A DNA stretch of 32,000 nt from positions 1,230,001-1,262,000 of the forward strand of contig NZ_LT906458.1 in the NCBI RefSeq assembly GCF_900187275.1, read 5' to 3'. Below are positions 1 to 32,000 of the stretch, piece after piece. The position numbers were made by a program, and so were the translations under genes. Source of the stretch: Pasteurella multocida. Its GTDB lineage: Bacteria; Pseudomonadota; Gammaproteobacteria; Enterobacterales; Pasteurellaceae. A model generated the notes under the pieces. The model did no database searches. It worked only from the letters and a program-made list of their open reading frames with translations, and was not told the DNA's origin. Position 1 is the stretch's first letter. Each line of letters begins with the position of its first letter.

Positions 1-1175
1 GGTGTCTCGGCACGGAACACTGGACGCACTTCCTCTGAGGTCGCATTTGTTGACTTCCCTTTCGTTTGTTGTCCCTTCAAAATTTGCTCTAATGGCAACA
101 CCGTCAAATTGTTTCCACTATTGCCATCCAACATCACTTTTGGTGTATTCGCCATCACTTTTTCCATGGTTTGAATATACAAACGTTCACGTAATAACTC
201 CGGTGCCGCTTTAAACTCTGGCAGCAAACGTTCGAAACGTTCCACTTCCCCTTTGGCATCTAACACCACACGATCTTTATAGGCAGTCGCTTCTTCTAGA
301 ATACGCTGTGCATCACCTCGCGCAATTGGCTCACGCTCACGTGCATAGGCTTCCGCCTCACGAATATAACGCTGTTCATCTTCTTGCGCTTTAATCGCAT
401 CATCGAACGCATCTTTCACTTCTTCTGGTGGGCGCGCAGATTGGAAGTTCACGTCCACCACTTCGAGTCCCATATTATAAGGCTCAATAATTGTGTTTAA
501 AGTTTTCCACGTGTTTTCACGCACCACTGAACGCCCCGTGGTTAAAATATCATCCATTGACATATGACCAATCACATAACGTAATGCACTGTCTGTGGCT
601 TGATTTAAACTATCATCCGCATTAGTCACACTGAATAAATACTTGGCTGGATCATGAACACGATACTGCACCGTCATTTCTACCTTCACCATGTTTTCAT
701 CTTGCGTTAACATTGAACCCTGTGTTCTTAACTCTTTCACTTGCTCAACGTTCACCGGAATCACGCGGTCAATAAAAGTCGGTTTCCAGTTTAAACCCGG
801 TTGAACAATAGCGTGTAATTCACCAAAACGCATCACCACGCCACGTTCTGCTTCTTTGACAGTATAAAAACCGCTAACGCCCCAGACAATTGCACCAATC
901 ACCGCTGCAATTGGCAATAATTTACCAAGATTTAACGATCCACCAGAATGCGAGTTATTGCGTTTACCGCCATTCCCTGAACCGCCTAATTTTTTCAGCA
1001 GATTATTAAAAATCTCTTCAATATCAGGTGGTGATTGCTCTTGATTGTTTTGCTTACGACCTGACTGGTTATCATTCCAATTCGGCTGACCGCCTTCATT
1101 ATCAGGACGCTGACTCTCAGGTTTTTTCTGTCCGGGTTTGCCCCAAGGATCTTGATCTGAACCGTTCAATGACAT
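1..1175 (-). CDS. hflK: HflK (FtsH modulator, SPFH/band-7 family); 3' end runs off the left edge
   Basis: Absent from the supplied ORF track because it has no stop codon inside the window. Manual minus-strand translation from the ATG at 1175..1173 stays open to position 1. It gives MSLNGSDQDPWGKPGQKKPES...LLPIAAVIGAIVWGVSGFYTVKEAERGVVMRFGE...QEDEQRYIREAEAYAREREPIARGDAQRILEEA. The TM segment plus SPFH core match my recollection of HflK. Confidence 0.85.
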   Translation of the reverse strand, partial: MSLNGSDQDPWGKPGQKKPESQRPDNEGGQPNWNDNQSGRKQNNQEQSPPDIEEIFNNLLKKLGGSGNGGKRNNSHSGGSLNLGKLLPIAAVIGAIVWGVSGFYTVKEAERGVVMRFGELHAIVQPGLNWKPTFIDRVIPVNVEQVKELRTQGSMLTQDENMVKVEMTVQYRVHDPAKYLFSVTNADDSLNQATDSALRYVIGHMSMDDILTTGRSVVRENTWKTLNTIIEPYNMGLEVVDVNFQSARPPEEVKDAFDDAIKAQEDEQRYIREAEAYAREREPIARGDAQRILEEATAYKDRVVLDAKGEVERFERLLPEFKAAPELLRERLYIQTMEKVMANTPKVMLDGNSGNNLTVLPLEQILKGQQTKGKSTNATSEEVRPVFRAET

Positions 1176-1371
1176 TACGTTCTCCATTTGTCAAAAAATT
1201 GTTACTTGTTTAAACAAATTCCCACAGTCTAAACAAAATGTTGGATTAAGTCTAACGAAACTCGTTACTAAATGGGGATATTTTTTATGATTTAAAGTGC
1301 CGCCAATAAAAACGCACAATGGTCTCATTTTTACGGCTTACTACCTGACTTTTGTCCTATCGCTTTGTCGG

Positions 1372-2094
1372 TCATGTTTTTTCATTCACCTTATAATAAA
1401 TGGCGTCGTGTAAGGTGGTTTCCGCTAATATTCCCCTCTGCCAAGTAAAATAGTGCACATCTAAGCACTGTGTTTGGTTAATAAAAAAAGCCAAGTAAAA
1501 CGGCAAGCGGTGACTAAAGAGGAGTTGACCCGCAGGACAGTGTTGTGACTGAATTTGGCGTAACAAGGGATCATGTTGGACAGACGATAACTTTACAATC
1601 CCGACCCCTTGTGATTTCAGCACAGCTTCACGTAAGCACCAAGACAAATAAAAACTCTTTTCTTTCTCTTGCTGTTGAGCAAACCACGCTTGCTCTGAAG
1701 GTGAGGCAAAATAAGCCAACAACGCTGGATAATCGCGTTCTTTCTGCGGTGATTCAATATCAATCCCGACAATACTGTTTCCTTGCGTATTGACACGCAA
1801 AATGACGGCAACCCAATCGCCCGAATGGCTAATATTAAAATCGACATCGTGCACAGGTAACTGAGGGCGACCACTCTGGCTATAATCAATGTGCTTTAAA
1901 AGTGCGGTCGGTTTTTGTGAAATTTTCAGTAATTGCCATAACAAAAAATGCGCCACCCAACGACAACGATGCCGTTTCTGCACACGTTGATTGCTAGATT
2001 GTGGTTGGCGCAATTTCTCAATCAGTAATTCACGGGGAATGCTATCGAGAGGATAAGTGTCATTGATATTGCCGTAAGCAATGAAGGTTGTCAT
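1372..2094 (-). CDS. 4'-phosphopantetheinyl transferase, Sfp/EntD superfamily
   Basis: 240-aa ORF with PPTase motifs: [18 protein letters not shown] (Mg-binding G-x-D-x-E) and [12 protein letters not shown] (W-x-x-K/R-E-A-x-x-K). Confidence 0.75.
1900..1908 (+). repeat. DNA uptake signal sequence core (Hin-type)
   Basis: Exact AAGTGCGGT followed by a T-rich tract (cggtttttgtga). Confidence 0.8.
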
Positions 2095-2175
2095 GTCGAG
2101 CTTTCCCTTGTGCTACGAAGCCCACTCGTACTGGCGTGAAATAAATGATGCATCATCTGATGTTGGATATGCTAT

Positions 2176-2198
2176 GCCCTCTCTAAATCAGAGAGGGC
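2176..2198 (-). terminator. Hairpin 9 nt downstream of the thrC stop (possible operon terminator)
   Basis: gccctctct / aaatc / agagagggc forms a perfect 9-bp stem. There is no clear U-tract on the minus strand, so confidence is low. Confidence 0.3.
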
Positions 2199-2206
2199 GA
2201 AGGACG

Positions 2207-3481
2207 TTAAGCTAACAAATACGCACGTAATTTCGCAAAATCATTTTCCATGATATCCGAAAGCAACGGTAAAGCCGCGTGTTTTGCTAATGCATCGGGT
2301 AAAGGTAATTCAAGCGCTAAAATACGTTCAACACTTTCTTTAAATTTCGCAGGATGTGCCGTACAGAGGAATAAGCCGGTTTCACCTGGCTGTAAATCTT
2401 GTTTTAACACACGATAAGCCACCGCACCATGTGGTTCACACAAGTACCCTTTGGCATACATGGCTTTTAAGGTTTGTTCCGTTTCATTGTCATTTACGGC
2501 ATCAGAATGCAAATCTGATAGCGCCCAACCATTGCGTTTAAATAACTCTTCAACCCGTGGCCAGTTATTTGGACGACTCACATCCATTGCATTGGATAAC
2601 GTCGCCACCGTGTCATGCGGTTGCCAATTACCACTGCGTAAATAACGCGGTACGGTATCATTCACATTGGTTGACGCCACAAAACGTTTAATTGGCAAGC
2701 CTAAAGACTTGGCGATTAAGCCTGCGGTCAGGTTACCAAAGTTACCACTTGGTACCGATACCACAAGATTATCGCGTGCCGCTTTTGGTAATTGCGCAAC
2801 CGCCTCAAAATAATAACAAACCTGCGCTAATAAACGGCTGATATTGATCGAATTTGCTGAGTTTAAGCCAATCGCTTGACGCAACTCTGCATCATCAAAC
2901 GCTTGTTTCACTAATGCCTGACAATCATCAAAATCCCCGTTGATTGCAATCGTACGAATATTGCCACCAAGCGTACAGAATAACTTTTCTTGTAGCGGGC
3001 TGATTTTGCCTTGTGGATATAAAATCACCACATCAATGTTTTCTAAACCATAAAAAGCGTGAGCAACCGCCGCTCCAGTATCCCCTGACGTTGCCGTTAA
3101 AATCGTAATTTTACCCTCACCACGTACTGTGGCTAAGGCTTGTGCCATGAAGCGACCACCAAAATCTTTGAAGGCTAAGGTTGGACCATGAAATAATTCG
3201 AGTGCATAAACACCTTCTTCCACTTTTGCTACAGGTGCTGGGAAAGTAAAGGCATTTTCTACCATTTTTGCTAACTGGGTTGGCGAAATTTCCTCACCAA
3301 TTAACGCAGATAAAATCTTCTGGCTACGCTCCACCAATGGTAACGCTAACAGCGCATCTATATCCTCAAAGTGCGGTAGGGTTTCTGGAAAAAACAACCC
3401 TTGGTTTTTGCCTAATCCTTGACGTACCGCTTGTGCAAAATTGACTTGTTCTTCTGGATGTTTAATGTTGTATAAATTCAT
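2207..3481 (-). CDS. thrC: Threonine synthase
   Basis: 424 aa. It has the PLP-lysine context LAFKDFGGRF and TSGDTGAA, resembles ThrC along its full length, and is the last gene of the thrABC order. Confidence 0.95.
   Translation of the reverse strand: MNLYNIKHPEEQVNFAQAVRQGLGKNQGLFFPETLPHFEDIDALLALPLVERSQKILSALIGEEISPTQLAKMVENAFTFPAPVAKVEEGVYALELFHGPTLAFKDFGGRFMAQALATVRGEGKITILTATSGDTGAAVAHAFYGLENIDVVILYPQGKISPLQEKLFCTLGGNIRTIAINGDFDDCQALVKQAFDDAELRQAIGLNSANSINISRLLAQVCYYFEAVAQLPKAARDNLVVSVPSGNFGNLTAGLIAKSLGLPIKRFVASTNVNDTVPRYLRSGNWQPHDTVATLSNAMDVSRPNNWPRVEELFKRNGWALSDLHSDAVNDNETEQTLKAMYAKGYLCEPHGAVAYRVLKQDLQPGETGLFLCTAHPAKFKESVERILALELPLPDALAKHAALPLLSDIMENDFAKLRAYLLA
3369..3377 (+). repeat. 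DNA uptake signal sequence core (Hin-type)
   Basis: Exact AAGTGCGGT. Confidence 0.8.
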
Positions 3482-3500
3482 ATGCTTTTCCGTTATTCAT

Positions 3501-4445
3501 TTAATCGAGCGCTCTCGCACCTTGGTTATCAACTTTACAAATATGCACAAACCCTTCATTGTTTTGTAAATAATGGTTTTCTAAATAAGTGGATAACTTC
3601 ATCGCTGTGCCTAAATCAGGCGCAATCGCGAATATTGTTGGTCCTGAACCCGAGATCCCCGTTGCCAGTGCCCCTAAATCTCGTGTGGCTTGTTTCACGT
3701 CGGCAAAATTAGGTAACAAGGCTTCACGATAAGGTTCCGCAATCACGTCCTTCATCATTAACGCAGCAAGCTGCGCTTGTCGAGTATGACACGCATGTAC
3801 AAAACTGCCTAAATGACGCGCTTGTGAAATCACATCTTGACGCGTATAGCTTTTCGGTAAAATCGCACGGGCTTCTGCCGTGGAGACTTCTATACCGGGA
3901 TAAGCCAACACCCAATACCACTCATCAAAAAAAGGCAATTGTTGGCAAATATTACCTAAAGATTGCACCATCAATTGTACCCCACCTAAATAACAAGGTG
4001 CGACATTATCATAATGGATTGAGCCCGAAATGCGTCCTTCTAGTTCGCCCATCATTTCTAACAGTTCCATTTTAGAAAAAGGTTCAGCATGAAACTTATT
4101 GAGTGCAACCAACGCCGCCACGATAGAACACGCACTCGACCCCAAGCCAGAACCAATTGGCATATTTTTTTCTAACGTTAATCGCAATGGGCGTACAGCT
4201 ATGTTACGCAATTTTAAGCGTTCACTAAATAACACATAAGCTTGATAGACAATATTTTTCTGCGCTTCTTTTGGCAATTTACGCACAAAATATCCCGCAC
4301 TTTCTAGTTCAAATCCGCTAGGCAGTGCCTCAATTTGCACCACATCTCCCAGCAAAGAACCATCAATCGGGGACACCGCGGTCCCCAAGGTATCAAACCC
4401 AACACTTAAATTTGCACTGGATGCTGGTGCATAAATTCTGAGCAT
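3501..4445 (-). CDS. thrB: Homoserine kinase
   Basis: GHMP-kinase motif [10 protein letters not shown]. The N-terminus [18 protein letters not shown] matches ThrB homologues. The ORF track begins 4 codons earlier (4457, MENNM...); I prefer the ATG at 4445 by homology. Confidence 0.92.
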
Positions 4446-4468
4446 ATTATTTTCCATGTCATTTCCAA

Positions 4469-6916
4469 TTAATGTTGTAGCGTTCTCAATATATCGGCAA
4501 AAATCCCCGCTGCAGTTACGGAATTTCCCGCGCCATAACCACGTAAAAGTAACGGAATCGGTTGATAATAACGAGTATAGAAGGCTAAAGCATTTTCACC
4601 ATTTTTTACTTTATATAATGGATCATCTGCATCGACTTCCAACACAGAGACTTTACAACTGTTGTTTTCAATTTGTCCCACATAACGCAATACTTTCCCT
4701 TCTGCTTTCGCGTTAGCAACACGTTGGCTAAATTCTGCGTCTAATTGTGGCAACATCGCCATAAATTCCTGTGTAGTCTTCCCTTCAGCAAATCCCGCTG
4801 GGAGCACACTTTCTACCTCAATATCTGTTAATTCCAATTGTGCACCTGTTTCACGCGCTAAAATCAACAGTTTCCTGGCAACATCTTGTCCAGAAAGATC
4901 ATCTCTTGGATCAGGTTCAGTAAACCCTTTTTCACGCGCAAGAGCAGTCGCTTCAGATAACGTGAGTCCGTTTTCTAACTCGCCAAAGATAAAGGACAAC
5001 GACCCCGAGAGTACGCCACTAAACTTGACGACTTCATCACCCGCAGCCAATAAATTCTGCAAGTTTTCAATGACGGGTAACCCTGCGCCAACGTTTGTAT
5101 CATACAAGAATTTACGTTGGTTATTACGGGCACTTTCACGCAGTGCATTATAATACGCAAGTTCACGCGTATTGGCTTTTTTATTTGGTGTCACAACATG
5201 GAATCCTTCTCCCAGTGCACGCACATATAAACCAGCTACAGAATCCGCTGACGTACAATCCACAAATACCGGATTCACGACATGGTGCAATTTAATAAAG
5301 GACAGTAACACATCAAAATCAGAAGGCTGAGTCGCGGTTTCCAAATCTGCTTGCCAATTTTCTAAATTTAAGCCATCTGCTTTTAATAACATTTTGTTTG
5401 AATTGGCAATCGCACACACCCGAATTTCAATATCTTTCTTGGCTAGATAACTTTTCTGATGTTTAATTTGCTCAATCAACTCACCACCGACACCCCCTAC
5501 CCCAACTAAAAAAACATCAACGACCTTTTTATTATTAAAGAGAGCTTGGTGTGTGGCTTTCACGGCTTCAATTGCTTTATTCAGTGCAACCACGGCAGAA
5601 ATTGAACGCTCAGAGGAACCCTGTGCAATAGCAACAATACTGATGTTCGCTTGGGCAAGTGCAGAGAAGAAACGTGCGGCAATCCCTTTGGCTTGCTTCA
5701 TGCCATCACCCACCACCGAAATAATGGATAAGTCACGAATCACATCAATTGGCTCAAGATCATTGGCTTTTAGTTCTTGCTCAAATTCTTTCTCTAACGC
5801 CTGTTTTGCCACCTCAACTGATTTGGCTGGTACACAGAAACTTATACTGTATTCTGAGGAAGATTGCGTAATTAAAATCACTGAAACGCCTGCATTTGAC
5901 ATGGCAGAGAAAACACGTGACGCCATACCTACCATACCTTGCATCCCAGGACCAGACACGTTAAACATCGCCACATTATCTAGATTAGTAATCCCTTTTA
6001 CTTGCAACTGTTCAGATTGAATGTTGCCATCAATAATCGAACCCGGTGCAGAAGGATTGCCCGTATTTTTAATTAAGCAAGGAATGTTAGTTTGCACTAA
6101 TGGTCCAATCGTGCGTGGATGAATCACTTTTGCACCGAAATAAGACAATTCCATCGCTTCGCGATAAGACAAGCTTGGCAATAAGCGAGCATCTGGTACC
6201 AAACGCGGATCACAGGTAAAGACCCCATCTACATCGGTCCAAATTTCACAAGCACTTGCGCCCAAACAAGCGGCTAAACAAGCAGCAGAATAATCGGAAC
6301 CATTACGCCCGAGTAAAACGAGCTCACCTTTTTCATTGCCTGCGGTAAAGCCTGCCATTAACACCACATTTTTGGTTGGAATTGACTTGGCATCAACGCG
6401 TTTTGTCGATTCTTCAATATCCACTGAAGACTCTAAATAGCTCCCGTGTGCTAATAATTTTTCGACAGGATCAATCACAGTCACGTCATAACCGCGAGCT
6501 TCAAACCATGCCTTCATCATCGCAATAGACAGTTTTTCACCACGACAATCAATCGTGGCTTTAACCGCATCCGACACAAAACCTTGTTGACGAATTTCTT
6601 CCAACAACTGGCTGATTTGTGCAAACTCGGTATCAATTAAAGCTTTTGTCCCTTCTAGATCAAAACGATTATTTTCTGCGTGTAAACCATGAATAATGTG
6701 ATAAAAAATCTCAATGGCTTCATTGAAATTGGCATCGGTAGGTTGATTTAAACTGGCTTTTTCAGAAAGGGCGACAAGATGGTTGGTAATTTTTGCAGGG
6801 GCTGATAACACGCCAGCGGCTTGTTCTTCAAAATGGGCTTTTTCGATAAGCTGTGCCGCCTGCGAAAAACGCGCTGGATTGGCTAAAGACGTCCCCCCGA
6901 ATTTTAATACACGCAT
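4469..6916 (-). CDS. thrA: Bifunctional aspartokinase I / homoserine dehydrogenase I
   Basis: 815 aa. It has the aspartokinase N-terminus [13 protein letters not shown], a central regulatory region, and a Rossmann motif VGVGGVGG starting the homoserine dehydrogenase half. Confidence 0.95.
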
Positions 6917-6967
6917 AATAAAATCTCCTCGATGTTGTGAATTTTAAAAATAGAATAAAAATTTTCA

Positions 6968-7004
6968 TAAAAAAACCCGCACTTTTTATTCAGTACGGGT
7001 TTTG
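6968..7004 (-). terminator. thr operon attenuator terminator (regions 3:4)
   Basis: Minus strand reads AAAACCCGTAC-TGAATAAAAA-GTGCGGGTTTTTTT: a stem with one G-U pair followed by a U-run, 50 nt upstream of the thrA ATG. The 9-mer aacccgcac occurs twice (6974..6982 and 7032..7040). Both copies are complementary to 6993..7001, which gives mutually exclusive antiterminator and terminator pairings. Confidence 0.7.
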
Positions 7005-7022
7005 TGGAATTCGATCTTTTTG

Positions 7023-7097
7023 TTACGCACTAACCCGCACACTATTGGTAATAATAGTGGTGGTCATAATCATAGTAATCACAGTGCGTTTATTCAT
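7023..7097 (-). CDS. thrL: thr operon leader peptide
   Basis: Manual translation gives MNKRTVITMIMTTTIITNSVRVSA* (24 aa, 6 Thr + 4 Ile). It lies directly upstream of the attenuator hairpin and thrA. It is too short for the ORF track. Confidence 0.75.
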   Translation of the reverse strand: MNKRTVITMIMTTTIITNSVRVSA

Positions 7098-7129
7098 CTT
7101 TTCAATCAAAATTAAAAAACAGTGTGTAA

Positions 7130-7158
7130 GAAATACCGAAATTTATTTAGGTTGTCAA
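7130..7158 (-). promoter_or_regulatory. Candidate sigma70 promoter for thrL-thrABC
   Basis: Minus strand reads TTGACA (7158..7153), N17, TATTTC (7135..7130), about 30 nt upstream of the thrL ATG. The -10 element is weak. Confidence 0.35.
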
Positions 7159-7271
7159 ACAGAAAATGAAAAAACGGGATAAATTTTTAAAAAGCACTAA
7201 CATCTTGTAATATATCGCCACAAAATTTTATTTTGCCTCAATTTTCCCTATTAAGATGCAGGATGCGCCCG

Positions 7272-7973
7272 ATGACAATCGAACAAAATTTAGCACAAAT
7301 TCAACAAAATATTCAGCACGCGGTCCAACAAGCCAAGCGCCCAGAAAGTGCGGTCAAATTACTCGCTGTTTTAAAAACCAAACCCGTTGAAGATATCTAT
7401 CAAGCCTATCAAGCCGGACAAACCGCGTTTGGCGAAAACTATGTACAAGAAGGCGTGGAAAAAATCCAGTATTTTGCCCAAAAAAATATCCCTCTTGAAT
7501 GGCATTTCATCGGTCCGCTTCAATCAAATAAAACCAAATTAGTGGCAGAACATTTTGACTGGATGCAAACGCTCGACCGCAAAAAAATCGCCGACCGCCT
7601 CAACGAGCAGCGCCCACATTATAAAAAACCACTGAATGTATTAATCCAAATTAACATCAGCGATGAAGACAGCAAATCTGGCATTCAACCCAACGAAATG
7701 CTTGATCTAGCAAAACAGATCCAAAACCTACCGCACTTATGCCTCCGCGGCTTAATGGCTATCCCCGCCCCCACCGACGATCTTGCCACACAAGAACAAG
7801 CATTCACCCAAATGCACAGCTTATTTGAACAACTCAAACAAGCTTTACCCAATGCAAAAATTGATACGCTTTCAATGGGGATGACTGATGATATGGCGAG
7901 CGCCATTCAATGTGGTTCAACAATGGTAAGAATTGGGACAGCAATTTTTGGGGCAAGGGATTATTCGAAATAA
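7272..7973 (+). CDS. yggS: PLP-homeostasis protein, YggS/PROSC family
   Basis: MTIEQNLAQIQQNI...LLAVLKTKP (PLP-lysine context)...FGENYVQE...HFIGPLQSNK match YggS. The track start at 7233 is a TTG that adds 13 residues not supported by homology. Confidence 0.9.
   Translation: MTIEQNLAQIQQNIQHAVQQAKRPESAVKLLAVLKTKPVEDIYQAYQAGQTAFGENYVQEGVEKIQYFAQKNIPLEWHFIGPLQSNKTKLVAEHFDWMQTLDRKKIADRLNEQRPHYKKPLNVLIQINISDEDSKSGIQPNEMLDLAKQIQNLPHLCLRGLMAIPAPTDDLATQEQAFTQMHSLFEQLKQALPNAKIDTLSMGMTDDMASAIQCGSTMVRIGTAIFGARDYSK
7346..7354 (+). repeat. DNA uptake signal sequence core (Hin-type)
   Basis: Exact AAGTGCGGT. Confidence 0.8.
7730..7738 (-). repeat. DNA uptake signal sequence core (Hin-type)
   Basis: Exact ACCGCACTT (reverse complement of the core). 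This is the last USS before the island. Confidence 0.8.
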
Positions 7974-8014
7974 TCTCTTTTTCTTGATTTATAAATAAAG
8001 ATACTGTTCAAAAT

Positions 8015-8043
8015 TTGACAAATTAATAATGGCTTTTTATTAT
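8015..8043 (+). promoter_or_regulatory. Candidate sigma70 promoter for the first island operon
   Basis: TTGACA (8015..8020), N17, TATTAT (8038..8043), about 220 nt upstream of the 8265 ATG. Such matches arise easily by chance in AT-rich DNA. Confidence 0.3.
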
Positions 8044-8264
8044 TGATTGTATTAAAAATATACAAAAAAACATTATTAATAGAAATACAATCTCTGATAA
8101 CTATACTGATATAACCTAAATTATTCTTACCGTCAGATAGAGGAAAACTGTCTACATAACTCATAAAAGAAGAATCTCTATCAGGACTCATAAAATAACA
8201 TTGTTACTCTATGATATTTAATAATATTAAGGTGTATATCTACCAAATTTAAGATTCTCTAAAA

Positions 8265-9374
8265 ATGGTATTTATTATGTGTGGAAAAACAAAAAACTCA
8301 GCCTTGATTACAGCTCTAGCCTTCCACTATCAAGTATTGGTTGGCTTAGATAAATGTTTTAAATTAAAAGAAGGAGAGAGTATCTTTTTTGAAAAAGATG
8401 GCGATGTAAGTTTAGTTGGACAAAATGATTCATCATCACTACAAATGGAGATAAAAAATTACTCAGATAGTTTAACTGATAATCATCTAAACTTCTGGAA
8501 AACATTAAAAAATTGGCTACAACCCGAGTTTAACCAAGCTAAATATGGCTACTTAATATTACACACAACACAACCTTTTGGTGTTTCATCTACCCTCAAA
8601 AATTGGAATACTATAGATATTGAAGAAAGACTCGAGCTGATCCGTAAAATCTGTTCTAAAAATGAATCGAGTACATCAGAAGTAGCAAATATACAAAAAG
8701 AAATTATTTCTTCTGACGAGCAATTACTAAGAAAAATACTCGGAAAAATTTATTTGTATACAATCGCAGATAATGGATATGAATTAATAGAAAAAATTAA
8801 ACGCGAATTAAAAGGAATACCTGACAATAATTTATCTTGTTATTTAAATGCGTTGGTTGGCTACCTATATGGAGAGTCAAAAAGTGCTTGTTGGGAAATA
8901 AAATACGAAAGATTCAAGGAGATTCTTATCCATCTTACATCTACCTATGCTCAAAAAACATTTACTTTCCCTAATTTTACTGGTCAATCTGCATCAGAAG
9001 ATGAAATTGATAAAAATAAAACTAAATTATTTGTAACAAAAATCCTAGATATCGACTATGAAGATGTATTGCCAGAAGCTATTGGTAATTGGTTAGAAGT
9101 TGTCAATTCATTAATGCTTGATTTAGATAACTCTCCTATATACCAAAATATGACTAATGATTATCAAAGACAATTAATATCTATGTTCAAAAGTCGATTC
9201 TCTACTGCGAGTCGTAATAAACACAACCCAAAAGATTTATACGATAAGGTAATAGGAACTCCCCCTTCTAGTATGAAAGATCAAGGTACCCCGCATCTAG
9301 CGTATAAAAATGGATTGCTACACCATGCAATGGATGATAGTTTACAAGGACTAAAATGGGATTGCTTAAAATGA
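8265..9374 (+). CDS. Effector of a Lamassu-type II / ABC-3C-like system: N-terminal Cap4/DUF4297-like PD-(D/E)xK nuclease, C-terminal part unassigned
   Basis: Residues 20-64 read FHYQVLVGL...IFFEKDGDVSL-x11-LQMEIKNY. This gives a YQ motif, then E43/D45/D47, then E62-x-K64 (nt 8391..8456), which is the pattern I associate with Cap4-nuclease/DUF4297 domains. It is the first gene of a three-gene operon with overlapping ORFs. Confidence 0.65.
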   Translation: MVFIMCGKTKNSALITALAFHYQVLVGLDKCFKLKEGESIFFEKDGDVSLVGQNDSSSLQMEIKNYSDSLTDNHLNFWKTLKNWLQPEFNQAKYGYLILHTTQPFGVSSTLKNWNTIDIEERLELIRKICSKNESSTSEVANIQKEIISSDEQLLRKILGKIYLYTIADNGYELIEKIKRELKGIPDNNLSCYLNALVGYLYGESKSACWEIKYERFKEILIHLTSTYAQKTFTFPNFTGQSASEDEIDKNKTKLFVTKILDIDYEDVLPEAIGNWLEVVNSLMLDLDNSPIYQNMTNDYQRQLISMFKSRFSTASRNKHNPKDLYDKVIGTPPSSMKDQGTPHLAYKNGLLHHAMDDSLQGLKWDCLK

Positions 9375-9799
9375 ATACTATCAATGCCTTATATTTCATA
9401 AAATATAATCCTTTTAAATATGCTAAATATATTTATAGTTTTTATAAAAGCTTAGAGCCTTACAATAATAACTTACTATTATCTCCTTTAATTATTCCAC
9501 TTTGCACCCATCCTACTTATTCTAAAAAGAAGATAACATCTAGAAGTACTTTATATACTATCTTTCAAGATAAGAAAGAGCTTTATGATCTACAAGAACG
9601 GGTTAATTATTTCAGAGAGTTAACATCAGAAAGCATTCAGTTTTGCCTAGCTAATGATTGGCTATACTTTGATTCAGAAAAACTATCTTTATATACTAAT
9701 GAAGTAGATATTGAAATTGAGCCTTTCCCTAAAAAATTAGGCGACTTATTAAAAGATTATTCCGTAGGAGAAATCTATTTTAATTTAGGAGTAAAATGA
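9356..9799 (+). CDS. Small middle component (LmuC / ABC-3C MC-like adaptor)
   Basis: 147 aa. AAGGA (9346..9350) lies 5 nt before the ATG at 9356. The ORF overlaps the upstream gene by 19 nt (alternative ATG at 9371 would give an ATGA overlap) and the downstream gene by 4 nt (ATGA at 9796..9799). The call rests only on size and position between effector and ATPase; I recognise no motif. Confidence 0.5.
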   Translation: MGLLKMNTINALYFIKYNPFKYAKYIYSFYKSLEPYNNNLLLSPLIIPLCTHPTYSKKKITSRSTLYTIFQDKKELYDLQERVNYFRELTSESIQFCLANDWLYFDSEKLSLYTNEVDIEIEPFPKKLGDLLKDYSVGEIYFNLGVK

Positions 9800-11805
9800 T
9801 GAAAACATTAATTCATGAAATTGGAATTGTAGATATTAGAGATTATTTACATAGAGTAAAATTAAAAGAAGGATTAAATGTAATAACAGGAAAATCATCA
9901 ACAGGGAAAAGTGCACTAATTGAAATTTTTGATTATTGTTTCGCCAGTTCTAAAAGTAACATACCTAAAGGAGTTATAACAGAGTCAGCAACATTATATT
10001 ATCTTGTCTTACAAATTAATCAGTTATTTTTTGTGTTAGGTAGAGAAGCCAACTCTAGTAAGTGCTTTTTTAAGATTGAAAATAGCAATCCTTCCGATAA
10101 GTTAGGATCTAATTACTTTGATAATAATCATTTCTTATCACTTAATAATTATAAGAATAAACTCAATGAAATATTTATTGATATTAATGATGTTGATGAG
10201 TCTGCTATCACTGTAGAATACAGAGGAAAAAAATCGCCCACCCCATCTATTCGTAGCTTTATGTCATTAATTTTACAACATCAAAATTTAATAGCTAATA
10301 AGCATGCTATTTTTTATAGATTTGATGAAAAGGAGAAAAGAGAACAGGTCATATCCCACATGAAAATATTTCTTGGATTTGTTGATCAAGAATTTTATAT
10401 TCTATCGCAACGTAAAGAAAAAATCGAAATGGAAATAAGAAGGATAATTAGAGAAAATAATATACTCAGTAAAAACCTAGAAGGAAAAAAGTATGAATTA
10501 AAAGAAAGATTAAAGATTTTTTATTCAGTTATTGGAGTTGATGAAAAAATATTATCTATTGATGAGGTTATTTCAGATCCAATTAATTCAAAAATAAAAT
10601 TAGACAATACCATTCTAGCTCAGAATATAAACCACACATCAGATAATTTAAATATACATTATAATAAATTAATAAAAGAAAGAGATAGCGAAATTTCAAA
10701 ACTTAGAGAACTACAAAGAAGAAAAACAGCTATAGAAAAAACCCTAGAGGACAGGGAAGAGTTTTCTAAAAACATTGAACGTTCTTATTTCCCAGAAAGT
10801 ATAACTATTGCTAAAACAGTTTGTCCGCTCTGTTACTCCGACAATAATAAGCTAACAGAAAGAGCTAAACAGCTTGAACAAGCAATTAAAATTTTATCAG
10901 AAGATTTTCAGTTTAGTAATGGGATTACTTCTGAATTAGAAATATCATTAAATAAAACAAAAGAGGAAATAACAAATAAAAGTAACATTATAAAAAAATT
11001 AAATCGTGAGATATTAGATATAAGAACAAAAAACAAAGAACTATCTGATAAGATTAGCTTTAATGAACAAGTATTAATGAAAAAAATAGAAATATTTTTC
11101 TTATTAGATATGTTATCATCCTTCAAAAAGATAGATACAAGTGAAAAAGAAACATATCAAAATGAGCTTGAAGATATAAAGCAAAAATTAAAATTATACA
11201 ATATTGAAAATAGAGTTATTGAAGCAAATAGCAGAATTAATATAATCATGAAGGAAATTGGTTCAAAATTTGATTTCGAAACGAGCTACCAACCAATAAA
11301 TCTAAAATTTTCTCTAGATAGCTTTGATTTATTTCATCAAGACAATAAAAAAGGAAATATTTATTTAAGAACCATGGGGAGTGGTGCCAACTGGTTATAT
11401 TGTCATATTACACTATTTCTTGCTCTACATCGATATTTTATAGAACTAGACCATAAAGGAATAAATTGTTCAATTCCCTCTCTTCTATTTTTAGATCAAC
11501 CAACTCAAGTATATTTTCCTAACTTTAAATTTGATAAGAGTCAAGAATTTAATCAAAATATGATTAAAGAATTGGAACACAATCCTGAAACTTTTGATGA
11601 AGATATTAAATCCGTAGAGAATTTATTTAAGCAACTAGCCATATACTGTGATGAATTAAAAAATGAATTTGGTTTTTCTCCTCAAATTATTGTGACAGAT
11701 CATGCTGATAATCTGAACTTAGGAAATAAGTTTAATTTTGAGGATTTTGTTAACGGAAATAGATGGAGAACTAGAGGATTAATAGAGCCTATACCTAATA
11801 TTTAA
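9796..11805 (+). CDS. Rad50/SMC-like ABC ATPase with long coiled-coil insert (LmuB / DUF3732 / DdmC-like)
   Basis: 669 aa. Motifs: Walker A GKSSTGKS (res 32-39, nt 9889..9912), signature-like MGSGAN (res 527-532), Walker B LLFLDQP (D567), and H-loop VTDHAD (H636). Heptad-like K/E/I/L-rich sequence spans about residues 200-500, with CPLC at 343-346. AGGAG lies 4 nt before the ATG. Confidence 0.8.
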   Translation: MMKTLIHEIGIVDIRDYLHRVKLKEGLNVITGKSSTGKSALIEIFDYCFASSKSNIPKGVITESATLYYLVLQINQLFFVLGREANSSKCFFKIENSNPSDKLGSNYFDNNHFLSLNNYKNKLNEIFIDINDVDESAITVEYRGKKSPTPSIRSFMSLILQHQNLIANKHAIFYRFDEKEKREQVISHMKIFLGFVDQEFYILSQRKEKIEMEIRRIIRENNILSKNLEGKKYELKERLKIFYSVIGVDEKILSIDEVISDPINSKIKLDNTILAQNINHTSDNLNIHYNKLIKERDSEISKLRELQRRKTAIEKTLEDREEFSKNIERSYFPESITIAKTVCPLCYSDNNKLTERAKQLEQAIKILSEDFQFSNGITSELEISLNKTKEEITNKSNIIKKLNREILDIRTKNKELSDKISFNEQVLMKKIEIFFLLDMLSSFKKIDTSEKETYQNELEDIKQKLKLYNIENRVIEANSRINIIMKEIGSKFDFETSYQPINLKFSLDSFDLFHQDNKKGNIYLRTMGSGANWLYCHITLFLALHRYFIELDHKGINCSIPSLLFLDQPTQVYFPNFKFDKSQEFNQNMIKELEHNPETFDEDIKSVENLFKQLAIYCDELKNEFGFSPQIIVTDHADNLNLGNKFNFEDFVNGNRWRTRGLIEPIPNI

Positions 11806-11873
11806 TAAACTAAATATAAACACTTTCACAGTATAATGCTTTAATAGCTCATTTATTTTCACTAAAACACAAA

Positions 11874-12434
11874 ATGAACTCAGAATTAAAACAAGATCTC
11901 ACGGAATTTTTACGCCTATCATTAGTCGATGATGAATTTATCGATCAATATATCGACGATATTACATCCCTTTTTGAAGAGCAGGGGGAATGGGCTGATG
12001 AGTATGTGTATTGGCAAGAAAAAGGGATTTTGCCAGAAGATCCTGAACACCAATATTATGATGAGTATTTCGACTGGGATGAAAATGCATTTGTTGTGGA
12101 TGGGAAAAGTTACCCAAGCCTGAGTTTGGCAGATATTCTCGAACAACAAGCCCTTTCTAAATTGACTGATTGGAAATTCGATGCGGAAGAATTGGAATAT
12201 GCGGTCAATAGTATGCTGACCAATAAAATCAAGATCCAATGCCCCGAAGAAACCTATAATGATGCACTCTACCCTTACGTTCAACAAGCACTTGCCCCAC
12301 AAAATTATACCCTTTGTAATTATTGGAACGGCAATGACAGCTGTTTATTTATGATTTTCTCTTTTGAGGAAGAGTGTATTCGAGAGATTGCTGGCAAGTG
12401 CAATATTTCAATTTGTGCGGTTGATGAAGTATAG
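11874..12434 (+). CDS. Hypothetical highly acidic protein (no family assigned)
   Basis: 186 aa with 41 D+E versus 10 K+R (hand count) and many W/Y/F. TATAAT at 11832..11837 lies 37 nt upstream, but there is no obvious SD. GC is visibly higher than in the neighbouring island genes. Confidence 0.55.
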
Positions 12435-12577
12435 TGTAGTTTAGTATTGCATCTATAGCACTCGCCATCAATGAGATCGACAGTGTAAAGAATTGGAAGG
12501 CTATTTTTCGCGCGAGGAATTATGCCAAATAAATATAAAATAAACATTATATTAATAAAAAAATAAGGAGAAATAAT

Positions 12578-13849
12578 ATGCAACCAGAACAAAAAGAAAC
12601 CGAAGAATCTATAAAAATCACATTTCTTTCTACAGATATTCCAAATAAGGCTCCTATCAATTTAAGTACTATAAAAGATCCAGACAAACTCCAAGAATAT
12701 AAAAACGTACTTCAAATATCACTTAATAAAATTTTAGACGCTGAAAATATTATTGTTTTAGCTGGTTCAGGCACTTCTTTGACATTCAATACTTCACAAA
12801 ATCACCCCGCTCCAAGTATGGCTGACCTGTGGGATTATTGCAAAGAGAAAAATGCTAGAGTTTTTAATGAGATTGAGACATATACAAATTACAATGATTT
12901 TGCTGAAAAATGGACTGATAAACAAGGGCAAGAACATATTTCAAAGGATATTGAGCTTTTGCTGTCACGCTGTGATACTTTTTTGTCTTTACAAAATTTA
13001 TCTACTCATCGATTACAGCAACTAAAAAAATTTATTAAAGACGCGAAGTTAGAAATACTAAAACAAACTAACTTCACAGGAAAAATCTCAGACCCCAAAA
13101 ACTGGGAACATCATAACAAACTACTAAGGGTCTTAGGAAAAAGGCAACCTAAACAAAAGCGCTTAAAACTATTCACTACTAACTATGATTTAGCATTTGA
13201 AACCGCAGCATCTAACACTGGAATGATTGTAATCGATGGTTTTGAATACGGTAGACCATATCGCTTTAACCCCGCATGGTTTCATTATGATATTGTGCAT
13301 AAAACTCAAGCTTCAGATAAAGCAAATTCTTATCTTCCCAATGTCTTCCATCTTTATAAAATCCATGGTTCTGTAGATTGGTTGAGAACAGAGCAAGGTA
13401 TTCAAAAAAGAATTTCGGATTCTCAAGAAGGAGAACCAGTCATTATTTATCCAAGTAGTACTAAATATCAAACCTCTTATGAATCTCCCTACCTAGATAT
13501 GATGTCCAGCTTTTTAGAAGCAGTCCAAAAACCTAAAACAGCAATTTTATGTCTTGGATTTGGTTTTAATGATAAACATATAAATAATGCGATTACAATG
13601 GCACTGCGTACAAATCCAGAATTACTACTCATGGTGAGTACTCGTTCGTTTTTTGATGAAAAAGGCTCTTTTAATAAAGATATTCGAGAATTACTGAAAA
13701 AAGCAGTTGCAGCTGGCGATTCAAGAATCACATTAATAGACTGTGATTTTGCTACATTCGTAGAACAATTACCAGAAAGAAATAAACCTACGCCAGAAGA
13801 ACAAATTCTTCAGTTCTTCCAAAAATTTAATACGGGAGAAAATAAATGA
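12578..13849 (+). CDS. SIR2-family NADase-like protein (SIR2 partner of a SIR2-HerA defence pair)
   Basis: 423 aa. Motifs: IIVLAGSGTSL (Rossmann G-x-G), FTTNYDLAFE (N202) and YKIHGSVDW (H263), the defence-type SIR2 motifs. A strong SD AAGGAG (12565..12570) lies 7 nt before the ATG. Confidence 0.85.
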   Translation: MQPEQKETEESIKITFLSTDIPNKAPINLSTIKDPDKLQEYKNVLQISLNKILDAENIIVLAGSGTSLTFNTSQNHPAPSMADLWDYCKEKNARVFNEIETYTNYNDFAEKWTDKQGQEHISKDIELLLSRCDTFLSLQNLSTHRLQQLKKFIKDAKLEILKQTNFTGKISDPKNWEHHNKLLRVLGKRQPKQKRLKLFTTNYDLAFETAASNTGMIVIDGFEYGRPYRFNPAWFHYDIVHKTQASDKANSYLPNVFHLYKIHGSVDWLRTEQGIQKRISDSQEGEPVIIYPSSTKYQTSYESPYLDMMSSFLEAVQKPKTAILCLGFGFNDKHINNAITMALRTNPELLLMVSTRSFFDEKGSFNKDIRELLKKAVAAGDSRITLIDCDFATFVEQLPERNKPTPEEQILQFFQKFNTGENK

Positions 13850-15588
13850 GTAATGAATGGTTTTCACCATATGATTTAAAAAGACGCATAGGAAGTTTAA
13901 TTGAAATATCTGCAACTGAAGCAAAAATAAACCTTACTAAAGCCGGAACGGGAGAACAAGTATGGCTATTGGGAAACCGTATTCCCATTGGAGAGGTTAA
14001 TGAGTTTATTTTTATTGATTGTGGGCAAACATCTATTTTAGGAAGAATGATTCGAGTATGGTTAGAAAATGGTGAACGTCTTAGCGTTGATAATTTAGAT
14101 GAAAATTATGCTAATAATAACCCTATTGGCTTAGTTCAACTATTGGTTAGTGTTGATGTAGAAACAGGATTTAATCATAGAGGAATTAGACAATACCCTA
14201 AATTAGGCGCTCAAATTTATTCTGCTCATCCAAATTTAGTTTCTCTTTTAGCAGAAGGGAAATTAGCTAGTGATAATAATGAATTACAACTACCAATTGC
14301 TGAAATTCCTAATGATTCATCTATTACAATTCATCTTACTCCCGAAAAATTATTTGCTCGCCATTGTGCTATTTTAGGTTCTACTGGCGGAGGGAAAAGC
14401 TATACGATGGCAAATATAATTAATAATGTAAAAGAAAATAGAGGAAAAATATTATTATTAGATGCAACAGGAGAATATGAAAATTTACTTTGTGAAAGCT
14501 ATTATGTGGGAGAACATCCTCAAACTAAAGAGGATGACAAAAATAAAGTGACATACCCGCATTGGATGTTTACTGATTCAGATATAAGAGCTTTATTAAG
14601 ACCATCTGCTGGAAGCCAAGCACCAAAATTAGAAGAAGCTATTAGAAGTTTGAAAATAGTGCACTACCTCAACAGAAATCCAGAAATGAAAACTAAATAT
14701 GCTCTGTCTATACAAAATCAAGTGAATTTAGAGAAATTGGAGAAACTTAAAAAGCCATTCGAAGATATAATACAATCAATAACGTCCCCTTTTTCAGATA
14801 TTCCATGGACATTCCATGCATTGGCAGAGCAGATCATTCAAGAATGTGTATATCCAACAGGAGGGACATATCAAACTCCAGATCCCACTAAATGGGGAAA
14901 AAGAGCGGATAATGATATTGGATATTGTCTAAATCTAATTTCTCGCATTAAGGCTATGCAAAATAATCCTCACTTAAAATGGATGTTAGATAGCGATCCG
15001 AAGCTGACTAAGATACCTGATATCATAGATAATCTATGCAAAAATCAAACAGATCCAATAATACGGTTTGATCTATCTTTTGTTCCATTTGAAGAAAATG
15101 CAAGGGAAATATTAGTTAATACCATCGGTCGTAAATTATTAGATTGTGCTCGCAAAGGTGATATTAGCTATGAAAATCCATTGCTTGTTTTTATTGATGA
15201 ATCTCATCAATTTTTAAATAAATCTATTGGTGATGACATCAGCAAAATGAATCTTACCGCTTTTGGAGATATTGCAAAAGAAGGGAGAAAATATGGTTTA
15301 AATCTAGTGATGGCAACACAGCGACCAAGAGATATTCCAGAAGATGTTTTAAGTCAAATTGGGACATTGATTGTTCATCGATTAACTAATGAGAAAGATC
15401 AGGAAATTGTAAAGAAAGCAGTTGGCTCCATCGATAATCGCTCAGCTGCTTTTTTACCTGTACTCGGGCAAGGAGAGGCCCTTTTACTTGGGGTTGATTT
15501 TCCTTTTCCGATGAAAGTAAAAATCAAAGTGCCTCAAGTCGCCCCTTTATCTAGAAGTGCTTCATTTTCTAAAGTGTGGTCTTCCTGA
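13846..15588 (+). CDS. HerA/FtsK-like hexameric ATPase (HerA partner of SIR2-HerA)
   Basis: 580 aa. It has a HAS-barrel-like N-terminus, Walker A GSTGGGKS (K184, nt 14377..14400), Walker B LLVFIDESHQF (D451-E452, nt 15181..15201) and ATQRPRDI. An ATGA start/stop overlap with the SIR2 gene sits at 13846..13849. Confidence 0.88.
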   Translation: MSNEWFSPYDLKRRIGSLIEISATEAKINLTKAGTGEQVWLLGNRIPIGEVNEFIFIDCGQTSILGRMIRVWLENGERLSVDNLDENYANNNPIGLVQLLVSVDVETGFNHRGIRQYPKLGAQIYSAHPNLVSLLAEGKLASDNNELQLPIAEIPNDSSITIHLTPEKLFARHCAILGSTGGGKSYTMANIINNVKENRGKILLLDATGEYENLLCESYYVGEHPQTKEDDKNKVTYPHWMFTDSDIRALLRPSAGSQAPKLEEAIRSLKIVHYLNRNPEMKTKYALSIQNQVNLEKLEKLKKPFEDIIQSITSPFSDIPWTFHALAEQIIQECVYPTGGTYQTPDPTKWGKRADNDIGYCLNLISRIKAMQNNPHLKWMLDSDPKLTKIPDIIDNLCKNQTDPIIRFDLSFVPFEENAREILVNTIGRKLLDCARKGDISYENPLLVFIDESHQFLNKSIGDDISKMNLTAFGDIAKEGRKYGLNLVMATQRPRDIPEDVLSQIGTLIVHRLTNEKDQEIVKKAVGSIDNRSAAFLPVLGQGEALLLGVDFPFPMKVKIKVPQVAPLSRSASFSKVWSS

Positions 15589-15591
15589 TCC

Positions 15592-15620
15592 GATGACGCT
15601 CGTCAAAGGCGAGCGCCATC
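15592..15620 (+). terminator. Hairpin immediately after the HerA stop (possible terminator or island boundary)
   Basis: gatgacgctcg / tcaaagg / cgagcgccatc forms an 11-bp stem with one A-C mismatch, but the following T-tract is weak. GC content returns to core-like levels here. Confidence 0.3.
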
Positions 15621-15713
15621 CATTTCTATTAATAGATTACTCACAAACTCTTCCCTTGCCTTTTCCCCAATTCCCTCTAAACTAACCCCATTTTTCACTT
15701 TCAACAAAAAGCA

Positions 15714-16553
15714 ATGCACACACCCCATATTTACCTCGGCACAGGCGGTTATAGCGACACAGATTTAATCGGGACGCTGTATCCTTTTGGCACAGATAAA
15801 AGCGAGTTTTTGGCAGTTTATAGCCAACACTATGATGCGATTGAAATCAACAGCACCTTTCATGCGCCGATTGGTGCGAAATCGTTGCTAGGGATGGTGG
15901 AAAAGGCGCAAGGGCGGTTGCAGTTTTCGGTGAAATTGCATCAAGATTTTAGTCATAAACGTACCGCCACAAAAGAAGATGCAAGAGCCTTTTTAGCCGC
16001 ATTACAACCGTTAAAAGATCAGGATTGCTTAGCGAATTTATTTATTCAGTTTCCGATAAACTTTGAACGAACACCTGCCAATCGTTATTATCTTGCTGAA
16101 CTCGTTTCTTGGTTTCAAGAGGAAGTGTTAGCCATTGAATTTCGCCATCCGAGTTGGCATAACCAATCTGTGTTGGACTATTTTCGAGGTAAAGAAAAGC
16201 TGATTTGGTGCAATGTGGATTATCCGCAAAATATTGGTTTGCCTGCTTTTCAATTTTATGCGAATCAACGTACGGCATATTTACGCTTGCACGGTCGCAA
16301 TCCGAATTGGTGGCAAGCGCAATCGGCACAGGAACGACACGATTACCGTTACAATGACACGGAATTGCAAAATTTAGCCAATCTGCTAAATCAGTATAGA
16401 AACGAATTTGACCAGTTGTATATCTATTTTCAAAATACCACGAAAAGCCACTCTTTCTACAACATTGAGCAATTGAAAGCCTATTTGGCAGAATATGGTT
16501 TTGAAGTGAAACCCAAGCCCGAGTTTTTAACCGAGCGGCAGAGTTTGTTTTAG
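15714..16553 (+). CDS. DUF72 family protein (YecE-like)
   Basis: 279 aa. IYLGTGGYSD...YDAIEINSTFHAP...AIEFRHPSW...YLRLHGRN...YIYFQNT match the DUF72 pattern. The C-terminal ...QSLF resembles E. coli YecE as I remember it. Confidence 0.82.
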   Translation: MHTPHIYLGTGGYSDTDLIGTLYPFGTDKSEFLAVYSQHYDAIEINSTFHAPIGAKSLLGMVEKAQGRLQFSVKLHQDFSHKRTATKEDARAFLAALQPLKDQDCLANLFIQFPINFERTPANRYYLAELVSWFQEEVLAIEFRHPSWHNQSVLDYFRGKEKLIWCNVDYPQNIGLPAFQFYANQRTAYLRLHGRNPNWWQAQSAQERHDYRYNDTELQNLANLLNQYRNEFDQLYIYFQNTTKSHSFYNIEQLKAYLAEYGFEVKPKPEFLTERQSLF

Positions 16554-16591
16554 TGGGGAACGTGCGTTTTTTGACAAGAAAAATAACCGAA

Positions 16592-16600
16592 AAGTGCGGT
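16592..16600 (+). repeat. DNA uptake signal sequence core (Hin-type), intergenic
   Basis: Exact AAGTGCGGT followed by catttttgaaaac, between the convergent yecE-like and rnhA genes. This is the first USS after the island. Confidence 0.8.
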
Positions 16601-16616
16601 CATTTTTGAAAACGTT

Positions 16617-17081
16617 TTATTCAGGTTGATAGCCCACATCCTCTAAAGTGGGATTTTCTGCGCCCGCTTTAGCGAGTTGATCGCAGATTTCATTTTCAAT
16701 GTGTCCAGAATGCCCTTTGACCCATTGCCAATTGATGTGGTGACGTTGGATAGCTTGATCGAGCTGTATCCATAAATCTTGGTTCTTAACGGGCTTGCCG
16801 GTGCTGGCTTTCCAGTTATTTTTTTTCCAATTAAAGATCCATTTGGTGATGCCATTTTTCATATATTGGCTATCACTGTGTAACGTCACTGAGCAAGGCT
16901 CTTTGAGAGTATTTAAGGCTTCAATCACCGCACGCAATTCCATACGGTTATTAGTTGTTAAAAAATAACCTGCTGAAATCTGTTTTTCATGTTGCTTATA
17001 ACGTAACAATACGCCGATCCCACCCGGTCCGGGATTGCCTAAACAGGAACCATCCGTAAAAATTTCAATTTGTTTTTGCAT
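16617..17081 (-). CDS. rnhA: Ribonuclease HI
   Basis: 154 aa. [21 protein letters not shown] and [12 protein letters not shown] match RNase H1. It is divergent from dnaQ, as in E. coli. Confidence 0.95.
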
Positions 17082-17149
17082 AATCTTTGTTACAATTCTT
17101 CACTAAACCAAGATCATAACCGAAATTAACTGAAAGAGATAGAAAGAAA

Positions 17150-17911
17150 ATGACCCCAGTGAATCAACCGACTCGCCAAATTGTACTGGATACCGAAACT
17201 ACGGGGATGAACCAATTTGGTGCACATTATGAAGGGCATTGTATTATTGAAATCGGGGCTGTTGAGATGATCAATCGACGCCTCACGGGCAATAATTTCC
17301 ATATTTATATCAAACCAAATCGCCCCGTCGATCCCGATGCGATCAAAGTACACGGTATCACCGATGAAATGTTGGCGGATAAACCCATGTTTAATGAGGT
17401 CGCACAGCAATTTATTGATTATATTCAAGGGGCTGAATTGCTGATCCATAATGCGCCCTTCGACGTGGGCTTTATGGATTATGAATTTAAAAAGCTAAAC
17501 TTAAACATCAATACTGATGAAATTTGTATGGTAACGGATACCTTACAAATGGCACGCCAAATGTACCCCGGTAAACGTAATAGCTTAGATGCACTTTGTG
17601 ATCGTTTAGGTATTGATAACAGCAAGCGAACCCTACACGGTGCGTTACTGGATGCGGAGATCTTAGCGGATGTGTACCTCACGATGACAGGGGGACAAAC
17701 CAGCCTATTTGATGAAAATGAACCAGAAATTGCTGTTGTCGCCGTCCAAGAACAAATCCAAAGTGCGGTGGCTTTTTCACAAGACTTAAAACGCCTGCAA
17801 CCCAATGCCGATGAACTACAAGCCCATCTCGATTACCTCCTCTTACTTAATAAAAAGAGCAAAGGCAATTGCTTATGGGAAAAGCGTTTAGCGGAATTGA
17901 AAACACATTAA
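17150..17911 (+). CDS. dnaQ: DNA polymerase III epsilon (3'-5' proofreading exonuclease)
   Basis: Exo motifs present: VLDTETTG (ExoI), HNAPFDVGF (ExoII) and HGALLDAEILADVY (ExoIII). Confidence 0.95.
   Translation: MTPVNQPTRQIVLDTETTGMNQFGAHYEGHCIIEIGAVEMINRRLTGNNFHIYIKPNRPVDPDAIKVHGITDEMLADKPMFNEVAQQFIDYIQGAELLIHNAPFDVGFMDYEFKKLNLNINTDEICMVTDTLQMARQMYPGKRNSLDALCDRLGIDNSKRTLHGALLDAEILADVYLTMTGGQTSLFDENEPEIAVVAVQEQIQSAVAFSQDLKRLQPNADELQAHLDYLLLLNKKSKGNCLWEKRLAELKTH
17761..17769 (+). repeat. DNA uptake signal sequence core (Hin-type)
   Basis: Exact AAGTGCGGT. Confidence 0.8.
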
Positions 17912-17960
17912 TAAATTCGTTCATTGATTGAGCAGCTGAGGGCAAATATGAAAAAAAAAG

Positions 17961-17989
17961 TTGACGAAAAGCGGCTTGATCATTAATAT
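17961..17989 (+). promoter_or_regulatory. Candidate promoter for the tRNA-Asp pair
   Basis: TTGACG (17961..17966), N17, TAATAT (17984..17989). It is preceded by an A9 tract (UP-element-like) and followed by a GC-rich discriminator (acgcctcacc), 15 nt before the first tRNA. Confidence 0.55.
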
Positions 17990-18004
17990 ACGCCTCACCT
18001 GTGC

Positions 18005-18081
18005 GGAGTGGTAGTTCAGCTGGTTAGAATACCTGCCTGTCACGCAGGGGGTCGCGGGTTCGAGTCCCGTCCATTCCGCCA
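18005..18081 (+). tRNA. tRNA-Asp (GUC), copy 1
   Basis: 77 nt: GGAGTGGTAGTTCAGCTGGTTAGAATACCTGCCTGTCACGCAGGGGGTCGCGGGTTCGAGTCCCGTCCATTCCGCCA. It has a cloverleaf, anticodon loop CTGTCAC and an encoded CCA. Confidence 0.95.
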
Positions 18082-18096
18082 ATTTTATTCTACTAC

Positions 18097-18173
18097 GGAG
18101 CGGTAGTTCAGCTGGTTAGAATACCTGCCTGTCACGCAGGGGGTCGCGGGTTCGAGTCCCGTCCGTTCCGCCA
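18097..18173 (+). tRNA. tRNA-Asp (GUC), copy 2
   Basis: 77 nt, differing from copy 1 at two positions (5 and 68). It is near-identical to E. coli tRNA-Asp as I remember it. Confidence 0.97.
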
Positions 18174-18185
18174 ACGAATTTCAAC

Positions 18186-18217
18186 AAAAAGCCACTTTTA
18201 AAAAGTGGCTTTTTGTT
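18186..18217 (+). terminator. Rho-independent terminator after the tRNA-Asp pair
   Basis: aaaaagccactttt / taa / aaagtggcttttt, followed by a T-run. Confidence 0.75.
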
Positions 18218-18292
18218 TCTCAGGCATCAGCTTGCTCAAGTTGGCTATTTAAGCCGATTTCTTGTACATTTCTCATCTTTGACAAAATCCGC

Positions 18293-18298
18293 TATAAT
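18293..18298 (+). promoter_or_regulatory. Candidate -10 element for der
   Basis: Consensus TATAAT lies 60 nt upstream of the der ATG. The best -35 at 17-nt spacing is the weak TTCTCA. Confidence 0.35.
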
Positions 18299-18358
18299 GA
18301 TGCCATTTTTGACTGCGCTATGAACCCATAGGCAGAAATACTGAATAAGAGGTTTTTT

Positions 18359-19891
18359 ATGACAACGCCTGTAGTGGCTCTTGTTGGTCGCCCAAATGTG
18401 GGAAAATCAACATTATTTAATCGTCTAACCCGTACGCGTGATGCGTTGGTGGCGGATTTTCCCGGCTTAACGCGCGACCGTAAATATGGTCAAGCCAATA
18501 TCGCAGGTTATGATTTTATTGTGATCGATACTGGTGGTATTGATGGTACAGAAGAAGGCGTGGAAGAAAAAATGGCGGAGCAATCCTTGCTTGCCATTGA
18601 AGAAGCCGATGTGGTGCTGTTTTTAGTGGATGCGCGTGCAGGCTTAACCTCTGCGGATATTGGTATCGCAAACTATTTACGCCAACGCCAAAACAAAATC
18701 ACGGTAGTCGTTGCCAATAAAACCGATGGCATTGATGCGGACTCCCATTGCGCCGAGTTCTATCAATTAGGTTTAGGTGAAGTCGAACAAATTGCTGCCT
18801 CGCAAGGTCGTGGCGTTTCTGCCTTAATGGAACAAGTACTGGCACCGATTGCGGAAAAAATGAATGCCGAAAGTCCTGAACAAAGTGCGGTAGAAAATAC
18901 CGATGTTTCTGAAACCGGCGAACAAGACGAGTGGGATCACGACTTCGACTTTGCTAATGAAGAAGATACCGCCTTGTTAGATGACGCCATTGCGGAAGAA
19001 CTGGAAGCACAAGATAAAAATATCAAAATCGCCATTGTTGGGCGTCCAAATGTGGGTAAATCGACCTTAACAAATCGCATTTTAGGTGAAGATCGCGTGG
19101 TCGTGTATGACTTACCGGGGACAACGCGTGACAGTATTTATATCCCGATGGAACGCGATGGTCAGCATTACACCATCATTGACACCGCAGGGGTACGTAA
19201 ACGGGGTAAAGTCCATTTAGCAGTGGAAAAATTTTCGGTCATCAAAACCTTACAAGCGATTCAAGATGCCAATGTGGTGTTATTAACTATTGATGCGCGT
19301 GAAGGCGTGTCAGATCAAGACTTATCTTTACTGGGTTTTATACTCAATGCAGGGCGTTCATTGGTCATCGTAGTGAATAAATGGGATGGTTTAAATCAAG
19401 ACATTAAAGATCAAGTCAAATCTGAACTGGATCGCCGTTTAGATTTCATTGATTTCGCTCGAGTGCATTTTATTTCTGCTCTACACGGTAGCGGCGTCGG
19501 CAACCTGTTTGATTCGATTAAAGAAGCCTATGCCTGTGCGACACAAAAAATGACCACATCCATGTTAACCCGTATTTTACAAATGGCAACGGATGAGCAT
19601 CAGCCGCCGATGATGGGTGGTCGTCGAATTAAATTAAAATACGCACACCCGGGCGGTTATAATCCACCCATTATTGTGGTGCATGGTAACCAAATGGATA
19701 AATTACCCGATTCATATAAACGTTATTTATCCAATTACTATCGTCGTAGTTTGAAAATTATTGGTTCGCCAATCCGCTTATTATTCCAAGAAGGAAATAA
19801 CCCATTTGCAGGTAAACGGAATAAATTGACACCAAATCAATTACGCAAACGCAAACGCTTAATGAAGTTTATTAAAAAATCGAAGCGTTAA
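18359..19891 (+). CDS. der: Ribosome-associated GTPase Der (EngA)
   Basis: 510 aa with two GTPase domains, each carrying a [11 protein letters not shown]-loop (res 10-19 and 228-237). An acidic linker separates them, and the C-terminus is KH-like and basic. Confidence 0.95.
18883..18891 (+). repeat. DNA uptake signal sequence core (Hin-type)
   Basis: Exact AAGTGCGGT. Confidence 0.8.
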
Positions 19892-19954
19892 TCAATCTAC
19901 ATGGCGCCCTGTCGATCGGCGCCATATTCTCTGTGTTTTTAAAGGACAACTAGC

Positions 19955-20344
19955 ATGGCGAATAAAAAAACCTTACTCCTTTTTCCACTCATTACGCAGT
20001 GTATTTTTTCACTCTTTTTGCCTTTTTTTAATGCCTTCCATCTCAAAGGTCTAACGGATGTTTTTATTCTAACCACGGTGCCAGCTTTTTTATTTTCTTT
20101 GGTTTGTGTGTATTATCAGTTTCATCAACGTAATCTGCTTCAGATCGCGTTTTTCTCAGGTACAATCAGCTTCTTTTATACTCTAACTATGTTATCTTGC
20201 TTCCTGTTCAATGAGACATTCCGCGAGCCTATGTCATTATGGGAACAGAGTTTAGCGCTGCTGTTTTATGCGTTAATGTTTGCCTTACCGAGTATGATGT
20301 ATGCCATGGTAGTACTACGTCTTTTTTTAAGAAAAGCCCCTTAA
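19955..20344 (+). CDS. Small integral membrane protein, hypothetical
   Basis: 129 aa with about 4 hydrophobic helices. AAGGA lies 8 nt upstream of the ATG, and a strong terminator follows the gene. Confidence 0.55.
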   Translation: MANKKTLLLFPLITQCIFSLFLPFFNAFHLKGLTDVFILTTVPAFLFSLVCVYYQFHQRNLLQIAFFSGTISFFYTLTMLSCFLFNETFREPMSLWEQSLALLFYALMFALPSMMYAMVVLRLFLRKAP

Positions 20345-20353
20345 TACACAAAC

Positions 20354-20386
20354 AAAAAGGCGCGGATGATGATACCGCGCCTTTTT
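20354..20386. terminator. Bidirectional rho-independent terminator
   Basis: aaaaaggcgcgg / atgatgata / ccgcgccttttt, with an A-run and a T-run on either side. It sits between the convergent membrane-protein gene (+) and ftsP (-). Confidence 0.75.
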
Positions 20387-20405
20387 GTTATACCTGTTAT
20401 ACCTG

Positions 20406-21812
20406 TTATTGCACAACCAATAGCCTGATACAGCCTTTATCTGCCAACATTAAATTAGCGGAGCCAAACAGGAAAGGATGATTATTCGATGACATATGTT
20501 CAAATTTTACTAAAATTTGGACTTTGCCGTTAATCAGCACACTGTCCTTCCATGCAACTTCACTTTGTTCTACTAGGGTGTCATTGATACTCTCGATAAG
20601 AAATTTCGCCCCTTGAATACGAAAGCCCATGATGCCATTTGCGGTTAACGTCCAACGCTCCGTTGTATTTAATTTAGCATTAGTCACCCGTTTCGGATCA
20701 AAGTGTTTATCATTCACCATGCCCGTATTCACATCAAAATGAAATTGGCGTTCTTGTACTACTTTATTACTCAAATTCGCCACAGCATCTGTGTTAAATT
20801 GTGGCTCAGCTTGTTTAGAAAAAACCGAGGCAAGTCCTTCAGGACGAAGCTCTAACACGGTATTGTCGACTAATTCATTTTCATCAGCGAAAAGTGAAGT
20901 AAAAACATGTAAGAAATCCCGTTTTTCACCGGCAATCAAACGCACACTCTCACCTTCATTTAAATCAATTAACAATTCACTTCGTTCACTTGGCGCCAAC
21001 ACTATGGATTTCAAGACCTTAGCTTGTGGTAAGAAACCTTGATCTGAGGCGATCAAACGCATTTCGCGCTCATCATCTAAACGCAGTTCATAGTGGCGTG
21101 ACAATGAGGCATTCACTAAACGTAATCGCACCCAACCTCGTGGCACATTCACATAAGGCGCCTCTTGCCCATTCACAAATAAACGATTACCAAAAAGTGC
21201 GGTCTGATTTGGTTGAAATAATTGCAATCCCTGATTATTTAAACGCATATCTTGCAAAATCAAAGGAATATCATTCACACCATATTTATGCGGTAAGCCG
21301 GATTTCAAACTCTGTTCGTCTTCAATAATCCACATCCCCGCTAAGCCGCGATAGGTTTGATAAGCTGAATTAGCGAGAGATACTGAATGATACCAACAGG
21401 TAGATGCCGCTTGAGTAATTGGAATAATCGGTGACCAAGTTTCTTTAGGTTGCAAAACGCGTCCCACACCGCCAAGTAATTCGCCACTCGCCTGCAAACC
21501 TTGAATCGACATGGATACGCCTTGTGGTAAATTATTGCGATAATTTAACTTAGCAAAGTCACCTTTACGAATTTTAATCGTTGGTCCTAAATAATGTCCA
21601 TTAAATCCCCACACCTCGACAGTTTTACCCATCTCTAATGGATACTGAACACTATCCAGACTTAAAAAAATTGGCTTACCACGTCGGGTTTCCAATAAGG
21701 GAGGAATACGTAAGGCTTGGCGTGTTGCAGCCAATAGAGAGGATGGCAAGGCTGAAAGTGCCGTGGCAATTAAACTGGTTTTGAAAAACTGTCGACGCGC
21801 CGGATTATCCAT
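20406..21812 (-). CDS. ftsP: Cell division protein FtsP (SufI), Tat-exported multicopper-oxidase-like
   Basis: 468 aa with the twin-arginine signal [25 protein letters not shown] and cupredoxin-like repeats. I see no His-rich copper-site motifs. It lies directly downstream of plsC, as in E. coli. Confidence 0.85.
21195..21203 (+). repeat. DNA uptake signal sequence core (Hin-type)
   Basis: Exact AAGTGCGGT. Confidence 0.8.
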
Positions 21813-21815
21813 TCT

Positions 21816-22541
21816 TTATTTACTCTGTTGTGCTATTTCAGCATCAAGTTCAGCAATACGTTGTGCCATGAGCTGATGGCAATGTGCTGCTAGTTCACGC
21901 ACATTTTCTTTATCATAAGCAGAAACATCTATCGGTTCTAACATTTCACAAATCACTTTGCCATTATCCCAACGATTTAAATCGATCTTGCCTTGTGTCG
22001 TTGAGCATACTACTGGAACAATCGGTACACCTGCCGCAATCGCCGCATAAAATGCCCCCGTTTTAAAAGGCAATAAGCCACGTCCTCGACTACGCGTCCC
22101 TTCTGGGAACATCCACACCGATAGGTCATCATCATGAATACGGCGAGCAACTTCGTTCATCGTGCCGTGCGCTTTAGTACGATTTTCACGATCAATCAGA
22201 ATATTGCCAGTAACCCAATACAACAGTCCAAAAAAAGGTATCCAAATTAAACTTTTCTTACCCACACTCACTGTTCTTGGTTGCACCATATAAGAAATCG
22301 TGACCATGTCATAATTATTCTGGTGATTACCAATATAAATACAGCGCCCGAATTTATCGACATTTTTAGGGAAACGATGCTCTACGGTTAAGCCAAAGAG
22401 AGGATGAAGACGCCCAAACCAACGCGCCATAATGCCCACATTGCTTGGATTACGAAAGCGGATAAAGGAGTAAATTGACCCCAACACACAAATTAAGAGA
22501 CAACAAAAAACAATAACGATTGTACGTAATAATTTTAACAT
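21816..22541 (-). CDS. plsC: 1-acyl-sn-glycerol-3-phosphate acyltransferase
   Basis: 241 aa with an N-terminal TM segment, the acyltransferase motif NHQNNYD (HX4D) and FPEGTRS. Confidence 0.88.
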   Translation of the reverse strand: MLKLLRTIVIVFCCLLICVLGSIYSFIRFRNPSNVGIMARWFGRLHPLFGLTVEHRFPKNVDKFGRCIYIGNHQNNYDMVTISYMVQPRTVSVGKKSLIWIPFFGLLYWVTGNILIDRENRTKAHGTMNEVARRIHDDDLSVWMFPEGTRSRGRGLLPFKTGAFYAAIAAGVPIVPVVCSTTQGKIDLNRWDNGKVICEMLEPIDVSAYDKENVRELAAHCHQLMAQRIAELDAEIAQQSK

Positions 22542-22651
22542 AATGCTATTCCTTGAAATATTTGGCTAAGTATAGCGAAATTGCCGGAATATGTGTATAA
22601 ATCAACATAAAAAATGTGCTACTCTAAATAAAAAAGACATGTATAAAACAG

Positions 22652-23371
22652 ATGAAAAAGACCTATTTTATTGCTGATTTACATCTCAGTGAAAATCGCC
22701 CTCATTTAACTCACCTCTTTTGTGATTTTATGCAACAGCTTGCCCCACAGGCTGAGGCACTTTACATTTTGGGCGATTTATTTGATTTTTGGATCGGTGA
22801 TGATGAAGAATCTGCGTTAATTCACACCGTCCAGCAACAGATTCACGCCCTGAGTGCACAAGGCGTAAAATGTTACTTCCAACATGGTAATCGTGATTTT
22901 CTGATTGGCAAACGCTTTGCCGCAGCCTGTGGTATGACATTATTACCCACTTATCAACGGATTACATTATATGGTGAGTCTGTTTTACTTTGTCATGGCG
23001 ATACACTGTGTATTGATGATGTTGCCTATCAACAATACCGAAAAAAAGTACATCAAAAATGGCGTCAGTGGCTATTTCTACATCTTCCACTAAAAGTGCG
23101 GTTAAAGATCGCAGAGAAAATTCGAACACGCAGTAAAGCCGATAAAAAAAGGAAGTCTGAGGAAATAATGGATGTCAATCCTGACTTTGTGTTACAGACT
23201 TTTGCCCAATTTGGCGTTAAAAAAATCATTCACGGGCACACGCATCGTCAACATATTCATCATATTCCACCGCACTTTACCCGCATTGTGCTCGGCGATT
23301 GGGGCGATACTGCGTCTATTCTCGAAGTCAATGAGCAGCAACAGGTGCGTTTTTTAACAGGAAAGGAGTAA
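22652..23371 (+). CDS. lpxH: UDP-2,3-diacylglucosamine diphosphatase
   Basis: 239 aa with metallophosphoesterase motifs: [21 protein letters not shown] and HGHTH. Confidence 0.92.
23094..23102 (+). repeat. DNA uptake signal sequence core (Hin-type)
   Basis: Exact AAGTGCGGT. Confidence 0.8.
23269..23277 (-). repeat. DNA uptake signal sequence core (Hin-type)
   Basis: Exact ACCGCACTT. Confidence 0.8.
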
Positions 23372-23374
23372 CTT

Positions 23375-23881
23375 ATGGCTGATCCACATATTCAATCGCC
23401 GATGGATATTTGGGATTATCTCACGGTGATTTTATACCGTTCAGGCTTTGTTTTAGCAGGCATCATGACACTATTGTTACCTTACAAAGCGGACATCGCT
23501 CATCTGGGTTTACTCATTGCTGCAACACTTTGTGCATCAAGCTTGCATATTTATATGAAATCGTTTCGCCTTATCTTACAACTGGCAACTTGGGTGGCAT
23601 TGATTTGCCAAGCGCTCGGTTTTGAGGCGCTGGCGCTAGGCGGGGCGTTGGTCACCTTAGGCGGATTATGTTACAAAGAATATTTTTGTTTCCGTGTATT
23701 TTTATTGAATGCACAACCCTTTTTTGTCGCACTACTTTGGGGTGCAGTTCAGCTCAATAGTCCGCTTTTCACTCAAGTGATGTCGCTAATTGTCGCACTG
23801 CTTTTTTTTGTATTAGCATTCAAAAAGTGGCAAATGCCACTGCATTTTGATATCGGTGATAAAAGTAAATATCAAGTTTAA
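23375..23881 (+). CDS. Integral membrane protein, hypothetical
   Basis: 168 aa with 4-5 hydrophobic helices. It starts 3 nt after the lpxH stop, with AGGAG inside the lpxH 3' end, so it is probably co-transcribed. Confidence 0.6.
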   Translation: MADPHIQSPMDIWDYLTVILYRSGFVLAGIMTLLLPYKADIAHLGLLIAATLCASSLHIYMKSFRLILQLATWVALICQALGFEALALGGALVTLGGLCYKEYFCFRVFLLNAQPFFVALLWGAVQLNSPLFTQVMSLIVALLFFVLAFKKWQMPLHFDIGDKSKYQV

Positions 23882-23929
23882 AAATGAAAGGCGAACACAA
23901 GGTTCGCCTTTTTCAACACAATTTTGTGA

Positions 23930-24496
23930 TTATTTCACACGTGAAACATATTCACCTGAGCGAGTATCGACTTTGATCACTTCACCAATTTGTACGAATA
24001 ATGGCACTTTTACTACTGCACCGGTGCTTAATGTCGCTGGTTTACCACCTGTACCCGCAGTATCCCCTTTTAAGCCTGGATCTGTATCGATGATTTCTAA
24101 CTCGACAAAGTTTGGTGGGGTAACGCTGATTGGTGCACCATTCCATAATGTCACGATACAATCAGCTTGGTCTAATAACCATTTTTCTGCATCACCAATA
24201 GCTTTTGCATCCGCGGAGTATTGTTCAAATGTTTCTGGGTGCATAAAATACCAGAAGGCATCATCTTTGTAGGAGTAAGTTAAGTTTAAGTCCATAACAT
24301 CCGCCGCTTCAACAGAGGTACCAGATTTAAAGTTAACATCTAATACTTTGCCAGAAATTAATTTACGAATACGCGTACGAGTGAATGCTTGACCTTTGCC
24401 GGGTTTCACAAATTCATTTTCAACGATCACACAAGGCTCGCCGTCCTGCATAAATTTTAGACCTGGTTTGAAATCACTGGTAGTATATGTAGCCAT
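23930..24496 (-). CDS. efp: Elongation factor P
   Basis: 188 aa. The N-terminus [14 protein letters not shown]...[15 protein letters not shown] carries the modifiable Lys in the KPGKGQA loop. Confidence 0.97.
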
Positions 24497-24519
24497 ATTA
24501 TCCTCAAGTTATAAAGAGA

Positions 24520-25545
24520 TTGTTTTCAAAAGTGCATATTTTAACTCAAAACATAGCCATTAGAGAAGAACAAAGTTGGACAGATCACTTAGCCAATGCC
24601 ATATCCGACCCAAAAATCTTATTGGAAACCCTCAATTTACCGACTGAAAATGTTGAACAAGACTTAGAGGCACGCCGTTTATTTCCGCTCAGAGTTCCCC
24701 TGCCTTTCATTGAAAAAATGCAAAAAGGCAACCCACAAGATCCGCTTTTTTTACAAGTCATGAGTTTTCGTGATGAGTTTTTACAGGTTGAAGGCTTCAG
24801 TAAAGATCCACTGGAAGAGCAAGATGCTGTCGTGCCAAGCGTGTTACATAAATACCATAATCGTTTATTACTCATGGTCAAAGGTGGTTGCGCGGTAAAT
24901 TGCCGTTATTGTTTTCGTCGCCATTTTCCTTATGCAGATAACAAAGGAAATAAAGCGAATTGGCAAAAAGCGCTTGACTACATTGCAAATCATCCAGAAA
25001 TAGAAGAAGTGATTTTTTCTGGTGGGGATCCTTTAATGGCAAAAGATCATGAGCTAGATTGGTTGATAAAAAATCTAGAAAACATACCGCACTTACAGCG
25101 CTTACGTATTCATACGCGCTTACCGGTAGTGATCCCGCAACGCATTACTGCCGATCTTTGCCAAACCCTCGCAGAAAGTCGTTTTCAAACCGTACTTGTG
25201 ACGCATATCAATCATCCCAACGAAATTGATGCCTTTTTTGCACAAGCCATAAACAAACTAAGAGAGGTTGGCGTGTTACTCTTAAATCAAGCAGTTCTGC
25301 TCAAAGGGATCAATGACAATGCACATATCCTAAAGCAATTAGGTGATAAATTATTTGCCACCAATATTCTTCCTTATTACCTGCATTTGTTAGATAAAGT
25401 CGAAGGCGCAAGCCATTTCTATCTGGACGATAACCGCGCCTTAAATATTTACAAAGAATTACAAAGCCTCACATCGGGTTATTTAGTACCGAAACTTGCA
25501 CGAGAAATTGCCAAAGAACCGAATAAAACCCTATATACAGCATAG
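24520..25545 (+). CDS. epmB: EF-P beta-lysylation protein EpmB (lysine 2,3-aminomutase-like radical SAM)
   Basis: Radical-SAM cluster motif CAVNCRYCFRR. It is divergent from efp, as in E. coli. The start codon is uncertain: TTG at 24520 (track) or in-frame GTG at 24532. Confidence 0.9.
   Translation: MFSKVHILTQNIAIREEQSWTDHLANAISDPKILLETLNLPTENVEQDLEARRLFPLRVPLPFIEKMQKGNPQDPLFLQVMSFRDEFLQVEGFSKDPLEEQDAVVPSVLHKYHNRLLLMVKGGCAVNCRYCFRRHFPYADNKGNKANWQKALDYIANHPEIEEVIFSGGDPLMAKDHELDWLIKNLENIPHLQRLRIHTRLPVVIPQRITADLCQTLAESRFQTVLVTHINHPNEIDAFFAQAINKLREVGVLLLNQAVLLKGINDNAHILKQLGDKLFATNILPYYLHLLDKVEGASHFYLDDNRALNIYKELQSLTSGYLVPKLAREIAKEPNKTLYTA
25086..25094 (-). repeat. DNA uptake signal sequence core (Hin-type)
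   Basis: Exact ACCGCACTT. Confidence 0.8.
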
Positions 25546-25584
25546 GAAAATCAACAAATATCCTTTAGAATAACCTAAATTTTG

Positions 25585-25593
25585 ACCGCACTT
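25585..25593 (-). repeat. DNA uptake signal sequence core (Hin-type), intergenic
   Basis: Exact ACCGCACTT between epmB and oapA. Confidence 0.8.
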
Positions 25594-25638
25594 TCAGTGT
25601 ATATCAGTAAGCTAGCTATTTAGAATCGAGGTACTATC

Positions 25639-26805
25639 GTGGATTCAGAAAAACACACTCCAGAAAATCAACATAATCCAGAACAAAGCGAACTGGATTT
25701 AGAATTTAGCCAAGTTGAGCCAATTACGCCCAAAAAAATGGCTAAACCGACGCCCTCTTTTTTTGATAGCGTAAAAGGTGTTTTTGCTAAAAAAACATCA
25801 CATGACGCGTCATTAAAGACAACGCGTCAAGCCCCTGCATTTAATGAAGCCACCTCTTCATCAAATACACAAACTGATTTAAATGCCGATGAACTGACTA
25901 GCGAACAGCCAACCTCAGAAGATATGGGCGCTGCTGTTGTTGCGCCAGCAGTAAACTGGAAAAACCCAGAAACTTGGCCGTTCCTACAAATTCTGCCACA
26001 ACGTCATCGCCGTTTATTTGTCGCGTTATTTGGTCTGATTTTATTATTAATTATTTTCTTTGCCCTCAAACCAAGTTCACAAACGGTCCAATCGTTTGAG
26101 CAACAAAACAGTCAAGCCGTGCCTATTCAATTTCAGCCGTTAGAAAAAGGTCAAACTGTTGAAAATACGATTTTAGATAACTTAAATCAGCCTGCAGACA
26201 ACAGCGCAAGTGCAACACAAGATAATACCGTGACAAGCGCGGTCAACTCAGAAACTCAACCCACATCCTCTGCCAGTGGGACAGAGAGCACGCCAACGGC
26301 AATAGCACCTACAAAAGTGGAACAACCGGTGGCACCTAAAATGGGGGCGGCTGACGCAGACAAACCAAGCGCTGTAGAAAAAGTCGCGAATGAAAAAGTC
26401 ACGAATGAAAAAGTAGTGACTGAAAAACCTAAAACAGTAGAAAAACCTAAAGTGGTAGAAAAAGCCAAAGTCCCAGAGAAACCAACGCATACTGAAAAAG
26501 CGAAGGTGGAGAAAAAGGTTGCTCCCGTTGTAGACGCTAATCCAGCGAAAGTAAGTAATAGCAAAACCTTAACGATTCCACAGGGTGTCAGCTTAATGCA
26601 AGTATTCCGTAACCATAATTTAAATATTGCGGATGTCAATGCGATGACAAAAGCGTCGGGGGCAGGTAATGCACTGAGTAACTTCAAAGCTGGCGATAAA
26701 GTGCAAATTTCCGTGAATAGTCAAGGGCGAGTTAACGAGCTCCGATTAGAAAATGGTGCTAAATTCATTCGCCAAGCCGATGGCAGTTATATTTATAAAA
26801 AATAA
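25639..26805 (+). CDS. oapA: Opacity-associated protein OapA-like (TM anchor, low-complexity linker, C-terminal LysM-like OapA domain)
   Basis: 388 aa with a GTG start. It has a single TM segment (LFVALFGLILLLIIFFAL), a Lys/Glu/Pro/Val repeat region, and the C-terminal TLTIPQGVSLMQVFRNHNLNIADVNAM...GDKVQISV. The call is from memory of Haemophilus OapA. Confidence 0.7.
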   Translation: MDSEKHTPENQHNPEQSELDLEFSQVEPITPKKMAKPTPSFFDSVKGVFAKKTSHDASLKTTRQAPAFNEATSSSNTQTDLNADELTSEQPTSEDMGAAVVAPAVNWKNPETWPFLQILPQRHRRLFVALFGLILLLIIFFALKPSSQTVQSFEQQNSQAVPIQFQPLEKGQTVENTILDNLNQPADNSASATQDNTVTSAVNSETQPTSSASGTESTPTAIAPTKVEQPVAPKMGAADADKPSAVEKVANEKVTNEKVVTEKPKTVEKPKVVEKAKVPEKPTHTEKAKVEKKVAPVVDANPAKVSNSKTLTIPQGVSLMQVFRNHNLNIADVNAMTKASGAGNALSNFKAGDKVQISVNSQGRVNELRLENGAKFIRQADGSYIYKK

Positions 26806-26821
26806 CAAGACCAAATAAAGC

Positions 26822-26857
26822 AAAGCCCGTGATGAGAAAATCAACACGGGCTTTTTG
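26822..26857 (+). terminator. Rho-independent terminator after oapA
   Basis: agcccgtg / 13-nt loop / cacgggct, followed by ttttt. Confidence 0.7.
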
Positions 26858-26870
26858 TTCATATTGGTAT

Positions 26871-27617
26871 CTATTCGCTTGCTATCACAGCAAATACTCT
26901 GGCATTAAAACCCGGCGCATGCTGGATTTTCGGTACACCAATAAAAATAGCCGCGCCAGTTGCAGGTAACTCTGCTAAATTGGTTAACACTTCCACTTGA
27001 AATTTATTTTGTGATAACCAATAGCGCTCGCCCACTAAATCATTATTTTTAGCAAAATCTAGCGCGCTGTCCGTATCTAAGGTTTCGTGCCCAATCGCAG
27101 TCACATTCCGCTGTTCATGCAAAAATTTCAATGCCTCCAACGACCAACCCGGTGTATGAGCCTGCCCTGTTTCATCACGATTATAGAAGGCTGTATGATC
27201 ATGCCATCTGGACGACCAGCCACTAGCAAATGCCACAAAACTGCCTTCTGCGATTTTGCCATGTTCGGCTTCAAACGCCAAAATATCCTCAACCGACAAC
27301 CTGTAATCCGGGTTTTCACTCACGGCTTGCTCTTTATGAATCACATATAAAGGCAATACCAATTCCGCCACAGGAATGTCCTCTAAATAGCGTGTATTTG
27401 GTGCAAAATGAATAGGCGCGTCAAGATGCGTACCGTATTGACTGACTAAAGTATATTGGTTAGAGAAAAATCCATCATTTTCAACCGTGAACAAAGTTTT
27501 TGTTTCAAGCGGTTTAAAAGCAGGAAAATAAGGGATCGCAGGATTCACTGGATGTGATAAATCCACCCATTTTTGCGTTTTTAGAAAAGCAATGGCTTGT
27601 GACACGGTATTCATCAT
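26871..27617 (-). CDS. Cyclase-family protein (kynurenine-formamidase-like metal hydrolase)
   Basis: 248 aa with the motif QYGTHLDAPIHF, resembling the cyclase-family HxGTHxDxPxH motif (first His is Gln here). Confidence 0.78.
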   Translation of the reverse strand: MMNTVSQAIAFLKTQKWVDLSHPVNPAIPYFPAFKPLETKTLFTVENDGFFSNQYTLVSQYGTHLDAPIHFAPNTRYLEDIPVAELVLPLYVIHKEQAVSENPDYRLSVEDILAFEAEHGKIAEGSFVAFASGWSSRWHDHTAFYNRDETGQAHTPGWSLEALKFLHEQRNVTAIGHETLDTDSALDFAKNNDLVGERYWLSQNKFQVEVLTNLAELPATGAAIFIGVPKIQHAPGFNARVFAVIASE

Positions 27618-27766
27618 TCACTCCTTCATCTTCTGTTTACGACAAATTCACTTATAAACACATTGACTGATGCAACGCATCATCAGCGCTAAATTAGCAC
27701 AAAAAACATTCTCTAACAGCCTAATTTTGATCATCAAACAAGGCGTTTGCCGCAAGAGGCATCATG

Positions 27767-28675
27767 CTATAAACGCGCTTTTTCTCCACCAAATTCCTCT
27801 AATAAATTTGCTGTTAATTGAGTTAATACGCCTGTCATTAACACAAAATCTGCATCAAAACGTTGCGCATAATCTTCTTTTAAAATATCGTCATTTTTTT
27901 CACGCAGTTGATCCGCAAATTTCAAGCGTTTTAACGTGCAATCTTCATTGAGAATAAAAGACAAACGTTCTTCCCATGCTAAAGATAACTTCGTAATAAA
28001 CTTTCCAGCATTGAGTAAGGTTTGAATTTCATCCGATTCTAAATTTTGTTGCTTGCAACGAATAATGCCACTGTCTTGACTGCCGGTTAATTCTGCCTCT
28101 TCCAATGGCATCAACCAAGCGGGTGTCTGATCTTTATTAATCCAATCAGTCATGATAACGCTCGGTTCGTTAGCAAAACTTAATGGCACCACTGGCAAAG
28201 ATCCTAAAGACTTTCGCAATAACGCCAAAGCATCTTCCGCCCGTTTAGATGAGGCAGCATCCACATAAATGAGCTGATTTTCAGTATCAATCCATAATGC
28301 TGTTTGTTGATTTTTGCTAAAAGCACGAGGTAACAACATCGATACTACATCATCTTTTAATGCTTGCTTTTCGACTTTCTTTAACTTGCGATTTTCTTTT
28401 TGCTCAAGCTGTTCAATACGTTGCTCCAATTCTGCTTTTACGACGTGGGCAGGCAAGATCTTTTCTTCTTTATGTGCCAATAATAAAATCTGTTTTCCCA
28501 CCGAAAAATGTAACATCTCAGTGCCACGCAGGGGATTTGTCCACCCAAATTTACTCATGTCTGATTGTTGACAAGGATGATACTCACATTGTTGTAATGC
28601 AGTTTGTAGGCTATCTGCCGTCCAATCCAATGCTTTTGTGAGACGATAAATCATGAGGTTTTTAAACCAAACCAT
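27767..28675 (-). CDS. rdgC: Recombination-associated protein RdgC
   Basis: 302 aa. The N-terminus MVWFKNLMIYRL... and overall similarity match RdgC. Confidence 0.93.
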   Translation of the reverse strand: MVWFKNLMIYRLTKALDWTADSLQTALQQCEYHPCQQSDMSKFGWTNPLRGTEMLHFSVGKQILLLAHKEEKILPAHVVKAELEQRIEQLEQKENRKLKKVEKQALKDDVVSMLLPRAFSKNQQTALWIDTENQLIYVDAASSKRAEDALALLRKSLGSLPVVPLSFANEPSVIMTDWINKDQTPAWLMPLEEAELTGSQDSGIIRCKQQNLESDEIQTLLNAGKFITKLSLAWEERLSFILNEDCTLKRLKFADQLREKNDDILKEDYAQRFDADFVLMTGVLTQLTANLLEEFGGEKARL

Positions 28676-28768
28676 AGTTTGTTCCTTCTTTTTTAAGGTA
28701 GAATAAGCAACTTATGTCGTATTTACGACAAAATAATTCAGTATTGTAACGTAGTTCGAGAGAAAAAT

Positions 28769-29596
28769 ATGCAAGCGAAATCAATTTGCTTTATCGGTGG
28801 CGGGAATATGGCACAAGCCATTATTTTTGGTTTACTCAAACAAGGCTACCCGGCTAATCAAATCACTGTCAGCGACCCAAATGCGGCAAAACGTCAATGT
28901 TTCGCTGAAAAAGGGGTAAATACTGTTGAAACAAGTCAGACAGATACACAAGATGCGGTGGAAAAATCAGAGGTTTTACTGCTCGCCGTCAAACCGCAAA
29001 TGATTGCCGCAGTTTGCCAAGGATTAAGTGCGGTCGATTTTAGCCAAAAATTAGTGATTTCAATTGCAGCAGGGGTTTCAGTAACAAAATTACAATCACG
29101 TTTGCCCACCGCAAAGCAAATTGTACGCGTGATGCCTAATACGCCTGCGTTAGTGGCAGAAGGTATGTCAGGCCTATTCGCACAGGACAGCTTGAAAGCT
29201 GAATACAAACAATTCACACAAGATTTGCTCAATGCGGTGGGAAAAACCTGTTGGGTAACTCAAGAAGCAGATATGCACACCATTACCGCAGGCTCAGGCA
29301 GTAGTCCGGCGTATTTTTTCTTATTTATGGAGGCAATGCAACAGGCATTGTGTCAAATGAATATGGATGAAGACACCGCTCGCTTATTAGTGCAACAATC
29401 CGCTTTAGGCGCGGCAAAAATGGTGATGGAAAATCCTGACTTACCGATTGCAACATTGCGTGAAAATGTCACGTCAAAAGGTGGTACAACGGCGGCAGCA
29501 TTGCAGGTATTGAATCAACAACAGTTACAACATATCGTCCAGCAGGCGATGCAAGCTTGTGTCGAACGTTCTCAACAAATGGAAAAATTGTTTTAA
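28769..29596 (+). CDS. proC: Pyrroline-5-carboxylate reductase
   Basis: 275 aa with the Rossmann motif [14 protein letters not shown] and the C-terminal [12 protein letters not shown]. Confidence 0.93.
29026..29034 (+). repeat. DNA uptake signal sequence core (Hin-type)
   Basis: Exact AAGTGCGGT. Confidence 0.8.
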
Positions 29597-30753
29597 TGAA
29601 AATTTCAGCATTTAACTGGCTTGCTTTAAGCTTCTTTGGGTATTTTTGTGCTTATGGCGTGTTCGTGCCTTTCTTTCCTGTCTGGCTAAAATCACAAGCC
29701 TATGGGGAAGAGTTAATAGGTTTAGTGATTGCCAGTTCTTATGTCTTTCGCTTTATCGGTGGTATCTTCTTTTCCAGTTTAGTGAAAAAAGCCTCACAAT
29801 TAATTTATGCCCTACGTTATCTGGCTTGGATAAGCTGTTTGATTGTCTTCAGCATGAGTTTGATGACCCAAAACTTTTGGTTACTATTTATTGCCATTGC
29901 CTTGTTTGCAATGGTCAATGCGGCAGGTATGCCAATCAGTGATACGTTAGCCAGCATCTGGCAACAACAAATCAATCTCGATTATGGCAAAGCACGCTTA
30001 ATTGGTTCCTTTGCTTTTGTCGTCGGCGTAGTCGTATTTGGTTATGTAATTGGTTTCATTGGCGAACACAATATTGTTTGGATTTTAACCGCACTTTTAG
30101 CCCTCTATGCAGTGCTACAAATGACAACACCTATGCCTGCGCCGACAGATCAACAAAGTGCGGTTGAAAATAACATTACATTTAAAGCGTTACTAAAAAA
30201 TCAAACAACTTTACGTTTGATTATCGCGATCTCCTTAATTCAAGGTTCTCATGCCACTTACTATGCTTACAGTGTCCTCTATTGGACGAGCTTGGGGATT
30301 TCAGTGCAAACAACCAGTTTACTGTGGGGCTTAAGTGTGATCGCGGAAATGTTGCTCTTTTTCTTTTCAACAAAGCTCTTCCGCACATGGAAAGTCAGTG
30401 CGTTATTTTACCTCTCTGCGATTGCAACGGTAATTCGTTGGGCGGCGTTGAGCATCGCGACAGAAGTTTGGAGCTTAACCTTAATTCAAACCTTACACAG
30501 TTTGACTTATGCGGTCAGTCACTATGCCATTATTCGTTATTTTACGACCCAGCCTATTCAGCATATTGCTAAATTACAAGGGCTGTATAATGGGATTTCA
30601 GGTTGTGCCGCAGTCGCATTATTAACAGCCTTATCTGGCTTGTTATACCCTGTTTCTCCCACAATTACGTTCCTTGCGATGACAAGTGTCGCAGCTTTGG
30701 CATTCGTCGTGATTCCACGTAAAGTCGATGCCTTTTTACTTAAACGGTGCTAA
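29596..30753 (+). CDS. MFS transporter, HcaT (3-phenylpropionate permease)-like
   Basis: About 12 TM segments. [34 protein letters not shown] resembles the HcaT-family N-terminus. I place the start at the ATG at 29596 (TAATG overlap with the proC stop), not the track's 29557, which lies inside proC. Confidence 0.78.
30088..30096 (-). repeat. DNA uptake signal sequence core (Hin-type)
   Basis: Exact ACCGCACTT. Confidence 0.8.
30156..30164 (+). repeat. DNA uptake signal sequence core (Hin-type)
   Basis: Exact AAGTGCGGT. Confidence 0.8.
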
Positions 30754-30755
30754 AC

Positions 30756-31649
30756 ATGAAAGATTCCGCGTTAATTGAGCTTTTTCTAAATGAAATTTGG
30801 ATCGAAAAGCAACTCTCGCAAAATACGATTGCCTCTTATCGCTTAGATTTGACTGCACTCATTCAATGGCTAGAAAAACAACAATTAACGCTTATCAATC
30901 TGGATGCCATCGACTTACAAACATTTCTAGGTGAACGCTTAAACCAAGGCTACAAAGCCACCAGCACAGCTCGCCTACTCAGTGCAATGCGAAAATTATT
31001 TCAATACTTATACCGCGAAAAATACCGCACAGATGATCCCAGTGCGGTATTAAGTTCTCCCAAATTACCTAGCCGCTTGCCTAAATACCTAACGGAACAA
31101 CAAGTTACTGATTTACTGAACTCCCCTGATGTCGATATCCCCTTAGAATTACGCGATAAAGCCATGATGGAATTGCTTTATGCAACAGGATTACGGGTCA
31201 CTGAATTAGTGTCATTGACTATTGAAAACATAAATATTAATCAGGGGATTGTACGGGTTGTTGGTAAAGGAAACAAAGAACGGATTGTTCCCATTGGGGA
31301 AGAAGCAACTTATTGGATTCGTCAATTTATGCTATATGGGCGTCCTTTTTTATTGCATGGACAAAGCTCAGATGTCGTCTTCCCAAGTAAAAGAGCGCTA
31401 CAAATGACACGCCAAACCTTTTGGCACCGTATTAAACATTATGCACTTTTGAGTGACATTGATATCAATAGCTTATCGCCCCATGTACTGCGTCACGCTT
31501 TTGCTACACATTTAGTAAATCATGGTGCGGATTTGCGTGTAGTACAAATGTTACTCGGACACAGCGATTTATCCACAACACAAATTTATACTCACGTTGC
31601 TAAAGAGCGTTTAAAACATTTACATGAACGCTACCATCCAAGGGGCTAA
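30756..31649 (+). CDS. xerD: Site-specific tyrosine recombinase XerD
   Basis: MKDSALIELFLNEIWIEKQLSQNTIASYRLDL..., ATGLRVTELVSL, HVLRHAFATHL and LGHSDLSTTQIYTHV (R-H-R-Y catalytic set) are collinear with E. coli XerD. The track's GTG at 30747 adds 3 residues. Confidence 0.92.
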   Translation: MKDSALIELFLNEIWIEKQLSQNTIASYRLDLTALIQWLEKQQLTLINLDAIDLQTFLGERLNQGYKATSTARLLSAMRKLFQYLYREKYRTDDPSAVLSSPKLPSRLPKYLTEQQVTDLLNSPDVDIPLELRDKAMMELLYATGLRVTELVSLTIENININQGIVRVVGKGNKERIVPIGEEATYWIRQFMLYGRPFLLHGQSSDVVFPSKRALQMTRQTFWHRIKHYALLSDIDINSLSPHVLRHAFATHLVNHGADLRVVQMLLGHSDLSTTQIYTHVAKERLKHLHERYHPRG

Positions 31650-31659
31650 CATCAAGCAT

Positions 31660-31690
31660 AAAAAAAACTGCATCACAAGGATGCAGTTTT
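31660..31690. terminator. Bidirectional terminator between xerD and raiA
   Basis: A8 / ctgcatc / acaag / gatgcag / tttt. The U-run is stronger on the minus (raiA) side. Confidence 0.7.
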
Positions 31691-31707
31691 AACGTTGGAT
31701 AACAGGA

Positions 31708-32000
31708 TTAGAAAGAATCTTTTAAGCGTTCATCGGCACGACGCGCTTCGCCTTTATGTTGTAATTTATTTAACTGACGCTCTAATTTTTCTTCTACTTC
31801 GTTGACGGCTTTATACATATCTTCTGACTCTGCTTTTGCAAACAAATCGCCAAGCGGGGTACCAATCGATGCCTCAACCGAAAAACCTTTTGGTATTTTG
31901 TTTAAAATAAAGTGGGGATTAATTAATTGAGTTTGCCATTTACCTAATTTAGCAAGTCTATCTTCGACGTGAGCACGGATTGCAGGAGTGATTTCCATTT
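31708..32000 (-). CDS. raiA: Ribosome-associated translation inhibitor RaiA (YfiA); 5' end runs off the right edge
   Basis: [32 protein letters not shown]...[16 protein letters not shown] aligns with internal residues of E. coli RaiA (...[14 protein letters not shown]...). The Met at 31998 is therefore probably not the true start. Confidence 0.85.

Follow-up and report, generated by a model that had tools for sequence, protein, structure and literature searches.

A compositional anomaly between two conserved genes

How did a compact run of putative anti-phage genes, with no mobility gene among them, come to lie between two housekeeping genes of Pasteurella multocida, and is it a single island? 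The block in question occupies positions 7974–15620 of the window, herein the whole stretch of 32,000 nucleotides that was analyzed. As the initial annotation proposed, six open reading frames, all on the plus strand, lie between yggS and the yecE-like DUF72 gene and span 8265–15588. The PLP-binding YggS family gene yggS (7272–7973, plus strand; TIGR00044, E 1.2e-98; PF01168) forms the conserved left flank and keeps its synteny with thrA across 80 Pasteurellaceae loci; the YecE-like DUF72 gene (15714–16553, plus strand; PF01904, E 5e-48) forms the conserved right flank, and 1032 indexed blocks of the assembly collection carry an identical DUF72 protein.

The six hand counts of G+C per 60 nt in that annotation (11, 10, 17, 18, 24, and 37) were all exact, and the AT-richness it described recurs as a deviation in windowed GC, GC3 and trinucleotide distance. 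The block has a GC content of 30.8% versus 41.5% for the rest of the window; 1-kb windows outside it have a mean GC of 0.415 (sd 0.019, minimum 0.376), and the highest window within it reaches 0.354. Trinucleotide distance to the window background is 0.25–0.50 in the block and 0.08–0.14 outside, and GC3 is 0.18–0.22 in five of the six block genes (lmuA, lmuC, lmuB, and those encoding SIR2 and HerA), 0.42–0.43 in the flanking yggS and DUF72 genes, and intermediate in the remaining DUF6630 gene (0.364). The exact Hin-type uptake signal sequence (USS; AAGTGCGGT) occurs 15 times in the window versus 0.18 times expected by chance, including twice within yggS (7346 and 7730) and once just 3' of DUF72 (16592); an exact-match scan of the window found none between 7739 and 16591, and the reported absence of all 15 from the block thus holds (binomial probability 0.017).

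The reported lack of mobility features was likewise borne out: no integrase or transposase domain was detected in the block by any profile library searched, no mobility gene or recombinase was found within ±10 kb, no significant direct or inverted repeats flank the block, and the closest tRNAs, two tRNA-Asp genes (18005–18173), lie about 2.4 kb away. The profile searches that the annotation called for place five of the six proteins in PADLOC defense families, which make up a Lamassu and a SIR2–HerA system, and none of the genes in a housekeeping family.

Two cargo slots on either side of DUF6630

The yggS–DUF72 interval comprises two adjacent cargo slots (yggS to DUF6630, and DUF6630 to DUF72) rather than one island. 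We compared the junction across relatives from P. multocida, Bisgaard Taxa 45 and 46, Pasteurella sp. PK-2025, P. canis, and P. oralis and found alternative cargo as well as an empty Lamassu site, which upholds the earlier suggestion that yggS/yecE is a variable defense site in this lineage; the "one compact island" of the same suggestion, however, resolves into two cassettes (7974–11870 and ~12460–15591) split by DUF6630. No cargo occupies slot 1 in one P. multocida genome (L090), which is 98% identical in its core and carries a PifA-like protein in slot 2, and in three related genomes (L001, L002, and L003); the Lamassu cassette stands in place of the 30–46 nt yggS–DUF6630 spacer of these four. 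Lamassu is paired with CBASS in L004, SIR2–HerA occurs without Lamassu in L094 and L096, and slot 2 elsewhere holds a kinase (L001), a HicA-like gene (L002), or PAAR toxin cassettes (L003). All four slot combinations (Lamassu present or absent, with or without SIR2–HerA) were seen, such that the state of one slot does not predict the other, and the yggS/DUF6630/DUF72 interval takes at least nine distinct states across the relatives examined. AT-rich cargo also lies just 5' of DUF72 in P. canis L031 (Septu and RhuM) and P. oralis L061 (an HNH protein), where metH follows yggS and DUF6630 is absent.

Most of this cargo belongs to recognizable anti-phage families, including a CBASS cyclase (E 4e-105, with a 4TM effector), Septu-like PtuA (E 4e-172) and PtuB (E 1e-73), PifA (E 1e-59), a PD-T4-6/mad6-like Ser/Thr kinase, a HicA-like gene, and RhuM/PDC-S05; the PAAR toxin/immunity cassettes of L003 are one exception.

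The DUF6630 gene (11874–12434, plus strand; PF20335, E 2.6e-13) encodes a very acidic protein (pI 4.05) whose fold had no match in the structure libraries searched. It lies directly 3' of yggS wherever Lamassu is absent (L001–L003, L090, and L094), is present without either Lamassu or SIR2–HerA in L001–L003 and L090, and has a divergence near that of core genes. DUF6630 is a resident gene rather than cargo, forming the fixed left border of slot 2 and separating the two slots. The cargo had initially been described as two ATPase-plus-effector systems and one unknown gene; the two systems stand, as Lamassu and SIR2–HerA, but the unknown gene does not belong to the cargo.

These observations bear on a simpler account, namely that the block is a composite island gained in one 7.6-kb acquisition, in which DUF6630 would be either further cargo, as the third such gene, or an accessory factor of one system. 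Such an account would suit the placement of all six genes on one strand, the AT-richness of the whole stretch relative to the core, and the P. canis locus L096, which keeps DUF6630 beside SIR2–HerA despite a different left neighbor. It is nonetheless extremely unlikely, and already largely refuted, given that DUF6630 occurs without either system in L001–L003 and L090 and that all four slot combinations exist, that its GC3 (0.36) and divergence approach those of the core, that the high-identity Lamassu tract described below ends at its start codon, and that SIR2–HerA is found as a free-standing two-gene cassette, with DUF6630 absent beside it, in Aeromonas and Gallibacterium.

On its right side, slot 2 is bounded by a conserved hairpin with a 13-bp stem (15592–15620, plus strand), at which the conserved right flank begins. 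Homology to relatives with other cargo ends ~25 nt past the DUF6630 stop codon and restarts at this hairpin, which is kept under four different cargos (those of the window, L090, L002, and L004) with partly compensatory changes and a folding energy of −17 to −22 kcal/mol (z −3.7 to −6.0). The hairpin is part of the right flank and lies outside the SIR2–HerA cassette.

Slot 1: a type II Lamassu with a Cap4-type nuclease

The slot 1 cargo (7974–11870, plus strand) is a short, type II (LmuC-containing) Lamassu with a Cap4-type nuclease. It comprises lmuA, lmuC, and lmuB (8265–11805) together with its own AT-rich leader of 291 nt, in which a promoter-like site (8015–8043) matches 11 of 12 consensus positions. 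LmuA (8265–9374, plus strand; PADLOC LmuA, E 2.5e-41) combines a Cap4-type PD-(D/E)xK nuclease effector domain with a Lamassu/ABC-3C C-terminal domain. Its AF2 model (pLDDT 88.5) finds solved LmuA chains as best fold matches (E 2e-13 to 1e-5; 9hr5_C at E 2e-13, 9nxx, and 9uxi), followed by the Cap4 structures 6vm5 (E 6e-5) and 6wam, and its family profile matches the solved LmuA chains 9hqu_C and 9nxx_A; Pfam DUF4297 fell below threshold on this protein (cut-off E 0.01). Residues E43, D45, D47, Q60, E62, and K64, which include the D47...E62-x-K64 motif, are invariant in 32 homologs.

The middle component lmuC (9356–9799, plus strand; PF20131 MC3, E 6.9e-29; PADLOC LmuC, E 1.6e-15) is encoded between the other two genes, sharing 19 nt with lmuA and 4 nt with lmuB. 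The SMC/Rad50-like ATPase gene lmuB (9796–11805, plus strand) is of the short Lamassu type and matches PADLOC LmuB over its full length (E 2e-103); its 669-aa product falls within the expected ~600–670 aa, has a DUF3732 C-terminus (E 1.4e-51), and carries a Walker A motif of the form Gx4GK[S/T] (G32KSSTGKS), a Walker B motif of the form hhhhD[Q/S/T/E] (LLFLDQ at 563), and one CxxC zinc hook (C343-x-x-C346).

The closest known systems are Vibrio cholerae DdmABC/Lamassu Vc-Cap4 and Salmonella enterica LmuACB (PDB 9ny5, 9nxx, 9hqu, 9hr5, and 9uxh), with which the P. multocida cassette has in common a Cap4-fold LmuA with its C-terminal domain, an MC3-type LmuC, an SMC-like LmuB of ~650–670 aa with DUF3732, Walker A, and the short-form Walker B, and the gene order A-C-B. 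However, P. multocida LmuA is only 14–19% identical to the solved LmuA chains, the similarity of LmuB to its solved homologs (9hqu_A and 9ny5_D) is distant (E ~1e-29), and its single CxxC hook contrasts with the absence of one in V. cholerae LmuB (PMC12663957). An A1B2C1 complex and LmuA tetramerization have been described for the V. cholerae and S. enterica homologs, whose protection against phage or plasmids depends on LmuB ATPase and LmuA nuclease activity (PMC12663957). By analogy with these solved systems, an LmuB dimer and LmuC would keep one LmuA monomer inactive until DNA ends or phage replication intermediates are recognized and ATP is hydrolyzed; once released, LmuA may tetramerize and degrade DNA, aborting the infection.

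Slot 2: a SIR2–HerA cassette

The slot 2 cargo (~12460–15591, plus strand) is a SIR2–HerA cassette that includes its leader, with genes at 12578–15588. The first gene (12578–13849, plus strand; PADLOC SIR2 PDLC04075, E 1.7e-197; PF13289) encodes a predicted SIR2-family NADase effector with solved homologs 8yhx_G, 8j4u_A, and 8w9l_A; its catalytic motifs TTNYD (200–204) and KIHGS (261–265) align with FTTNYDL and HGS of 8yhx_G and 8j4u_A. The corresponding catalytic residues of the Paenibacillus SIR2 are N163, D165, and H212 (PMC11472057). The second gene (13846–15588, plus strand; PADLOC HerA PDLC04103, E 2e-290; PF01935, E 2.6e-22; PF05872, E 2e-10) encodes a HerA-family hexameric ATPase (solved homologs 8wiv, 8xau, and 8j4u_M) with intact Walker A (GSTGGGKS at 178) and Walker B (FIDE at 449) motifs. 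The last 4 nt of the SIR2 gene are also the first 4 nt of this one. The pair thus forms an adjacent, co-oriented operon that has the SIR2 Asn/Asp/His residues and the HerA P-loop with central and C-terminal domains.

The closest characterized systems, those of Escherichia coli (PDB 8j4u/8su9) and Paenibacillus sp. 453MF (PDB 8w9l/8wld) and that represented by 8yhx, likewise have a two-gene operon in which HerA follows SIR2 and overlaps it by 4 nt, together with the N/D/H and Walker motifs, but the P. multocida pair belongs to a subfamily distant from every solved SIR2–HerA complex. An E. coli scheme divides such systems into types I–III (PMC13434337). Scores against the NCBIfam equivalogs SIR2_antiphage (135.5 bits, cut-off 500) and HerA_antiphage (165.4 bits, cut-off 800) fall far below their cut-offs, and the PADLOC-DB subfamily models match closely; the pair represents a subfamily distinct from these equivalogs. 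This subfamily is widespread in Gammaproteobacteria (Pasteurellaceae, Aeromonas, and Vibrio; 3901 proteins at E ≤ 1e-50). Supramolecular assembly and infection-triggered NAD+ depletion have been demonstrated for distant homologs (PMC11472057, PMC11514289). By analogy with the solved systems, SIR2 and HerA would form a large SIR2-ring/HerA-hexamer complex that depletes NAD+ upon infection, with accessory ATPase, helicase, and nuclease activities; details of the assembly may differ, since both proteins are only distantly related to the solved complexes.

Exchange history of the cassettes

Lamassu was recently exchanged between species. The cassette is 95–99% identical to the Taxon 46 copy, compared with 80–89% for the flanks, and identity at third codon positions is 0.94–0.98 versus 0.56–0.67 for the flanks; this high-identity tract stops within ~16 nt of the cassette edges, with its right end at the DUF6630 start codon. 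SIR2–HerA looks like an older resident, and its GC3 has stayed at ~0.2 with no USS despite this apparently long residence. The two cassettes therefore seem to have different histories. GC, GC3, k-mer, and USS deviation, the Lamassu identity to Taxon 46, and the identity step at the cassette edges all support a horizontal origin of the block; the proposal that it is anti-phage cargo devoid of mobility genes is likewise supported.

The long-term residence of SIR2–HerA might instead suggest that the block no longer serves in defense and consists of decaying remnants of old acquisitions kept by drift, or of genes recruited to housekeeping, as might the disrupted copies in some strains (lmuB fragmented in L084, SIR2 split in L085, and a premature stop in DUF6630 of L094). 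We regard this as highly unlikely: the five defense genes of the window retain their full length, intact catalytic motifs, and coupled start/stop overlaps, most of the genomes read show this intact arrangement as well, and first- and second-position identity of SIR2 and HerA (0.93–0.99) is far above that at third positions, which points to purifying selection. Furthermore, with 12 gap openings across 12.4 kb, L084 may owe its frameshifts to assembly errors, and no profile assigns any block gene to a housekeeping family.

We infer that cargo moves in and out by homologous recombination through the conserved flanks, whereby the whole intergenic spacer would be swapped out and no scar left; indeed, the native spacer is entirely replaced, not split, in filled versus empty sites. 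Natural transformation or transduction probably precedes this step. Some cargo of relatives carries Apl-type USS, so its first entry into the clade need not have used Hin-USS-dependent uptake, and no close cassette copies were found on plasmids, phages, or viral contigs. Almost no flanking DNA is shared along with the Lamassu cassette, which is not what one flank-mediated recombination event would most simply predict.

The tight ends of the inter-species Lamassu tract, within ~16 nt of each edge, could point to a dedicated site- or structure-specific mover, for example a recombinase encoded elsewhere that recognizes the slot borders including the hairpin, as could the stable, covarying hairpin that bounds slot 2 on the right beneath four different cargos and the prophage ends that lie within intergenic regions of the island in two different strains. 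However, cargo ends have no conserved repeats or att-like cores (shuffles equal the observed similarity in 20–80% of trials), slot 1 lacks a hairpin, and no recombinase is encoded within ±10 kb; the wholesale replacement of the spacer is what crossovers in the flanks should produce, and repeated rounds of transfer would pare any co-transferred flanks back to the cassette. The prophage ends, moreover, look Mu-like (TG...; repeated GCGCGATAAAT), and Mu-type phages transpose quasi-randomly. A dedicated mover is hence very unlikely. We give similarly little credence to the idea that the slot borders, the DUF6630 protein and the hairpin, are elements of a precise in-trans cassette exchange that needs no local mobility gene, or that DUF6630 modulates the adjacent defense cassette, although either would explain why exchanged tracts end within ~16 nt of the cassette edges and why DUF6630 stays with slot 2 in P. 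canis despite the rearrangement there. In our assessment, the locus is very probably a two-slot chromosomal defense hotspot free of mobility genes, in which Lamassu and SIR2–HerA sit around a resident DUF6630 and are exchanged by flank recombination.

Relation to known defense hotspots

The core defense hotspots (cDHS) of Pseudomonas aeruginosa are fixed sites bounded by conserved core genes, with strain-variable, defense-rich content, a GC content below that of the genome, and no consistent mobile-element marker, for which recombination via conserved flanks has been proposed (PMC10250203). The P. multocida site shares core-gene flanks, variable defense-rich content, low GC, and the lack of integrase, transposase, and att repeats with these hotspots and with defense hotspots flanked by core genes in other species. 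It differs in its far smaller size (3.1–3.9 kb per slot versus a cDHS median of 26 kb), in consisting of two slots, each for a single system, on either side of one resident gene, in belonging to a family whose natural transformation is USS-dependent, and in that slot 2 can also carry toxin/immunity cassettes (L003). The block therefore matches the core defense hotspot pattern, of which it is an ordinary, clear example, and reveals no new defense mechanism. Our literature search turned up no paper that describes either system, or the hotspot itself, in P. multocida.

What the locus offers is a small-scale hotspot map in an important veterinary pathogen, one that resolves the junctions exactly, includes an empty site as well as at least eight alternative cargos, and gives evidence of a recent inter-species exchange of Lamassu. 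Such a map may be of use in annotating Pasteurellaceae genomes and in predicting phage susceptibility, for instance for phage therapy against P. multocida, and the locus would provide a natural system in which to study how mobility-gene-free defense cassettes are swapped in naturally transformable bacteria.

Composition and Gene Content of the Block

The AT-rich block (7974–15620) between yggS (7272–7973; TIGR00044, E = 1.2e-98) and a DUF72 (YecE-like) gene (15714–16553; PF01904, E = 5e-48) contains, as the initial annotation had proposed, six ORFs on one strand, all of which we recovered on the + strand: the Lamassu genes lmuA (8265–9374), lmuC (9356–9799) and lmuB (9796–11805), a DUF6630 gene (11874–12434; PF20335, E = 2.6e-13), and genes for SIR2 (12578–13849) and HerA (13846–15588). 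The hand counts of GC in that annotation were exact on recount in six of six cases, and the block deviates from the background in both GC and trinucleotides under windowed analysis. Its GC content is 30.8%, versus 41.5% for the remaining window; the highest 1-kb value within the block (0.354) falls below the lowest outside it (0.376), and trinucleotide distance to background is 3–5 times greater within the block than outside. Five of the six block genes have a GC3 of 0.18–0.22, compared with 0.42–0.43 in yggS and DUF72, and the fourth gene, DUF6630, lies between the two groups (0.36). Exact Hin-type uptake-signal sequences (USS) number 15 in the window (0.18 expected by chance), and none lies between 7739 and 16591, bearing out the claim that the block holds no USS core (binomial probability of zero USS in the block, 0.017). 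Sequence identity between the window and CP008918.1 is 99.995%, and NCBI lists the block's proteins under Pasteurella multocida.

The block had also been described as free of integrases, transposases, adjacent tRNAs and flanking repeats, and domain-library, tRNA and repeat searches agree: Pfam, NCBIfam, PADLOC and PHROGs gave no integrase or transposase domain in it, its flanks carry no convincing repeats, and the closest tRNAs are two tRNA-Asp genes ~2.4 kb downstream. These are tandem tRNA-Asp(GTC) genes (18005–18173), of which strains L083 and L084 have a third copy (~92 nt extra), so that copy number varies within the species. The downstream tRNAs were the sole Rfam matches, with no non-coding RNA in the island. 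An antisense ORF of 126 aa inside DUF6630 (11922–12302, - strand), also found in a Bisgaard Taxon 45 locus (L001), is most likely a spurious shadow ORF.

Two Variable Slots Flank a Resident Gene

We compared the yggS neighborhoods of 80 Pasteurellaceae genomes, together with genomes encoding identical or related proteins, and mapped the window proteins onto them. Synteny of yggS and DUF72 was found only in the Pasteurella sensu stricto group among these 80 genomes. In three close relatives, two of them Taxon 45 loci (L001 and L002) and the third Pasteurella sp. PK-2025 (L003), DUF6630 begins 35–46 nt past yggS with no Lamassu genes, and the same empty arrangement, with a 30-nt spacer, occurs in L090, which is named P. 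multocida at NCBI and has core genes 98% identical to those of the window. Since DUF6630 directly follows yggS in these four loci, the Lamassu cassette corresponds exactly to 7974–11870; at Lamassu-filled sites, the native spacer is wholly replaced.

A second variable segment extends from DUF6630 to DUF72 (~12460–15591). This slot holds SIR2-HerA in most P. multocida, in a further Taxon 45 locus (L094) and in P. canis (L096–L098); a PifA-like KAP NTPase in P. multocida L090 (E = 1e-59); a CBASS cyclase (E = 4e-105) with a 4TM effector in Taxon 46 (L004); a Ser/Thr kinase resembling PD-T4-6/mad6 in Taxon 45 L001; a HicA-like gene and an unknown gene in Taxon 45 L002; and PAAR toxin and immunity cassettes in PK-2025, indicating that use of the hotspot is not restricted to anti-phage cargo. 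In two genomes, metH follows yggS, DUF6630 is absent and AT-rich cargo lies immediately upstream of DUF72, namely Septu-like PtuA/PtuB with RhuM in P. canis L031 and an HNH protein in P. oralis L061. The PK-2025 segment (L003, 11300–20699) consists of repeated PAAR-domain toxin genes and small AT-rich genes, presumably for immunity. Apl-type USS (ACAAGCGGT) occur within second-slot cargo of PK-2025 (12409, 15115, 15258 and 17240, four in 9.4 kb), P. canis L031 (17183 and 18200) and Taxon 46 (L004, 17405); core DNA of these species carries Hin-type USS, and the Apl-type sites suggest an origin of such cargo in the clade with Actinobacillus/Mannheimia-type USS. Neither type has an exact match in the cargo of the window itself.

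All four combinations of slot states were observed, which identifies DUF6630 as a resident border gene between two independent slots rather than as cargo. The arrangement in P. canis L096 raised the alternative that DUF6630 is a third SIR2-HerA component; however, the same SIR2-HerA subfamily occurs in Aeromonas and Gallibacterium as a free-standing two-gene cassette without DUF6630, and DUF6630 also adjoins five other cargos, and we therefore reject this alternative in favor of a resident gene. Its product is very acidic (pI 4.05; 41 D+E versus 10 K+R) and is modeled confidently (pLDDT 93.5), with no significant structural neighbor in PDB or BFVD. The family is very rare, with 45 representatives found at E ≤ 0.001 in 1.84 billion proteins; in most members DUF6630 is the C-terminal domain of ~360-aa DUF7821-DUF6630 proteins. 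In Taxon 45 L094 a TGG-to-TAG change cuts the reading frame short, making the gene a pseudogene.

On the right side of the second slot, homology picks up again at a hairpin with a 13-bp stem (GATGxxxCTCGTC-loop-GxCGAGxxCCATy), present under four different cargos (15592–15620 in the window; L090, 12735–12763; L002, 12959–12987; L004, 17356–17384). The hairpin is stable, folding at -17 to -22 kcal/mol (z -3.7 to -6.0), and its changes among loci are partly compensatory. Each locus has a single copy, which argues against a dispersed repeat; the hairpin may act as an insulating terminator ahead of DUF72, although a strong T-tail is absent.

Lamassu and SIR2-HerA Systems

Genes 1–3 encode a Cap4-type Lamassu of the short form with LmuC, which places them with V. 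cholerae DdmABC and S. enterica LmuACB. LmuA matches PADLOC (E = 2.5e-41) and no Pfam model, LmuC matches Pfam MC3 (E = 6.9e-29), and LmuB matches PADLOC (E = 2e-103) and DUF3732 (E = 1.4e-51) and is related to LmuB chains 9hqu_A and 9ny5_D of solved Lamassu complexes (E ~1e-29). A family profile of LmuA (A1), built from 32 homologues, matches the LmuA chains in those PDB entries, and the AlphaFold model (pLDDT 88.5) most resembles the solved LmuA nucleases 9hr5_C (E = 2e-13), 9nxx and 9uxi, followed by the CBASS Cap4 nucleases 6vm5 and 6wam. The PD-(D/E)xK-type residues D47, E62 and K64 are unvarying across this family. LmuB has a Walker A motif (GKSSTGKS) and a Walker B motif (LLFLDQ) that fits the form defining short Lamassu (PMC12663957). 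A single CxxC zinc hook (CPLC) lies at LmuB residues 343–346, whereas none is present in the V. cholerae Cap4 Lamassu studied structurally, and the two LmuB proteins may dimerize differently. In L084, lmuB is broken into fragments (4039–5982); we did not take the pseudogenes of this strain as a sign of decay, as its 12 gap openings in 12.4 kb may be assembly indels.

By analogy with homologues (PMC12663957), an LmuB dimer and LmuC would keep one LmuA monomer inactive until it is freed by ATP hydrolysis together with the sensing of DNA ends or phage replication intermediates; tetramerization through the C-terminal domain would then form the active Cap4 cleavage pocket, leading to DNA degradation and abortion of the infection. 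Lamassu most likely acts in this manner in P. multocida.

Genes 5 and 6 are a SIR2-HerA pair (PADLOC, E = 1.7e-197 and 2e-290, respectively). Both have homologues among solved SIR2-HerA complexes; the TTNYD and HGS motifs of SIR2 align with the catalytic motifs of the solved proteins (PMC11472057), and HerA has Walker A and Walker B motifs. Both score well under the NCBIfam equivalog cut-offs and hence represent a different subfamily, which is common across Gammaproteobacteria. In Aeromonas caviae (L099–L101, 3754–6734), a pair of this subfamily (HerA 69% identical) sits between hsdS and hsdR within a type I restriction-modification operon. At the yggS–DUF72 site of another strain, L085, SIR2 is divided in two (6866–8136). 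Work on homologues (PMC11472057, PMC11514289, PMC13434337) suggests that a dodecameric or tetradecameric SIR2 ring would join a HerA hexamer in a ~1 MDa complex, whose assembly, together with infection, would switch on NADase, ATPase, helicase and nuclease activities and deplete NAD+; the pair most likely acts similarly in P. multocida.

Histories and Movement of the Two Cassettes

Third-position identity to Taxon 46 (L004) is 0.94–0.98 for lmuA, lmuC and lmuB, compared with 0.56–0.67 for thrA, yggS, DUF72, rnhA and dnaQ, indicating that these lineages exchanged the Lamassu cassette long after their divergence. The high-identity tract begins in yggS, ~16 nt before its 3' end, and runs to the DUF6630 start codon. 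Compared with its Taxon 45 and P. canis counterparts, SIR2-HerA shows divergence nearer to core levels (HerA 0.75–0.79 at third positions versus 0.59–0.81 for flanks). The higher identity of SIR2 (~0.90) points to a mosaic history, and HerA alleles are ~10% apart within P. multocida. Identity at first and second positions far exceeds that at third positions, consistent with purifying selection.

No mobility genes were found within ±10 kb, nor any att-like repeats at cargo edges. The left border of the second slot seemed to contain part of one hairpin arm, which would constitute a flanking repeat, and this was rejected because the local alignments are not significant against shuffles (direct matches were equaled by 102–406 of 500 shuffles and reverse-complement matches by 52–388 of 500). 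Transfer on a plasmid, phage or viral contig was likewise set aside, since plasmids and phages yielded no close DNA copies and IMG/VR viral contigs no relatives. Together with complete spacer replacement, these results fit homologous recombination through conserved flanks, as has been proposed for the P. aeruginosa "core defense hotspots" (PMC10250203). USS are present in both flanks of the block, and natural transformation is a plausible entry route into this USS-rich genome. A single recombination event would not most simply leave such very short shared flanks; serial transfers could have trimmed them.

In two other strains, prophages have entered intergenic regions of the island. One, in L081 (CP199472.1, 1–6798), lies between DUF6630 and SIR2, has tail and baseplate genes and joins at window position 12511/12512. 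The other, in L091 (GCA_029661885.1, 8752–15704), directly follows the hairpin (junction 15635/15636), has a Mu-like end (TG..., two copies of GCGCGATAAAT) and encodes an Acb2/Tad1-hairpin-family protein (9956–10180, - strand), from the family of anti-CBASS/anti-Thoeris sponges.

Each system comes from a well-studied family, and hotspots of this type are already known; a search of the literature library found no report of these systems or of this hotspot in P. multocida. Alignment of the junction across relatives, with its empty Lamassu sites and alternative second-slot cargo, upholds the initial annotation in its view of a hotspot that lacks mobility genes and has received its defence cargo horizontally, and the two ATPase-plus-effector systems that it anticipated are identified by PADLOC and profile searches as Lamassu and SIR2-HerA. 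Its single compact island, with an unknown gene as part of the cargo, gives way to two slots separated by a resident DUF6630 gene.

Follow-up and report, generated by a model that had tools for sequence, protein, structure and literature searches.

Positions 7974 to 11873 of the window (the whole 32,000-nucleotide stretch of Pasteurella multocida DNA that was analyzed) very probably constitute a self-contained, horizontally acquired defense cassette of the type II ("short") Lamassu kind, lmuA-lmuC-lmuB. The class of this P. multocida chromosomal operon is that of an LmuA with Cap4-nuclease and CTD7 domains, an MC3 protein, and a DUF3732 protein. The identity of the three proteins, the conservation of their motifs, and the nature of the cassette as an insertion are shown by the analysis. 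The operon is a new yet ordinary member of a well-studied Lamassu kind, that of Vibrio cholerae DdmABC; a search of the available literature library found no paper naming Lamassu together with P. multocida and none on this operon. The initial annotation had proposed a Lamassu-type operon, and profile searches bear this out, placing DUF3732 on ORF3, MC3 on ORF2, and PADLOC Lamassu models on all three proteins. Its equation of type II Lamassu with ABC-3C and DdmABC-like systems fits the usage in bioRxiv 10.1101/2025.06.23.660979. The new effector/adaptor combination that it had envisaged did not materialize, as a Cap4-like N-terminal domain (NTD) plus CTD7, MC3, and a short LmuB is the set found in DdmABC and Salmonella LmuACB.

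Three reading frames run in one direction on the plus strand and overlap at both junctions, with coordinates and lengths as first annotated: ORF1 (lmuA, 8265 to 9374, 369 amino acids [aa]), ORF2 (lmuC, 9356 to 9799, 147 aa), and ORF3 (lmuB, 9796 to 11805, 669 aa). At the local composition of 27.9% GC, 8.9% of codons should be stops; frames that stay open for 369, 147, and 669 codons (chance probabilities of about 1e-15, 1e-6, and 6e-28) are far beyond chance. The first junction, read directly from the sequence, is AAGGACTAAAATGGGATTGCTTAAAATGAATACT; ORF2 can start with the ATG at 9356 or the one at 9371, and the ORF1 stop codon TGA occupies 9372 to 9374, so the overlap is 19 nt or 4 nt. Gene callers start ORF2 at 9356 (147 aa), 5 nt downstream of an AAGGA. 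The second junction is AGGAGTAAAATGATGAAA, with an ATGA overlap at 9796 to 9799. The true start of ORF1 is most likely the second ATG, at 8277 (MCGKTKN..., 365 aa), because the N termini of homologues align there (consensus MSxxQTKNAALTT) and several assemblies annotate that start; the residue numbers of the initial annotation follow the 369-aa frame. The operon is translationally coupled, and its three genes travel together. The three-gene set, with its overlapping junctions, also occurs in Mannheimia, Actinobacillus, Vibrio parahaemolyticus, and Acinetobacter baumannii, where it stands alone in differing contexts.

The ORF3 protein is, by its sequence, LmuB, a short-type Rad50/SMC-like ABC ATPase with a split head, about 300 residues of coiled coil between the halves, and one zinc hook. 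Pfam DUF3732/LmuB_C (PF12532) matched the C-terminal half of the head (1.4e-51, residues 459 to 663), and the PADLOC LmuB model PDLC03859 matched nearly the full length (2.1e-103, residues 2 to 663). Solved LmuB chains 9hqu_A, 9ny5_D, and 9uxl_A were matched at 5.5e-30 to 7.9e-29, with 9hqu_A the best of these at 5.5e-30 and at 3.6e-51 when a profile was used. The four head motifs first annotated were found at the positions given for them. Walker A, G32-KSSTG-K38-S39 (9889 to 9912), aligns to that of solved LmuB, and among five family members G32-G37 and S39 are invariant. The signature-like MGSGAN at residue 527 (11374 to 11391) is invariant from M527 to N532, the variant Walker B LLFLDQP at residue 563 (11482 to 11502) is invariant at D567, Q568, and P569, and TDHAD at residue 634 (11695 to 11709), in the D-loop/H-loop region, aligns to LDHA of solved LmuB and is invariant at T634, D635, H636, A637, and D638. 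Short Lamassu systems have been defined by a Walker A of Gx4GK[ST], a Walker B of hhhhD[Q/S/T/E], and an LmuB of about 600 aa, and the long type by an LmuB of about 800 aa with an hhhhDD Walker B (PMC12663957); the P. multocida protein has G32KSSTGKS39, LLFLD567Q568, and 669 aa. A CPLC zinc hook at residues 343 to 346 (10822 to 10833), at the apex of the coiled coil, had not been annotated before. It aligns with the CPMC of Salmonella LmuB, C343, P344, and C346 are invariant in the five family members, and a CxxC zinc hook has been described for LmuB (PMC12663957; bioRxiv 10.1101/2025.03.14.643221). The 5'-phosphate/DNA-end pocket of V. cholerae LmuB comprises K55, R152, K174, and H180 (PMC12663957). 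The last three of these align to the invariant basic residues R153, R175, and K181 here, and K55 aligns to K53, a lysine in P. multocida LmuB only.

Encoded between lmuA and lmuB, the ORF2 protein is, judging from profile and model comparisons, LmuC, the small MC3-family middle component. Pfam MC3 (PF20131) matched it at 6.9e-29, above the gathering score, and the PADLOC LmuC model at 1.6e-15. An LmuC profile matched Salmonella LmuC (9hqu_D) at 0.0036, and a single-sequence phmmer search of the PDB did not find the solved LmuC. An AF2 model (pLDDT 84.3) gave Foldseek matches to 9hqu_D (TM 0.72, E 6.9e-5), 9uxh_D (TM 0.72), and 9ny5_C, and no significant match beyond these three solved LmuC chains. 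By analogy with them, LmuC would be globular and winged-helix-like, linking the C-terminal domain (CTD) of LmuA to the coiled coils of LmuB and touching DNA.

From sequence profiles and a structural model, the ORF1 protein is identified as a divergent LmuA, with a predicted N-terminal Cap4-type PD-(D/E)xK nuclease and a predicted C-terminal domain of the ABC-3C CTD7 type. The PADLOC model PDLC03848 matched it at 2.5e-41 over residues 9 to 338. At 50% identity, about 630 clusters make up this LmuA clade. A profile of the family matched V. cholerae LmuA (9ny1_A) at 1.7e-15, aligning positions 63 to 372 to residues 67 to 375, from the end of the NTD to the CTD, and matched Salmonella LmuA (9hqu_C) at 6.6e-12; phmmer with the single sequence did not find a solved LmuA in the PDB. 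The Cap4-type effector of the initial annotation was supported by fold and residues. In Pfam, the ORF1 protein had no match, Cap4_nuclease (E ≤ 0.1) and CTD7 included. Within the family, CTD7 (PF20283) was matched by 18 of 44 members (best 7.3e-8), and Cap4_nuclease (PF14130/DUF4297) by 1 of 30 close homologues (1.5e-5) and 2 of the 44 wider members (best 0.004). Foldseek with the AF2 model (mean pLDDT 82.7, below 50 at residues 57 to 63, the loop with E62) found the solved LmuA tetramers first, in full-length alignments (9hr5_C at 3.5e-12, 9nxx_D at 1e-10), and CBASS Cap4 proteins next, with 6vm5 at 5.4e-4 and probability 1.00, and the four entries 6vm5, 6wam, 6vm6, and 7yia at 5.4e-4 to 1e-2 and probabilities of 0.97 to 1.00. 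Identity to the solved LmuA proteins in the structural alignments was 14 to 18%, and whole-chain TM-scores were 0.35 to 0.49, low values, as a flexible linker between two domains would produce, though not in themselves proof. The YQ, E-x-D-x-D, and E-x-K signature first annotated is present as described, with HYQ at 21, EKDGD at 43 to 47, and EIK at 62 to 64; the putative active-site codons are E43-K-D45-G-D47 (8391 to 8405) and E62-I-K64 (8448 to 8456), in 369-aa numbering. Thirty homologues share E43, D45, G46, D47, E62, and K64 without exception, and the equivalents E39, G42, D43, E58, and K60 (365-aa numbering) stay unchanged across 44 members whose identity goes as low as 24%. The N terminus is predicted to have a Cap4/restriction-endonuclease-like fold with a putative acidic-acidic-lysine catalytic set. 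The CTD7-type domain, by analogy, would serve in oligomerization, docking on LmuB/LmuC and tetramerizing.

The closest known system is LmuACB of Salmonella enterica serovar Tennessee (9hqu, 9hqx, and 9hr5; bioRxiv 10.1101/2025.03.14.643221), which gives each of the three proteins its best match in the PDB. Components and class are shared (NTD-Cap4-CTD7, MC3, and short LmuB), as are the D-Q Walker B and the one CPxC zinc hook of LmuB, whose positions align. However, identity in structural alignments is only 16 to 17% for LmuA and 20% for LmuC, and the P. multocida proteins are somewhat shorter (LmuA, 365 to 369 versus 403 aa; LmuC, 147 versus 164 aa). The host also differs, being a Pasteurellaceae chromosome. 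Architecture and gene content are likewise shared with DdmABC of V. cholerae El Tor, or Lamassu Vc-Cap4 (9nxx, 9ny1, 9ny5, 9nyg, and 9uxh-9uxl; PMC12663957), in which DdmA is LmuA, DdmB is LmuC, and DdmC is LmuB (PMC12663957). Structural-alignment identity to that system is 14 to 18% for LmuA and 14 to 16% for LmuC, and V. cholerae LmuB lacks the zinc hook (PMC12663957) that P. multocida LmuB has. CBASS Cap4 effectors have the N-terminal nuclease fold and the principle of activation by oligomerization in common with LmuA. In contrast to them, P. multocida LmuA has no SAVED/CARF sensor domain, its C-terminal half is the ABC-3C CTD7 domain, and what would activate it is release from an SMC-like sensor, not a cyclic oligonucleotide. 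A CBASS identity for the operon was rejected, since there was no cyclase or SAVED match in the operon or in the window's island and the C-terminal half is CTD7-like.

The mechanism proposed here is modeled on the solved systems of V. cholerae and Salmonella (PMC12663957; bioRxiv 10.1101/2025.03.14.643221; bioRxiv 10.1101/2025.06.23.660979), from which we infer the likely stoichiometry, trigger, and outcome. In an A1B2C1 complex, the CPLC zinc hook would join a pair of LmuB protomers that fold back on their coiled coils, and the pair would hold one LmuC and one LmuA monomer, with LmuA gripped via its C-terminal domain and its nuclease thereby kept inactive. The LmuB head and LmuC would sense free double-stranded DNA ends, such as those of replicating phage or plasmid DNA, and the variant D-Q Walker B, by turning over ATP slowly, would gate the response. 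Once let go, LmuA would tetramerize through its CTDs, and two Cap4-type domains (E43/D45/D47 and E62-x-K64) would meet to form an active site. Indiscriminate DNA degradation would then abort the infection or eliminate the plasmid, at a cost to the cell. Details of the dimer geometry may differ from those in V. cholerae, whose LmuB has no zinc hook.

The cassette of about 3.9 kb (7974 to 11873) lies between yggS and a DUF6630 gene and is a discrete, low-GC insertion (27.9%, versus 41 to 42% for the core genome). In Bisgaard Taxon 45 and Pasteurella sp. PK-2025, DUF6630 comes about 40 nt after yggS and the cassette is absent, and this empty site in sister taxa identifies the insertion; in Bisgaard Taxon 46 the site is occupied by the cassette. 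An AT-rich leader (7974 to 8264, plus strand) diverges from the empty-site loci right after the yggS stop, and the 68-nt trailer (11806 to 11873, plus strand), with a TATAAT box at 11834 to 11839, ends at the DUF6630 start codon, where homology to those loci resumes. The best promoter-like site of the region, TTGACA-17-TATTAT (8015 to 8043, 11/12 match), lies in the leader, overlapped by a 17-nt inverted repeat (8022 to 8038 and 8064 to 8080). It is a candidate only, since promoter-like sites were not enriched over shuffles.

It is unlikely that the operon has begun to decay or fallen silent and no longer provides defense in P. multocida. A T5-to-T6 insertion within the Walker B codons (11487), which would frameshift lmuB and split LmuB, occurs in two P. 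multocida assemblies (L016 and L017) and means that the system can be dispensable; Lamassu is autotoxic on overexpression (PMC12663957), which would favor loss, and no promoter is statistically convincing. However, the three frames are unbroken and the catalytic and structural residues invariant in the family are all present, in line with the intact member first annotated, and 3.68 kb is 100% identical, with no substitutions, across several independent P. multocida genomes. The fragmented copy in another assembly (L014) is due to homopolymer assembly errors, and the T6 allele could be of the same kind. The LmuA clade of this operon, which the Pfam Cap4 model misses and whose partner is a short LmuB with a zinc hook, may have its own kind of trigger or activation; the T5 tract may be a recurrent frameshift switch tuning the autoimmune cost; and if such a switch exists, the resident acidic DUF6630 protein downstream might modulate the system. 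That the clade differs from DdmABC and the Salmonella system in trigger or activation, that T5 is an on/off site, and that DUF6630 modulates are jointly quite improbable.

The Lamassu cassette sits in a defense hotspot, with SIR2-HerA (12578 to 15588) in a second variable slot adjacent and downstream. We see only a slim chance that DUF6630 (11874 to 12434), SIR2-HerA, or both act with Lamassu as a composite. The genes are co-oriented and closely spaced, a terminator scan of the trailer found no terminator-like hairpin after lmuB, and the entire block is coinherited in most P. multocida genomes read. However, DUF6630 directly follows yggS in the Lamassu-free sister taxa and has a near-core GC content (38.3%); it is a resident gene outside the cassette. 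SIR2-HerA is a recognized stand-alone two-gene system (PADLOC, 1.7e-197 and 2.1e-290), which Bisgaard Taxon 46 replaces with CBASS beside its Lamassu and DUF6630. The Lamassu cassettes of the four other genera adjoin neither, and a prophage and an insertion sequence element split the blocks in two assemblies (L011 and L017).

LmuB resembles Rad50-Mre11/SbcCD in its CxxC zinc hook and in the antiparallel coiled coil that divides its ABC head, and DNA-end sensing would be a further likeness, although the LmuB coiled coil is much shorter and its Walker B is D-Q, not D-E. A housekeeping Rad50/SbcC-like DNA repair ATPase is nevertheless scarcely credible: an origin of Lamassu from SbcCD has been proposed (PMC12663957) and LmuB weakly matches an archaeal SMC-related protein in NCBIfam (2.9e-5, well short of the cutoff), but its partners are LmuA and LmuC and not an Mre11/SbcD nuclease, the D-Q Walker B is the typical short-Lamassu variant, and the genes lie on a low-GC insertion, within a defense hotspot, that sister species lack.

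Three co-directional open reading frames, as described in the initial annotation, are present on the + strand at 8265-9374 (ORF1, lmuA, 369 aa), 9356-9799 (ORF2, lmuC, 147 aa), and 9796-11805 (ORF3, lmuB, 669 aa), and every motif listed there was found at the residues it gave; a CPLC motif at LmuB residues 343-346 is an addition to that list. The operon stretch has a GC content of 27.9% and an expected stop frequency of 8.9% of codons, and the probabilities of open frames of 369, 147, and 669 codons arising by chance are about 1e-15, 1e-6, and 6e-28, respectively. At the first junction, ORF1 ends with TGA at 9372-9374, and ATG codons are present at 9356 and 9371. At the second junction, ORF2 and ORF3 overlap by the four bases ATGA (9796-9799), with AGGAG just before them. 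The true start of ORF1 is probably at 8277, giving a protein of 365 aa, since the N termini of homologs align there and several assemblies call that start; residue numbers here follow the 369-aa frame. Upstream of lmuA, the sequence that most resembles a promoter is TTGACA-17-TATTAT at 8015-8043 (+). A 17-nt inverted repeat at 8022-8038 and 8064-8080, 88% complementary, overlaps this candidate promoter and may be an operator or a regulatory hairpin.

By its profile and chain matches, ORF3 is LmuB, the SMC-like ABC ATPase. It matched Pfam DUF3732, now renamed LmuB_C (1.4e-51), and, over residues 2-663, the PADLOC LmuB model PDLC03859 (2.1e-103). The solved LmuB chains were also matched, both that from Salmonella (9hqu_A, 5.5e-30) and those from Vibrio cholerae (9ny5_D and 9uxl_A, ∼7e-29), and a five-member LmuB profile raised the matches to solved LmuB to 3.6e-51 and 8e-50. 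The only match in PHROGs was a weak one, to a single phrog of unknown function. Among the five family members, which share 47 to 51% identity, the Walker A glycines and serine, CPxC, MGSGAN, DQP, and TDHAD are invariant. The Walker A lysine, K38, is present in four of the five and is arginine in the Mannheimia copy. The motif in this Mannheimia sp. protein (locus L002, 9535-11529) reads GKSSTGRS, and its sequence is that of a copy that may be ATPase impaired; IS3-family transposase fragments lie directly downstream.

For the other two proteins, profiles and structure prediction were needed, because single-sequence searches of the PDB gave only chance-level matches (Glu-tRNA ligase and TM0936), which were discarded. 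ORF2 is LmuC, the middle component. It matched Pfam MC3 (6.9e-29) and the PADLOC LmuC model (1.6e-15), and a 26-member LmuC profile matched the Salmonella LmuC at 0.0036. The AlphaFold2 model of ORF2 (pLDDT 84.3) had significant structural matches to the three solved LmuC chains and to nothing else, these being 9hqu_D (TM 0.72, 6.9e-5), 9uxh_D (TM 0.72), and 9ny5_C.

ORF1 is LmuA, the effector, and the divergent member of the three. It has no Pfam match of its own and no single-sequence PDB match. It did match the PADLOC LmuA model PDLC03848 (2.5e-41), and a profile of close homologs reached the solved LmuA proteins weakly, at 0.002 to 0.01. An exhaustive profile search returned a family of 630 clusters at 50% identity, 203 of them with E values of ≤1e-30. 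A 44-member alignment drawn from these clusters matched the LmuA proteins of V. cholerae (1.7e-15) and Salmonella (6.6e-12), from just past the catalytic strand to the C terminus. Within this alignment, the Pfam domain CTD7 was detected in 18 of the 44 members and Cap4_nuclease in 2. The AlphaFold2 model of ORF1 (pLDDT 82.7) gave full-length LmuA as its top matches (9hr5_C, 3.5e-12; 9nxx_D, 1e-10), followed by CBASS Cap4 nucleases (6vm5, 5.4e-4). Residues E43, D45, G46, D47, E62, and K64 are invariant in close homologs and remain so down to 24% identity. The gene annotated as encoding a hypothetical protein thus encodes a Cap4-type LmuA. Other names suggested for ORF1 were rejected, NUDIX_2 because its Pfam score was below threshold and APH(2'') and GltX as chance NCBIfam matches. 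LmuA homologs are named adenylate cyclase in several records from Halomonas, Chromohalobacter, Natronospirillum, and Providencia (for example, the homologs P0008, P0054, P0090, P0101, P0103, and P0120). In light of the Cap4-nuclease/CTD7 evidence, that name is almost certainly a propagated misannotation.

Profile and structure matches of all three proteins thus bear out the Lamassu interpretation of the initial annotation. DdmABC of V. cholerae and the Salmonella LmuACB (SalEnt) have been assigned to the NTD-Cap4-CTD7/MC3 family of ABC-3C systems (bioRxiv 10.1101/2025.03.14.643221). In the usage of Li et al., type II Lamassu is the same as ABC-3C, and DdmA, DdmB, and DdmC are LmuA, LmuC, and LmuB, respectively (bioRxiv 10.1101/2025.06.23.660979). 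Haudiquet et al. describe short Lamassu as having an LmuB of ∼600 aa, a Walker B motif of hhhhD[Q/S/T/E], and zero to two CxxC hooks (PMC12663957). The P. multocida operon shows the defining features given in each of these three papers and therefore belongs to the DdmABC/SalEnt class; the new effector/adaptor combination that had been envisaged conditionally is not what it represents. It is, however, distant in sequence from the characterized Lamassu systems, with identities in structural alignments of 14 to 18% for LmuA and 14 to 20% for LmuC. The SalEnt LmuB has one zinc hook, as does the P. multocida LmuB, whereas the V. cholerae LmuB has none.

By analogy with these systems, monomeric LmuA would be sequestered through its C-terminal domain (CTD) by an LmuB dimer and LmuC, and DNA ends would be bound jointly by LmuC and by a basic pocket in the head of LmuB. 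LmuA, once freed, would tetramerize via its CTDs, and the composite Cap4 active site formed in this way would cleave DNA, with abortive infection or plasmid loss as the outcome. A supporting detail for the DNA-end step is that pocket residues R152, K174, and H180 of the V. cholerae LmuB align to the invariant R153, R175, and K181 of the P. multocida protein. A further residue, K55, aligns to K53, a lysine found at that position only in the P. multocida protein.

The operon is an intact, previously uncharacterized, and entirely typical short/type II Cap4 Lamassu. No paper treating Lamassu and P. multocida together was found in the literature searched. There is practical interest in phage therapy and plasmid tools for this veterinary pathogen, to which the finding adds an annotated, intact system. 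The understanding of Lamassu is unchanged; the architecture, motifs, and probable mechanism were established structurally in 2025, and existing PADLOC models already recognize all three genes. The chief gain is a corrected annotation and a clear picture of the insertion site and hotspot.

Among P. multocida strains, the 3.68-kb operon is 100% identical in comparison loci L009, L012, L013, and L015 and 99.8% identical in GCA_029661885.1. AP025519.1 and CP199345.1 share a T5-to-T6 change in the LmuB Walker B codons (LLFLDQP; 11482-11492, T-tract at 11487), which would truncate LmuB to 575 or 574 aa plus a short tail. The T6 allele may truly inactivate lmuB, may reflect an event resembling phase variation, or may be a sequencing error in a homopolymer. 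In CP040918.1 (15200-18900 of that locus), lmuB and lmuC appear broken into small ORFs. Pseudogenization was rejected there in favor of an assembly artifact, because the locus differs from the window only in lacking one or two bases at each of 12 sites, every one a homopolymer, and carries no substitutions.

The window is chromosomal DNA of Pasteurella multocida. Proteins of this species match ORF1 at 99% identity, and the layout of the yggS locus and an identical YggS are shared with CP008918.1, whose operon DNA is identical to that of the window, and with other P. multocida records. The flanking genes are thrA-thrB-thrC, yggS, a DUF72 gene, rnhA, dnaQ, two tRNA-Asp genes, and der. A low-GC island at ∼7974-15713 (30.9%, versus 41 to 42% in the flanks) is composite, with 27.9% in Lamassu, 38.3% in the DUF6630 gene, and 33.7% in SIR2-HerA. 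In other genera, the three-gene cassette occurs alone, with unrelated flanks. Bisgaard Taxon 45 and Pasteurella sp. PK-2025 have the DUF6630 gene ∼40 nt after yggS and no Lamassu, and Bisgaard Taxon 46 carries the cassette at the same site, with amino acid identities of 92% (LmuA), 98% (LmuC), and 96% (LmuB). These sister taxa supply a clean pair of empty and occupied sites for a Lamassu cassette, from which it follows that DUF6630 is a resident gene and 7974-11873 the inserted unit. A role for DUF6630 as a fourth Lamassu gene was rejected, since it is present at the empty-site loci.

The cassette junctions show no target-site duplication, and no tRNA, integrase, or flanking direct or inverted repeats were found at the island borders. 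The tRNA-Asp pair lies 2.4 kb beyond the right border. A megablast search of the island against phage and plasmid collections gave no match, and tblastn with LmuA as the query found just three matches, all distant and partial, so there is no evidence that any known phage or plasmid carries these genes. An Rfam scan returned only the two tRNAs; the two tandem tRNA-Asp(GTC) genes are at 18005-18173 (+), 16 nt apart. A 24-codon ORF between thrA and yggS (7023-7097, −), annotated in other assemblies and with no Rfam match at the gathering threshold, presumably encodes the thr leader peptide.

The region at 7974-15713 is a variable, two-slot defense hotspot with the order yggS, DUF6630, DUF72, as seen in the window and in comparison loci L018 to L021. 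The DUF6630 gene (11874-12434, +) encodes an acidic protein of 186 aa, rich in W, Y, D, and E, with no relatives in PADLOC, PHROGs, or the PDB and no paper in the literature searched; proteins distantly related to it are found in Flavobacterium and Chitinophagaceae. The first slot, between yggS and DUF6630, is empty or holds Lamassu. The second, bounded by DUF6630 and DUF72, is occupied in P. multocida by SIR2-HerA, in Taxon 46 (L021, 6791-8666) by a type I CBASS comprising a cyclase and a 4TM effector, in L019 by an uncharacterized ORF of 215 aa, and in Pasteurella sp. PK-2025 (L020) by a PAAR-domain gene and others. The SIR2-HerA system, directly downstream of the Lamassu block at 12578-15588 (+), is a complete two-gene defense system, consisting of SIR2 (12578-13849, +; PADLOC, 1.7e-197) and HerA (13846-15588, +; PADLOC, 2.1e-290) joined by an ATGA-type overlap.

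DUF6630 and SIR2 are separated by a spacer of 143 nt, which is interrupted in two other P. multocida strains at points within 17 bp of each other (window 12512 and 12528/12529). In CP199472.1 (14570-20465 of locus L011), P2-like prophage tail genes abut the spacer, and in CP199345.1 (14553-16379 of locus L017), an IS200/IS605 element encoding a Y1 TnpA and TnpB is inserted in it. In GCA_029661885.1 (16378-21098 of locus L001), HerA differs, being 567 aa long, and homology is interrupted at window 14660-14889. To the right of this HerA, other genes take the place of the DNA seen in the window, and one of them has an Acb2/Tad1-hairpin domain, which belongs to a family of anti-CBASS/anti-Thoeris sponges; these genes suggest that a prophage adjoins the defense island.
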